64,000 nucleotides of DNA from an uncultured Planctomycetota bacterium (GCA_963849325.1 CAWKHF010000001.1:288001-352000); one strand, 5' to 3'; positions 1-64,000 are shown, numbered from the stretch's first letter. Notes: generated by a model not told the origin, from the letters alone. Made by a program: numbers and translations.

Positions 1-632
1 GATCTTCAAGTCGAACTCGGCCATCCTCAACATCCTGCTGACGATCATCAACGAGCGGAAGTTCTACCAGGACGGCGTGCCGCAGCCGGTGCGCGCTGCG
101 CGTGCTGTTCGCCGCCACCAACGAGGTGCCCGAGCAGGGCGAGCTGGCCGCCCTGAAGGACCGCTTCTGTCTCAAGGCCGAGAGCCGGTCGGTGCAGGAG
201 GACCACTTCACGGAGCTGATCGACGCCGGCGTCCAGGGCGAGGTCTACAAGAGCCTCAACCAGAAGCCGTGGGTGGAGGGCCACTGCATCGCTCGACGAC
301 CTGCTCAAGGCCAACCGCTACCTGACGCACCTGTTCGGCCGCAAGCACCGCAGCGGCCGCGGCGAGGAGCAGAACGACCGCGAGGTGTTCTTCCCCGCCG
401 AGGTGTTCGACGAGTTCCAGCGCTGGTCAAGACGCTGGTGCGCGAGGACAAGATCTTCATCAGCGACCGCAAGCTGGTGAAGCTGTACAAGCTGTTCCGC
501 GTCCGCGCCTGGCTGTTCACCGGCGGCACCGTCAGCCGCGACGACCTGCGGCTGCTGGCCTACCTCGGCGAGACGCACCAGGAGATCGAGCTGCTGCGCG
601 AGAAGGTGCCGATGCTGCTCGGGTTGGAGTGA
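1..632 (+). CDS. MoxR/RavA-like AAA+ ATPase, 5' part outside window, frameshifted
   Basis: Window opens with IFKSNSAILNILLTIINERKF, then FAATNEVPE and ALKDRF (sensor I/Arg-finger region) and ISDRKLVK; frames switch near 100, 290 and 420. Confidence 0.7.
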
Positions 633-675
633 GACCTTCCCCGATTCGGGTGGCGCGAATGGTTTCGGGTATTTT

Positions 676-837
676 TTCGTTAGCCCAGCCCTTCAGGGCT
701 GGGAACAGCGTCGGGTGAGGAGAGTCTTGGGGCTTTAGCCCCTCCGCGACTCGGGCACGCCAGGGGGGAGGGCCTAAAGGCCCGGACCATCCTCCCCATC
801 CGCGTACTTCCCAGCCCTGAAGGGCTGGGCTAACGAA
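676..837. repeat. 162-bp element with perfect 30-bp terminal inverted repeats (REPIN/MITE-like)
   Basis: TTCGTTAGCCCAGCCCTTCAGGGCTGGGAA at 676-705 and its exact reverse complement at 808-837; each arm holds an internal hairpin. Confidence 0.8.
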
Positions 838-989
838 CAAGACAACGCACTCCCAGAATCCGCTCACGCACCCCCGATTCCGGAACACGGGATTGGTCTT
901 TATCCGGCGGGTGCTTGTGCTGCAATGCGCCGCCGCTCGCCATGCACCTCTTGCGTCCCGCGCCATCGCCCATCGGATCGGAGGTTGCC

Positions 990-2587
990 ATGACCCGTCC
1001 TCGCTTCGCCCTCTTCGCTCTGTTCGCTCTCTTGTCGCTGACGACCGCCGCGAAGGCCGTGGACAAGGACAAGCTACGGCGAACGATTCGACTCCCTCAG
1101 GTTAATTTGATCTTCGGCTACGGTGTCAGTGGACGAGGTGAGTTCACCAGTCCCTCGGAATTAAGGCCCCAGCCGGAGAAGATAGCGGAGATCGAGAGCC
1201 AATTGAAGGGCGACGCCACCGATGGCGAGCGTTACTACCAACTGTACCAGCTCTACTTTCTCGCCCATCAACCCGCCAAGGGCAGGGAGGCCCTCCGCCA
1301 GGCAGAGTCGTTGCTAGGCCCCAAGAAAAATTGAACAGCACCCAAAGGAGATCGTGTTCCGCCTCCGTCTGGCCGATGCCCTGGAACCCCTCGAAAAAGG
1401 AGAGGAAGCCACGTGCGCAGGCGCGGTGAAGGATGGCCCGGAGAACTGGCACGCCTGGCTTGCTCTCGGCAGTTTCCTGTACTTCCGCTCCTCGTCGGCA
1501 ATTACAGGCGGTAAGACGTTACCGATCGGCGGCGACCCGCAACAAATATCGCAGGCGATGCGAGCCCCTTCAGCCAACTTCCGAACAGATCGAGACGGCG
1601 AGCGCTATCATAGCGAAGCGGAGCACTGCTTCCAGCGTGCGGTCGCTCTCGCCCCCCAAGAGCCGGAAGTTTATCGACTGCGGGGAGCAGCGCGTACCTT
1701 AACTGCTACCTCGATTGCAGCCTGCGATTGTACAAGGGAAAGGAAGCCGATTTCTTCGCGGCCGCCTCCGCACCTGAAGCGATGTCGGACCTGCGTAAAG
1801 CCTTCGATCTGAGTCAGACCGACTACATGGGCCTTGGCATGGTCATTATGACAGAGGTGACAGGAGAAATTTGCCGATACCATTTCCAAAATCCGTCCGC
1901 CAAACAACCGGAGAAACTGCTGGACATACTGTCGGAATCCACACGGAAGCCGCGTGCGTCAGGACATGGCTCTGCTCGAAAAAGAGACACAACTGGCGGA
2001 TAAAAAAAGACAGCCGAAGCGGCGGAGGTCTTCGGCGTCGTGCAGTTAATGATTTTCCAGGATGTTTCCGCTGCTGAAAGAGTGCCCGGGAGCGTCTCCC
2101 TCGATCTATCGCGCAACATGGCTTATATGTGGACTACATTTCTTGAGGGAACCAAGTCGCCATAGCGAGGCGGCTGATGCCTGCCGCCAACGGTTGCAGT
2201 ACGAGGATTCGCCCCAAAACCGGCTATTCTTGGCAAAAGCGTATGAGGATCTCAATCAACTCGATAAAGCCGAGGCGGTAATTCGAGTGGGCCTCAATCA
2301 CACTCCCGATGACTTCATGCTGAAACTCGCTCTAGCAGACTTACTCCTCCTGCACGGCTCTAGCGAAGACCTTCAACAAGCGGGGGAAATACTCTATGAG
2401 ATGCGCAAGGCCCAAATGCTGGAAGGAGGAGGTGAAAACTGCTGGACCAACTATGCCTTCGAGCTGCGGCGTTTACTTCGGGCTGATCGGCGAAAATAAG
2501 ACGGCTCACGAATGGCTGGAGAAAGTTCAGCAGCACCAGCCACAATATCCGAATATCCAAGACGCCTTGAAAGCCCTCGACGAATGA
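990..2587 (+). CDS. Secreted tetratricopeptide-repeat protein, split by several frameshifts
   Basis: GGAGG RBS, signal peptide MTRPRFALFALFALLSLTTAAKA; TPR-like helices (AEHCFQRAVALAPQEPEVYRLRG, LFLAKAYEDLNQLDKAEAVIRVGL) in consecutive ORFs. Confidence 0.6.
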
Positions 2588-2597
2588 ACGAAGCCAA

Positions 2598-3768
2598 TTA
2601 CTCCTCCGTCACGGCCTTGACGATCAACGTCGCATAGCAGCCACGCGGCAACTCGAAGCCCAGTGTCAGCTTGTCTCGTCCGCGGTGCTTCTCGTCGGCG
2701 CCGAATTCGTGCGTCAACTCACACGGCAGACACAAGGCGGCGCGTTCGCCGCGCGAAAAGAACATCTCGCGGATGCCCTTTATCTGCATTTGTCGCAATT
2801 CCAATCCTTCCTCCGCCAGCACCGTCCGTACCAACTCGGCGCGCGGATCGGCGTCCTCCAGCTTCAGCCGGGCCGAGGGCAAGCGGCAGTTGCAAGGCCG
2901 CCAGCTCGCGCTATTGCTCGTCGGTCAGTCCACGGTGGAACGGCACTTCGCCCAGGCGCAGCGACACCGAACGCCGTTGCTCCGGCGGCAGGTGCATGCG
3001 TCAGCCAGTGGGCGAGCATACGGTTCCACAGATGGCTCTGGTACGCCGACAGGTACAGGCCGCGCAGCTCCGGCCGCAGCCGCGCCACGGCGCCGCGGAA
3101 GTCGCCGGGGTGGACGCGCAGATAATCGACCAGGCTGCGAGCGTGGCCGCGCGGCAGCACGTCCTTGAGCCGCGCCCAGTCGCCCCAGTGCGCGGCCAGC
3201 AGACGCTTCTCCTCCTTCTGGGCGGCGCGGTCGAATTCGTAGGGGGCGGCCAGGGCCAGGCGCAGCGCGTCCTCGAAACGACCGCGCACCAGCAGGCGAG
3301 CGATGAACTCGCCGCCCTCCCCGGCGACAGAGCCGAAACGCTGATCGTCGAAATAATTCGGCACGCCCTCCCGCGCCAGCACACCCAATCGCTCCTCGAT
3401 CGCCGGCCGACTGTCGCGGCGGCAGATCGCGCAGGGTGAGGCGGAAGCGGTTGGCCTGGATGTCCTGCGACGTGTAGGCGGCGGCGACCTGCCCGAGGTA
3501 TTGCACGGTGACGTCGTGGTGTCGCAGGTTGCGGCGCGGGCCGTGGAAGATCGTCAGATATTGCACGGTCCAGGCGTGGCGGTCCTTCAGGCCGCCGTAG
3601 GAGATGCGCCGCGGCTCGATGCGCCAGCGCCGCCGCACAGCGGCCAGCGCGTCCGGCGTGGACCAGCCGCGCTTCTCCAGGCGATACAGCGCGAACGGGC
3701 CCTCGGCCGGAGAAATCGGCGGTGATTTCCTCGACCTGGAAATCGTCCGGCTGCTGTTTGAGCTTCAT
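2598..3768 (-). CDS. truD: tRNA pseudouridine(13) synthase TruD (frameshifted)
   Basis: MKLKQQPDDFQVEE start, YGGLKDRHAWTVQ catalytic motif, ANRFRLTLR, GVPNYFDDQRFG, SAYQSHLWN, FELPRGCYAT. Confidence 0.9.
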
Positions 3769-3993
3769 GGGGAGAGAACGAGGAGGGGAGAAAAAAAGTG
3801 AGGCCGAGAGGAGGGAACCCAAAACCGTCGCCCAGTCAGCTTTGAATCCCGGTTCTCTCGGCCTCATCAGTGGCGAGCAAGTTGCCTTGCTCTCCCCTTC
3901 TTGTATCAGAGTCTTGCGCGAAAGCAAGCTCTTTCCACAAAATTTTTCCACAATCTTTCACGACCCGACGCGGACGCTCAGCGTCGATCCGAT

Positions 3994-4108
3994 AAGCCCC
4001 TCTCCCCCGAGTACGGGGGAGAGGGGTTGGGGTGAGGGGGTGCGCTTCGCGGGTTTGCCGCCCCCTCACCCCCTACCCCTCTCCCCCGAAGCGGGGGAGA
4101 GGGGGCTT
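3994..4108. repeat. Palindromic REP-like doublet (CCCCTCTCCCCC/GGGGGAGAGGGG family)
   Basis: AAGCCCCTCTCCCCCGAGTACGGGGGAGAGGGG...CCCCTCTCCCCCGAAGCGGGGGAGAGGGGGCTT inverted arrangement between genes. Confidence 0.75.
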
Positions 4109-4121
4109 ACCGGGCAGACGT

Positions 4122-5140
4122 TCAGCGATCGTCCAGGCGAATGCAGATTTTGCCGAAGTGGGCGCCGCTCTCCATGTGGCGGAACGCCTCGGGAACCTCG
4201 GCGAACGAAAAGACGCGATCGACGACGGGGCGCAGTCGATTGCCGGCGATGGCGCGATTCATGGCCTCGAACATCTCGCGCGAGCCGACGAAGATGCCCT
4301 GAACGCGGACGCCCTTCATGAGGATCGGCATGGGATTGGCCTGGCCGGCGACCGGACAGCACGCCGATGAGACTGATCTGTCCGCCCATGCGCACGGCTC
4401 GCAGCGATTGGCCGAGCGTGCCGGCGCCGCCGACCTCGACGACGTGATCGACGCCGCGACCGCCGGTCAGCTCGCGGACTTTTTCTCCCCATTCAGGAGT
4501 TGTTTTGTAGTTTATGCCGTCCGAGGCGCCGAGACCGCGGGCGCGCTCCAGCTTGTCGTCACGGCTAGACGTGATGAGGACGCGGGCGCCGGCCAGGCGG
4601 GCGAACTGCAAGGCGAACAGCGACACGCCGCCGGTGCCCTGCACGAGCACGCTGTCGCCGGGCTTGACGCGCCCCTCGGTAATCAGGCCATGCCAGGCGG
4701 TGACGGCGGCGCAGGGAAGCGTCGCCGCCTCCTCGAAGCTCAGGTGCTCCGGCACCACCACCACGCCATCCTCGTGCAGCACGGCATACTCGGCCAGCAG
4801 ACCGTCGATGGCGCCGCCCAGCGCCGACTTCGCCTTGGCCTCGTCCAGCTCGCCGGAGAGCCATTGTCTGCATGAAGATGGCGGCGACGCGCTGACCGAC
4901 CTGGACGCGGCGGACGCCCGGCCCGACGGCGGCCACTTCGCCGGCGGCGTCGGAGAGCGGGATGCGCGGCAGCGGCATCTTCGGATTGTACTGGCCCTTG
5001 ACGACCAACAGATCGCGGTAATTCAGCGACGCCGCCCGGATGCGCACGAGCACTTCGTGCGGACCCGGTTGCGGCTGCGGCCGCTCGGCCAACGTCAAGG
5101 CGTCCAGGCCGAAGCGATCGCGGATTTCATAGACCTTCAT
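4122..5140 (-). CDS. NAD(P)-dependent MDR-family alcohol dehydrogenase/quinone reductase-like protein (frameshifted)
   Basis: [57 protein letters not shown]. Confidence 0.85.
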
Positions 5141-5240
5141 TATCCCTCCCATCTCCAGAGGACCTATCCCCGGTGAGCCGAGACCCTGGGAACTTGTTAG
5201 CGGCTTGGCACCGTTTTGCAAAGAGTGGGCGGCAAGGACC

Positions 5241-5294
5241 GAGCCGCGACCGTCAGGGAGCGGAGAAAGCCCCGCTCCCTGACGGTCGCGGCTC
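5241..5294. repeat. REP doublet family A (GAGCCGCGACCGTCAGGGAGCG)
   Basis: Inverted pair; related copies at 30095-30171, 36711-36783 and a half copy at about 45139-45162. Confidence 0.85.
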
Positions 5295-5427
5295 CGAGAG
5301 ACGATAAGCCAATATCCTACCTGAAACCCCCTTTTCTCCCATTTCCCCGATTTTCCCATTGCACTCGACTCGCGCCGGCACTACCTTGTGACGGGAGCCT
5401 GTCACCTTGTTCCGGAGAAGTGGCGCC

Positions 5428-7275
5428 ATGTTCTCCCCAATGCCGCGGCGGCGAGTGGACCTGTTCCTGGAAGAGCTGGAAGACCGCTGCCTGTTGAGCG
5501 TTACGGCCGTGCCGCAAACCTTCACCGCGGCCGAAGGTGTCAGCACGCCGATCGCCGTCATGGCCTTCACCGACACCGAAAGCGTCGGCCCCGATAATTT
5601 CACCAACGTCCAGATCAACTGGGGCGACGGCACGACCACCGCCGGCACCATCACGCAACCCGGCGGCACCGGCGCGCCGTTCCTGGTCACCGGCAGTCAC
5701 GCCTACGCGGTGGAAGGCCCCCAGTCGATCTCGGTCTCCATGCACGATACGCAGGACAACCAGGACGTGAACCTGACCGGCAGCACGGCGACCATCCCCG
5801 ACGCGCCGCTGCTGCCCGGCACTGCGTCCGCCGTCCCCACCAACGTCCTCACCGGCGTCGGCACCGGCAGCGCCGCCGGCAGCGCCGCCGCGGCGCTGAG
5901 CAGTTTCGAGACGGCCATCGGCGGCACGAACAACGGCGGCACCGCCTCTCCGCAGTCGGGCGGCTTCCGCACCATCAACTGGGACGGCGTACCGCTGGAC
6001 GGCAACGATCCCGGTTTCAGCGACACGGTAATCGTCCCCAACAGCGTCGTCGGCATCCCCACCAACCGCTTCCAGGAGCGCGGCGTCCAGTTCGCCGAGG
6101 TCTACGCCGTCAGCGGTCCCAACCCCGCCACGCCCTCCGATAACTCGACGTTCGTCACCGTCAATCCGAACGTGGACGGGCTGTTTCCGCCCTTCAGCTC
6201 GCCCAAGACGTTCGCCATGTTCAACGAGAACACCATCGAGCTGAACATCGTCCAGCCCAGCTCGCACACCACGACGCCGACGCCGGCCGCCACCAGCGCC
6301 TTCGGCGCCGTCTTCCTCAACGTCGAGCAACCCAACACGTCGAGCATCGAGTTTTTCGACGGCGATCAGAGCCTCGGCAAATACTATGTGCCGATCGCAG
6401 CGCCAGGCCAACCGGAGTTCCTTGGCGTGCAGTTCTCCAGCCCGGTCATCACCAACGTCACGCTGACCCTGGGCAGCGGCGTCCTGTTCAGTTTCGACGG
6501 CAAGACCGTAACCTCCGGCGGGGCCAACAGTGCGACGAACAACCTGGTCGCCACCGACGATTTCGCCTACGCCGAGCCGGCGGCACTGGCGTCTTCCTCG
6601 ACGACGACGCTCAGCGCCGCCGCCGGCGTCTCTCTCAACAACGTCCTGGTCGGCCAGTTCACCGATTCGTCGCCCCCCGCCGATGCCAGCGGTTTCACGG
6701 CCACGATCGACTGGGGCGACGGTCACACCTCGCCGGGCACCATCACGTCCAACGGCAACGGCCTGTTCAGCGTCAACGGCAGCAACACCTACGCCAACGG
6801 CGGTACGTTCGCCGTCAGCGCCGTGGTACAGGACTTCGGCGGCAGCATTGTGACGCTGACCAACACGGCCAACGTCACCGGCTCGTCCTCTCCCACTCCC
6901 ACCCCCACTCCCTCCCCCAGCCCTACCTCCGGGCCGTCCTCCGAGCTGCTGAACCAGCTGGAGCTGAACGCCTACTTCCTGCCGCAGCTGCTCACCTTCT
7001 CCGGCGAGAATGCGGCCCTGTTCTCGTTCACCAACGCCTTTTTGCTGTCCATGAACGCATCGAGTTCGCAAACCAATCAGCTGATGTCGGACGAGATGGC
7101 CCTGGCCTTCGACCTGGTGATGGTCTCGCTCGATTCTTCGCGGGGCGATGAGATCAATTCGTTGGTGGACTCGATCGACAACAACCCGGCCTTCAGCACG
7201 CCGGCCGGCTACGCCACCGGACTGCTGTCCGCGGAGCTGGCCTTCGCCGCCCTGAATCCGGCCCCTCGAAGTTAG
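5428..7275 (+). CDS. Planctomycete-type extracellular/surface protein with two PKD/Ig-like (WGDG) modules and a Pro/Thr linker
   Basis: N-terminal RRRVDLFLEELEDRCLLS leader; INWGDG...GSHAYA and IDWGDG...GSNTYA repeats; PTPTPTPSPSP linker; Thr/Ser/Gly-rich. Confidence 0.75.
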   Translation: MFSPMPRRRVDLFLEELEDRCLLSVTAVPQTFTAAEGVSTPIAVMAFTDTESVGPDNFTNVQINWGDGTTTAGTITQPGGTGAPFLVTGSHAYAVEGPQSISVSMHDTQDNQDVNLTGSTATIPDAPLLPGTASAVPTNVLTGVGTGSAAGSAAAALSSFETAIGGTNNGGTASPQSGGFRTINWDGVPLDGNDPGFSDTVIVPNSVVGIPTNRFQERGVQFAEVYAVSGPNPATPSDNSTFVTVNPNVDGLFPPFSSPKTFAMFNENTIELNIVQPSSHTTTPTPAATSAFGAVFLNVEQPNTSSIEFFDGDQSLGKYYVPIAAPGQPEFLGVQFSSPVITNVTLTLGSGVLFSFDGKTVTSGGANSATNNLVATDDFAYAEPAALASSSTTTLSAAAGVSLNNVLVGQFTDSSPPADASGFTATIDWGDGHTSPGTITSNGNGLFSVNGSNTYANGGTFAVSAVVQDFGGSIVTLTNTANVTGSSSPTPTPTPSPSPTSGPSSELLNQLELNAYFLPQLLTFSGENAALFSFTNAFLLSMNASSSQTNQLMSDEMALAFDLVMVSLDSSRGDEINSLVDSIDNNPAFSTPAGYATGLLSAELAFAALNPAPRS

Positions 7276-7295
7276 GCGCGCGGACGTCTTCATCC

Positions 7296-7364
7296 GAGCC
7301 TGAAGCGTAAGCGAAGAGCGCGACCACCTTCGGTTGTCGCGCTCTTCGCTTACGCTTCAGGCTC
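7296..7364. repeat. REP doublet family B (GAGCCTGAAGCGTAAGCGAAG)
   Basis: Inverted pair; further copies at 32005-32059 and 38304-38381. Confidence 0.85.
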
Positions 7365-7500
7365 CGATTTCAATGCCCTGCCATTCCGACAGGTCCATAC
7401 TTCTTCCGGCGCAATCTTGGCAGCGAGTGACGAGGCGCTCCCGTTCCATTTTCCATCGCAACTCCTTATGATTACAACACTTTCGCGTAATGATTCTTTC

Positions 7501-7516
7501 GGGCATGGCACTTGCA
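7501..7516 (+). promoter_or_regulatory. Putative sigma-54 (-24/-12) promoter of groES-groEL
   Basis: GGGCATG-GCAC-TTGCA matches TGGCACG-N4-TTGCW spacing, about 50 bp upstream of the groES ATG. Confidence 0.55.
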
Positions 7517-7568
7517 TTCCGGCAAGACATCCGTGGACTCGTTGGAAGCGCTGACAAGGGAGAGGGTC

Positions 7569-7862
7569 ATGAAGATCAAACCGCTGGGCGACCGGATTGT
7601 GATCCGGCGTTTCGAGGCGCAGGAGAAGACGGCCGGCGGCATTCTTCTGCCGGACTCGGCCCAGAACAAACCGCAAAAGGGCAAGGTCCTGCACGTCGGC
7701 CCCGGCCGACTGCTCAAGGACGGCAAGCGTCAACCGCTCCAGGTCAAGGAGGGCGACGTCGTGCTGTTCACCAACTGGGCCGGCGATGAATTCAAGCAGG
7801 CCCACGGAGACAATATCCTCCTCATGCGCGAGGAAGACGTACTGGCCGTGGTGGAAGAATAA
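7569..7862 (+). CDS. groES: Co-chaperonin GroES
   Basis: MKIKPLGDRIVI, KTAGGILLPDSA, VGPGR, MREEDVLAVVE. Confidence 0.97.
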   Translation: MKIKPLGDRIVIRRFEAQEKTAGGILLPDSAQNKPQKGKVLHVGPGRLLKDGKRQPLQVKEGDVVLFTNWAGDEFKQAHGDNILLMREEDVLAVVEE

Positions 7863-9588
<1,726 letters not shown>

Positions 9589-9612
9589 GCCGCCGGCAGC
9601 TTGACGGCGTGA

Positions 9613-9660
9613 GAACGCCGCCGCGCGACGAGGCGATGCCTTGTTCTCGCGGCGGCGTTC
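9613..9660 (+). terminator. GC-rich stem-loop after groEL
   Basis: GAACGCCGCCGCG...CGCGGCGGCGTTC; no clear U-tract. Confidence 0.4.
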
Positions 9661-9737
9661 GCTTCCGCAATGCTTGCGAGATTGCGGAAAGCCTGGTAGG
9701 ATCACATCATCTGCTCGTTTGGCGGGAGACGAAGACC

Positions 9738-9998
9738 ATGTTTACCGCGAATGACATCGATCACCGGGTCAAAGTGCGTCCCTTCCGTCCATTCCGCATC
9801 GTGACAAGTTCCGACGAAACTTATGATGTTGCTCACCCCGAACTTATCCTGGTCGGCCAGCATGACATCGTCGTCGGCTTGACCGGCCCAAATAGTCCCA
9901 AATACTACGACCAGATCGCGCGCATTGCGCTCATGCACGTCACCGCCTTGCACGACCTGCCGGTTTCCGCCCCGCCGCCCGGCAACGGTCAGACGTAA
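9738..9998 (+). CDS. Small hypothetical protein (RPFRPFRI...YDVxHPE type)
   Basis: GGGAG RBS then [41 protein letters not shown] recall this pattern from small planctomycete proteins. Confidence 0.65.
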
Positions 9999-10011
9999 CG
10001 GATCGGATTGT

Positions 10012-11184
10012 TTAGTAGCCGGAGGTGAGGATCGTTGCCGGTTTCCGGGTACGCTGGCGCTCATCCTCGTGACGGCGGAACCACGCCGCCACTAGCAAAA
10101 CCCCATCGATCTCGCTCACTCCTGGCAGCGCCTTTTCACGCTGATACACTCGTTCGAGCAGTTTCGTTACCTCCGCCCGGCTCGCTTCCTCCTGCGGGGC
10201 CGGCACGACGGCACACACGCGGCCGCCGTGGATGAGATACCACCATTCCGCTTCATCGTGGCCGCGCACGGGATAGACGAAGGAGTACCGCGACGCTTCG
10301 CGCACGCGCCGCAGACGTTCGCACAGCCACGTCATCGTATCGAGCTTGTCGCGCAGGGCGGCGGCGCGCTCGAACGCCAGGCTCGCGGAGGCGGCCGTCA
10401 TCTCGCGTTCGATCGTGCCCAGCGGCGAATCATCTTCGCCGCCGAGGAAGGCCAGGACGGCCCGGACGTTGGCTTCGTAGTCGTCGCGCGAACAGGCGGC
10501 GGCGCACGGGCCGAGACAGTTGCCGATCTCGTGACGGATGCAGCCGGCCGCCAGCGGCAGGGCGAACAGCTCCGGCTGATCGGCGAAGGTCATCGTCTGT
10601 GCTTGCGGGCAGTCGCGCAGGCGAAACCAGTCGTTGAGGCGGCGCACGGCCTCCTGTGCCTTGAAACCGGCGGGCACCGAACCGAAGTGGGCCAACGCCG
10701 TCCGCGGCGGTTGCCGGGCCAGGAAGACGGTCGCGGCCGGACGCCGGCCGACGCACACGTACACGCGCCGCCGGTGCAACGGCTGGCCCTGCACGTTGAA
10801 GCGCGGCTGCCAGCGCTGGATCAGTTCCAGTTCGCGCAGGAGGGCGGCGAACTCGCTCGGCGCGACCTCCCAGGCCAGCGTGCGCGTGTTCTTCAGGATG
10901 CGGCCGGCCTTGGGATCACGGCTCCGGGGCCGGAAGTAACTCAGCAGCCGGGCGCGCAGGTCCTTCGCTTTGCCGACGTAGATCAACTCGCCGCTGGCAT
11001 CGACCATGCCGTAGACGCCCGGCAGACGCGGACAGTCGCGGCGCATCAGGCGCGCAGTCGGCCGGGACGACGGGCCTTGACCCGATGCAGCGGGGGCGCT
11101 TCCGTGCCGGGCGACAGCGCAAGCGGGCCGAACCCCGTGAACGTCTGACGGGCAAAGAGTCCTTTCACCGTCCTCCTCCACCAA
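10012..11184 (-). CDS. GIY-YIG nuclease with UVR domain (UvrC N-terminal/Cho-like); start uncertain
   Basis: PGVYGM...IYVGKAKDLRARLLSYF, ELELIQRWQPRFN, Cys cluster (CIRHEIGNCLGPC), MTAASASLAFERAAALRD; no RNase H or HhH part. Confidence 0.85.
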   Translation of the reverse strand: MVEEDGERTLCPSDVHGVRPACAVARHGSAPAASGQGPSSRPTARLMRRDCPRLPGVYGMVDASGELIYVGKAKDLRARLLSYFRPRSRDPKAGRILKNTRTLAWEVAPSEFAALLRELELIQRWQPRFNVQGQPLHRRRVYVCVGRRPAATVFLARQPPRTALAHFGSVPAGFKAQEAVRRLNDWFRLRDCPQAQTMTFADQPELFALPLAAGCIRHEIGNCLGPCAAACSRDDYEANVRAVLAFLGGEDDSPLGTIEREMTAASASLAFERAAALRDKLDTMTWLCERLRRVREASRYSFVYPVRGHDEAEWWYLIHGGRVCAVVPAPQEEASRAEVTKLLERVYQREKALPGVSEIDGVLLVAAWFRRHEDERQRTRKPATILTSGY

Positions 11185-11274
11185 GCTGGACCTCCGGGCT
11201 GGTGTGATTCTAGCGATCGTAACGATTGAAAGGCCAGCCGCCGCGCAGGAGTATTATTTTGTACACTTGAACTC

Positions 11275-11303
11275 TTGACTACTGATGAGGCGGAGATTAT
11301 CTT
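11275..11303 (+). promoter_or_regulatory. Sigma-70-type promoter
   Basis: TTGACT-N17-TATCTT preceded by an AT-rich stretch. Confidence 0.55.
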
Positions 11304-11309
11304 TCACCG

Positions 11310-11377
11310 CGGCGTCTCGGGGACGCCGGCACCGGAGCCGCCCGGCTGGGACATTGGGGCGGCTCCGGTCTGCTTTT
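11310..11377 (+). ncRNA. Candidate small RNA (two hairpins plus U-tract)
   Basis: Directly downstream of the promoter: GGCGTC/GACGCC hairpin, 13-bp stem ACCGGAGCCGCCC/GGGCGGCTCCGGT, then CTGCTTTT; no ORF. Confidence 0.3.
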
Positions 11378-11399
11378 GAGACACGAATCGAATGAACCA

Positions 11400-11455
11400 C
11401 CAGCCCGGAGCGCTAGCGACGGTTTCTTAACCCGTCGCGGACGCTCCGGGCTTGT
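11400..11455. repeat. REP-like doublet (AGCCCGGAGCG...GCGACGG)
   Basis: AGCCCGGAGCGCTAGCGACGG...CCGTCGCGGACGCTCCGGGCT imperfect inverted pair. Confidence 0.65.
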
Positions 11456-11797
11456 CGGCGAAAGTTAGCGTGAGCAACCCATTTCCCGACCCTTTCCCTA
11501 TTCTCCTCTCGGCGTCGTAACCATACGATAACGGTAGCACGAGCGCAGCTGCGCTTCCAGAGAGCAGGGAAGCACACAAGTCGCTTTGGGCCGGACGTTC
11601 GGTTGTCTCCCTCCGAGGGGCCGGATTCGATTCGCCCCGGAATCAGACCTGACGATTGTAACAGGCACAGCACCCTCCTTGATCGCCGCGCCGCGTTTTT
11701 GCTCGCGAAAGAGTAAAGCGGTTTTCTTCGCATCGGTTAAATTTGGATAAGATGCGAAGTTTTAGTGGACGGGGTAATATGGCCGGGAGACAATAGT

Positions 11798-12600
11798 ATG
11801 CATCGGGATTTGCGTGGGACTCGCATCCTGATTACGGGCGCGTCGAGCGGCATCGGCCGCTGCCTGGCGGAACAGGCGGCGCGCGCGGAGCGCGACTGGT
11901 TCTCGTCGCCCGCTCGGCCGACAAACTGCGGGAGTTGGCGACCAATCTCGGCTCCGGCGGAACGGAAGTGCTGGCGCTTCCCGGCGACGTGACCAGCGAG
12001 GCGGATCGGCAGGGCGTCCTCGCCGCCGCCGTGGAACGCTTCGACGGACTGGACGTGCTCGTCAACAACGCCGGCGTTGGCAGCTGGGGGCACTTCGCCG
12101 AAGGCTCGGAAGAGATCCTGCGCAAGGTCATGGAGGTCAACTTCTTCGCCCCGGCCGAGTTGATTCGCCTGGCCGTGCCGGTGCTGCGCAAGGGTCGCCA
12201 GCCGGCCATCGTCAACATCGCCTCGATGTGCGGCCGGCGCGGCATGCCGGCCTGGAGCGAGTATTCCGCCAGCAAGTTCGCCCTGTGCGGCCTGACCGAA
12301 GCCCTGCGCGGCGAGATGGTGCGCTTCGCCATCGACGTCCTGCTCGTGGTGCCCGGCCTGACGCGCAGCGACCTAGGCCGGCACCTGCTGCGCAACACCG
12401 GCCGTTATCCGATCGATTTCGGCAAAGGCATGGCGCCGGAAAAAGTCGCCGCCGGCATCCTGCGTGCATTGACGAAGAATCGAACCGAGACGGTCCTGGG
12501 TTGGGATGCGTGCTGGATGCTCCGCGTCAATCGGTTTCTCCCGCGCCTGGTGGACGCCATCCTGGCCCGACAGGTCCGGCGGTTGTACGCCTCGGCATGA
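11798..12600 (+). CDS. SDR-family oxidoreductase (frameshift near 11890)
   Basis: ITGASSGIG, VNNAG, YSASK catalytic motif. Confidence 0.9.
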
Positions 12601-12625
12601 CGCCCGTAGCAGAGAGGATGAATGG

Positions 12626-14706
12626 ATGTGTGGTATCGCGGGGATCGTGGACCTATCGGGCGAGGGGCGGCCAGCCCCGACGACGCCCTCCGTGCCATGG
12701 CCGAGGCGATCGACCACCGCGGGCCGGACGAGGACGGCTTTCTGGAACGGCCCGGCCTGGCGTTCGCCTCGCGCCGCCTGAGCATCGTCGGCCTGGCCGA
12801 CGGCCGGCAGCCGATCCACAACGAGGACGGCTCCGTCTCCGTCGTCTTCAACGGCGAACTGTTCGACTATCCCGAGGGACGCGCCGAGCTGGAAGGGCGC
12901 GGCCACCGCTTCCCCACCCACTGCGACACCGAGCTGATTCCGCACCGCTGGGAAGACCACCAGGAAGACATCTTTCCCCACCTGCGCGGCCAGTTCGCCT
13001 TCGCCCTGTGGGACGCTCGGCTGCGCCGCGTCATCTTGGCCCGCGACCGCTTCGGCATCTGCCCGCTGTACTGGACACGGCAGACCGTGCAAGGCGGCGA
13101 ATGGCTGCTGTTCGCCTCGGAGATCAAGGCGCTGCTGGCCTCGGGTATGGTCGCGGCCCGGCCCGACCCGCGCGGCATCAATCACCTCTTCACCTTCTTC
13201 GCCCTGCCCGGCCCGGTCACCTGCTTCGAGGGCGTGCAACTGCTGCCCCCCGGCCATTACCTGCGCGTCCAGCTCGGCGCCGCCGGCGAGGCCGCTCGCG
13301 TCAGCGAGCGCATCTACTGGCAGATCGATTTCCCCGACCGGGGGCAGGAAGATTACTCGCGCGACGACAAGCAGCTCGCCGACGAGTTCGAGGAGGTGCT
13401 GATGGACGCGGTGACGCGCCGGCTGCGGGCCGACGTGCCGGTCGTGTCGTACCTGTCCGGCGGCGTCGATTCGAGCGTCGTGGTGGCCCTGGCCAGCCAT
13501 GTGCGCGGCACGCCGATCCCGACGTTCACCATCCGCATCACTCGGCCCGACCTCGACGAGACTGCCGAGGCCGCCCTGGTGGCCCGCCACGTCGGCGTCG
13601 AGCCGGTCGTCGTGGATTGCGGCCCCGACGAGGTGCTGGACAACTACCCGACCCTGATCCGCGCCGCCGAGGGGCCGGTGATCGATACCTCGTGCGCCGC
13701 CCTGCTGATGCTGGCCCGCGAGGTCCACCGCCGCGGCTACAAGGTGGCCCTGACCGGCGAAGGCGCCGACGAATGGCTGGCCGGCTATCCCTGGCACAAG
13801 GTCCACCGGCTGCTCGGCTGGCTCGACGTCGTTCCCGGCCTGCCGCTCAGCCAGATGGCGCGCCGCGCCTTCGTCCGCCTGACGGGGGCGCCGACTTTCT
13901 CCTGGACGTATGCACGGCGAGCGCAGGCGGCGGTCGGCGGACACAACGGCTGGCTGGACATCTACGGCCTGATGAGCATGTCCAAGCTGCGCTTCTTCAG
14001 CGTCGATGCTGCAAGTCGCCCAGGATCGCCCTCCTACGAGGACCTGGGCTTCGACCTCGATCGCATGCGCCGCTGGCATCCGCTCAACCGCGAGCTGGCC
14101 GTCGGCGCTCGCATCCAGCTGCCCGGCCTGCTGCTGGCCGCCAAGGGCGACCGCGTGGCGATGAACTCCTCGGTCGAGACGCGCTATCCGTTCCTCGACG
14201 AGGAGGTGTTCGATTTCCTCGCCCGCGTGCCGCCGCGCTGGAAGCTGCGCGGCCTGCGCGACAAGGTGCTGCTGCGCCGCGTGGCCGAGCGCTGGCTGCC
14301 GCGTCCATCGCCTGGCGGCGCAAGGCCATGTTCCGCGCTCCCTTCGACAGCTTCCACCTGGAGCACGCCCCGCGTTCGTCGACCAACTGCTCAGCCCCGA
14401 ATCGCTGCGGCGCACCGGCTATTTCGACCGGAGGCGGTCGAGCATTGGCGGACGGCCTTCCGCGACCTGCGGCGGCGGACGCCGCAGCGAGCGTCGGTCG
14501 AGATGGGCCTGGTCGGCGTGCTGGCCACGCAGCTGTGGCACCAGACGTTCATCGACGGCAGCCTGGCCGACCTGCCGTCGCTGGCTCACAAAAAGCGATC
14601 AGCGATCAGCGATCAGCGGTCAGCGATCAGCGGTCAGCAATCAGCCGTCGGGCAGGAAAACGGCAACGGTTCGCAGTCAACAAAGGTGCGTTTGGCTGAT
14701 CGCTGA
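12626..14706 (+). CDS. asnB: Asparagine synthase (glutamine-hydrolysing)-family amidotransferase (frameshifted)
   Basis: MCGIAGI N-terminus, HRGPD, RRLSIV, FNGE, LARDRFGI, YLSGGVDSS, LTGEGADE, ETRYPFLD. Confidence 0.88.
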
Positions 14707-14720
14707 TCGCTGATCGCTTT
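14592..14720. repeat. Inverted heptamer tandem repeat (AGCGATC)n...(GCTGATC)n overlapping the asnB 3' end
   Basis: Seven imperfect units on the left arm and about three on the right; translated as SAISDQRSAISGQQSA. Confidence 0.9.
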
Positions 14721-14729
14721 GAGGGCAAC

Positions 14730-15852
14730 ATGGCGTCGTACTCGCTGGCAACCCTGTGGTACGAACGGCAGCGCTACCTGCCGGGCGTGCTGGCGGTGGC
14801 GTTCAGCGCCCTGCTCATCGCCTTGCAGTGCGGCCTGCTGCTGGGGTTGTTCTCGATCACGTCCATCCCCATCGACCACACCCGCGCCGACGTGTGGATG
14901 GGCGCTCCGCAGGTGCTGTCCGTCGATCTGGGCCGGCCGATCCGGAGACCGCCCTGGCCCGCATGGGCGTGCAGCCGGAGGTCGAGCGCTGCGAGATCTA
15001 CCTGCAAGGGTTCGCCTTCTGGTCCAAGCCCAGCGGCGGCAACGAGCTGTGCATGGTCATCGGCTCGCGTCTCAGCCCCGACTCGCTGGGCAAGATCGAT
15101 CAGCTGACGCCGGGGCAGTGCGGCCTGCTCGCCGAGGAAGGGACCGTCGTCATCGACGAGTCGGACGTGGACCGGCTGGGCGTCAAGGGCGTCGGCTCGG
15201 TGGCGGAGATCTCCGGTCATCCGGTTCGGGTCGTCGGCCTCACGCACGGACTCAAGAGCCTGGCCGGGCCCTACGTGTTCTGCTCGGTGCCGACGGCCCG
15301 GCAGCGGTTGCCGGTGCAGCCGGGCAGACGACGACCTACGTGCTGGGCCGCTGCCGCAATCCGGAGGACGCCCCGAAGGTGGTCGATCGTCTGCGGCAAT
15401 ACTCGGACGTGTCGGCGTTCACGGCCCGCGAGTTCTCACGGCGGACGCAACTGCACTGGTTGACCAAGACCAAGGCCGGCGTCGCCCTGGGCTACGCCGC
15501 GGCGCTGGGCCTGCTGGTCGGCGCCGTCGTCACCAGTCAGACGCTGTACGCCGCCACGGTGGCGTCGCTGCGCGAGTACGCCGTGCTGCGGGCGCTGGGC
15601 ATTCCGCGCTGGCGCATGGCGTTTATGGTGGTGTCTCAGTCGTTCTGGATTGGTATCATTGGCGTAGTGCTGGCGGTGCCGGCGGTGTACGGCCTGGCCT
15701 GGGCAGCCGACCACTTCATGGGCGTGCAATTGGCCCTGCCCTGGTGGTTGCAGACGGGAGCGGTCGCGGTGACGCTGGTCATGGCCCTGCTGTCGGGCCT
15801 GTTCGCCCTCCGTTCGCTGCGGCTGATCGAGCCGGCCATGCTGTTGCGTTAA
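14730..15852 (+). CDS. ABC exporter permease (DevC/FtsX-like, frameshifted)
   Basis: LAVAFSALLIALQCGLLLG, periplasmic part, then QTLYAATVASLREYAVLRALG and three C-terminal TM helices ending IEPAMLLR. Confidence 0.85.
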
Positions 15853-15875
15853 CGTCCTCGGAGGAACGGCTCGCG

Positions 15876-16616
15876 ATGATTGACGATTCGCTGTCAACGC
15901 CGGCCCTGCAAGGCGTCCACCTGTCGCGCAGCTTCGGCTCGGGCGAGACGAGAACGACCGTCCTGCACGACGTGTCGATCGAGTTGTTCAGCGGCCAGAT
16001 CGCGCTGCTGATGGGGCCGTCCGGCAGCGGCAAATCGACGTTGCTGGCCATCCTGTCGGGCCTGCTGCGGCCCGACGGCGGCCGGGTGCTGGCCCTGGGA
16101 CAGGACCTGTGGGCGATGTCCGACCAGGAACGCGAACGCTTCCGTCTGCGGCACTGCGGCTTCATCTTCCAGGGCTACAACCTGTTCGCCGCCCTGACGG
16201 CCCGGCAGCAGCTGGAGATGGTGGTCCGCTGGGGCGAGGGCGCCACGGCCGGCGATGCCCGCCGCCGTGCCGACGAGATGCTGGCCCTGCTGGGCCTGGC
16301 CAAGAAGTCCCATCTGCGGCCGTCCGAACTGTCCGGCGGCGAGAAGCAGCGCGTGGCCATCGGCCGCGCGCTCATCAAGGACCCGAACTTCTGCTTCGCC
16401 GACGAGCCGACCAGCGCCCTGGATTGGGCGCACGGCGAGCAGGTGATCGAACTGTTGCGCAACGCCGCCCACGACCGCGGCGCCACGGTCCTGGTCGTCG
16501 CCCACGACTCGCGCATCATCGAACACGTGGATCGCGTGGTACACATGGAAGACGGCCGTCTGCGGCGACAGGATGAACGAACGCCGCTCCTGGACAAGGT
16601 AAAGCAGGAGAGGTGA
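15876..16616 (+). CDS. ABC transporter ATP-binding protein (LolD/DevA-like)
   Basis: GPSGSGKST, LSGGEKQRVAI, ADEPTSALD, VAHD. Confidence 0.93.
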   Translation: MIDDSLSTPALQGVHLSRSFGSGETRTTVLHDVSIELFSGQIALLMGPSGSGKSTLLAILSGLLRPDGGRVLALGQDLWAMSDQERERFRLRHCGFIFQGYNLFAALTARQQLEMVVRWGEGATAGDARRRADEMLALLGLAKKSHLRPSELSGGEKQRVAIGRALIKDPNFCFADEPTSALDWAHGEQVIELLRNAAHDRGATVLVVAHDSRIIEHVDRVVHMEDGRLRRQDERTPLLDKVKQER

Positions 16617-16675
16617 CCATGAACCGGCAAGCCGTGGATTCTCCCTCCGCCCGAAATTCCCGCGAGGTGGACCTC

Positions 16676-17781
16676 ATGGAATCAACCCATCCGTCCGCGC
16701 CGCCGCGGCACTGGCGGATCGCCCTGCCCGTCTCGCTGGGTGTCGTCCTGCTGTTGGCCTCGCTGGTGATCGCGGCCGTCAGTCTGCGTTCCCATGCCCA
16801 CGACAGCGCGTCGCCGTCGGACGCGACGCCGGCCCCGGCGGACAATCAGCGCTGGATGTCGCTGGGCTTGGTGTACGTCGAGGGTGGACTAACGAAGATT
16901 TACCCGCTCCAGCAAGGGCGAATCAAGAGCATCGAGGCCGTCGAGAACGAGCCGGTCGAGGCCGTGCGCCTCTGCTTCACCTGGAGGACACGATGCCGGC
17001 CCTGAAGTTGAGTCAGGCCCGGATCGCTCGGGATGCCGCCCGTGAGAAAGTGGTCGCGGCCGAGGCGAAGGTGCAGCAACTGGAGGAGCAAATCGCCGCC
17101 CAGCAAGAGGCCATCGCGGCCGCGATGGTGGACCTCCGCCGCGCCCGCTTCAATCGAGACCGGGAGAAGCGGTTCGAGAGCGACGTTGGGGGCAAGAGCA
17201 CAAGGGAGAGTTCCCAGACGGTTAAGGATCTCGACTTCCTCGTCGAGAAGGCCGAAGTGGGAGTACGGGCCGAGCAGAAGAAGCTCGCCGCCCTGCAAGC
17301 CGGTCGGGCCGAGGCGGAGTCCGGCGTCAAGCTGTATCGCATGGACGTCGAGGCCAAGAAGATCCAGGAGCGTGAGGCCCAGAAAGGCGTGGACGAGTGC
17401 GTCGTCCGTGCCCCTTACGCCGGCACGCCGCTGCGCGTACACGTCAGTGCCGGCGATGTGCTGGGCGCCAACCCTCATCAGCCGGCCATCGAGTTCGCCC
17501 CGAATCGGCCGCTGCTGGTGCGCGCCGAGGTCGAACAGGAGTTCGTCGGCCGCATCCACAAGGGCCAGGCCGTCACCATCGCCGACCACGTCACCGGCCA
17601 GGAATGCGCGCGCGGCACCGTGGCGAGCATTGCCCGCTGGTACGCCCCACGGCGTTCGTCTTCCTCTCAACTGATGCAGCTGGGCAACGACGTGCGGACC
17701 CTCGAATGCGTCATCAAGATCGACTCCACCGCGCAGGAGCTGCGCATCGGACAGCGCGTTCGCGTCGAGTTCCCGCAGTGA
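16676..17781 (+). CDS. HlyD/DevB-type periplasmic adaptor (frameshift near 16970)
   Basis: N-terminal TM helix, lipoyl-like GRIKSIEAVENEPV, coiled coil, VRAPYAG, LRIGQRVRV. Confidence 0.8.
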
Positions 17782-17979
17782 TCCCTTCGCCGCCGCGCGA
17801 AGAGTCGTTGTAGGGTTCGATGCGCCCCCACAACGTCGCTCCGCAAAGATCTTCGTCGAAATCCATTCGCCTTCTGTCACATTCCATCGAATCGCGGAAC
17901 AAGAGGGTGAGAAGGCAAGAGGAACGGAAGACGGCTCTTCCGACACCTCTTCCTTCTTTCCCGAACCCCGAGTTCCGCG

Positions 17980-18804
17980 ATGTTGCCGGCCATCGGCTAT
18001 TCCCTGCGTGAAGAGAATCGTCCCTGGATGGACGAAGCCGCCTGGGACGGTGTCGAGATTGACTTTCAGCGTGCCAGCAATCCGCTGCGACGGACGCCGT
18101 ATCTCGAAGGCTCGTCGTTCCGTTATGTCAGCCTGCACACGCTCGATCTCTCGGTCGCCAGCCCGGAACCGCCCGCTCCGGTTTACCTCGACGCCCTCCT
18201 GAGCGTGGCGCGGGAAAACAACGCCGTCGCCATCACCGATCATCTGGGCTTCACGCACGGCAAGCCGGGAGGGGCCAGCATCGGCCACGTCACCGCGCCG
18301 CCCTGCACGCCCGCCGCCCTGGATGCCGTTTGCCGGAACATCGACCACATTCAACGGCATTTCGGCGACGTGGCGTTTTACCTGGAGAACCTGGCTCATT
18401 TCTTTGTGTGGCACGGCTCGATGAGCGAGGCCGACTTTTTCGGCCAGGTGCTGGAGCGAACCGGCTGCGGTCTCCTGCTGGATGTCACCAACGCCTATGC
18501 CAACGCCCGGAACTTCGGACACGACGCGCGAGCGTTCCTTGACGGTGTGGTCCCCCGCGCTGGCCGCATGCAGATGCACCTGGCGGGCGGTTTCACCGAC
18601 GCTCGAACCGGCCGCTACGTGGATAGCCATTCGCAGCCGATCCCCGAGTCCGTGTGGGAGCTGTATCGCCACGCCCTCACGCTGGGACGAGGCAAGGTGG
18701 ACGCGGTTTTCATCGAACGCGACTGGAACGCTCCCGACGAGGCCGGCTGGCGTCAGGAGGTGCGACAAGCTCGGCGGATCGCTCGGGAAGTGGAGGCCTC
18801 GTGA
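17980..18804 (+). CDS. DUF692 / multinuclear non-heme iron oxidative enzyme (MNIO; MbnB/TglH/ChrH family)
   Basis: Metal-ligand motifs in family order: LHTLDLS, TDHLGF, YLENL, LLLDVTNAYANARN, QMHLAGG, VDSHSQPIP, FIERD. Confidence 0.9.
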   Translation: MLPAIGYSLREENRPWMDEAAWDGVEIDFQRASNPLRRTPYLEGSSFRYVSLHTLDLSVASPEPPAPVYLDALLSVARENNAVAITDHLGFTHGKPGGASIGHVTAPPCTPAALDAVCRNIDHIQRHFGDVAFYLENLAHFFVWHGSMSEADFFGQVLERTGCGLLLDVTNAYANARNFGHDARAFLDGVVPRAGRMQMHLAGGFTDARTGRYVDSHSQPIPESVWELYRHALTLGRGKVDAVFIERDWNAPDEAGWRQEVRQARRIAREVEAS

Positions 18805-19535
18805 TGAAAGCTCCCCAAGCGAGCGTGGGTTATCACGAGCAACTCCACGACTGGGTCGAGGCGCTGACGACGGGCGACATCCGCGCGGTGTGCGACGCCC
18901 TGGCCGAAGGAGAAGCCGACGACGTGCGCCGGTTCCTGGACAACAGCGTCGGCGAACGGCGCAAGCTGCTGCGGCAAGAACTGGCCTTGGTGGCCCTGGC
19001 ATTTGATGACTTTGACGACCTTGTTTGTGACTATATGCGAGCGGTGCCGCAGACGGCCTACGATCCCGCTTGCAGCGATCGACAGCGGTTCTTGTGCTGG
19101 CTGCGACGAGTCCGGCCGTTGACGGCCATGCAGGGCGATTTCGTCGCCTACCAGGAAGCGGAGTACGCCGTCGCGGCATTGGCCCGCACGCAGCGTCCGC
19201 GGCACCTGGCCTTTCAGGGGATGGCAACGAAGGCCCGGCAGCAGGCAGCACGGCTCGACGCGGACGTTACCCTGCGGCTCCATCTGAATCCCATCCGGAT
19301 CGGAACGCGCCTGGCCCTGCCCGGCCGCGATTTCGGCGAGGTACTGTTCTTCGCCGCCGGCGACCGCGTGGCGAGCGTCGGGCTGGATTCAAGGATCCGG
19401 GAACTCGTGGACCTGCTCGAACCAGGCCCGCGCACTCTGGAGGAATGCACGAGCCGACTACGTCCCGTCAGCCGGGAGGAGTTGGCAATCCGGTGCCGCG
19501 ACCTCGCCGACAAGGGACTTGTGGCTTTCGCGTGA
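18804..19535 (+). CDS. Putative MNIO partner protein (DUF2063/RRE-like)
   Basis: TGATG overlap with the MNIO gene; helical N-terminal domain ending DFVAYQEAEY; C-terminal winged-helix/PqqD-like pattern (RELVDLL...TLEEC...EELAIRCRDLADKGLV). Confidence 0.6.
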   Translation: MKAPQASVGYHEQLHDWVEALTTGDIRAVCDALAEGEADDVRRFLDNSVGERRKLLRQELALVALAFDDFDDLVCDYMRAVPQTAYDPACSDRQRFLCWLRRVRPLTAMQGDFVAYQEAEYAVAALARTQRPRHLAFQGMATKARQQAARLDADVTLRLHLNPIRIGTRLALPGRDFGEVLFFAAGDRVASVGLDSRIRELVDLLEPGPRTLEECTSRLRPVSREELAIRCRDLADKGLVAFA

Positions 19536-19694
19536 TCAACCCCGCCGATGTTTTTCGCTCCTCGCGCATCGGGCGGGTTTATCCAAAGAGGAGCACCTGT
19601 CAGACTGTTTTCGCACCCCAGCCGATAAGTAAACCCGCCAACGGTTGGCGGAAGCATTGGCGAACGGTCGGAAACCAACAAAGGAGGACATATC

Positions 19695-19898
19695 ATGTCC
19701 CGTATCGACATCATTCGTGCGTGGAAGGACGAGGCTTATCGGCAGGGTCTGAGCGAGGCCCAGCGCGCCGCCCTGCCGGCCAATCCGGCCGGCATGAGCG
19801 AGTTGACCGAGGCCGAGGCGGCCGCGGTCGAAGGCAAACTCAGCTCCGCCTGTTGCAGCACCTGTCATTGCAGGGCCGCCGTCGTGGCGGTTCGCTAA
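19695..19898 (+). CDS. RiPP precursor with mersacidin/lichenicidin-type (class II lanthipeptide) leader and Cys-rich core
   Basis: Strong AAGGAGG RBS; leader IIRAWKDEAYRQGL...LPANPAG.SELTEAEAAAVEG; core KLSSACCSTCHCRAAVVAVR. Confidence 0.9.
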   Translation: MSRIDIIRAWKDEAYRQGLSEAQRAALPANPAGMSELTEAEAAAVEGKLSSACCSTCHCRAAVVAVR

Positions 19899-19912
19899 AC
19901 CGCCGTTCTCCG

Positions 19913-19948
19913 CGAGCGGGGAGTTGAGGCTCCCCGCTCGTTCGTTTT
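19913..19948 (+). terminator. Stem-loop with partial U-tract after the precursor gene
   Basis: CGAGCGGGGAG-TTGAGG-CTCCCCGCTCG followed by TTCGTTTT. Confidence 0.65.
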
Positions 19949-19984
19949 CCCTTTCTCATTCCTGGCTTCCCGAAGAAGGACTCG

Positions 19985-21583
19985 ATGGCCATGAACCCTT
20001 CATCTCCCGAACGCGGTGCCTTTGGGTTCCTGGAAGCGATCGAGCCATTGATCCGCCAGGGACGCCATCGTTTCCGCGACGAAGCGGAGGCGCTGGTCCG
20101 TCGCTATCCCGAGGCGCCCTTCGCCGTCTCCGCGATCGAGGAGACGTTGGCGACATCGCTCGAAGAGCAGCTCTTGACCGTACTCGGGCGCACCATGGTC
20201 CTGGAGCTGCAAGTGGCCCGCTTGCAGGGGTTGCTGTCCGGCGCGACCGCCGCGGAGCGTTTCGACAACTTCCTCTGTCGCTTGCGTCAGCCGGAGGTTG
20301 CCGCCGCTCTGCTCGAAGAATATCCCGTTCTGGCAAATCTGGTGACGCAAGGCATCGACGACTGGACCGCCTTCAGTCTGGAGTTCCTCCGACATCTGTG
20401 CGCGGACTGGCAGGCCATCCGCTCGTCGTTCCGGCCGGACGCCGAGCCTGGTCCGGTGATCGCCGTCGAGTTCGCCGGCGACCGCCACCGTGGCGGTCGA
20501 TCGGTGCTGATCGTGACCTTCCGCTCCGGTTGGCGATTGGTGTACAAGCCCAAGCCCCTGGCCGTCGAAGTGCATTTCCAACGACTGCTGGCCTGGCTCA
20601 ATGCGCACGGCGCTCACCCCGCCTTTCCGATGACGCCCGTCCTGGACCGAGGCGGACACGGCTGGGTCGCCTTCGTCGCCGCCTACGGCTGCAGCACCGA
20701 AGCGGAGATTCAGCGTTTCTACCAGCGGCAGGGCGCCTACCTGGCGCTTCTGTATGGACTGAGGGCAACCGACTTTCACCTGGAGAATGTGATCGCCGCG
20801 GGTGAGCAGCCGGTGCCGGTGGACTTGGAAGCTCTCTTCCATCACGGCCCGGCCGACGCGGCTGGCCAGCTGCACGCCGATTCCGTCCGAGGCGTGCGTT
20901 TTCTGCCGCACCGTAGCCTCGTTGCGGACACCGGCTCGTTCGTCGATTTCAGCTCCCTGGGAGCGACGGCCGGCCAGCTCTCGCCTTACGAGACACCCTG
21001 CTGGGAGGGGATGGGCACCGACGAGATGCGTGTGGTCCCGCGACGAATGGAGATGCCCGCCGCGCGCAATCGGCCGACCCTTCGCGGTCAAGAGATCAAC
21101 CTTTTCGATTATCGAGAAGAGTTGATCCACGGCTTCCAGGCCACGTATCGGATGCTGGAGACGCATCGCGAGGAACTGCTCGACGCGGGCGGCCCCATCG
21201 ACTCCTTTGCCCGGGACGAGGTGCGTTTTCTCGCGCGAACGACGCAGTGTTACGCCTTGCTGCTCCGTCAGAGCTATCATCCGGACTTGCTGCGCGACGG
21301 CCCGGCACGCAGCCGTTTCTTTCGGCAACTCGACCAGCGGGTGGCGCAATCGCCCTGGTTCGCGCGCCTCCGGGACGCCGAGGATGCCGACCTGTTGCGG
21401 CAGGACATTCCGCTGTTCACCACCCGTCCCGCTTCACGCGATCTGTGGACCAGTTCGGGAGAGCGGATCGTCGCGTTCTTCGAGCAAACCGGCGTGGAAC
21501 TGGTGCGCCAGCGTCTGCGACAACTGGGACCAGCGGACCTTCAACAGCAACTCACGATCATCCGGGCAACCTTCGCTCAGTGA
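19985..21583 (+). CDS. Stand-alone LanM-type dehydratase domain (DUF4135) lacking the LanC-like cyclase
   Basis: GDRHRGGRSV, LVYKPK, TDFHLENV, VDLEAL, RFLARTT, DIPLF; ends LQQQLTIIRATF where the LanM N-domain normally ends; next gene starts 50 bp later. Confidence 0.88.
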   Translation: MAMNPSSPERGAFGFLEAIEPLIRQGRHRFRDEAEALVRRYPEAPFAVSAIEETLATSLEEQLLTVLGRTMVLELQVARLQGLLSGATAAERFDNFLCRLRQPEVAAALLEEYPVLANLVTQGIDDWTAFSLEFLRHLCADWQAIRSSFRPDAEPGPVIAVEFAGDRHRGGRSVLIVTFRSGWRLVYKPKPLAVEVHFQRLLAWLNAHGAHPAFPMTPVLDRGGHGWVAFVAAYGCSTEAEIQRFYQRQGAYLALLYGLRATDFHLENVIAAGEQPVPVDLEALFHHGPADAAGQLHADSVRGVRFLPHRSLVADTGSFVDFSSLGATAGQLSPYETPCWEGMGTDEMRVVPRRMEMPAARNRPTLRGQEINLFDYREELIHGFQATYRMLETHREELLDAGGPIDSFARDEVRFLARTTQCYALLLRQSYHPDLLRDGPARSRFFRQLDQRVAQSPWFARLRDAEDADLLRQDIPLFTTRPASRDLWTSSGERIVAFFEQTGVELVRQRLRQLGPADLQQQLTIIRATFAQ

Positions 21584-21632
21584 TGACGAGCGGTCCCCGA
21601 TCAGCTTGTCGTTGGGATATCGAGGAACAACC

Positions 21633-23918
21633 ATGTGGCGACGCTACGTATGGGTTCGGCAGAACGATCAGAGCGACTGTGGCGCGGCGTCGCTGGCCAC
21701 GGTCGCTCTGCACTATCGCCGAAGCATTGGACTGGAACAAGTGCGCGACTGGACCGGCACCGATCGCATCGGCGCGACGCTGCTCGGCCTGCTGCGCGGG
21801 GCCGAGAAGCTCGGCTTCGCCAGCAAGGCCGTCAAGGCGCCGTATGAGGCGCTGGCCCATCTGCCTCTGCCGGCCATCGCTCATCTCCGGACGACGGATA
21901 ACAGCGGCCATTTCCTTGTTCTGCACAAAGTAAGCAAGGACGCCGTCGTGGTGGCCGACCCGGCGCGCGGCGTCGAGAAGCGCTCGCGCACCGACTTTTG
22001 CCGCGATTGGACCGGCCATTTGCTGATGCTCGTGCCGCAGACCGATCTGCACGGCCCGCGCGGCCCGACCCCGCTGCCTCCGTGGCGGCGTTTCCTGGGC
22101 CTGCTCCGCTCGCACACCGGCATCCTCACCGAAGCCATCTTCTGCGCCCTGCTCATGACGCTGCTGGGCGTGTCCACGTCCTACTTCGTCCAGCATCTGG
22201 TGGACTCGGTCCTCGTCCGTCACGAGAGACGACTGCTCAACGCCCTGGGCATCGGCATGGTGCTGATCGTGGTGTTCCGCACGCTGTTCGCCCTGTTGCG
22301 GCAGTACCTGCTCGCGCACGTCGCCCGCAAGGTGGACCTCGCCGTCATCGCCGGTTACAGCCGGCATTTGCTCGGCCTGCCCATGCGTTTCTTCGAGTCG
22401 CGTCGCGTCGGCGAGATCCTGTCGCGGGCCATCGACACGGCCAAGGTGCGCGAAGCCATCAGCGGCACCACGACCACCGCCGTGGTAGACGGCGTGCTGG
22501 TGGTGCTGCTGCTGGGCGTGCTGTGGATGTACGACTTCCGGCTGGCCCTGACGGCGACGGCGTTCGTGCCCGTGCTGTTTGTGGCCGCCCTCCTGCTGCA
22601 ACCGGCCACGTTGAAGCAGTCATGGCAGGCCATGGAGAACTGGTCGCAACTGTCGGCCCACCTGATTGAGAACGTCGGCGCCGTGCAGACCATCAAGGCG
22701 TTCGGCGCCGAGCGGGCCCGAGCCGAGGAAGGCGATCGACACCTGGTCGGCTTCGCCCAGGCGAACTTCACCCTCCAGAAATTCGGTCTGAGCATGAACG
22801 CCCTGAGCCTGTTTCTGACGGCCCTGGCCGGCATCATCATCTTGTGGTACGGCGGCAACCGCGTCATGGACGGCGCGCTGACCATTGGCCAGTTGATGTT
22901 CTTTTACTCGCTGCTGGTCTACTTGCTGGAACCGCTGAACCGCCTGGCGGGCGTCAACCTGAAGTTGCAGGAAGCCTTTGTCGCCGTGGATCGGCTCTAT
23001 CAGGTACTCGATCTGGAGCTGGAACAGCCGGACGGAGCGAGCAAAACGACCTTCGCCGGACTACGCGACGGCATCGAGCTGCGCGACGTGACCTTCCGCT
23101 ATGGCAGTCGGACCAACGTGCTGGACCAGATCAACCTGCGCATCCCCGCCGGCAAGACGGTGGCCGTGGTCGGCGAGAGCGGCTCCGGTAAATCCACGCT
23201 TCTGAATCTGCTGATGGGCTTCCACTCGCCGACCGAAGGCGGCATTCTCGTGGACGGCGTCGATCTGCGCGACTTCGACCTGGATTCGTGGCGGGGCCGG
23301 ATGGGATTGGTTTCGCAGGAGCCGTTTATCTTCAATGGCACGGTGCGCAACAACATCGCCCTGGGCCGGCCGGAGGCGAGCGTCGCGGAGGTGATCGAGG
23401 CGGCGCGGGCGGCGGGACTCGCCGAGTTCATCGCCCACCTGCCGCAGCGCTACGACACGCTCATCGGCGAGCGCGGCGCCAACCTGTCCGGCGGTCAGCG
23501 GCAGCGTCTGGCCATCGCCCGCGCGCTGCTGCGGAAACCGGATGTCCTGCTGTTCGATGAGGCCACCAGCCATCTGGACACGGCCACCGAGCAGGCCATT
23601 CAGGAAAACCTGCATACGGTGTTGAGCGGCCGGACGGTGATCCTGGTGGCGCATCGTCTGAGCACGATCAAGGACGCCGACCTCATCTACGTGCTGCACC
23701 AGGGCCGCATCGCCGAGCAGGGCACGCATCGGCAACTGCTAGCCCAGCAAGGACTGTATAGCCGGCTGTGCCGCAAGCAGACCGGCGCGGACGAGGAATC
23801 ATCCAGGGCCGGAGAGAACGGCGTCGCGCCGGTCGAGACCGCGGGCGCGACGCCGCTCTCCCGGATGGACAGTGCGAGAAACGGTAAGACCCCACGGGAG
23901 ACCATTCGTCATGCGTGA
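21633..23918 (+). CDS. Peptidase C39-containing ABC transporter (LanT/PCAT)
   Basis: QNDQSDCGAASL, GHFLVL, VADPARG (Cys-His-Asp triad); TM domain; GESGSGKST, LSGGQRQR, FDEATSHLD. Confidence 0.95.
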   Translation: MWRRYVWVRQNDQSDCGAASLATVALHYRRSIGLEQVRDWTGTDRIGATLLGLLRGAEKLGFASKAVKAPYEALAHLPLPAIAHLRTTDNSGHFLVLHKVSKDAVVVADPARGVEKRSRTDFCRDWTGHLLMLVPQTDLHGPRGPTPLPPWRRFLGLLRSHTGILTEAIFCALLMTLLGVSTSYFVQHLVDSVLVRHERRLLNALGIGMVLIVVFRTLFALLRQYLLAHVARKVDLAVIAGYSRHLLGLPMRFFESRRVGEILSRAIDTAKVREAISGTTTTAVVDGVLVVLLLGVLWMYDFRLALTATAFVPVLFVAALLLQPATLKQSWQAMENWSQLSAHLIENVGAVQTIKAFGAERARAEEGDRHLVGFAQANFTLQKFGLSMNALSLFLTALAGIIILWYGGNRVMDGALTIGQLMFFYSLLVYLLEPLNRLAGVNLKLQEAFVAVDRLYQVLDLELEQPDGASKTTFAGLRDGIELRDVTFRYGSRTNVLDQINLRIPAGKTVAVVGESGSGKSTLLNLLMGFHSPTEGGILVDGVDLRDFDLDSWRGRMGLVSQEPFIFNGTVRNNIALGRPEASVAEVIEAARAAGLAEFIAHLPQRYDTLIGERGANLSGGQRQRLAIARALLRKPDVLLFDEATSHLDTATEQAIQENLHTVLSGRTVILVAHRLSTIKDADLIYVLHQGRIAEQGTHRQLLAQQGLYSRLCRKQTGADEESSRAGENGVAPVETAGATPLSRMDSARNGKTPRETIRHA

Positions 23919-25180
23919 AGCCGTCATGGTCGATCTGCGGGATTGCACGGAGTTCCGTCAGACGTTGCTGGCTAAGCCGCCGCGCTTTCTGCATGGCGTG
24001 GTCCTGTTGCTGGCCGGCCTGCTGGCCACGGCGCTGATCTGGGCCGCTGTCGCCCGCGCCAACCTCGTCGTCCGCGCCCAAGGCCGTGTGCGGCCCGTGA
24101 CCTCGCCCAAGAAGGTTTTCACCGCCGGGGCCGGGACGATGCCGCGCTCCAGCGGCGGGCGCGTCGTGGCCGTCTACTTCCACGTAGGCGACCAGGTGCA
24201 TCGGGGCGATCTGCTGATCCAGCTGGATACGGAGTCGCTGGGCAATGAAATCACCCGGCGAAAGCGAACGATTCAGGCGGGCGAGGAGGAACTGTCCCGG
24301 CTCGACCGCCTGAAGGACATGCTGGAGAGACAAAGTACGGCGACCCGCGCGAAGTGCGCAGTCCGAGCTGACCCAGGCGACGGCCGAGGTACGGCAAGCG
24401 AGCGAGCGGCGCGTCGTGGATGTCGAGCTGGCTCGCTTGGAATGGGAAGCGGCGGAGGACGAGCTGCGCCGCACCAAGCAGTTGGCGGCGAACAATGCCA
24501 CGACGGTCGCGGATCTGGTCAAGGCACGGAATCGTCTGCGCGAGGCGCAGGAGAAACTCCGCAAGGCGCGCCTATCGGTGGAGGATAGCAAGGTTGAGGT
24601 CATGAAGCGTGCTTTGGAACTGAGCGAGCGCGACGCGGCGTTGAAGCGCGAAGAACTGGAACTGAAACGGGTGAGCAAACGGGGCGAGGTCGAGGCCGCC
24701 CGCCTCGAGTTGGCCAACCTGGAGCTGGAGCGCAAGCAAGCGGAGCTGCGTTCGCCACTGACCGGCATTGTCACGAGCGGCGACGTGAAGATTGGCGACC
24801 TGCTCGAAGCGGGCAAGTCCGTGGTGGAGATCGCCGAGCAGCACGGTTTCCACTTCGAGGCGGAGGTGTCGAGCACCGAGGTGGCCCATTTGCGCGTGGG
24901 CATGCCGGCACGGATCAAGCTCGATGCCTACGATTATCAGCAGTACGGCACGTTATCGGGGACGGTGTGTTTCATCTCGCCGGACTCCGGCGTGCGTCAA
25001 GGCCAGGGAAACGCCGTCTACGTGGTGAAGATCGTCTGTGACGGCGAGGAGGTCGGGCGCGAAGGAGCACGCGGCAAGGTCAAGCTCGGCATGGCGGGAC
25101 AGGTGGAGATCGTGACGGAGCAGGAGAGCATTCTCTCGCTGTTGCTGCGGCACATACGCCAGAGCATCAGCCTGGGATGA
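23911..25180 (+). CDS. HlyD-family secretion adaptor (frameshift near 24355)
   Basis: TM helix, VRAQGRVRP, coiled coil, LRSPLTGIV, KLDAYDYQQYGTLSGTV, GMAGQVEIVT. Confidence 0.9.
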
Positions 25181-25267
25181 GAACCGAAAGAACGGGAGAG
25201 ACATAAGGAACCTTTTAATACCTTAAAAGATCCTTATATCCTCCCAGTTTTCTCTTTGATCGGCTTG

Positions 25268-25425
25268 GAAGCCGCGTTGGAGCGGATCGCTCGACGCGAT
25301 GATTTCCAGAAAATGAGACCAACTCGATTGTGCAAACGCTGTCTGCACAATCGACTGGTCCGAATATACTTCCGCGAAGCGGATTATCTGAAGAAGGGTT
25401 GGACGGCTAAAGCCGCGCCCTATTC
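25268..25425 (-). pseudogene. Remnant of a DUF1016/YhcG N-terminal domain gene
   Basis: GRGFSRPTLLQIIRFAEVYSDQSIVQTAFAQSSWSHFLEII...DPLQRGF resembles the GRGFS...LSWSH signature; no start and no nuclease domain. Confidence 0.6.
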
Positions 25426-25607
25426 GGCCGTCAATGGTCTCGACACTGTCAAGACAATCGGCTCGCCGTAGGTGGCACGCTATTCGCCGCGGATTGCGCG
25501 GCGAATACGGTTCTTGCCCTGGTTCCACGCAGGGAGCTACAATTGGGTATGATGTGGTGGACATCGATCCGCGACGCTATGCCCCCAAGCAGGGGAGACA
25601 AGATCCC

Positions 25608-25829
25608 ATGATCCGCATTCGCTTTACCGACGAGGCCGCGAAACGTCGCGCGCTGGGCTTCCTGCTGGGCCGCTACTCGTTCAAAAGTTGGGCCACTGGG
25701 GAAATGCTGGTGCCCGAGTATGCTCTGCCTGCGCTGGCGCGGGAAGGGATCTCCTTCATCGTGGAGGGGTTGGCTACGTATGAGCAAATCATTGCGGCGG
25801 TACGAACTCCTTCTACCCCGGCGGTTTAA
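25608..25829 (+). CDS. Small hypothetical protein
   Basis: GGGGAG RBS; MIRIRFTDEAAKRRALGFLLGRYSFKSW; overlaps the next gene. Confidence 0.6.
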   Translation: MIRIRFTDEAAKRRALGFLLGRYSFKSWATGEMLVPEYALPALAREGISFIVEGLATYEQIIAAVRTPSTPAV

Positions 25830-26100
25830 CGATCAGCAACCCGTTCCGGATGACCTCCTCATCGAGACCGTTTTAGAACTGGAGCGTCAGTTCGGCGCCG
25901 TTTCCTCGGAAACGCAAATCATCCGCGGCCTGTGGCAGCACGAAGGACAATCCTATCGGGATGAGTTGGCGCGGGTGAACGTGGAGGTGCCGGACACCCC
26001 CGAGAACCGGCAGTTCTTCCAGGACTACAAGGAACAACTCAAGGCTCGGTTCCGTCAGATCGACATCTGGCTAACGACCTACTTGATCGAAGTGATTTGA
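25780..26100 (+). CDS. Small hypothetical protein (PII/DUF3574-like pattern)
   Basis: GGAGG RBS; RRYELLLP..FND, QFGAVS, GLW, YRD, LKARFRQIDIWL. Confidence 0.65.
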   Translation: MSKSLRRYELLLPRRFNDQQPVPDDLLIETVLELERQFGAVSSETQIIRGLWQHEGQSYRDELARVNVEVPDTPENRQFFQDYKEQLKARFRQIDIWLTTYLIEVI

Positions 26101-26155
26101 TGGTCGCCGGTCGCGGCGCCGGCGCGGGCGCTCTCCGCCGGCGCCGCGAATGGGT

Positions 26156-27533
26156 TCACTTCGCCGCCTGTTCGCGGGTGACGACCACGCTGACGGCAAG
26201 GCGTTCCACTTCCTTTTGCACGGCGGACAGGTCTGCGCGGCAACAGACGGGCGGCGATGGTAGCGCCGCCGTGGTTCTGCCGCGTGACGTAGTAATCCAT
26301 CATGAACTTCTGTCCGCCCATCTCCGCCTCCAAGGCGAAGTGTTCGAGGATCGGCGACGGCCGCACCGTCCGCGGCGGATCGACGCGCAGCAGACGGGCG
26401 TTCTGCTTGCCCAGCCACTCGCGCGATTCGGCCAGGAAGCGCTCGCCGGTCGGAGTCGCGCGTCAGTGGGTCCAGCGTCAGCAACAGACCGCTGCCGTCG
26501 GCGCCGTCCAGCGCCACCTGGCTGCCGCGCACGCCGGCCACGTGCCAGCGCCGGCCATACCGGAAGCGCACGCCCAGGTCCGGGTTGTCGTACAGCAGCA
26601 GCGTGTTGTCGTCGTTCGGCTCGACGACCACGCCCTGCAAGGCCGACTCGCTCAGCTCGGCGCAGCGCGTGTGCGCCTGCCGCGTCAGCACGAAACGCCC
26701 CTCGACCCGGCCCACTTCCTTGCCGTCCTTGTCGAGCAGGAAGTGCTTGCCCTGGACGAACAGGTAGCTCAGGTGGTTGGACTCCAGGTCGAAAAAGAAA
26801 TAGCCTTCCAGCTGCTGGCGGTTGGGTCCGTCCTCGTTGGTGCCGCGCACGCTGCCGCGGAACGATACGCGCGCGTGCCGCCGTTTCTCCACGGTCGTGA
26901 ACTGCTCGAGCCGGCACTCCAACGATCCCTCCTCGATGCGTTCGAGGTCGGTCAGCTCCTGGATGGCCGACTGCGTCGCGGACCAGCGGTCGCCCAGGCG
27001 GACGGGATGATCGGCCAGCAGGCCCGTCAGCGCCGGCGTGAAGACGTCGGTGCGGATCAGGTCGATCTCGCCCCACATCAACGGGCCGTCCGGCGAGAAC
27101 GGCACTTCCTTGTTCTGGTGCCGCAGGAGGATGAGCCGTCGCACTTCGGGACGCAGCGAATTCTCTTGCGGACGGTCGCCGACGGTGCGGCGGAAATCGG
27201 TACGGCGGCACAGCCGAGCCGTCTTGCGGATCTGGCCGTCCTTCCCGACGTCGAGAACGCGCTCATCGTACTCGATGGCGCTGGTGCCGCGCACGCTCAA
27301 CGGCTTCGGCGCGGTTGTCCCTCCCTTTACCCCCCCCGGAACGGGGGGGATAAAGGGGGGGGCAGCGTCAGCGTACCGGAGACGTCCACCCGCGTGCGGA
27401 CGTGATACTCATAGCCAACGGGGAAGCGCTCCTGGAGACGGATCGGTTCGTCGGCGGCGGGCGATGAGGGACAGCTCAGGCAGATCAGACAGGCGGCGAT
27501 GGCGAATCGGCGGGCCGTGAGAAGGGACGACAT
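26156..27533 (-). CDS. Secreted hypothetical protein (frameshifted)
   Basis: Signal peptide MSSLLTARRFAIAACLICLSCPSSPAA; coding-like frames continue through ORFs 27327, 26071 and 26079 to VVVTREQAAK*. Confidence 0.6.
27320..27363. repeat. Palindromic C/G-run element inside a CDS
   Basis: CCCTCCCTTTA, a C-run, GGAAC, a G-run, ATAAA and a second G-run form a hairpin; reads as PPPLSPPFRGG on the minus strand. Confidence 0.6.
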
Positions 27534-28304
27534 GATCGGCTCCGTGACGAGGCGTCCGCCGGGATGGCAGATGTCCTCTGTCACGATTCTACCCGCCTCC
27601 CTTTCGGCGGCGGCGCCGCAACTTCGTCGTCCTTCGTCACTTCCGGATGGACGGTAGGACTTGGGCCGCCTGGGCAAGAGAAAGGATTTACCAGGTGCCT
27701 GTATTGTATTCAGTCACTCTTGCAATTTTGAACATCTTTACTGTAAAATTGTATAGAAAATCAGACGCTTTCTGACAACCATTCGCAAGCTCAGCCGGCA
27801 GGACGCTCGCCGCGCGTCCGACGAAACTCCTGGAGGCGCAAGGCGTGTCGCGATTCGTTGAAAGAATTGTCGCCGAGCATCGTCTAATAGATGGAGAGAG
27901 TGGCCCAGCTTTTGCAATAGAGAAGGGCGCGAGCGAGGACGGCCGGACAAAACGCTCGCTCGTTTCGCAAGAAGGTTGCCCATCCGGCGAAGAACAAGAC
28001 AGCGATGTAGATACCGGCTGCTGTCCAACCTGTAAAGGGGAACTTGTGGCGGAGGTGGAAGGAGCGATGGAATTCGGGAGCGATTGCCCCGAACCCTCCC
28101 CCTACCCCGGCGCGTCTTACTTGGGTCAACAGGAGGTATCGGCTGAGCAACGGTGAGGACTGAAGGGCGATGGGAACTTTCTTCGAGGCAGAGACGTAAC
28201 AGAGAAGAGAAGGAAGCCGGCGCCGGCCGAGGCCCGCACTTCGGCCGGCGTCTACAAGGGCCTGCAACCCCCGGGATGGAGCCGGGCGGAAAGGCCGAAA
28301 AGGA

Positions 28305-30018
28305 GTGGCTGTGACTGGCTTCACGCATCCGGCCCTGAAACAGTTGACGGATCAACAAGTTCGGTTCGCTCCGCCCGCTCGCCGGGCGGAACAGCTCGTT
28401 CGAGCCGAACGACTGCTGGCCGAGATCGATCCGGCCAAGCGCTATCCGTATCAGTTCGTCTGCTGGCGCATCACGGAATATCGCCCGCAAACGCACGCCG
28501 ACCTGCTCATGCCCGGCGACGAGCTGGCGCACGACCTGCTTCTGTTGATGCAGGCCCTGGCCGGCAAGGTGCTGGCGCCGGTGCCGACCGAGGACATTCC
28601 CGAGCCGGTCGTCACCCTGGAGGAGATCAGCAAGAAGCTGAACGTCTCGACCAAGACCATCCGCCGCTGGCGCAAGTTCGGCCTGGTGGGTCAACCCATC
28701 GTCTTCAACGGCAAGCGGCAGGTGGGCTTCCTGCAGTCGGTGGTCGATCGCTTCCTGACGAGCCACCCCGACCGCGTCGAGCGCGGCAGCCGTTTCTCGC
28801 AGATGACCGAGGACGAACGCGAGGACATCCTGCGACGGGCCCGCCGGCTGTCGCGCGTCTGCGGCGGCACGCTCACCGAGGTCAGCCGGCGCATCGCCCG
28901 CCGCCTGGGCCGCTCCGTCGAGACCGTCCGTTACACCATCAAGAACCACGACCGCCAGCATCCCGAACAGGCCTTGTTCCCGAACCTGACCGGGCCGCTG
29001 GACGCGGCGACCAAGCAGACCATTTATAGCTCTTACCGTCGAGGGATTAACGTGGATACCCTCGCCAAACGCTTTCAGCGCACCGCGGACGTCCATGTAC
29101 CGCGTCATCAACGAGGTGCGCGCCCAGCGGCTGCTGGAGCAGCCCCTCGACTACATCCCGCATCCCTCCTTCGACGATGCCGCGATGGAAGCCGTCATCC
29201 TGGCCCCCATGCCCGACGCCGACGCCTACGAGGCCAAGCGCCGCGCCATGCACGCGCCGAAGGACGTGCCGCCGGAGTTGGCTTCCTGCTACGAATATCC
29301 GCTCCTGAGCAAGGAGCAGGAACAGCACCTGTTCCGCAAGATGAACTTCCTCAAGCACAAGGCGGCCCGGCTGCGCAACCAGCTCCGCAAGGAGGGCGGC
29401 GAGGCCAACGAGGTCGATCCCAGCCGCGTCCGCAATCAGACGCTCAAGGAGATCGAGGATTTGCAGCGCGAGGCCAACGCCGTCAAGGAGCTGCTCATCA
29501 ACGCCAACATGCGGCTGGTGGTGAACATCGCCAAGCGGCACGCCGCCCAGGCCGACAACTTCTTCGAGCTGGTCTCCGACGGCAACATGTCGCTGATCCG
29601 CGCCGTGGAGAAGTTCGACTTCGGCCGCGGCTTCAAGTTCAGCACCTACGCCAGCTGGGCGATCATGAAGAACTTCGCCCGCAGCATCCCCGACGAGAAG
29701 CACCGCCGCGAACGCTTCGTGACCGGCCACGACGAGGTCTTCGACGTCGCCCCGGACACGCGCACCGACGAGCACGAGATCGTGGCGACGCAGGAGCGGG
29801 CGACGCACAGCGTCAATCGTCTGCTGGAGTACCTGGAGCCGCGCGAGCGCGAGATCATCCGCATGCGGGCCGGCCTGGACGATCACGCCAAGGGCATGAC
29901 CCTGGAAGAGATCGGCCAGCAGTTCGGCATCACCAAGGAGCGCGTGCGTCAGCTCAACGCCCGGGCCATGAAGAAGCTGCGTTCCATCGCCGAGGAGCAG
30001 GACCTCGAGATGCCGTGA
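28305..30018 (+). CDS. Sigma-70-family RNA polymerase sigma factor with long N-terminal HTH extension (frameshift near 29090)
   Basis: Region 2 LINANMRLVVNIAK...LIRAVEKFDFGRGFKFSTYASWAI; region 4 TLEEIGQQFGITKERVRQL; N-terminal TLEEISKKLNVSTKTIRRWRK HTH. Confidence 0.88.
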
Positions 30019-30047
30019 ACGGTCGAGACAACAACCCCTTCCCTCCC

Positions 30048-30075
30048 AGGCCCCACCACACGGTGGGGTCTTTTT
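30048..30075 (+). terminator. Rho-independent terminator
   Basis: AGGCCCCACC-ACAC-GGTGGGGTCT followed by a T-run. Confidence 0.8.
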
Positions 30076-30094
30076 GTTGCGCGAGTGGACCAAA

Positions 30095-30171
30095 CCGAGC
30101 CGCGAGCGTTAGCGAGCGAGCGGAGAACGCACCGCTCCCTGACGGTCGCGACTCGGATGGTCGCGGCTCGG
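30095..30171. repeat. REP family A, degenerate doublet
   Basis: CCGAGCCGCGAGCGTTAGCGAGCG...CGCTCCCTGACGGTCGCGACTCGG..GGTCGCGGCTCGG. Confidence 0.75.
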
Positions 30172-30292
30172 ACAGCATCATGGCCGGCACATTCGCGCGA
30201 CAGATGATTTTGGCCGAATCGTAACCTATCTTTGAGACGTGGCGGCGTCGCTTCACCCGTTCTGTTGGAACGAAGTTATTCCGGGAGCAACC

Positions 30293-31651
30293 GTGGCCGC
30301 ACCGCGGATACTGGTCATCGACGACGACGACAACTTCCGCACCTATTGCCGCTACGCCCTGGGAACGGCCGGGCTGACGTGCGACCTGGCCGCCAACGGC
30401 CGGCAGGCGCTGGAAATGGCGGCGGAGACGGCCTATGACCTCCTCTTGCTCGACATCGAGCTGCCCGACATCCGGGGCGATCGAGTCCTGGCTCAGTTGC
30501 GAAGCGCCTCCGCCTGCCGGCACGGCAAAGCCATTGTCTTCTCCGGGGGGGCCAGCCCGGACGAGATGGCCGAGATGCTCTCGATCGGGGCGGACGATTA
30601 CCTGTCCAAGCCGTTTACCTTCGTCCAGCTTTTGGCCCGCGTGAAGGCGGCGCTGCGCTTGAAGGAGGCGCAGGATCGCTCCGAGAGGTTGCAGCGCCAG
30701 CTGGAAGCCTCCAATCGGGAGCTGGAAGTGCGCGTACGCGAGCGCACGGGAGAGCTGACGGCGGCCAACGAGGCGCTGCGGCGCGAGATCGGCGAGCGCC
30801 GCCTACTACACGCCCAGCTGGTGCAGGCGCAAAAGCTCGAATCGATTGGCCAGCTGGCCGCCGGCATCGCCCACGAGATCAACACGCCCATCCAGTACAT
30901 CGGCGACAACACCCACTTCCTCAGCGACGCCTTCGGCGACCTGCGGCGCGTGCTGGAGTCCCACGAGCGGCTGCTGACCGCTCACAAGGACGACGCTCTG
31001 ACGGCCGAACAGTTCGCCGAGGCCGAAGCTCTCATCGCCGCGGTGGACATGGCCTACCTCAATGACGAGGTGCCGCGCGCGGTCGAGCAGACGCTGCAAG
31101 GGGTGTCGCACGTCGCCCACATCGTCCGGGCCGTCAAGGAGTTCTCTCATCCCGGACAGGCGAAGAAGACGCCCGTGGATCTCAACCACGCCATCGAAAA
31201 CACCATCACCATCGCGCGCAACGAATGGAAGTACGTGGCCGAGGTGGTCACGGACCTGGATGCGTCGCTGCCGCCGGTGCCGTGTCTACCGGGCGAGTTG
31301 AACCAGGTGCTGTTGAACCTACTCGTCAACGCCGCCCAGGCCATCGACGAAAGCGGGGCCGCCGAGACGGGACGAAAGGGGACCATCTCGGTGCGGACGC
31401 GGCGGCTGGACGATCACGCCGAGGTCCGCGTCGGCGACACGGGCGGCGGCATCGCCGAGTCCATCCGCTGCCGCATCTTCGATCCCTTCTTCACCACCAA
31501 GCCGGTCGGCAAGGGCACCGGGCAAGGCTTGGCCATTGCTCACGCCGTCGTGGTCAAAAAACACGGCGGCACGATCACCTTTGAGACCGAGGTCGGCCGG
31601 GGGACGACCTTCATCATCCGGTTGCCGCTGGCCGAGGAGGCGCAACGATGA
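30293..31651 (+). CDS. Cytoplasmic hybrid histidine kinase (REC-HisKA-HATPase)
   Basis: ILVIDDD, LLDIELP, KPF; GIAHEINTP H-box; QVLLNLLVNA, DTGGGI, FDPFFTTK, GTGQGL; no TM helix. Confidence 0.93.
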   Translation: MAAPRILVIDDDDNFRTYCRYALGTAGLTCDLAANGRQALEMAAETAYDLLLLDIELPDIRGDRVLAQLRSASACRHGKAIVFSGGASPDEMAEMLSIGADDYLSKPFTFVQLLARVKAALRLKEAQDRSERLQRQLEASNRELEVRVRERTGELTAANEALRREIGERRLLHAQLVQAQKLESIGQLAAGIAHEINTPIQYIGDNTHFLSDAFGDLRRVLESHERLLTAHKDDALTAEQFAEAEALIAAVDMAYLNDEVPRAVEQTLQGVSHVAHIVRAVKEFSHPGQAKKTPVDLNHAIENTITIARNEWKYVAEVVTDLDASLPPVPCLPGELNQVLLNLLVNAAQAIDESGAAETGRKGTISVRTRRLDDHAEVRVGDTGGGIAESIRCRIFDPFFTTKPVGKGTGQGLAIAHAVVVKKHGGTITFETEVGRGTTFIIRLPLAEEAQR

Positions 31652-32022
31652 AACGAGTCCTGTTCGTGGACGACGAACCGAAGGTGCTGGCGGGACTGCA
31701 GCGCATGCTTCGGCCGCTGCGGCACGAGTGGCGGATGACGTTCGCCGCCGGCGGCGCCGAGGCGCTGGCGATGCTGGAGCGCGGCCCGTTCGACGTGCTG
31801 GTCACGGACATGCGGATGCCCGGCATCGACGGCCCGCAGTTGCTGGAGGAGGTACGCCGTCGTTTTCCTCATGTCCTCCGCATCGCCCTGACCGGGCAGT
31901 ACCACGGCGATGCGGTCCAGCGCTCGGCCGCCCTGGCCCACTACCACCTGGCCAAACCGTGCGACCCAGACATGCTCAAGGAGGCCATCGGAAGCGAGAT
32001 CCTGTCGGAGCCTGAAGCGTAA
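31648..32022 (+). CDS. Single-domain response regulator
   Basis: VLFVDDE, VTDMRMPG, ALTG, AKP; stop codon supplied by a REP. Confidence 0.88.
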   Translation: MKRVLFVDDEPKVLAGLQRMLRPLRHEWRMTFAAGGAEALAMLERGPFDVLVTDMRMPGIDGPQLLEEVRRRFPHVLRIALTGQYHGDAVQRSAALAHYHLAKPCDPDMLKEAIGSEILSEPEA

Positions 32023-32059
32023 GCGAAGGGTATTCCTTCGCTTACGCTTCAGGCTCCGA
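32005..32059. repeat. REP doublet family B
   Basis: TCGGAGCCTGAAGCGTAAGCGAAGG...CCTTCGCTTACGCTTCAGGCTCCGA. Confidence 0.88.
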
Positions 32060-32073
32060 AAGAAGGGTGATCC

Positions 32074-33225
32074 ATGAGCGAGCGAATCCTCTGCGTCGAT
32101 GACGAGCCGAACGTGCTGGCGGGCTATCGGCGTCAGCTGCGCAAGCAGTTCGACATCGAGGTTGCCCGAGGCGGCGAGGAAGGGCTGGATGCGCTGGCAC
32201 GCGGCCCGTTCGCGGTGATCGTTTCTGACATGCGCATGCCGGGCCTGAGCGGGGCGCAGTTCCTGGCCCGTGTGCGCGAGGCTGCTCCGGACAGCGTGCG
32301 TATGCTGCTGACCGGCTTCGCCGACCAGCAGGCGGCCATCGCCGCCGTCAACGACGGTCACATCTTTCGCTTCCTCACCAAGCCCTGTCCGCCGGAGACG
32401 TTCTTGAAGGCCCTCGCCGCCGGCGTGCGGCAATATCGTCTCCTCCAGTCCGAGAAGGAACTATTGGAGCACACCCTGCGGGGCAGCATCAAGGTACTCA
32501 CGGAGGTGCTGTCGCTGGTCAACCCGTCGGCGTTCGGCCGGGCCGCGCGGGTGCAGCGTCTGGCGCGACGGCTGGCGGAGACACTGCGCCTGGAGGACGT
32601 TTGGCGGATCGAGGTGGCGGCCATGCTGTCGCAAATCGGCTGCGTCACCGTGCCCGAACCCGTGCTCGCCAAGGTCTTCCACGATACCGACCTCTGTCCG
32701 CACGACCTCGATATGTTCGAGCGCCATCCGCGCATCGGGGCGGAGCTGATCGGAAAGATCCCGCGCCTGGAGTCCGTGGCGGAGATCATCGCCTACCAGG
32801 AGAAGCATTTCGACGGCAACGGTCTGCCCGCCGACGACCGCAAGGGATCGGCCATTCCCGTGGGCGCCCGCATCCTCAAGGCGGCCCTCGATTTCGACTG
32901 CCTGGAGGCGCGCGAGCACTCGCCGAAGACGGCACTGGAGCGCCTCAAGTACCGCGACGGTTGGTACGACCCGGCCGTTCTCGATGCTCTGGAGCGGATT
33001 GCGGAAGAGGAGGCGAGTTACGAGAGCCAGGTACTCCGTGTCGGCGACATGCGCGGCGGCATGATCCTGGCCGAAGACGCCGTCGCCGTCAACGGCGTCA
33101 TGCTTCTGCGCAAGGGCCAGGAGGTCCGCGAGACCTTGCTCCAGCGCCTGCGCAACCTGTCGGCGAGCGGCTTGATCCGCGAGCCGATCCGCGTGCTGGT
33201 GCCGTCTCATCCATGCACCCGTTGA
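32074..33225 (+). CDS. Response regulator with degenerate HD-GYP-like output domain
   Basis: REC (VDDE, SDMRMP, TKP); AAMLSQIGC in place of HDIGK; YQEKHFDGNGLP in place of HHERxDGxGYP; IPVGARI, YDP. Confidence 0.85.
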   Translation: MSERILCVDDEPNVLAGYRRQLRKQFDIEVARGGEEGLDALARGPFAVIVSDMRMPGLSGAQFLARVREAAPDSVRMLLTGFADQQAAIAAVNDGHIFRFLTKPCPPETFLKALAAGVRQYRLLQSEKELLEHTLRGSIKVLTEVLSLVNPSAFGRAARVQRLARRLAETLRLEDVWRIEVAAMLSQIGCVTVPEPVLAKVFHDTDLCPHDLDMFERHPRIGAELIGKIPRLESVAEIIAYQEKHFDGNGLPADDRKGSAIPVGARILKAALDFDCLEAREHSPKTALERLKYRDGWYDPAVLDALERIAEEEASYESQVLRVGDMRGGMILAEDAVAVNGVMLLRKGQEVRETLLQRLRNLSASGLIREPIRVLVPSHPCTR

Positions 33226-33231
33226 GGGTGA

Positions 33232-33301
33232 CTCGTTTAGCCGCGACGCGCAGCGGAGCGCGGGATTCCCCGCGCTCCGCTGCGCGTCGCGGCTAAACGA
33301 G
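33232..33301. repeat. REP doublet family C (GTTTAGCCGCGACGCGCAGCGGAGCGCG)
   Basis: Near-perfect inverted pair; copies at 34973-35035, 45783-45847 and 56507-56572. Confidence 0.9.
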
Positions 33302-33316
33302 ACAAGCTCGACGGAA

Positions 33317-33685
33317 TTACTGGTCCTTCTTCTTCTTGCCGCCGCCCAGGACGCGGATCTCGGTGATCTTGTTGTTGTCGGTGACGATCACGGCCCGGAC
33401 GCCCTTGTCGCTGATGTTGGAAAACATCTTGTGCTTGAGGCCGCCTTCGATGTCGTCGCCGGCCTCGGCTTTCTTGGTCTCCTTGTTGAACTTGCCCTTG
33501 ACCACCTTGACGTTGGAGGCGGCCGTCAGCGTTTGCTCGTCGCCCTTCTGGCCCTTGCCCTTGGTCGGGGCGAAGGTGACCTTGTTTCCGTCCACCTTGG
33601 TGATGACCGCCCGGATCTCGTCGGCGAAGGCGATGCCGGCGCCCAGAACCAGGACGATCGAGGCAGCGAAGACTTTCCGCAACAT
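33317..33685 (-). CDS. Small basic secreted hypothetical protein
   Basis: AAGGAG RBS; signal peptide MLRKVFAASIVLVLGAGIAFA; Lys-rich, beta-strand-rich mature part. Confidence 0.75.
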   Translation of the reverse strand: MLRKVFAASIVLVLGAGIAFADEIRAVITKVDGNKVTFAPTKGKGQKGDEQTLTAASNVKVVKGKFNKETKKAEAGDDIEGGLKHKMFSNISDKGVRAVIVTDNNKITEIRVLGGGKKKKDQ

Positions 33686-33927
33686 ACCGTACTCCTTGTA
33701 AAACGGCCGCAGTTTGATCCGGCACAACGCCGGGACCATTCTCGAAGTAAGCCCGCGAGTCGGATGGAGGGCGAGGCGGAGGCAGGACCGGCGTCCCGAC
33801 GGAAACGGACAATCTCCGCGAGACGATGCGCCCGCCTCGGGCAACGGATTAAACCCGCTTGGGGCCGGAAGGTCTCGGCTGGACGTCACAATCTTTTTCA
33901 AAAACCCGAGGTGGGCTTCCGCGGGCG

Positions 33928-34770
33928 TCAGGGACGCGGCAGCGGAGCGGGCGCGTTCTCCGGCGGCGCCGGCCGCGTGAAGTCGATGCGGAACCAGTCG
34001 TTGGCGCGGACGTGAATGGGACGGGTGTCCTCGATGGCTTTGCCGGCCGCGTTGGTGTAGCGGACGCTGATCTGGTAGGTGAAGCTCTGACCGGGCGTCA
34101 GCGGCGGCGAGACGAACTCCCGAACCGCTCCCGTCTGGCGGGTCATTTCGCCGTCGATGCGAATCTCGGCGTTCTCCGGCACGGCGAGCTGCAAATGGGC
34201 GGCGTTATCGGGCGGCGGCGTCTGCCCCGGTATGGCGCCGCCGGGCGCAGCGGCGTAGCCACCGAAGGCCGGTACGGCGACCGGGCCGCCGCCGTAGGGC
34301 GGATAGAGACCATATCCGCCCCCGCCATATCCGCCCAGTCCGTAGCCTCCCATCCCCAACCCGCCGGCGCCGAGTCCCCCCAAACCCAACCCGCCGCCCC
34401 CGAGACCGCCCAAACCCAACCCACCGAGGCCGAGACCGCCCAGGCCCAGACCGCCTAAACTCAATCCACCTACACCCAGGCCGCCATAACCGTAATACGG
34501 CCGATAAAAGCCATAGCCGTAACCGGGATAGCCATAGCCGTGGTTAAACCCGCCGTAGTAGTTGTGGTAATAACCGCCGTGGTAGGGTCCGCCTTGATGG
34601 TATCCTCCGTGGTACGGGCCGCCGGGGTGTCCGCCATAACTGCCATGCCCGCCGGCGCCGCCGCCCCCATGTCCGCCGCCGCCGTGTGCGAGGATGGTCG
34701 CACTCGTTCCCAGAAACAACGCCGTCGTCATCGTCGCGGTACACAGAAGCGAACCGAGCCGCCCTAACAT
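33928..34770 (-). CDS. Secreted Gly/Tyr-rich protein with TIGR03000-like planctomycete domain
   Basis: Signal peptide, GGLGL repeats, then AHLQLAVPENAEIRIDG...TGAVREFVSPPLTPG..FTYQI. Confidence 0.8.
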   Translation of the reverse strand: MLGRLGSLLCTATMTTALFLGTSATILAHGGGGHGGGGAGGHGSYGGHPGGPYHGGYHQGGPYHGGYYHNYYGGFNHGYGYPGYGYGFYRPYYGYGGLGVGGLSLGGLGLGGLGLGGLGLGGLGGGGLGLGGLGAGGLGMGGYGLGGYGGGGYGLYPPYGGGPVAVPAFGGYAAAPGGAIPGQTPPPDNAAHLQLAVPENAEIRIDGEMTRQTGAVREFVSPPLTPGQSFTYQISVRYTNAAGKAIEDTRPIHVRANDWFRIDFTRPAPPENAPAPLPRP

Positions 34771-34972
34771 GGAATGTCCTCCCGGTGTCCGCGGGGCGAA
34801 AAGGGCGATACTATACTATTTCACTTGCCGAGAGTGCCGGGGGCCTGCGCCGGAAAGATTCTCGCCTCTTTGTCACGCCGACGGCGGGGAGACCCGGATC
34901 GATCCGTGCAATCGTGCGCCTTGATCCCCGCGAACGTCTCGTCTACACTGCGGGAACGCGAGCAGGCCGGGA

Positions 34973-35035
34973 GTTTCGCCGCGACGCGCAGCGGAGCGCG
35001 GGATTCCCGCGCTCCGCTGCGCGTCGCGGCGAAAC
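34973..35035. repeat. REP doublet family C
   Basis: GTTTCGCCGCGACGCGCAGCGGAGCGCGGG...CCCGCGCTCCGCTGCGCGTCGCGGCGAAAC. Confidence 0.9.
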
Positions 35036-35050
35036 AGATAGGAGGCCGCC

Positions 35051-35683
35051 TTGAGCGAGCACCATCACGACCACGACCATACCGAACCGCCCTCCGACTT
35101 GGTGTTGCGCGTGCAGGCGCTGGAATCGCTGCTGACCGAGAAGAGCCTGGTCGATCCCGCGGCGCTGGACGTGCTCATCGACGCCTACGAGACGAAGATC
35201 GGCCCGCGCAACGGGGCGCGCGTCGTGGCCCGCGCCTGGAGCGATCCGGCGTTCAAGCGGGAGCTGCTGCGGGACGCCACGGCGGCCATCGCCTCCTTGG
35301 GCTACGCCGGCCGGCAGGGCGAACACTTGCAGGTGGTCGAGAACACGGCCGAGGTCCACAACCTCGTGGTTTGCACGCTGTGTTCGTGCTATCCGTGGCC
35401 GGTGCTGGGACTGCCGCCGGTGTGGTACAAGTCCGCCGCCTACCGCGCCCGCGCTGTCGCCGACCCGCGCGGCGTCTTGCAAGAGTTCGGCACCGCGCTC
35501 GGCGCCGGCGTCGAAGTCCGCGTGTGGGACTCCACCTCGGAGGTGCGTTACCTGGTGCTGCCGGAACGTCCGTCCGGCACCGACGGCTGGAACGAGGAAC
35601 AGCTCGCCGCCCTGGTGACGCGCAACGCCATGATCGGCGTCGAAAAGGCGCGGTCGCCGCAAGAAGTCGGGAGGGAGGCATGA
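35051..35683 (+). CDS. nthA: Nitrile hydratase alpha subunit, cobalt type
   Basis: [22 protein letters not shown] metal-binding motif (Thr/Tyr variant typical of Co-type); His-rich N-terminus; GGAGG RBS, TTG start. Confidence 0.95.
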
Positions 35684-36348
35684 ACGGCGGGCACGACCTG
35701 GGCGGCATGCACGGTTTCGGTCCCCTCGACGCCGAACCGGAGGGCCGCGAGCCGGTCTTTCATGCCGACTGGGAAAAGCGTGTGTTCGCCCTGGTGCGCG
35801 CGACCGGGGCGCTGGGACGATGGAACAGCGACAAGACGCGCCATGCCCGCGAGCGTCAGCACCCCGCCGATTATCTGCGGCACAGTTACTACGAAAACTG
35901 GTTGGCGGGCCTGGAGACGCAGTTGCGCGAGACGGGCCTGGTAACGGCGGAGGAGTTGGCGACCGGCAAGGCGGCGGGGTTGGCCGACGAGGACGTGCGC
36001 CGGCGTCGCCTGACGGCGGAAGAGGCCGCCGCGTCCGTGGCTCGCGGTGCGCCGGCGACGATGCCGGCCGACACCGCTCCGCGTTTCGGACTCGGCGACC
36101 GCGTTCGCGCCGTCAATCGGCACCCGGCCGGCCACACGCGCCAGCCGCGTTACGTCCGCGGACGCGCCGGCGTCATCCACGAGTATCACGGCACCCACGT
36201 CTTCCCCGACCTCAGCGCCGAGGGGGTGCGGGTGGGCCGGCACTTGTATACCGTGCGCTTCGAGGCGGCGGAACTGTGGGGCGAAAGCGCCAACGGCAAC
36301 AGCGCCGTCTACGTCGATCTGTGGCAAGACTACCTGGAGCCTGCCTGA
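35680..36348 (+). CDS. nthB: Nitrile hydratase beta subunit
   Basis: [51 protein letters not shown]. Confidence 0.95.
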
Positions 36349-36728
36349 TGCCGTCTCCTTCTGTTGCGATCCACGATCTTCCGGCGCTGCCGCGCGACGC
36401 GGACGGGCCGGTCTTTCAGGAACCGTGGCAGGCGCACGCCTTCGCCCTGACCGTGCGTCTGTCGGAGTCTGGTTGTTTCACCTGGTCGGAATGGACCGCG
36501 TTTCTCAGTCGGGAGATCCAGGCGGCGCGGCAACGGGGCGACCCGGACTCGGGCAATACCTACTACCAGCACTGGCTCAACGCCCTGGAACGATTGTGCG
36601 TCGCCAAGGGATTGGTGGGCGACGCGGACATGCGGCAGCGCAAGGAGCAATGGCGCCGCGCCTATCTTCATACGCCGCACGGTCGGCCGATTGAGTTGTC
36701 GGCCGGACAAACCGAGCCGCGACCGTAA
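36348..36728 (+). CDS. Nitrile hydratase accessory (activator) protein
   Basis: PVFQEPWQAHAFAL, FTWSEW, YYQHWLNALERL, TPHGRPIEL; TGATG coupling to nthB. Confidence 0.9.
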   Translation: MPSPSVAIHDLPALPRDADGPVFQEPWQAHAFALTVRLSESGCFTWSEWTAFLSREIQAARQRGDPDSGNTYYQHWLNALERLCVAKGLVGDADMRQRKEQWRRAYLHTPHGRPIELSAGQTEPRP

Positions 36729-36783
36729 GGGAGCGGGCACAACCGTTCCCTTACGGTCGCGGCTCGGACAGTCGCGGCTCGGT
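36711..36783. repeat. REP doublet family A
   Basis: ACCGAGCCGCGACCGTAAGGGAGCGG...CCCTTACGGTCGCGGCTCGG plus an extra partial arm. Confidence 0.85.
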
Positions 36784-36796
36784 TGGGTCGGCTCGC

Positions 36797-37162
36797 TCAG
36801 GAATTGGTCGGCGGCGATCCTCCCCCGCTATCTGGGCCGCCGCGCCGCCTCCGCTCTCCGGACTCCGATTTCCAGTGGCGCCACGGCCGAAGGGACGGAT
36901 TGCGTGCCAGCACCGCCCCCGTGGCGATCGAAGCCACCGAGGCCACGATGCCGGCGACGATCTTCAGCGTCTGCCGGCGCGACGGCTTCGACGAGGGCAG
37001 GGCTACCGAGGGCACGCCGCCCGAGGACGGCGTGGCCTTGGCGCCGGCAGCGCGCACCGTCCCGCGCTTCTGGCAGACGCGACACAGGATCACCTTGTTG
37101 GCCAGGTCGTCGGCGACCTCGTAGCCGGCCTTGCAATTCGGACACTCAAACTTCACCGCCAT
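36797..37162 (-). CDS. Small zinc-ribbon membrane protein
   Basis: MAVKFECPNC...ILCRVC, then one TM helix. Confidence 0.65.
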   Translation of the reverse strand: MAVKFECPNCKAGYEVADDLANKVILCRVCQKRGTVRAAGAKATPSSGGVPSVALPSSKPSRRQTLKIVAGIVASVASIATGAVLARNPSLRPWRHWKSESGERRRRGGPDSGGGSPPTNS

Positions 37163-37457
37163 GACTCGTCCCTCACCGGATGTACGGCCCGCGGCTCGAT
37201 GGATCGCTCGCCGCGCACCTTTCATCATAGTAATGTAAGGAGGCGTCGATGAGAAGAGCGTGAATTCGCGCGACGCCGCGCCGGTAAATGTTTTGACAGT
37301 CTCTCGTCACGCGAATAGACTTTCCTCAATTCGCCTTGCGGAAACGGTCCCCTTGGAGTACGACGGTTTCTGGGGACCAACGGAGCGGAAACGTCCACAA
37401 AGTAGCGAGAAGAGGCGGCCGGCAGCGTCCGCCGGGAACGAGTGAGGAGAACGCGGC

Positions 37458-38295
37458 ATGCTCCCTTCCAGGCAACTGGACAGCACCGGGCTGGAGGAAG
37501 CCTACTATCGGCTGTTTCGTGAGTTCTTCGACAAGGCCGAGAAGAAGCGGCGCTGGTCGCTGCGCGACGACATCCCCTGGGACCAGGTCAACCGCAACCT
37601 CAACCCGGCCATCGCCGACGTGCTGGAGACGTTCTGCGCCGTCGAGCTGTATCTGCCCGACTACATCGACAAGGCCATGCCGATGCTGCGCAAGAGCCGC
37701 GGCCGAGCCTGGTTCCACGCCAACTGGGGCTACGAGGAAGCCAAACACTCGATGGCGATGGGCGATTGGCTGATCGCCTCCGGCCAGCGCACCGAGGACG
37801 ATTTCGCGCACCGTCGAGACGCAGGTCGGCGAATACGTGTGGGAGTTGCCGCACGATAGTCCCATCGGCATGGTGATGTACGGCATGTGTCAGGAGCTGG
37901 CCACCTTCTTGCACTATCGCAACCTGCGGCAATGCGTCGAGAACGACGCTGTCGGCGATCCCGCCCTGTCGAAGCTGCTCACCCTCATCTGCGTCGATGA
38001 ACGCTCGCACCACGACTTCTACAAGCAAGTGTCGAAGATGTACCTGGAGCGCGACCGCGCCGGCACCATCGAGGCGCTGCGCCGCGTCGTCCACACCTTC
38101 AAGATGCCGGCCGTCGATATGCTGGCCAACAGCCGTCAGCGCGTGCAGGCCATCCGCGAACTGAAGATATTCGACGAGGACGTTTTCTTCACTGAGGTCG
38201 TTCGGCCGATCCTGGACGTGCTCGGCATCGCCTGGTCGGAGTTCCGCCAGCGCAAACCGAATCGTCGCTCCATCTCCACGCCCTCCCTCCCCTGA
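37458..38295 (+). CDS. Acyl-ACP desaturase-like ferritin/di-iron protein (frameshift near 37805)
   Basis: DIPWD, VELYLPDY, WGYEEAKH and DERSH (two ExxH motifs), QELAT, FKMPA. Confidence 0.85.
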
Positions 38296-38303
38296 CGTTT
38301 TTG

Positions 38304-38381
38304 TCCGAGCCTGAAGCGTAAGCGAAGAGAACGGCAACCTTCTTCGGTTGCCGTTCTCTTCGCTTACGCTTCAGGCTCGGA
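38304..38381. repeat. REP doublet family B
   Basis: TCCGAGCCTGAAGCGTAAGCGAAGAGAACGGCAACC...GGTTGCCGTTCTCTTCGCTTACGCTTCAGGCTCGGA. Confidence 0.9.
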
Positions 38382-38530
38382 TTAGTCGGCGTCTCCGGAT
38401 CTCCCCTCTTGGACGCCGGCCCGACCCGCAATAAGATGAACTCCGCAGGGTGCCGGCGTGTCTTTTCCCTGGAGCGCGGCGAACCGCTGGAAAGCGGGCG
38501 AACGGGGTCCGGTTGTAGGGGAATTTCGGC

Positions 38531-38559
38531 TTGCAACGCTTATGCCGCCTTCCTATACT
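38531..38559 (+). promoter_or_regulatory. Sigma-70 promoter of the tRNA-tuf operon
   Basis: TTGCAA-N17-TATACT, 25 bp before tRNA-Thr. Confidence 0.75.
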
Positions 38560-38583
38560 TACTCTTTCCGCACGGGGGGGCTT

Positions 38584-38655
<72 letters not shown>

Positions 38656-38724
38656 TCCGCAGGTGAAACAAGCGGGAACGTGCGGCATCTCCCCCAGACG
38701 GTCTGGTGTTGGAGGAGCGACAAC

Positions 38725-38808
38725 GGGCAGATGGCCGAGCGGCCAATGGCACCAGACTGTAAATCTGGCGGACTCCGTCCTACGCAGGTTCGAATCCTGC
38801 TCTGCCCA
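38725..38808 (+). tRNA. tRNA-Tyr(GTA)
   Basis: GGGCAGA/TCTGCCC, CCAGA-CTGTAAA-TCTGG, long variable arm, GGTTCGAATCC. Confidence 0.95.
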
Positions 38809-38830
38809 TATGTAAAACCGTTGATGCAAT

Positions 38831-38903
38831 GCGGGTGTAGCTCAATGGCTAGAGCTCTTGCCTTCCAAGCAAGACGTTGTGGGTTCGACTCCCATCGCCC
38901 GCT
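38831..38903 (+). tRNA. tRNA-Gly(TCC)
   Basis: GCGGGTG/CGCCCGC, CTTGC-CTTCCAA-GCAAG, GGTTCGACTCC. Confidence 0.95.
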
Positions 38904-38905
38904 TT

Positions 38906-39349
38906 ATGGATGAGCAGCCCCTAAGACGTTGTCCGAAATGTAAGGTGATGAAGCCGGTTACCGACTTTCACCTGCGAAGTACAGGGCGGAGGCAGAGTTA
39001 TTGCCAGCCCTGCCTTCTCGCTTACTGCCAGGAGTATTATCGTAAGAACAAAGCGGTTTACGTTGCCCGCTCTATTCAATATCTGAAAAAAATTAAAGAG
39101 CTTCTTCGTTCCGCAAAGAAGAAGCCCTGTGCGGACTGTGGGCGGCAATACCCGTATTATGTGATGGACTTCGATCACCGTAATGGAGAAACCAAGCTGT
39201 TCAACGTGTCGGAATTGAATGGACATCGGCGGACCTCAAGGCGAAAACTCTTGGCCGAGATCGCCAAATGCGATGTGGTTTGCGCGAACTGCCACCGAAT
39301 CCGGACTTTCGAGCGGCGAATGAAAAAGGTAGATAAAGGAGAGACTTAG
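38906..39349 (+). CDS. Free-standing HNH endonuclease with N-terminal Zn-finger
   Basis: CPKC...YCQPC, then CADC...MDFDH...FNVS...[14 protein letters not shown]; visibly more AT-rich than its neighbours. Confidence 0.85.
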
Positions 39350-39421
39350 GCTGCTGTAGCTCAATGGTAGAGCACCACATTGGTAATGTGGAGGTTTTGG
39401 GTTCAACTCCCAGCAGCAGCT
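39350..39421 (+). tRNA. tRNA-Thr(GGT)
   Basis: GCTGCTG/CAGCAGC acceptor stem, CCACA/TGTGG stem around TTGGTAA, GGTTCAACTCC. Confidence 0.93.
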
Positions 39422-39498
39422 CTTTGGTTTGGCGAACGTTATCACCCGGCTCTCGGACGGCCTCCGGGGCCCTTGCTTTGAAACCAAGCGGAGGAACG

Positions 39499-40752
<1,254 letters not shown>

Positions 40753-40783
40753 CACCGCAGGCCGCAAGCGGCGGAGAGCGATC

Positions 40784-40936
40784 ATGCGCGAATACGTCTG
40801 GCTGGAATGCACCGTCTGCGGGGCGCGGAACTACCGCACCGAGAAGGAGACGCGCGGGGCCAACCGGCTCGAACTGAAGAAGTTCTGCCGCAAGGAACGC
40901 AAGCACACCCCGCACAAGGAATCGCGGAAGAAGTAG
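40784..40936 (+). CDS. rpmG: 50S ribosomal protein L33 (Cys-containing type)
   Basis: [20 protein letters not shown]...LELKKFC...HTPHKE. Confidence 0.95.
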
Positions 40937-41011
40937 GGAGTCAGGGGTCAGAAAAGATAAAGCGAGGAACCGTGCATCGGCTGTCTTTGTCTTTTCTGAC
41001 CCCTGACCCCT
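40935..41011. repeat. Inverted heptamer repeat (AGGGGTC)n...(GACCCCT)n
   Basis: Two units per arm plus a complementary AGAAAAGA/TCTTTTCT core. Confidence 0.8.
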
Positions 41012-41016
41012 GCGGA

Positions 41017-41089
41017 AGGGGTGTAGCTCAATTGGTAGAGCACTGGTCTCCAAAACCAGCGGTTGAGCGTTCGAGTCGCTCCGCCCCTG
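41017..41089 (+). tRNA. tRNA-Trp(CCA)
   Basis: AGGGGTG/CGCCCCT, CTGGT-CTCCAAA-ACCAG; canonical position between rpmG and secE. Confidence 0.95.
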
Positions 41090-41231
41090 TTTCGCAGCGG
41101 GTTGGCCGGGCGCCGCTGGGGGCCAACCCCCACGCCAGGAGGGTCGGGGCCGGCGGCGCCACGCGGAGATGAAACCGGCAGGGTCGCCGGCAGCCTTCAT
41201 CTCCACCTTTTTTCTCAGGACAGGAACTGTC

Positions 41232-42640
41232 ATGGCCGTGGCCGTCAAGAACACGCCGGAAGTCGCCTCGGGGAGCCTGCTCGACCGCATGGCGGTGGCC
41301 AGCCTCGCCGGGACGGCGTACGCGCTGGGCACGCTCGGGATCGTCTTCTACCTGGTGCCGTCCCTGTGGCAGTCGCTGGGCTGGGAAGGCATCGTCTCCG
41401 TCACCGTGCGCGGCCTGCTCCAGCTGGCCGTGCTCGGCGGGTTGATCGTCTTCGGCGTCCGCCTGCTGGGACCGAAGGCGCTGCCCGGCGTTCGCGCCGG
41501 CATCTTCATCGGCCTCGCCGGTTTTCTGACCATGCTGCTGCTGACGCGCTGGGCCAGCCTGTGGATCGAATACGGCAGCTTCCAGCGCGGCCTGTACGGG
41601 CCTTCGGTCGGCGCCATCCTCACGGCCGTCGTCGGCGTGGCCCTGCTGGTGCTGGGCATCCGTCTGTTTCTGCGGCCGGCAACCGAGAAATCTCTGGTGC
41701 GGCTGGAGGACCAGGGCTGGTTCACGCCTCGGCCTACAAGGCGCTGCAAGGGCTGCGCGTCCGCCGCGGCACGATCTTCGGCATTCTCCTTCTGGTGGGC
41801 GCCGGCATCTGGACCCTGCTGATGCACAACACGCTCCGCAAGGGCCCGCCCGACTGGCAGCTCAACATCCCCTTCACCGGCCGCGTCACCGTCTACAACA
41901 CCGGCGACGTGGGGGCGGAGTTGGAGAAGCGCTACCCCGGTAAGGATTACTTCGACCCGGCCTACTTCGTGAAGGTCGGCGAGCCGAACGACGCCGATCT
42001 CCAGGCCGGAGACGTTGTCTCGCGGGCCGAGTTCGAGAAGACGGTCAAGGCGCTGCGAGCGGAGAACAAGACGCCGCCGACGGAAGCCAAACCCGACCTG
42101 CTCGTCGTCGATCAATACACCTTGAAGGAAATCAACCAGACCATCGACCCGGCCACGCACGTGAAGATTTTCCAGCCGGGCGCCTCGGATTTCCAGACCA
42201 ACCAGATCGTGGACACCGCCACGTTCAACGAGGCCAAGCGCGAGTTCAAGGACGACCCGCCGATCGCGGTGGCGCCGCAGCCGGCCAGCGGGCCGACCAC
42301 GTTGCGCGCCCTGACGCTGCTGCCGGCGATGCAGTTCAGCGTGCCGCTGCTGCTGTTGGCCCTGTCGCTGTGGCTGGCCTGGCGCGTGGTCAACATGCCG
42401 GCCTTCGCCGACTTCCTCATCGCCACCGAAGCCGAGATGAACAAGGTATCGTGGACCACGCAGCGACGGCTGGTGCAGGACACCATCGTCGTGCTGGTCA
42501 CGGTGGTGCTGATGGCCTTCTACCTGTTCAGCATGGACATGGTTTGGAAGCACGTGCTGAGTTGGAAGCCGATCGGGGTGCTGGTGATCCCCGAGGAGAC
42601 GCCGGAAACGAATGCCAACGTGGAAAACCGACCGTGGTGA
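41232..42640 (+). CDS. secE: Preprotein translocase SecE with very large N-terminal extension (frameshift near 41725)
   Basis: C-terminal FADFLIATEAEMNKVSWTT...TIVVLV motif; position between tRNA-Trp and nusG. Confidence 0.88.
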
Positions 42641-42679
42641 CGCCCGCCACGAAGCGATCGCCGACCAAGAGTCCGCGCC

Positions 42680-43471
42680 ATGCCAGAAAACGTCTTACCC
42701 CCTGATGCCGCTGCCGCGTTGACGCCGTCGGCGCCGCCGGAGTTGGCCCCCGAGGAACCCACGCCGCCGCCGGCCCCTCCTCCCACGGAGGAGCTGCCGG
42801 AAGCGACGGCCCCCGCCGAACCCGTTTCCGAGGCGCCCGTCGCCGAGGAACCGTCATCGGCCGACGAGGAGACGCAAGCTCCCGCCGAGCCGGAAGCGCC
42901 GCCGGCACCTCCGCCGAGCAACAAACACTGGTACGTCGTCAAGGTGCAGAGCGGCCGCGAGGAGTCGATCAAGGAAGCCATCGAACGCCGCGTCAAGATC
43001 GAGGGGCTCGAAGAGTATTACGGCCAGATCGTCATCCCGGTCGAGCGCGTCACCGAGATGCGCAACGGCAAGCGCGTCCAGAAGGAGCGCAAGCTGTATC
43101 CGGGCTATTTGATGGTCGAGGTGGAATACAACGACCGAATTCTCTATCTATTTCGAGAGACCTCCGGCGTCGGCGATTTCGTCGGCGGCTCGGTCAATCG
43201 AGCGCCGCCGCCGATGTCGGAACGCGAAATCGAGCGGATGCTGCACGGGCAGCAGAAGGGCGGCGAAAAGGCCGAGGAAGGCAAGGTCGTTTACACCAAG
43301 CCGCGCTTCGGCATCGGCGACCGCGTCAAGGTCACCGACGGCACCTTCGCCGGCATGGAAGGCGAGGTCAAGGAGTTGCACGAGCAGAAAGGCAGCGTGA
43401 GCGTGGAGCTGACGATCTTCGGCCGGCCCGTGCAGGTCGAGTTTGAATACTGGCAGGTGGAGCAAGCGTAA
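42680..43471 (+). CDS. nusG: Transcription factor NusG with Pro/Glu-rich N-terminal extension
   Basis: WYVVKVQSGRE, LYPGYLMVE, KOW GDRVKVTDGTFAG, IFGRPVQVE. Confidence 0.96.
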   Translation: MPENVLPPDAAAALTPSAPPELAPEEPTPPPAPPPTEELPEATAPAEPVSEAPVAEEPSSADEETQAPAEPEAPPAPPPSNKHWYVVKVQSGREESIKEAIERRVKIEGLEEYYGQIVIPVERVTEMRNGKRVQKERKLYPGYLMVEVEYNDRILYLFRETSGVGDFVGGSVNRAPPPMSEREIERMLHGQQKGGEKAEEGKVVYTKPRFGIGDRVKVTDGTFAGMEGEVKELHEQKGSVSVELTIFGRPVQVEFEYWQVEQA

Positions 43472-43474
43472 CGG

Positions 43475-43561
43475 AGGGGTCAGGGGTCAGGGGTCAGGGG
43501 TCAGTAAAGACAAGTGATACGCATTTGTTTACTGACCCCTGACCCCTGACCCCTGACCCCT
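43475..43561. repeat. Inverted heptamer tandem repeat (AGGGGTC)4...(GACCCCT)4
   Basis: Four units per arm between nusG and rplK. Confidence 0.92.
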
Positions 43562-43578
43562 GCTAGAAAGGTTGCAGC

Positions 43579-44043
43579 ATGGCGCGACAGGTAACCGCGC
43601 AGATCAAGTTGCAGGTGCCCGGCGGCTCGGCGACGCCCGCGCCGCCGGTCGGCCCCGCACTGGGTCAGCACGGCGTCAACATCGGGCAGTTCGTGTCGCA
43701 GTTCAACGACCGCACCAAGGAGATGCGCGGCATCACCCTGCCCGTGGTGATCACCGTCTACTCCGACCGCAGCTTCGACTTCATCATCAAGAGCCCGCCG
43801 GCGGCGGTGCTGCTCAAGCAGGCGGCCGGCATCCCGCTGGAGAAGAAGAAGGGCGGCGAGGTCATCAACGCCGAGGAGAAGACCAAGGCCAGCGGCAAGT
43901 ACAAGGGCTTCAAGGTGTCGCCCGCCCAGGTGCGCGAAATCGCCAAGAAGAAATTGCAAGACCTCAACGCCCGCGACGTGGACCACGCCATGCGCATCAT
44001 CGAGGGCACGGCCCGCAGCCTGGGCCTGGCCGTCGAGGGGTGA
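43579..44043 (+). CDS. rplK: 50S ribosomal protein L11
   Basis: [36 protein letters not shown]. Confidence 0.97.
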
Positions 44044-44051
44044 GTAACGAT

Positions 44052-44096
44052 TGCCGCTTGCGGCTTAACGGACAGCGCGAAGTCGCAAGCGGCAAT
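44052..44096. repeat. REP-like hairpin (GCCGCTTGCGGCT family)
   Basis: TTGCCGCTTGCGGCTT...AAGTCGCAAGCGGCAA; a related degenerate arm sits at the tuf 3' end (about 40735-40772). Confidence 0.65.
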
Positions 44097-44209
44097 TCGT
44101 GTGACGAATCGTTTGGCGAAACACACAAGGATCACCGGCCCGGAATGGACAAAGCCATCCCGGCGGGTGAACCTTTGTTGCTTCGTAGCGTCTAACGAGT
44201 AACACCATC

Positions 44210-45132
44210 ATGGCGAAGAAACCAGCCGAACGCCCGCCGAACCGACGACGGCAGCGGCCGAACCAGCCGCGACGCCCGCCGCCGCGGAGACCAAGAAACC
44301 TCGGGCGCCGCGGACGAAGGAAGCCAAGAGCGCGGCGGCGCCGCGCCGGCTGCCGAGGCGGCCCCCGCCGCCGCGCCGGCGGCCTGCGCCGGCCAGCGCC
44401 AAGAAGAAGGGCCAGCAGCCCGGCCATCCGCCGCGCCGCGGCAAGAAGCTGCGCAACAAGCTCAAGAACGATCAGCAGAAGATCGCCAAGGACGGCCCCG
44501 CTCCGCTCAAGCAGGCCATCGCCCTGCTCAAGCAGATCAAGCGGGCCAAGTTCGACGAGACCGTCGAGATCCACATGTCGCTCGGCATCGACACGACGCA
44601 GAGCGATCAGATGATCCGCGGCAGCGTGCCGCTGCCGCACGGCGTCGGCAAGTCGGTGCGCGTCGCTGGTCTTCTGCCAGGGCGACAACGTCGCCAAGGC
44701 CAAGGAGGCCGGCGCCGACTACGCCGGCAGCGACGAGCTCATCAAGAAGATCCAGGGCGAGGGCTGGCTCGATTTCGACGTGGCCCTGGCCACGCAGGAC
44801 ATGATGGGCCAGGTCAGCCGCCTCGGCAAGGTGCTCGGCCCGCGCGGCCTGATGCCGACGCCCAAGGCCGGCACGGTCATCACGGCCGGCACGACGTGGC
44901 CGCCGTCGTCCGCGAGTTCAAGGCCGGCAAGGTCGAGTACCGCTCCGACAAGGGCGGCAACGTCCACGCCGGCGTCGGCAAGATGAGCTTCGACGACGAC
45001 AAGCTGGCCGCCAACATCACCGCCTTCGTCGAGCAGGTCCGCGCCGCCAAGCCGACCGGCGTCAAGGGCCACTACGTCAAGTCGATCACCCTGGCGGCCA
45101 CCATGACCCCGGGCATCCCGGTCACCATGTGA
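44210..45132 (+). CDS. rplA: 50S ribosomal protein L1 with Ala/Lys/Pro-rich N-terminal extension (frameshifted)
   Basis: [47 protein letters not shown]. Confidence 0.95.
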
Positions 45133-45197
45133 CCCTCGCCGAGCCGCGACCGTCAGGGCGCGGGGCACTCGGCGGGACGACTACGGACTATGGACTT

Positions 45198-45774
45198 ATG
45201 AGCAAAGTCATCAAGCAGATGGAAATGGACGCCCTGCGGCAGCACCTTCGAGGGCGTCCGCGACCTGGTGGTGCTGAGCATCAAGGGCCTGAACTGCCAG
45301 CTCGACGACACGCTGCGCGCGACGCTGCGCAAGAAGAACATCCGCCTGCAAGGTGGTCAAGAACAGCCTGACGCGGCGGGTCTTCGACGAGCATCGGCAT
45401 CCACATCGACGCCGATTCGCCGTACTGGAAAGGGCCGACCACGGTGGCCTGGGGCGCCAACAGCATCGCCGAGCTGAGCCGGGCCATCGACGAGCGAGTT
45501 GAAGAAGTCCAAGACTGCCCCACAGTACAAGGACAAGGTCGCCGTCAAGGGCGCCATCGCCGACGGCCAGCTCGTCAGCTTCGAGCTGGCCCTGAAGATG
45601 CCGACCCGCGAGGAGGCCATCGGCCAGATCCTCGGCGCTATCCTCGGGCCGGGTTCGGCGATCGCCGGCTGCTTGACCGGGCCGATCGCGCAGGTGGCCA
45701 GCCAGATTCAGACGATCAGCGAAAAGAAGGAAGAAGCGGCCGCGGAGGCCGCCCCCGCCCCCGCGGCGGGATGA
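45198..45774 (+). CDS. rplJ: 50S ribosomal protein L10 (frameshifted)
   Basis: LRATLRKK, VVKNSL, LKMPTREEAIGQI; position between rplA and rplL. Confidence 0.9.
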
Positions 45775-45782
45775 AAATGTTC

Positions 45783-45847
45783 GTTTAGCCGCGACGCGCA
45801 GCGGAGCGCGCGACTCTCCCGCGCTCCGCTGCGCGTCGCGGCGAAAC
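45783..45847. repeat. REP doublet family C
   Basis: GTTTAGCCGCGACGCGCAGCGGAGCGCG...CGCGCTCCGCTGCGCGTCGCGGCGAAAC between rplJ and rplL. Confidence 0.9.
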
Positions 45848-45924
45848 CGGATTGACCCACAGGCTATTACGCAAGCCGCTGCTCCGCTTCAAGCAGCAAC
45901 CGCATCAGGAAAGGACCAGACGCA

Positions 45925-46338
45925 ATGGCTGAAGGAAATGGGACCAGCTTCGCCGCCGACATCACGGAGCTGGGCGACAAGATCGCGGCCTTGACCATCA
46001 CCAAGGCCGTCCAGCTCAAAGACTACCTCAAGGAGAAGTACAAGATCGAACCGGCCGCCGGCGGCGTCGTCATGGCCGGTCCCGCCGGTCGCCGCCGGCC
46101 CGGCCGAGAAGCCGCCCGAGCAGACCGAGTTCACGGTCGTCCTCGAAGGACTGGCCGACCCGGCCAAGAAGATCAACGTCATCAAGGTCGTCCGCGAGAT
46201 CACCAACCTCGGCCTCAAGGAGGCCAAGGAGCTGGTCGAGGGCGCCCCAAGCCGGTCAAGGAGAACATCGCCAAGGACGAGGCCAACACCATCAAGAAGA
46301 AACTGGAGGAAGGCGGCGCCAAGGTGAGCTTGAAGTAA
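45925..46338 (+). CDS. rplL: 50S ribosomal protein L7/L12 (frameshifted)
   Basis: [45 protein letters not shown]. Confidence 0.95.
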
Positions 46339-46924
46339 AAATTTTCCGGATCGAAACGACCTGCCGTGTCCAGCGAAAAGCCGGTAAAAACAGGCGAAAA
46401 ATGGGAGGCGCGACCGTCGAGACGGACGCCCCACCCACCTGGGGCCGGTTTTTCCCTTTGCATTTATCGTGCCTTTGTGTTGAAATAGACAGGCTTGCTC
46501 TCCGTATCCTGGAGTTGAGGCGTGGCGACGATCGCTCGGCGGTAGCTCGGATGTCCCGCCGGGCGCGTACGGAAACTGGAATACAGCGTGCCACCAGTCA
46601 GCCTTTCCCCTCGCCCCCGGGTGTTCACGGGCCAGGCCATGTGCCTGGCTATGTTCGCGCGCCATCCGGGTAACGACAGGAGTATCATCAGGAACAGACC
46701 CGTTGGAGGCCCCGCTCCGCGGCGGCAAACAGGGCCGTTCGCCGCCGACCTTCTCGCGGCGCCTCCACCATCGACTCCGGCATCCTGGAACGACCATCCG
46801 CAGACCATCCGACGGCCGGACGCCGAGCCGGCCCGGTGACTCGACGCGGCCCCAAGCGATAGCACCGTGCCCCAGCGGCTCGCGCCTGTCCGTATCCGTT
46901 AGCCTTTTGGGAGGAGCACCCCTT

Positions 46925-50632
<3,708 letters not shown>

Positions 50633-50633
50633 C

Positions 50634-50711
50634 AGTGGTTAATGGCTAGTGGTTAGTGGTTAGTGAAGAAAGCGATCTTCACTAACCACTAACCACTAGC
50701 CACTAACCACT
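50634..50711. repeat. Inverted heptamer tandem repeat (AGTGGTT)n...(AACCACT)n
   Basis: About four units per arm around an AGTGAAGA/TCTTCACT core, between rpoB and rpoC. Confidence 0.9.
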
Positions 50712-50731
50712 ATATTGGGGGAGGGCGGACC

Positions 50732-55115
<4,384 letters not shown>

Positions 55116-55116
<1 letters not shown>

Positions 55117-55188
55117 GTTGTCAGTTGTCAGTGAAGACAGCCCGGTGTACGGTCTTCACTGACAACTGACAACTGACAACTGACAACT
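55116..55188. repeat. Inverted heptamer tandem repeat (AGTTGTC)n...(GACAACT)n
   Basis: Two units on the left and four on the right around AGTGAAGAC/GTCTTCACT. Confidence 0.9.
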
Positions 55189-55206
55189 GCGGACGACAAC
55201 TGAGTC

Positions 55207-55235
55207 TTGACCGATGGCCCGGTTGATACTACCGT
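55207..55235 (+). promoter_or_regulatory. Possible sigma-70 promoter of the str operon
   Basis: TTGACC-N17-TACCGT upstream of rpsL. Confidence 0.45.
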
Positions 55236-55287
55236 AATCTCTTTACGATTTCCTCGGACCTCCGACCTCATCAGGAAAAGGCCGACG

Positions 55288-55663
55288 ATGCCGACGATCA
55301 ACCAGTTAGTCCGCAAGCCGCGCGTGCAGCAGTATCGCCGGCCGAAGCATCCGGCCCTGCACGGCTGTCCGCAGAAAAAGGGCGTCTGCCTGCAGGTCAA
55401 GATCATGACGCCCAAGAAGCCCAACTCGGCGCCTGCGCAAGGTGGCCCGCGTCCGCCTGTCCAACGGCGTCGAGGTGACGGCCTACATTCCGGGCGAGGG
55501 CCACAACCTGCAGGAGCACTCCATCGTGCTGGTGCGCGGCGGCCGCGTCCGCGACCTGCCCGGCGTCCGCTACCACATCATCCGCGGCGTGCTCGACTCG
55601 CAGGGCGTCGCCGACCGCAAGCAGGCGCGCTCCAAGTACGGCGCCAAGCGCGAAGGCAAGTAA
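55288..55663 (+). CDS. rpsL: 30S ribosomal protein S12 (frameshift near 55432)
   Basis: [43 protein letters not shown]. Confidence 0.97.
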
Positions 55664-55735
55664 GGGCGGCCGAGCCGACGACGGCTCGGAAGGAATGGCT
55701 CGCCCTTCATCCCTCATCCTTTCAATGAGGAGTGG

Positions 55736-55976
55736 ATGCACGTGATGATGGACCTGAAAGTGACCCTGGATTTTTCCTGTTGCGGCTGCGAGGAGTGTGT
55801 GACGGTGACGGTGCAATGCAAAGGGGAATACCCGGCGGGCGAAACGCTGCCCGCCGTCAACGTCCCTGCCCCGGCTGCGGCGCCATCAACCAGCTGTCTT
55901 TCGAACCTACGGCACGGTTCGGTCCGTGCGGCCGTGCGTCTGCTATCGGCCACTGCCCGAACCGTCGGTGAACTGA
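55736..55976 (+). CDS. Small putative zinc-ribbon protein (reconstructed across two apparent indels)
   Basis: [27 protein letters not shown]...[26 protein letters not shown]...LPEPSVN*. Confidence 0.55.
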
Positions 55977-56006
55977 GCGACCCGACTATCCGACCGAGAA
56001 TCCATC

Positions 56007-56483
56007 ATGGGCAAACGAACCGCCAGTAAAGAGACCCTCGAACAGAACGTCCGCTACACCGGCCACTCCGAATTGGCCATCAAGTTCATCAACTGCCTCA
56101 TGTGGCAGGGCAAGAAGGCCACCGCCATGCGCATCTTCTACGGCGCCCTGGACCAGATCAAGAAGCGCATGCCCGACGCCGACCCGATCGACGTGTTCAC
56201 CCAGGCGGTCGAGCACGTCAAGCCGAGCGTCGAGGTGCGCTCCAAGCGCGTCGGCGGCGCCACCTACCAGGTGCCGATGCAGGTCAACCGCAAACGGCAG
56301 CAGAGCCTGGCCATCCGCTGGATCATCGACGCCGCCCGCAACAAGTCGGGCCGGCCGATGTTCCTGCGCCTGGCCGACGAGCTGATGGCCGCCTACCGCC
56401 GCGAGGGCGAGGCCATGACCAAGCGCGAAAACACCATCAAGATGGCCGAGTCGAACAAGGCGTTCGCCCACTTCGCCTGGTAA
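56007..56483 (+). CDS. rpsG: 30S ribosomal protein S7
   Basis: [40 protein letters not shown]. Confidence 0.97.
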
Positions 56484-56506
56484 CGGTCGGCGCAGTCATC
56501 GACTCT

Positions 56507-56572
56507 GTTTAGCCGCGACGCGCAGCAGAGACGCGGGAGACTCCCGCGCTCCGCTGCGCGTCGCGGTTAAAC
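56507..56572. repeat. REP doublet family C
   Basis: GTTTAGCCGCGACGCGCAGCAGAG...CTCCGCTGCGCGTCGCGGTTAAAC between rpsG and fusA. Confidence 0.85.
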
Positions 56573-56595
56573 CTGCAACCGAAAGCCGACTGCCA

Positions 56596-58713
56596 ATGGC
56601 CGCTCCCAAGCTCGACCTGAGCCAGATCCGCAACCTCGGCATCATCGCCCACATCGACGCCGGCAAGACCACGACCACCGAGCACCTGCTCTACTACGCC
56701 GGCGCCACGCACCAGCTCGGCGGCGTGGACGAGGGCAACACCGACACCGACTACGACGAGGAGGAGCAGGAGCGCGGCATCACCATCTACAGCGCCTGCA
56801 TCCCCTTTCAGTGGCGCGACTGCACCATCAACCTCATCGACACGCCCGGCCACGTCGATTTCACCGCCGAGGTCGAACGCAGCCTGCGCGTCCTCGACGG
56901 CTGCGTCGTCGTCTTCGACGCCCAGAAAGGCGTCGAGGCCCAGTCCGAAACGGTGTGGCGGCAGGCCGACAAGTACCAGGTGCCGCGCCTGGTCTTCATC
57001 AACAAGATGGACGTGGTCGGCGCCAACTTCGCGCAACGCCCTGGAAGCGATCCGCCAGCGCCTGGCCGGCAACCCCGTCGCCGTCAACATCCCCATCGGC
57101 AGCGGCTCGGTCAAGGACAGCGCCACGCCGTTTGCGCGGCATCATCGACCTGATCGAGATGAAGGCCCTGTACTTCGACCCCGCCGACCAGGGCAAGACC
57201 TTCCGCGCCGAGCCGATCCCCGACAAGCTGCGGCCGCTGGCCCAGGAGTGGCGCGAGAAGCTGTTCGACGAGCTGACCGAGCACGACGAACAGGACCAGC
57301 TGACCAGCGCCTACCTCGAAGGCCAAGACATCCCGGCCGAGACGATCCGAGCCGTGCTGCGCGAGCAGACGCTGGCACGCGCTCATCCAGCCGGTGCTGT
57401 GCGGCTCGGGCCGCGAACACATCGGCATCCAGCCGCTGCTGGACGCGGTGACGTGGTACCTGCCCAGCCCGCTCGATCGGCCGCCGGTCATCGGCGTCAA
57501 CCCGAAGAAGAAGGACAAGGAAGAGAAGCGCAAGCCCGACCCGCAAGGAGCCGTTCTGCGGCCTGGTCTTCAAGATCGTCGCCGACGTCAAGGGCGAGCT
57601 GTACTATCGTGCGCATCTACTCCGGCACGCTGAAGGCCAACAGCCGGCCGTACAACCCCGGCCGCGACGGCAAGGAGATGGTCAGCAAGCTCTACCACAC
57701 CCAGGCCGACCCGCGAGCAGCGCACGGACGCTGCCCGAGGCGTATGCCGGCGACATCGTCGCCGTCATCGGCCTGAAGGAGTCGATCACCGGCGATACGC
57801 TGTGCGACATGCAGCACCCGATCCTGCTCGAACGCATCCAGTTCGCCGAGGCGGTCGTCAGCCGGTCCATCGAGCCGGAATCGTCGGCCGACAAGGACAA
57901 GCTGATCGACGGTGCTGAACATGCTGCGGAAGGAAGACCCGACCTTCACCTGGAACACGGACAAGGACACCGGCCAGACGCTGATGAACGGCATGGGCAT
58001 GCTGCACCTGGAGATCAAGCAGCACCGCATGGAGCGCGACTTCCGCCTGAAGGTGCGCGTCGGCAAGCCGCGCGTCAGCTTCCGCGAGACGATCCGCAAC
58101 GCCGATCACCGTGACGGGCGAGTGCATCAAGCACGCCGGCCAGGCCGGCCTGTTCGCCAAGCTGACGGTGGAGTTCGAGCCGTACCGCGGCGAGGAGTCG
58201 ATTGTCGTGGAATCGCGGTTGCCGCCGGACGCGCTGCCGCCGGTGTTCGTGGCGGCGGCCGAGCAGGGCGTCCGCGGCGCCCTCGACTCGGGCGAACTGG
58301 GCTTCCCGGTCATGAACGTCAAGGCGACGATTCGCGGCGGCGAGATGGACGAGCAGCTCTCCAACGAGACGGCTTTCCAGGCGGCCGGCGCCGACGCGGT
58401 CCACAAGGCGATGCGCGACAACATCGTGCTGCTGGAGCCGTGGATGAAGCTGGAGGTGACGGTGCCGGAGGAGTTCCTCGGCCCGGTGACGTCGGACCTC
58501 AACGCTCGCCGAGCCGAGATCAACAAGCTGGAGAACAAGAACGGCATCTGCCTGCTGGAGACGATCGTGCCGCTGGCGAAGATGTTCGACTACGCCGACA
58601 AGGTGCGCAGCCTGAGCCAGGGGCGGGCGTCGTCGTCGATGGAGCCGTACAAGTATCGGCCGGCACCGGATGAGGTGCTGCGAGCGCTGCTGCATCCCGA
58701 GGAGACGTATTGA
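56596..58713 (+). CDS. fusA: Elongation factor G, divergent (many frameshifts)
   Basis: [56 protein letters not shown]. Confidence 0.92.
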
Positions 58714-58732
58714 AGCCCTGTTCCGTAGATAA

Positions 58733-58933
58733 TCAACCCGCCGTGCGTTCGCGGTAGCGTTCCAGTTCCTCGCGATGGATGCGGATGCGCAGGCCGCGCT
58801 GGACGTAGCGCAAATCGCCCTGGCGGATCAGGTCGAGGAGCTGCTTGCGGGACACGTCGAGGTAGTCGGCCGCCTGGGTGAGGGTCCACAGGTCGGGGTT
58901 GGCTTCAGGGAGAGAATCACGGAGATCACGCAT
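58733..58933 (-). CDS. Excisionase-family helix-turn-helix protein
   Basis: WTLTQAADYLDVSRKQLLDLIRQGDL...RIRIHREELERY. Confidence 0.8.
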   Translation of the reverse strand: MRDLRDSLPEANPDLWTLTQAADYLDVSRKQLLDLIRQGDLRYVQRGLRIRIHREELERYRERTAG

Positions 58934-58975
58934 CGTTGTTATCTCAGCGGCTGGGATGCCGAGCCTCCATCCAGG

Positions 58976-59425
58976 TCAATCCTCCTGCGGCACAACTTCC
59001 TCAAGCGACCACGGGCAAGCGGCTGGAAAGGCACCCGCCTCTACTCCCGCTTCCAGGGCAGCTTGCCGGACAGCACGATGGTAGGCTTTGGCCAGGCTCT
59101 CCCGTGCGTAGTTCTCCAGGGTGCGGCTTTCGAGTAAGTCCTGCAGTTGCTGACGCTGATGCAGGATCGTCGCCTGCCAAGAATTGGTCCGCTGCTGGGG
59201 CTGGTGTTCCCATTTGAGGAGGTGGGCCAGCAGGACCGTCAGCCGGTTCAAGACCTCCCGCCTATCGCGCCGCGCCATGTCCGTTAGGTACTCGCTGAGA
59301 TGTTCGGGATCGATCTCGTCGAAGCGCCGCTGGACGACAAGGCAGGCCGTCCACTCGAGCCAGGCCGTCTCATCCTGCTCGTACAAGGAAGGCGCGGCGG
59401 GTGTGGGTTGCTCAGTCATGGACAT
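58976..59425 (-). CDS. DUF29 family protein
   Basis: LYEQDETAW, LTVLLAHLLKWEHQP, SWQATI, FPAACPWSLEEV. Confidence 0.88.
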   Translation of the reverse strand: MSMTEQPTPAAPSLYEQDETAWLEWTACLVVQRRFDEIDPEHLSEYLTDMARRDRREVLNRLTVLLAHLLKWEHQPQQRTNSWQATILHQRQQLQDLLESRTLENYARESLAKAYHRAVRQAALEAGVEAGAFPAACPWSLEEVVPQED

Positions 59426-59612
59426 TTCCCCTCCTGCCGATGCGAGTTCGGTTTCGCGCCGCGACGAACATTTGTTAGCATATCTGCTGCGGAAAGCGTC
59501 GCATAGGTTGGCAGGATGCTCGACGAAGCGTCCTCGTGTCAAAGTCCTCCGTCCTCCTAAAATGACGGAGAAGCCGGCGTGTCTCCGCCAACAACACCGT
59601 GAGTCCTCCCCC

Positions 59613-60638
59613 ATGAAAGCGATTCAGCTCCAGCAACCAGGTCATTTCGAGCCGATTAGCATCGCCGAGCCGAACAAGCCCGGACCCGGCGAAGCGCTGG
59701 TGCGCGTGCATCGCGTCGGCATCTGCGGCACCGACATCAGCGGCTACCTCGGCAAGATGCCCTTCTACAGCTATCCGCGCATCCCCGGCCACGAACTGGG
59801 CGTCGAGGTGGTCGAAGTCGGCGACGGCGTCACCGCGGTCCAGGCGGGCCAGCGCTGCTCGATCGAGCCGTACATGAATTGCCAGAAGTGTTTCGCCTGC
59901 CGCCGCGGCGGCGGCAACTGCTGCGAGGAACTGCAAGTCCTTGGCGTCCACACCGACGGCGGACTGCGGCCGTACTTTCTCGTGCCGGCCCGCAAACTGC
60001 ATCCGTCAAGCAAACTGACGCTCGATCAGCTCGCCCTCGTCGAGACGCTCGGCATCGGCTGCCACGCGGTTGATCGCGGCAAGCCGCAGTCAGGCGAATA
60101 CGCCCTCATCGTCGGCGCCGGGCCGATCGGCCTGTCGGTCCTTGAGTTCGTCAAGTTGACCGGGGCGAAGATCCTCGTGCTCGACCTCAACGAAAAACGC
60201 CTCGATTTCTGCAAGAAACAGATGGGCGTCCAACACACCATCCGTTTCCGGGGCGACGGTTCGGAATTGAAGGAACTGCAGGAAATCACGGAGGGCGCCC
60301 TGGCCTCGGTGGTGTTCGACGCGACCGGCAGTACCAAATCGATGTGCAACGCCTTTAACTATGTCGCCCACACCGGCCGGCTCGTGTTCGTCGGCATCGT
60401 CACCGACGACATTCACTTTCCCGACCCGTTGTTGCATCGCCGCGAGATGACCGTGTTCGCCTCGCGCAACGCCCTGCCGGCGGACTTCCGCCGCATCATC
60501 GGCCTGATCGAAGAAGGACGGATCGACACCCGGCCATGGATCACGCACCGCACGTCGTTCGCCGACCTGATCGGCAACTTCCCGTCGTACACCAAGGCCG
60601 AGACCGGCGTCCTCAAGGCGATGGTCGAGGTCGATTGA
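59613..60638 (+). CDS. Zinc-dependent (sugar/sugar-acid) dehydrogenase
   Basis: GICGTD, PGHELG, CQKCFACRRGGGNCC structural Zn site, GAGPIG. Confidence 0.9.
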   Translation: MKAIQLQQPGHFEPISIAEPNKPGPGEALVRVHRVGICGTDISGYLGKMPFYSYPRIPGHELGVEVVEVGDGVTAVQAGQRCSIEPYMNCQKCFACRRGGGNCCEELQVLGVHTDGGLRPYFLVPARKLHPSSKLTLDQLALVETLGIGCHAVDRGKPQSGEYALIVGAGPIGLSVLEFVKLTGAKILVLDLNEKRLDFCKKQMGVQHTIRFRGDGSELKELQEITEGALASVVFDATGSTKSMCNAFNYVAHTGRLVFVGIVTDDIHFPDPLLHRREMTVFASRNALPADFRRIIGLIEEGRIDTRPWITHRTSFADLIGNFPSYTKAETGVLKAMVEVD

Positions 60639-60656
60639 CCTTCGGGGGGAGCAATC

Positions 60657-61475
60657 ATGATCCGTTCGTGTGTCACGATCAGTCTGGTGCCGGAAGCGCG
60701 GGGCGGGCCATTCGTCTTCTGGGATGGCCTGGCCGCCGGCTGCCGGCAAGCGAAGGAACTGGGCTTCGACGCCATCGAGGTGTTCGCGCCGTCGCCGGCC
60801 GGCGTCGATGCCAACGGGCTGCGGCGACTGCTCGACGAGACCGGCCTGAAGGTGGCCGCCTTCGGTACGGGAGCGGGCTGGTTGTTGCAGCGCCTGACGC
60901 TGACCGCTCCGGAGGCCGGCAAGCGGGCCGCCGCCCGCGAGTTCATCCGCGCCGTCATCGACCTGGCCGGCCAGTTCCATGCTCCGGCCATCATCGGCTC
61001 GATGCAGGGCCGGCACGGCGAGGGCGTGGACCGGACAGCGGCCCTGGGCCATCTCGCCGAGGGGATCAATGACCTCGGCGAGCACGCCGGCAAGTACGGG
61101 GTGCCGCTCCTGTTCGAGCCGCTCAATCGCTACGAAACGAACCTCGTCAACACCATCGAGGACGGAGTTCATCTGCTCAATACGCTGTCCACGAGGAACG
61201 TCAGTCTGCTGGCCGACCTGTTTCACATGAACATTGAGGAGACGGACCCGGCGGCGGCACTGCGGCAGGGCGCGGGACACATCGGCCACGTGCATTTCGT
61301 CGATTCCAACCGCCGCCCGGCAGGGTGCGGGCACACCGACTTCGCGCCCATCGTCCGAGCGCTGCGGGACACCGGCTATCAGGGGTACGTCTCGGCCGAG
61401 GCGCTGCCGTACCCCGACCCGGTCGAGGCGGCACGACGGACGATCGCGGCGTATCGTCAGTATTTCGCGGCGTGA
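60657..61475 (+). CDS. Sugar phosphate isomerase/epimerase (ketose 3-epimerase-like TIM barrel)
   Basis: GFDAIE, FEPLNRYET, DLFHMNIEE, HVHFVDSNR, SAE. Confidence 0.88.
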   Translation: MIRSCVTISLVPEARGGPFVFWDGLAAGCRQAKELGFDAIEVFAPSPAGVDANGLRRLLDETGLKVAAFGTGAGWLLQRLTLTAPEAGKRAAAREFIRAVIDLAGQFHAPAIIGSMQGRHGEGVDRTAALGHLAEGINDLGEHAGKYGVPLLFEPLNRYETNLVNTIEDGVHLLNTLSTRNVSLLADLFHMNIEETDPAAALRQGAGHIGHVHFVDSNRRPAGCGHTDFAPIVRALRDTGYQGYVSAEALPYPDPVEAARRTIAAYRQYFAA

Positions 61476-61489
61476 GGGGGACGACGATC

Positions 61490-61936
61490 GTGCTGAAGCA
61501 TCCGCTCATTCATCCGCACATCAACGCCGTCCTCGGCCAGGCCGGACATCATGCCAAGGTCCTCATCGCCGATGGGAATTATCCGGCATCCTCGAAGAAG
61601 GGGCCGCACGCCGAGATCGTCAGCCTCAACCTGTCGCCCGGCATCGTCACCTGCACGCAAGTGCTGGAGGCGCTGCTGACCGCCATCCCCATTGAGGCGG
61701 CCAATACTATGATGTATGAGACGACCGGGCCGTATGCCCTGACGGAAGATCCGCCGGTGTGGACGGAGTTTCGCCGGGCGCTCGCCGCGGCGAAGCTCAA
61801 CCTGAAGCTCCAGCCCATCGAGAAATGGGAATTTTACCAGGCGGTCGAGACGCCGGACCACGTCTTGACGATTCAAACCGCCGATCAGCAGCGCTTCGCC
61901 AACCTGCTGTTGACCATTGGCGTCCGCATGGATTAA
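61490..61936 (+). CDS. RbsD/FucU-family sugar mutarotase
   Basis: MLK (GTG start), AGH, IADGNYP, FANLLLTIGV. Confidence 0.88.
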   Translation: MLKHPLIHPHINAVLGQAGHHAKVLIADGNYPASSKKGPHAEIVSLNLSPGIVTCTQVLEALLTAIPIEAANTMMYETTGPYALTEDPPVWTEFRRALAAAKLNLKLQPIEKWEFYQAVETPDHVLTIQTADQQRFANLLLTIGVRMD

Positions 61937-61947
61937 GGCGAGAGAAG

Positions 61948-62426
61948 AAGAGCCTCACGCAAAGGCGCAAAGAACGCAAAGAAGACAAAGGAGAGGAGAA
62001 TGGGAGAAAATGAGATTGCGCGCATCGTCGTGGATGCGGCTTACAGGATTCATACGACGATCGGGCCGGGGTTGCTGGAGTCGGCGTATGAGGCTATCCT
62101 CGCATACGAACTCGGCAAACGTGGTCTGCACATCCTGCGACAGGTTCGCGTGCCCATCGTCTATGAGGAAGTCAACCTTGACGAAGGCTTCCGGGCTGAT
62201 CTGATTGTTGAGAACCTGGTCATTATTGAACTAAAGGCAGTAGAACAAGTCATTCCCGTCCACAAAAAGCAGCTTCTCACCTACCTGCGGTTGACCGGCA
62301 AGAAACTCGGTCTCCTCATCAACTTCAACGAGGATAAGATCAAGGACGGCATCAGCCGAGTCGTCAACGGCCTCTAACTCTTTCCTGTCTTTCTTTGCGT
62401 CCTTTGCGCCTTTGCGTGAGGCTCTT
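61948..62426. mobile_element. GxxExxY gene cassette bounded by 36-bp inverted repeats with 9-nt periodicity
   Basis: AAGAGCCTCACGCAAAGGCGCAAAGAACGCAAAGAA at 61948-61983 and its reverse complement (1 mismatch) at 62391-62426; mobility is inferred only. Confidence 0.55.
62000..62377 (+). CDS. GxxExxY protein (PD-(D/E)XK-like nuclease fold)
   Basis: IHTTIGPGLLESAYE, FRADLIVE, IIELKAV, QLLTYL, GLLINF. Confidence 0.93.
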   Translation: MGENEIARIVVDAAYRIHTTIGPGLLESAYEAILAYELGKRGLHILRQVRVPIVYEEVNLDEGFRADLIVENLVIIELKAVEQVIPVHKKQLLTYLRLTGKKLGLLINFNEDKIKDGISRVVNGL

Positions 62427-62453
62427 TTTGACAATATCCTGTGAGGGGCGAAC

Positions 62454-63401
62454 ATGGAACATCGTGACCTGGGCCGAACCGGATTGAAGCTGCCGGTGCT
62501 GAGCTTCGGCGCCTCGTCGCTGGGCCAGGAATTTCGGCCAGTGGACCTCAACGAGGCCATGCGAGCCGTGCATGTGGCCCTGGACCTGGGCATGAATTTC
62601 ATAGACACGTCGCCCTATTATGGCCGAGGTATGTCGGAAGTGTTGCTCGGCGTCGCCCTGCGCGGCGTGCCGCGCGACCGCTATCTGCTGTGTACCAAGC
62701 TCGGCCGCTATGACGTCCGCCACTTCGACTTCTCGGCTCGCCGCGTCGCCGAGAGCGTGGATGTCAGCCTGCATCGCCTGGGCGTCGAACACCTCGACAT
62801 CATCCTGTGTCATGACATCGAGTTCGTGGACATGGAGCCGATTGTCCACGAGACGCTGCCGGCCCTGCGCAAGATTCAGGAACAGGGCAAGGTGCGCTTC
62901 GTCGGCGTGTCGGGCTATCCAATGAAGATGTTCCGTTACGTCCTCGATCGCGCTCCGCTGGACGTGATGCTGTCGTACAACCATTACACGCTGCAAAATA
63001 CCATGCTGGCGGACTTGCTGCCGTATCTGAAAGCGAAGGGAGTTGGTATCATGAATGCGGCGCCGTTTTCGGCGCGGCTGCTGACCAACGCGCCGTTGCC
63101 GTCGTGGCATAAGGCGACGCCGCAGGTGCGAGCCGTCTGCCGCCGAGCGGCGGTGTACTGCCAAAGCAAGGGCGTGGACATCGCCCAGTTGGCGCTGCAA
63201 TTTTCCCTCCGCCACCCCGACCTGACGACGTGCGTCACGGGGTCGGCCGACCCCGGACGAGTCGCCCAGTGGGTCGAATGGGCCAATCAACCCCTGGACC
63301 AGGTTTTGCTCAACGAAGTGCTGGCGATCCTCGAACCGATCCACAACTGGTTCTACGTCGAGGGCCGGCCGGAGAACAACGACGAGCCGATCGAGCGGTG
63401 A
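62454..63401 (+). CDS. Aldo/keto reductase (L-galactose/L-fucose dehydrogenase-like)
   Basis: LGRTGL, FIDTSPYYG, TKLGRY, CHDIEF, GKVRFVGVSGYP. Confidence 0.9.
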   Translation: MEHRDLGRTGLKLPVLSFGASSLGQEFRPVDLNEAMRAVHVALDLGMNFIDTSPYYGRGMSEVLLGVALRGVPRDRYLLCTKLGRYDVRHFDFSARRVAESVDVSLHRLGVEHLDIILCHDIEFVDMEPIVHETLPALRKIQEQGKVRFVGVSGYPMKMFRYVLDRAPLDVMLSYNHYTLQNTMLADLLPYLKAKGVGIMNAAPFSARLLTNAPLPSWHKATPQVRAVCRRAAVYCQSKGVDIAQLALQFSLRHPDLTTCVTGSADPGRVAQWVEWANQPLDQVLLNEVLAILEPIHNWFYVEGRPENNDEPIER

Positions 63402-63437
63402 GCGGCTCGCTTCATCCCCGAGGACAGAGGAACCGTG

Positions 63438-64000
63438 ATGCGGCAAGCGGAGACGAGTACATTAACGGAACAGGTTGGCCCGGCCGTCGCCCTGCGCGAC
63501 GCGGCGTCTGGGCTAACGCGGGCGGAATGGCTGCTCCTCCTGGCCCTGGCGGCGGTGCAGTTCACGCACATCATCGACTTCGTCATCATGATGCCGCTGG
63601 GACCGCAATTCAAGAAAGACCTCCAGCTCAGCGATCAGTGGTTCGGCTTCCTGGTGTCGGCGTATGCGTTCAGCGCGGCGCTGGCCGGACTCTTGGCGGC
63701 GTGGTTCATTGATCGCTTCGACCGCAAGACGTCCTTACTGTGGCTGTACGGCGGCTTCACGATGGGAACGCTGTGCTGCGCGGCGGCGCCGACGTATCCG
63801 CTGCTATTGGCGGCGCGGGCCGTGACCGGGGCGTTCGGCGGCGTGGTGGCGGCCAGCATCCTGGCCATCATCGGCGATGCCTTCCCCGGCGCACGCCGCG
63901 GTCGAGCGATGGGGGCCATCATGTCGTCCTTCTCGGTGGCCTCGATCGCCGGCGTGCCCGCCGGGTTGTACCTGGCCAACCTGATGGGTTGGCGAGCGCC
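63438..64000 (+). CDS. MFS transporter, runs off the window
   Basis: LAAVQFTHIIDFVIMMPLGP, WFIDRFDRK motif A, ARAVTGAFGG, RRGRAMG. Confidence 0.9.
   Translation, partial: MRQAETSTLTEQVGPAVALRDAASGLTRAEWLLLLALAAVQFTHIIDFVIMMPLGPQFKKDLQLSDQWFGFLVSAYAFSAALAGLLAAWFIDRFDRKTSLLWLYGGFTMGTLCCAAAPTYPLLLAARAVTGAFGGVVAASILAIIGDAFPGARRGRAMGAIMSSFSVASIAGVPAGLYLANLMGWRA

What the first reader, a model, noticed from the sequence alone, without database searches (positions are those of the whole stretch)
19695..19898. Precursor with class II lanthipeptide leader but a compact CCxxCxC core and non-canonical EG cleavage site
Seen: the leader has IIRAWKD..YR..L...P.NPAG..EL and ends AVEG rather than GG/GA. The predicted 20-aa core KLSSACCSTCHCRAAVVAVR has 4 Ser/Thr and 4 Cys plus a His packed into 10 residues, then an unmodifiable aliphatic tail. 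Inference: the Cys/His cluster looks more like an MNIO substrate or metal-binding motif than a known lantibiotic ring pattern. The tail could be a follower or recognition sequence.
Basis: partly seen in the sequence, partly recalled or inferred. Interest (0 to 1): 0.8.

Follow-up and report, generated by a model that had tools for sequence, protein, structure and literature searches.

The report
Lanthipeptide-style precursor recruited by iron oxidase
A small secreted-peptide gene in a planctomycete carries the address tag of a lanthipeptide, but it sits with an iron-dependent cysteine oxidase and a lanthipeptide enzyme that has lost its ring-forming half, which points to an undescribed, probably metal-binding, kind of modified peptide.

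Summary
The 67-aa ORF at 19695-19898 is real. Its leader scores 69 bits on TIGR03898 (cut-off 23.5). It has an AGGAGG site 7 nt upstream and a 13-bp hairpin after the stop.

It lies in a six-gene + strand cluster:
- an MNIO (DUF692)
- an RRE-bearing MNIO partner
- the precursor
- a DUF4135-only LanM half, with all nine CylM catalytic residues and no LanC
- a C39 peptidase/ABC exporter
- HlyD

The order MNIO-partner-precursor-DUF4135 recurs in 6 of 6 usable loci, from Gemmataceae, Pirellulales and metagenomes. The MNIO-linked dehydratases form one clade in which the cyclase is a stub or absent.

The conserved core feature is C-x-x-C-H, or a near variant, plus a further Cys; it is not CCxxCxC as such. 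71 of the 74 best homologues keep at least 2 Cys and at least 1 His.

The cut site is probably G47-K48|L49, the register of GG relatives, not E-G|K.

Best reading: a hybrid RiPP with MNIO-oxidised Cys and dehydrated Ser/Thr, not a lanthipeptide. The chemistry is inferred. My literature searches found no paper on this combination. Raw reads could not confirm the sequence.

The parts
17980..18804 (+). MNIO (DUF692, PF05114) enzyme, 274 aa
   Evidence: PF05114 scores 164.7 bits against a cut-off of 25. The nearest NCBIfam models are all below their cut-offs: BufB 139.6/310, HvfB 114/360, ApyH 82/400, MbnB 34.4/325, ChrH 30.4/600. H53, D87, H88, E136, D168, N171, H200, D215, H217 and E246 are invariant in 8 aligned MNIOs. 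These residues align to the H/DH/E/D..N/H/D.H/E motifs of 3bww and TglH.
18804..19535 (+). MNIO partner protein, 243 aa: an N-terminal helical DUF2063-like domain plus a C-terminal RiPP recognition element (RRE). Its ATG overlaps the MNIO stop (TGATG).
   Evidence: No Pfam, NCBIfam or PDB sequence hit. The AF2 model has pLDDT 93.4 and pTM 0.86. VIA-align gives Z 13.5 to 3dee (NGO1945; 183 aligned, rmsd 3.6) and Z 13.5 to TglI 8hi7_A (215 aligned, rmsd 4.7); the next entry scores 8.7. Residues ~157-243 match the RREs of MibB, TbtB, NisB, TbiB1, MccB, LynD and PqqD at Z 5.3-8.6. The start was read.
19682..19687 (+). Shine-Dalgarno AGGAGG, 7 nt before the precursor ATG
   Evidence: Read directly.
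19695..19838 (+). Leader peptide (residues 1-48), mersacidin/lichenicidin type, ending V-E-G-K
   Evidence: TIGR03898 scores 69 bits against a cut-off of 23.5. The invariant columns are I7, R8, A9, W10, K11, D12, R16, L19, L27, P28, P31, G33, L37 and G47. The register of the cut is argued.
19839..19898 (+). Predicted 19-aa core LSSACCSTCHCRAAVVAVR plus the stop codon
   Evidence: The C-x-x-C-H class makes up 38 of the 74 best homologues.
19912..19951 (+). Terminator-like hairpin (13-bp stem, 4-nt loop) with a T-rich tail, between the precursor and the dehydratase gene
   Evidence: pattern scan; dG -26.8 kcal/mol, z -3.83, and 0 of 200 shuffles fold as well.
19985..21583 (+). Stand-alone LanM dehydratase half (DUF4135), 532 aa, with no LanC cyclase domain
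   Evidence: PF13575 scores 402.8 bits. TIGR03897 scores 532.4 bits but covers only model positions 2-519 of 932. LicM2 (6st5) scores 258 bits, with query 55-529 aligned to chain 89-570 of 979. All of CylM D252, H254, K274, D347, H349, N352, D364, R506 and T512 are matched by identical residues. The roles of these residues were read in passages of PMC4550811.
21633..23918 (+). PCAT-type peptidase C39 / ABC exporter, 761 aa
   Evidence: PF03412 scores 113.4, PF00664 147.8 and PF00005 124 bits. PCAT1 (4ry2) scores 540.9 bits. The Cys (QNDQSDCG), His (SGHFLV) and Asp (VVADP) align to the same residues of PCAT1.
23872..25180 (+). HlyD-family periplasmic adaptor, split into two frames near 24356/24357
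   Evidence: HlyD Pfam and NCBIfam hits fall on both ORFs. The intact 480-aa G504 homologue aligns with residues 1-207 in frame 1 and residues 207-480 in frame 2.

Best explanation
This is the substrate gene of a hybrid RiPP pathway. The pathway took over a class II lanthipeptide leader and dehydratase but replaced lanthionine cyclisation with MNIO chemistry.

Proposed route:
1. The ~48-residue leader docks the precursor on two machines. One is the RRE of the MNIO partner protein. The other is the cyclase-less LanM half.
2. The MNIO/partner pair oxidises one or more Cys of the C-x-x-C-H cluster. The most likely products are five-membered Cys-derived heterocycles (thiooxazole, or oxazolone-thioamide), as made by its nearest named relatives BufB and HvfB.
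3. The DUF4135 enzyme phosphorylates the interleaved Ser/Thr and eliminates the phosphate, giving Dha/Dhb.
4. The C39 domain of the ABC exporter cuts after G47-K48. The transporter with HlyD secretes a ~19-residue product, probably a copper or other metal binder in which His takes part.

Shown here: the gene content, its conservation, intact catalytic residues, absence of a cyclase, and the conserved Cys/His pattern.

Inferred: which residues are modified, the order of steps, the heterocycle type, metal binding, and the exact cut site.
For: Context:
- MNIO, partner, precursor, DUF4135-only protein, C39-ABC and HlyD lie in one + strand run. The MNIO stop and the partner start overlap.

Conservation:
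- The order MNIO-partner-precursor(s)-DUF4135 is seen in 6 of 6 loci that hold a close partner homologue (>=37% identity) and enough flank. These are the window, G504/L009, G491/L010, L016 and L017 (both Pirellulales), and the metagenome contig L019.

No cyclase:
- PF05147 is absent from the protein, from the cluster, from this genome (84.7% complete) and from G504 (97% complete).
- The same search rang in 3 of the 5 genomes tested (G215, G422, G491).

Dehydratase:
- It is competent by sequence: 9 of 9 CylM catalytic and elimination residues are identical.
- Excised dehydratase domains of CylM, HalM2 and NukM are reported to suffice for dehydration (passage in PMC10676384).

Lineage:
- All MNIO-linked DUF4135 proteins fall in one 14-row clade (FastTree 99, 65 rows; IQ-TREE SH-aLRT 99, 42 rows).
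- Ten clade members were scanned. None of them has more than LanC model positions 2-114 of 350, at <=26.6 bits.

MNIO and partner:
- The MNIO has invariant metal-ligand-type residues.
- The partner has the NGO1945/TglI fold plus an RRE.

Core:
- 71 of the 74 best profile hits keep >=2 Cys and >=1 His. Motif classes are CxxCH 38, CxCH 12, TH.C 13 and other 11.
- Ser/Thr are interleaved with the Cys.
- A sister MNIO/partner pair (50% and 29-31% identity) in another family of the same class sits next to (CRSC)n peptides, without a DUF4135 gene and with no leader match reported for those two genomes (G207, G315). Cys-x-x-Cys therefore follows the MNIO, while the dehydratase follows the leader.

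Known MNIO chemistry on Cys is taken from Table 1 of PMC12452194.
Against: - There is no chemical or expression evidence.
- The MNIO is below every named equivalog cut-off, so its reaction cannot be transferred with confidence.
- In the dehydrazole enzyme CcaM, the DUF4135 domain alone was inactive without its fused cyclase-like domain (PMC10676384). Stand-alone activity is therefore not guaranteed.
- The window's HlyD carries a frameshift. GroEL and a DevB-like gene in the same window are also split. The assembly is indel-prone, or some genes are decaying.
- Reads could not verify the locus.
- G491 has a LanC-like ORF on another contig, so a trans cyclase is not excluded there.
- Pirellulales members keep a LanC stub.
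- One related locus (L014) is decayed: it has a 30-aa MNIO remnant and no precursor.
- Only 3 of the 5 loci where DNA downstream of the DUF4135 gene was examined carry the C39-ABC/HlyD pair next to the dehydratase.
- G-K is not a known C39 site.
Confidence: 0.65

Rival explanations
1. It is still a true lanthipeptide. The stand-alone dehydratase makes Dha/Dhb, and thioether rings form spontaneously or through a cyclase encoded elsewhere. The MNIO adds only a secondary tailoring step.
For: The leader and dehydratase are of the LanM type. The core has both Ser/Thr and Cys. G491 has a LanC-like ORF on another contig. Pirellulales members keep the first ~50-115 LanC positions.
Against: No LanC domain was found in this genome or in the 97%-complete G504. 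The cyclase stub lacks most of the domain. Cys and Ser/Thr are adjacent or one residue apart (CCSTCHC), which leaves little room for the usual rings. The cyclase has been lost throughout the MNIO-linked clade.
Confidence: 0.12
2. Only the MNIO pair modifies the core. The DUF4135 protein serves as a leader-binding scaffold or as a kinase that leaves phospho-Ser/Thr, not as a dehydratase.
For: CcaM's isolated DUF4135 domain was inactive. Some close cores have few Ser/Thr (1 in P0016, P0382 and P0385).
Against: The four residues needed for phosphate elimination in CylM (D252, H254, R506, T512) and the five phosphorylation residues are all kept. Every one of the 74 cores parsed has at least one Ser/Thr.
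Confidence: 0.1
3. The cluster in this genome is inactive or decaying, and the ORF is a relic.
For: HlyD is frameshifted. A related locus (L014) is clearly decayed.
Against: MNIO, partner, precursor, DUF4135 and C39-ABC are all collinear over full length with G504, at 78-92% identity and with no frame break. The leader shows a synonymous excess. An essential-type gene (GroEL) is also split in the window, which points to assembly indels as the cause of the splits.
Confidence: 0.06
4. The C-x-x-C-H motif is a haem-c attachment site or plain metal site on an otherwise unmodified secreted peptide.
For: 38 of the 74 best homologues carry the literal CxxCH pattern.
Against: 36 of the 74 do not. The peptide has a cleaved RiPP leader and a PCAT exporter, not a Sec signal. 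Two modifying enzymes are conserved beside it.
Confidence: 0.03

Closest known systems
Class II lanthipeptides of the mersacidin/lichenicidin type (LanA/LanM/LanT; LicM2, PDB 6st5)
   Same: The leader family is the same (TIGR03898, 69 bits). The dehydratase domain scores 258 bits to LicM2 and is ~50% identical to full-length planctomycete and Chloroflexi LanMs. Export is by a C39-ABC transporter.
   Different: There is no LanC cyclase domain in the enzyme, the cluster or the genome. An MNIO and an RRE partner have been added. The core is a compact Cys/His cluster, not spaced Ser/Thr...Cys. The cut site is G-K, not GG/GA/GS.
MNIO-modified RiPPs: bufferins (BufBC, thiooxazole), oxazolins (HvfBC) and methanobactins (MbnBC, oxazolone-thioamide)
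   Same: It shares the MNIO (PF05114) with a following partner of DUF2063-like + RRE fold, a Cys-rich core, and a plausible metal-binding product.
   Different: It scores below all equivalog cut-offs. Its partner lacks the DUF2063 signature (PME-type 2 in the terms of PMC12452194, section 18 read). The precursor has a lanthipeptide leader, not a Sec signal or an MbnA-type leader. A LanM-type dehydratase and a PCAT are part of the cluster.
Dehydrazoles (carnazolamide; YcaO + DUF4135 'LanMbC' hybrid, PMC10676384)
   Same: This is a precedent for a LanM-type dehydratase re-used in a non-lanthipeptide RiPP together with a backbone-heterocycle-forming enzyme. There, Ser next to a heterocycle is the dehydration site (abstract and passages read).
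   Different: The heterocycle enzyme here is an MNIO, not a YcaO. No YcaO was seen among the cluster ORFs scanned. The dehydratase here has no cyclase-like domain at all. It keeps a LanM-type leader on its substrate, whereas CcaM is leader-independent.
(CRSC)n-repeat peptides beside sister MNIO/partner pairs in another family of the same class (L034, L037; not described in the papers I read)
   Same: The MNIO is 50% identical and the partner 29-31% identical. The core is a Cys-x-x-Cys cluster with Ser between the Cys.
   Different: These loci have a different leader, no DUF4135 and no C39 domain detected.

Membership tests
Class II (LanM-type) lanthipeptide system | Precursor with a LanM-type leader | tested here: met
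   TIGR03898 scores 69 bits against a cut-off of 23.5.
Class II (LanM-type) lanthipeptide system | DUF4135 kinase/lyase-type dehydratase domain with catalytic residues | tested here: met
   PF13575 scores 402.8 bits. 9 of 9 CylM residues are identical.
Class II (LanM-type) lanthipeptide system | LanC-like zinc cyclase domain fused to the dehydratase | tested here: not met
   TIGR03897 covers only positions 2-519 of 932. There is no PF05147 in the protein, in the genome, or in G504. The same search rang in G215, G422 and G491.
Class II (LanM-type) lanthipeptide system | (Methyl)lanthionine rings in the product | not testable with these tools
   Needs mass spectrometry or NMR.
MNIO-modified RiPPs (general) | MNIO enzyme (PF05114) with metal-ligand residues | tested here: met
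   PF05114 scores 164.7 bits against a cut-off of 25. H53, D87, H88, E136, D168, N171, H200, D215, H217 and E246 are invariant. That these are the iron ligands rests on their alignment to 3bww and TglH and on recall of MbnB.
MNIO-modified RiPPs (general) | Partner protein of DUF2063-like + RRE fold encoded after the MNIO | tested here: met
   Z 13.5 to 3dee and to TglI 8hi7_A; the next entry scores 8.7.
MNIO-modified RiPPs (general) | Adjacent precursor with conserved Cys | tested here: met
Bufferin / oxazolin / methanobactin / aminopyruvatide / chryseobasin MNIO equivalogs | Score above the NCBIfam equivalog cut-off | tested here: not met
   BufB 139.6<310, HvfB 114<360, ApyH 82<400, MbnB 34.4<325, ChrH 30.4<600.
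PCAT / double-glycine leader processing | C39 domain with the Cys-His-Asp triad | tested here: met
   The alignment to PCAT1 scores 540.9 bits. The Cys, His and Asp align to identical residues. The PCAT1 residue roles are recalled. The LahT triad Cys27/His101/Asp117 was read.
PCAT / double-glycine leader processing | GG, GA or GS at positions -2/-1, with hydrophobic residues at -4, -7 and -12 | tested here: inconclusive
   This precursor has G-K. V45, A42 and L37 fit positions -4, -7 and -12. Among the 74 best homologues, position -1 is K in 42, R in 10, Q in 7, T in 1 and G in 14.
Dehydrazoles (YcaO + LanMbC) | YcaO cyclodehydratase in the cluster, and a class III-type cyclase domain fused to DUF4135 | tested here: not met
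   No YcaO or cyclase hit was found among the cluster ORFs scanned against Pfam.

The most novel reading that the evidence does not exclude
Planctomycetes (Gemmataceae, Pirellulales) make a so far undescribed RiPP class. A lanthipeptide leader is read by both an RRE-bearing MNIO partner and a LanM that has shed its cyclase. The secreted product would carry Cys-derived heterocycles or thioamides next to dehydroamino acids and a His. That would make it a new chalkophore/metallophore scaffold, possibly with new MNIO chemistry on a C-x-x-C-H motif.
Probability: 0.45. Interest if true: 0.85.

Novelty: new variant of a known kind. Interest (0 to 1): 0.72.

Why it matters
- It would be the first MNIO pathway that borrows the leader and dehydratase of class II lanthipeptides. 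It would therefore be a natural example of RiPP classes being recombined through a shared leader.
- It offers a defined, small test system (a 19-residue core, three enzymes) for three questions: what an unassigned MNIO clade does to Cys in C-x-x-C-H; whether a stand-alone DUF4135 works without any cyclase domain; and how one leader serves an RRE and a LanM.
- The product may be a new metal-binding or antibiotic scaffold from a phylum with few characterised natural products.
- Annotation pipelines currently name these genes 'type 2 lantibiotic' and 'LanM' (names). That is misleading if no lanthionine is made.

Tried and rejected
Raw-read check:
- The only run offered (X1) held 7% of the sampled words.
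- When laid at 85% likeness it gave only short contig scraps, most under 90% alike. It did not usefully cover the precursor or the HlyD frameshift.
- No RNA holder was listed.
- The sequence therefore could not be confirmed on reads.

Complex prediction (partner alignment A4 plus precursor alignment A2):
- Score 0.02 against a mark of 0.32. The verdict was 'no answer', so it gives no support and no evidence against.

Other attempts that led nowhere:
The 10-row alignment found only 4 loci, two of them too short to judge (L020, L021).
- The partner gave nothing by sequence against Pfam, NCBIfam or the PDB. Only the fold comparison was informative.
- Foldseek alone gave weak E-values (1.1e-2).
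- The first IQ-TREE run did not finish.
- Cluster look-up of 10 partner homologues returned no names.
- Three look-ups of earlier findings returned nothing.

Ideas rejected:
- The upstream AsnB-like gene and DevCAB-like exporter (12622-17781) as part of the cluster: their place is taken by unrelated genes in G504, L016 and L017.
- Reading CCxxCxC as the family motif: the first Cys is not conserved.

Literature searches that found no paper on this combination:
- MNIO + LanM
- DUF692 + DUF4135
- MNIO + lanthipeptide + dehydratase
- DUF4135 + multinuclear
- MNIO + dehydroalanine
- DUF692 + LanM

These hits were judged from titles and abstract openings in the search listings. Only the papers cited elsewhere in this report were opened.

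In the MNIO landscape paper PMC12452194, the words DUF4135, PF13575, C39, kinase, LanM, mersacidin, Gemmat and Planctomyc do not occur in the main text. Its figures and supplements were not seen and may list such clusters.

Full report
**Observation.**
- Residues 5-47 match NCBIfam TIGR03898 (mersacidin/lichenicidin family type 2 lantibiotic) at 69 bits against a cut-off of 23.5. Pfam has no model for it.
- An AGGAGG lies 7 nt before the ATG.
- Fourteen nt after the stop there is a 13-bp hairpin with a T-rich tail (dG -26.8 kcal/mol, z -3.83). This is a terminator-like element between the precursor and the next enzyme gene.
- A same-genus genome (G504) has two tandem paralogues of identical length. 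Against them the leader shows 14/5 and 10/5 synonymous/non-synonymous codon differences, and the core shows 2/5 and 1/6. The leader is under purifying selection and the core flanks vary, as usual for RiPP precursors.

**Surroundings.** The ORF sits in a + strand run of six genes.
- MNIO/DUF692, 17980-18804 (PF05114, 164.7 bits).
- A 243-aa ORF, 18804-19535, whose ATG overlaps the MNIO stop.
- The precursor.
- A 532-aa protein that is only the DUF4135 dehydratase half of LanM, 19985-21583. PF13575 scores 402.8 bits, and TIGR03897 is matched over positions 2-519 of 932.
- A C39-peptidase ABC exporter, 21633-23918. It scores 540.9 bits to PCAT1, with Cys, His and Asp aligned.
- A HlyD adaptor.

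The HlyD gene is broken by one frame change near 24356/24357 relative to the intact G504 homologue. GroEL (7954-9998) and a DevB-like adaptor (16613-17781) are also split in this window. The assembly therefore looks indel-prone. By contrast, MNIO, partner, precursor, DUF4135 and the exporter are collinear over full length with G504 at 78-92% identity.

**The enzymes.**
- *DUF4135 protein.* It aligns to LicM2 (6st5) at 258 bits and ends where the LicM2 alignment reaches residue ~570 of 979. It has residues identical to CylM D252, H254, K274, D347, H349, N352, D364, R506 and T512. Passages of PMC4550811 assign these to phosphorylation (D347, H349, N352, D364, K274) and phosphate elimination (D252, H254, R506, T512).
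- *MNIO.* It is closest to BufB (139.6 bits) and HvfB (114 bits) but falls below all equivalog cut-offs. Ten His/Asp/Glu/Asn positions are invariant across eight related MNIOs. They align with the conserved motifs of 3bww and TglH.
- *Partner.* The 243-aa protein has no sequence-family hit. Its AF2 model (pLDDT 93.4) matches NGO1945 (3dee) and TglI (8hi7_A) at Z 13.5, with the next entry at 8.7. Its last ~90 residues match the RREs of many RiPP enzymes. It is an MNIO partner of the kind that PMC12452194 calls PME-type 2 (section 18 read). An exhaustive search gave 199 representatives of this family at E<=0.001.

**Related loci.** Precursor-profile hits are rare in genomes: 2 of 401 in a phylum sample and 4 of 267 in the order, G000 included in both counts.
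- Starting from the partner protein, I obtained loci from Gemmataceae (G504 = L009/L013/L018, G491 = L010/L015, L014), Pirellulales (L016, L017) and metagenomes (L019-L021).
- All six loci with a close partner homologue and enough flank show MNIO-partner-precursor(s)-DUF4135 in that order. These are the window, L009, L010, L016, L017 and L019.
- L014 is decayed: it has a 30-aa MNIO remnant, no precursor within 20 kb, and a DUF4135 match in two pieces.
- L020 has MNIO-partner and then ends ~500 nt later with no precursor hit. L021 is too short to judge.
- The C39-ABC/HlyD pair follows the dehydratase in 3 of the 5 loci where downstream DNA was examined: the window, L009 and L016.
- More distant partner homologues occur in 11 of 20 sampled genomes of another family of the same class. 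I fetched six of these loci. Two (L034, L037) have an MNIO (50% identity) and a partner (29-31%), preceded by peptides ending in (CRSC)n repeats, without a DUF4135 gene and with no leader match reported for their genomes (G207, G315). Three (L035, L036, L039) show only a partner-like hit. One (L038) shows none at the thresholds used.
- Cys-x-x-Cys cores thus travel with this MNIO/partner lineage. The lanthipeptide leader travels with the dehydratase.

**Loss of the cyclase.** A length-limited search (292-931 aa) gave 220 homologues of the DUF4135 protein at E<=1e-10.
- I built trees from 65 of these sequences: the MNIO-linked ones, the PF13575-only ones on contigs of 20 kb or more, and the LanC-bearing ones of 840 aa or more. 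All other rows were left out. All MNIO-linked proteins fall in one 14-row clade (FastTree local support 99). A 42-row IQ-TREE run gave SH-aLRT 99 for the same set.
- I scanned ten clade members. P0074 (G491) shows no LanC signal. The other nine, among them the Pirellulales proteins of L016 and L017 (P0152, P0121), keep only LanC model positions 2-47 up to 2-114 of 350, at 9.8-26.6 bits.
- The window and G504 proteins likewise gave no LanC hit.
- A whole-genome search for PF05147 found nothing in this genome (84.7% complete) or in G504 (97% complete). It did ring in G215, G422 and G491.
- The G491 hit is on a different contig from the cluster, and its 2.8-kb locus has no DUF4135 part.

**The core.** I ran a profile of 22 close precursors against the 5.8-billion-protein set. 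It returned 1793 proteins at E<=1e-8, which is the whole leader family.
- I parsed the 74 best of the 120 listed rows.
- Motif classes: 38 have C-x-x-C-H, 12 have C-x-C-H, 13 have T-H-x-C after CC, and 11 have none of the three motifs (near variants such as CCSKTCHC, cores without the pattern, or fragments).
- 71 of the 74 have at least two Cys and at least one His. The exceptions are P0021, the fragment P0393, and P0414.
- All 74 have at least one Ser/Thr.
- The first Cys of the window's CC is Ile, Gly, Asp or Val in many relatives. The conserved unit is therefore C-x-x-C-H plus a later Cys, not CCxxCxC.
- Loci of the C-x-x-C-H class (window, L009, L010, L016, L017) and of the C-x-C-H class (L019) were verified to be MNIO- and DUF4135-linked. 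The T-H-x-C class could not be checked.

**Cleavage.** Relatives with a true GG align their first Gly with G47.
- Among the 74 parsed homologues, the residue after G47 is K in 42, R in 10, Q in 7, T in 1 and G in 14.
- LahT150 needs hydrophobic residues at -4, -7 and -12 (sections 8-10 of PMC6363468).
- A cut after K48 gives V, A and L at those positions. A cut after G47 gives A, E and E.
- I therefore place the cut at G-K|L. That is non-canonical at position -1, not at position -2.

**Mechanism and comparison.** Table 1 of PMC12452194 lists what characterised MNIOs do to Cys:
- thiooxazole (BufBC)
- oxazolone-thioamide (MbnBC, HvfBC)
- excision (TglHI)
- macrocycle/imidazolidinedione (ChrHI)

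The nearest named relatives here are BufB and HvfB. A Cys-derived heterocycle with copper affinity is therefore the most likely outcome, but this is inference.

A LanM-type dehydratase working in a non-lanthipeptide pathway has a precedent in the dehydrazoles. There, DUF4135 is paired with a YcaO and dehydrates Ser that precede azoles (PMC10676384, abstract and passages). That paper also reports that excised CylM, HalM2 and NukM dehydratase domains suffice for dehydration, although CcaM's does not.

The system fails the lanthipeptide membership test on the cyclase. It fails the tests for each named MNIO family on score. It works like both in part.

**Novelty.** Six full-text searches and word searches inside the MNIO landscape paper found no description of an MNIO with a DUF4135/LanM-type partner or a mersacidin-type leader. 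The search hits were judged from their listings (titles and abstract openings), and only the cited papers were opened. Figures and supplements were not seen. Sources name these genes 'type 2 lantibiotic' and 'LanM'. I rate it a new variant of known kinds, namely a new hybrid RiPP family. Confidence in the gene-level picture is good. Confidence in the chemistry is low.

Noticed in passing
window 7954-9998 (+): GroEL (Cpn60) is split into two overlapping ORFs, 7954-8841 (profile 1-215) and 8592-9998 (profile 271-446). This is a frameshift in an essential-type gene, which suggests indel errors in the assembly.
   Followed up: partly
window 12622-17781 (+): An AsnB-type asparagine synthase (380 bits to TIGR01536) is followed by DevC-, DevA- and DevB-like ABC exporter genes. 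The DevB-like adaptor is split at ~17000 (16613-17005 and 16993-17781). These genes are not conserved next to the RiPP cluster in other genomes.
   Followed up: partly
window 24356-24357: There is a frame change inside the HlyD adaptor of the cluster. Both halves are 76-90% identical to the intact G504 protein.
   Followed up: yes
L034:8347-8523 (+) and L037:11621-11430 (-): Peptides of 58 and 63 aa have a shared LV.EV.KLRSG leader-like stretch and a C-terminal (CRSC)n repeat (11 Cys each). They lie directly upstream of an MNIO + partner pair in two genomes of another family of the same class. This is a likely separate MNIO precursor family, and I did not find it in the papers I read.
   Followed up: partly
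L034:11744-15660: A CRISPR-like array of at least 56 copies of a ~36-nt repeat, with a period of ~72 nt, lies about 1 kb downstream of that MNIO cluster.
   Followed up: partly
L014:9864-12343: A decayed version of the cluster in another Gemmataceae MAG. It has a 30-aa MNIO remnant, an intact-looking partner, a DUF4135 gene whose Pfam match is in two pieces, and no precursor within 20 kb.
   Followed up: partly
L017:11195-13777 and L016:11287-13545: Pirellulales MNIO-linked DUF4135 proteins carry C-terminal extensions that match only the first ~50 positions of the 350-position LanC model (16.4 and 9.8 bits). These are stubs of a lost cyclase. Their relatives P0127, P0130 and P0139 reach 24-27 bits.
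   Followed up: yes
window 25223-25564 (-): A 113-aa ORF matches only part of DUF1016_N (43.8 bits) at the downstream edge of the cluster. It may be a gene fragment.
   Followed up: no
L011:1391-1074 (-) (G422): A precursor with the same leader type but a long Gly/Asn/Gln/Ser-rich, Cys-free core (GGLNKGGGNNQNQGGQGG...) lies next to a DUF4135 gene that is cut by the contig end.
   Followed up: no
window 19851-19865 (core residues CSTCH): The conserved C-x-x-C-H is literally the haem-c attachment motif. I treat this as coincidence or a metal site, given the leader, the exporter and the two enzymes.
   Followed up: no
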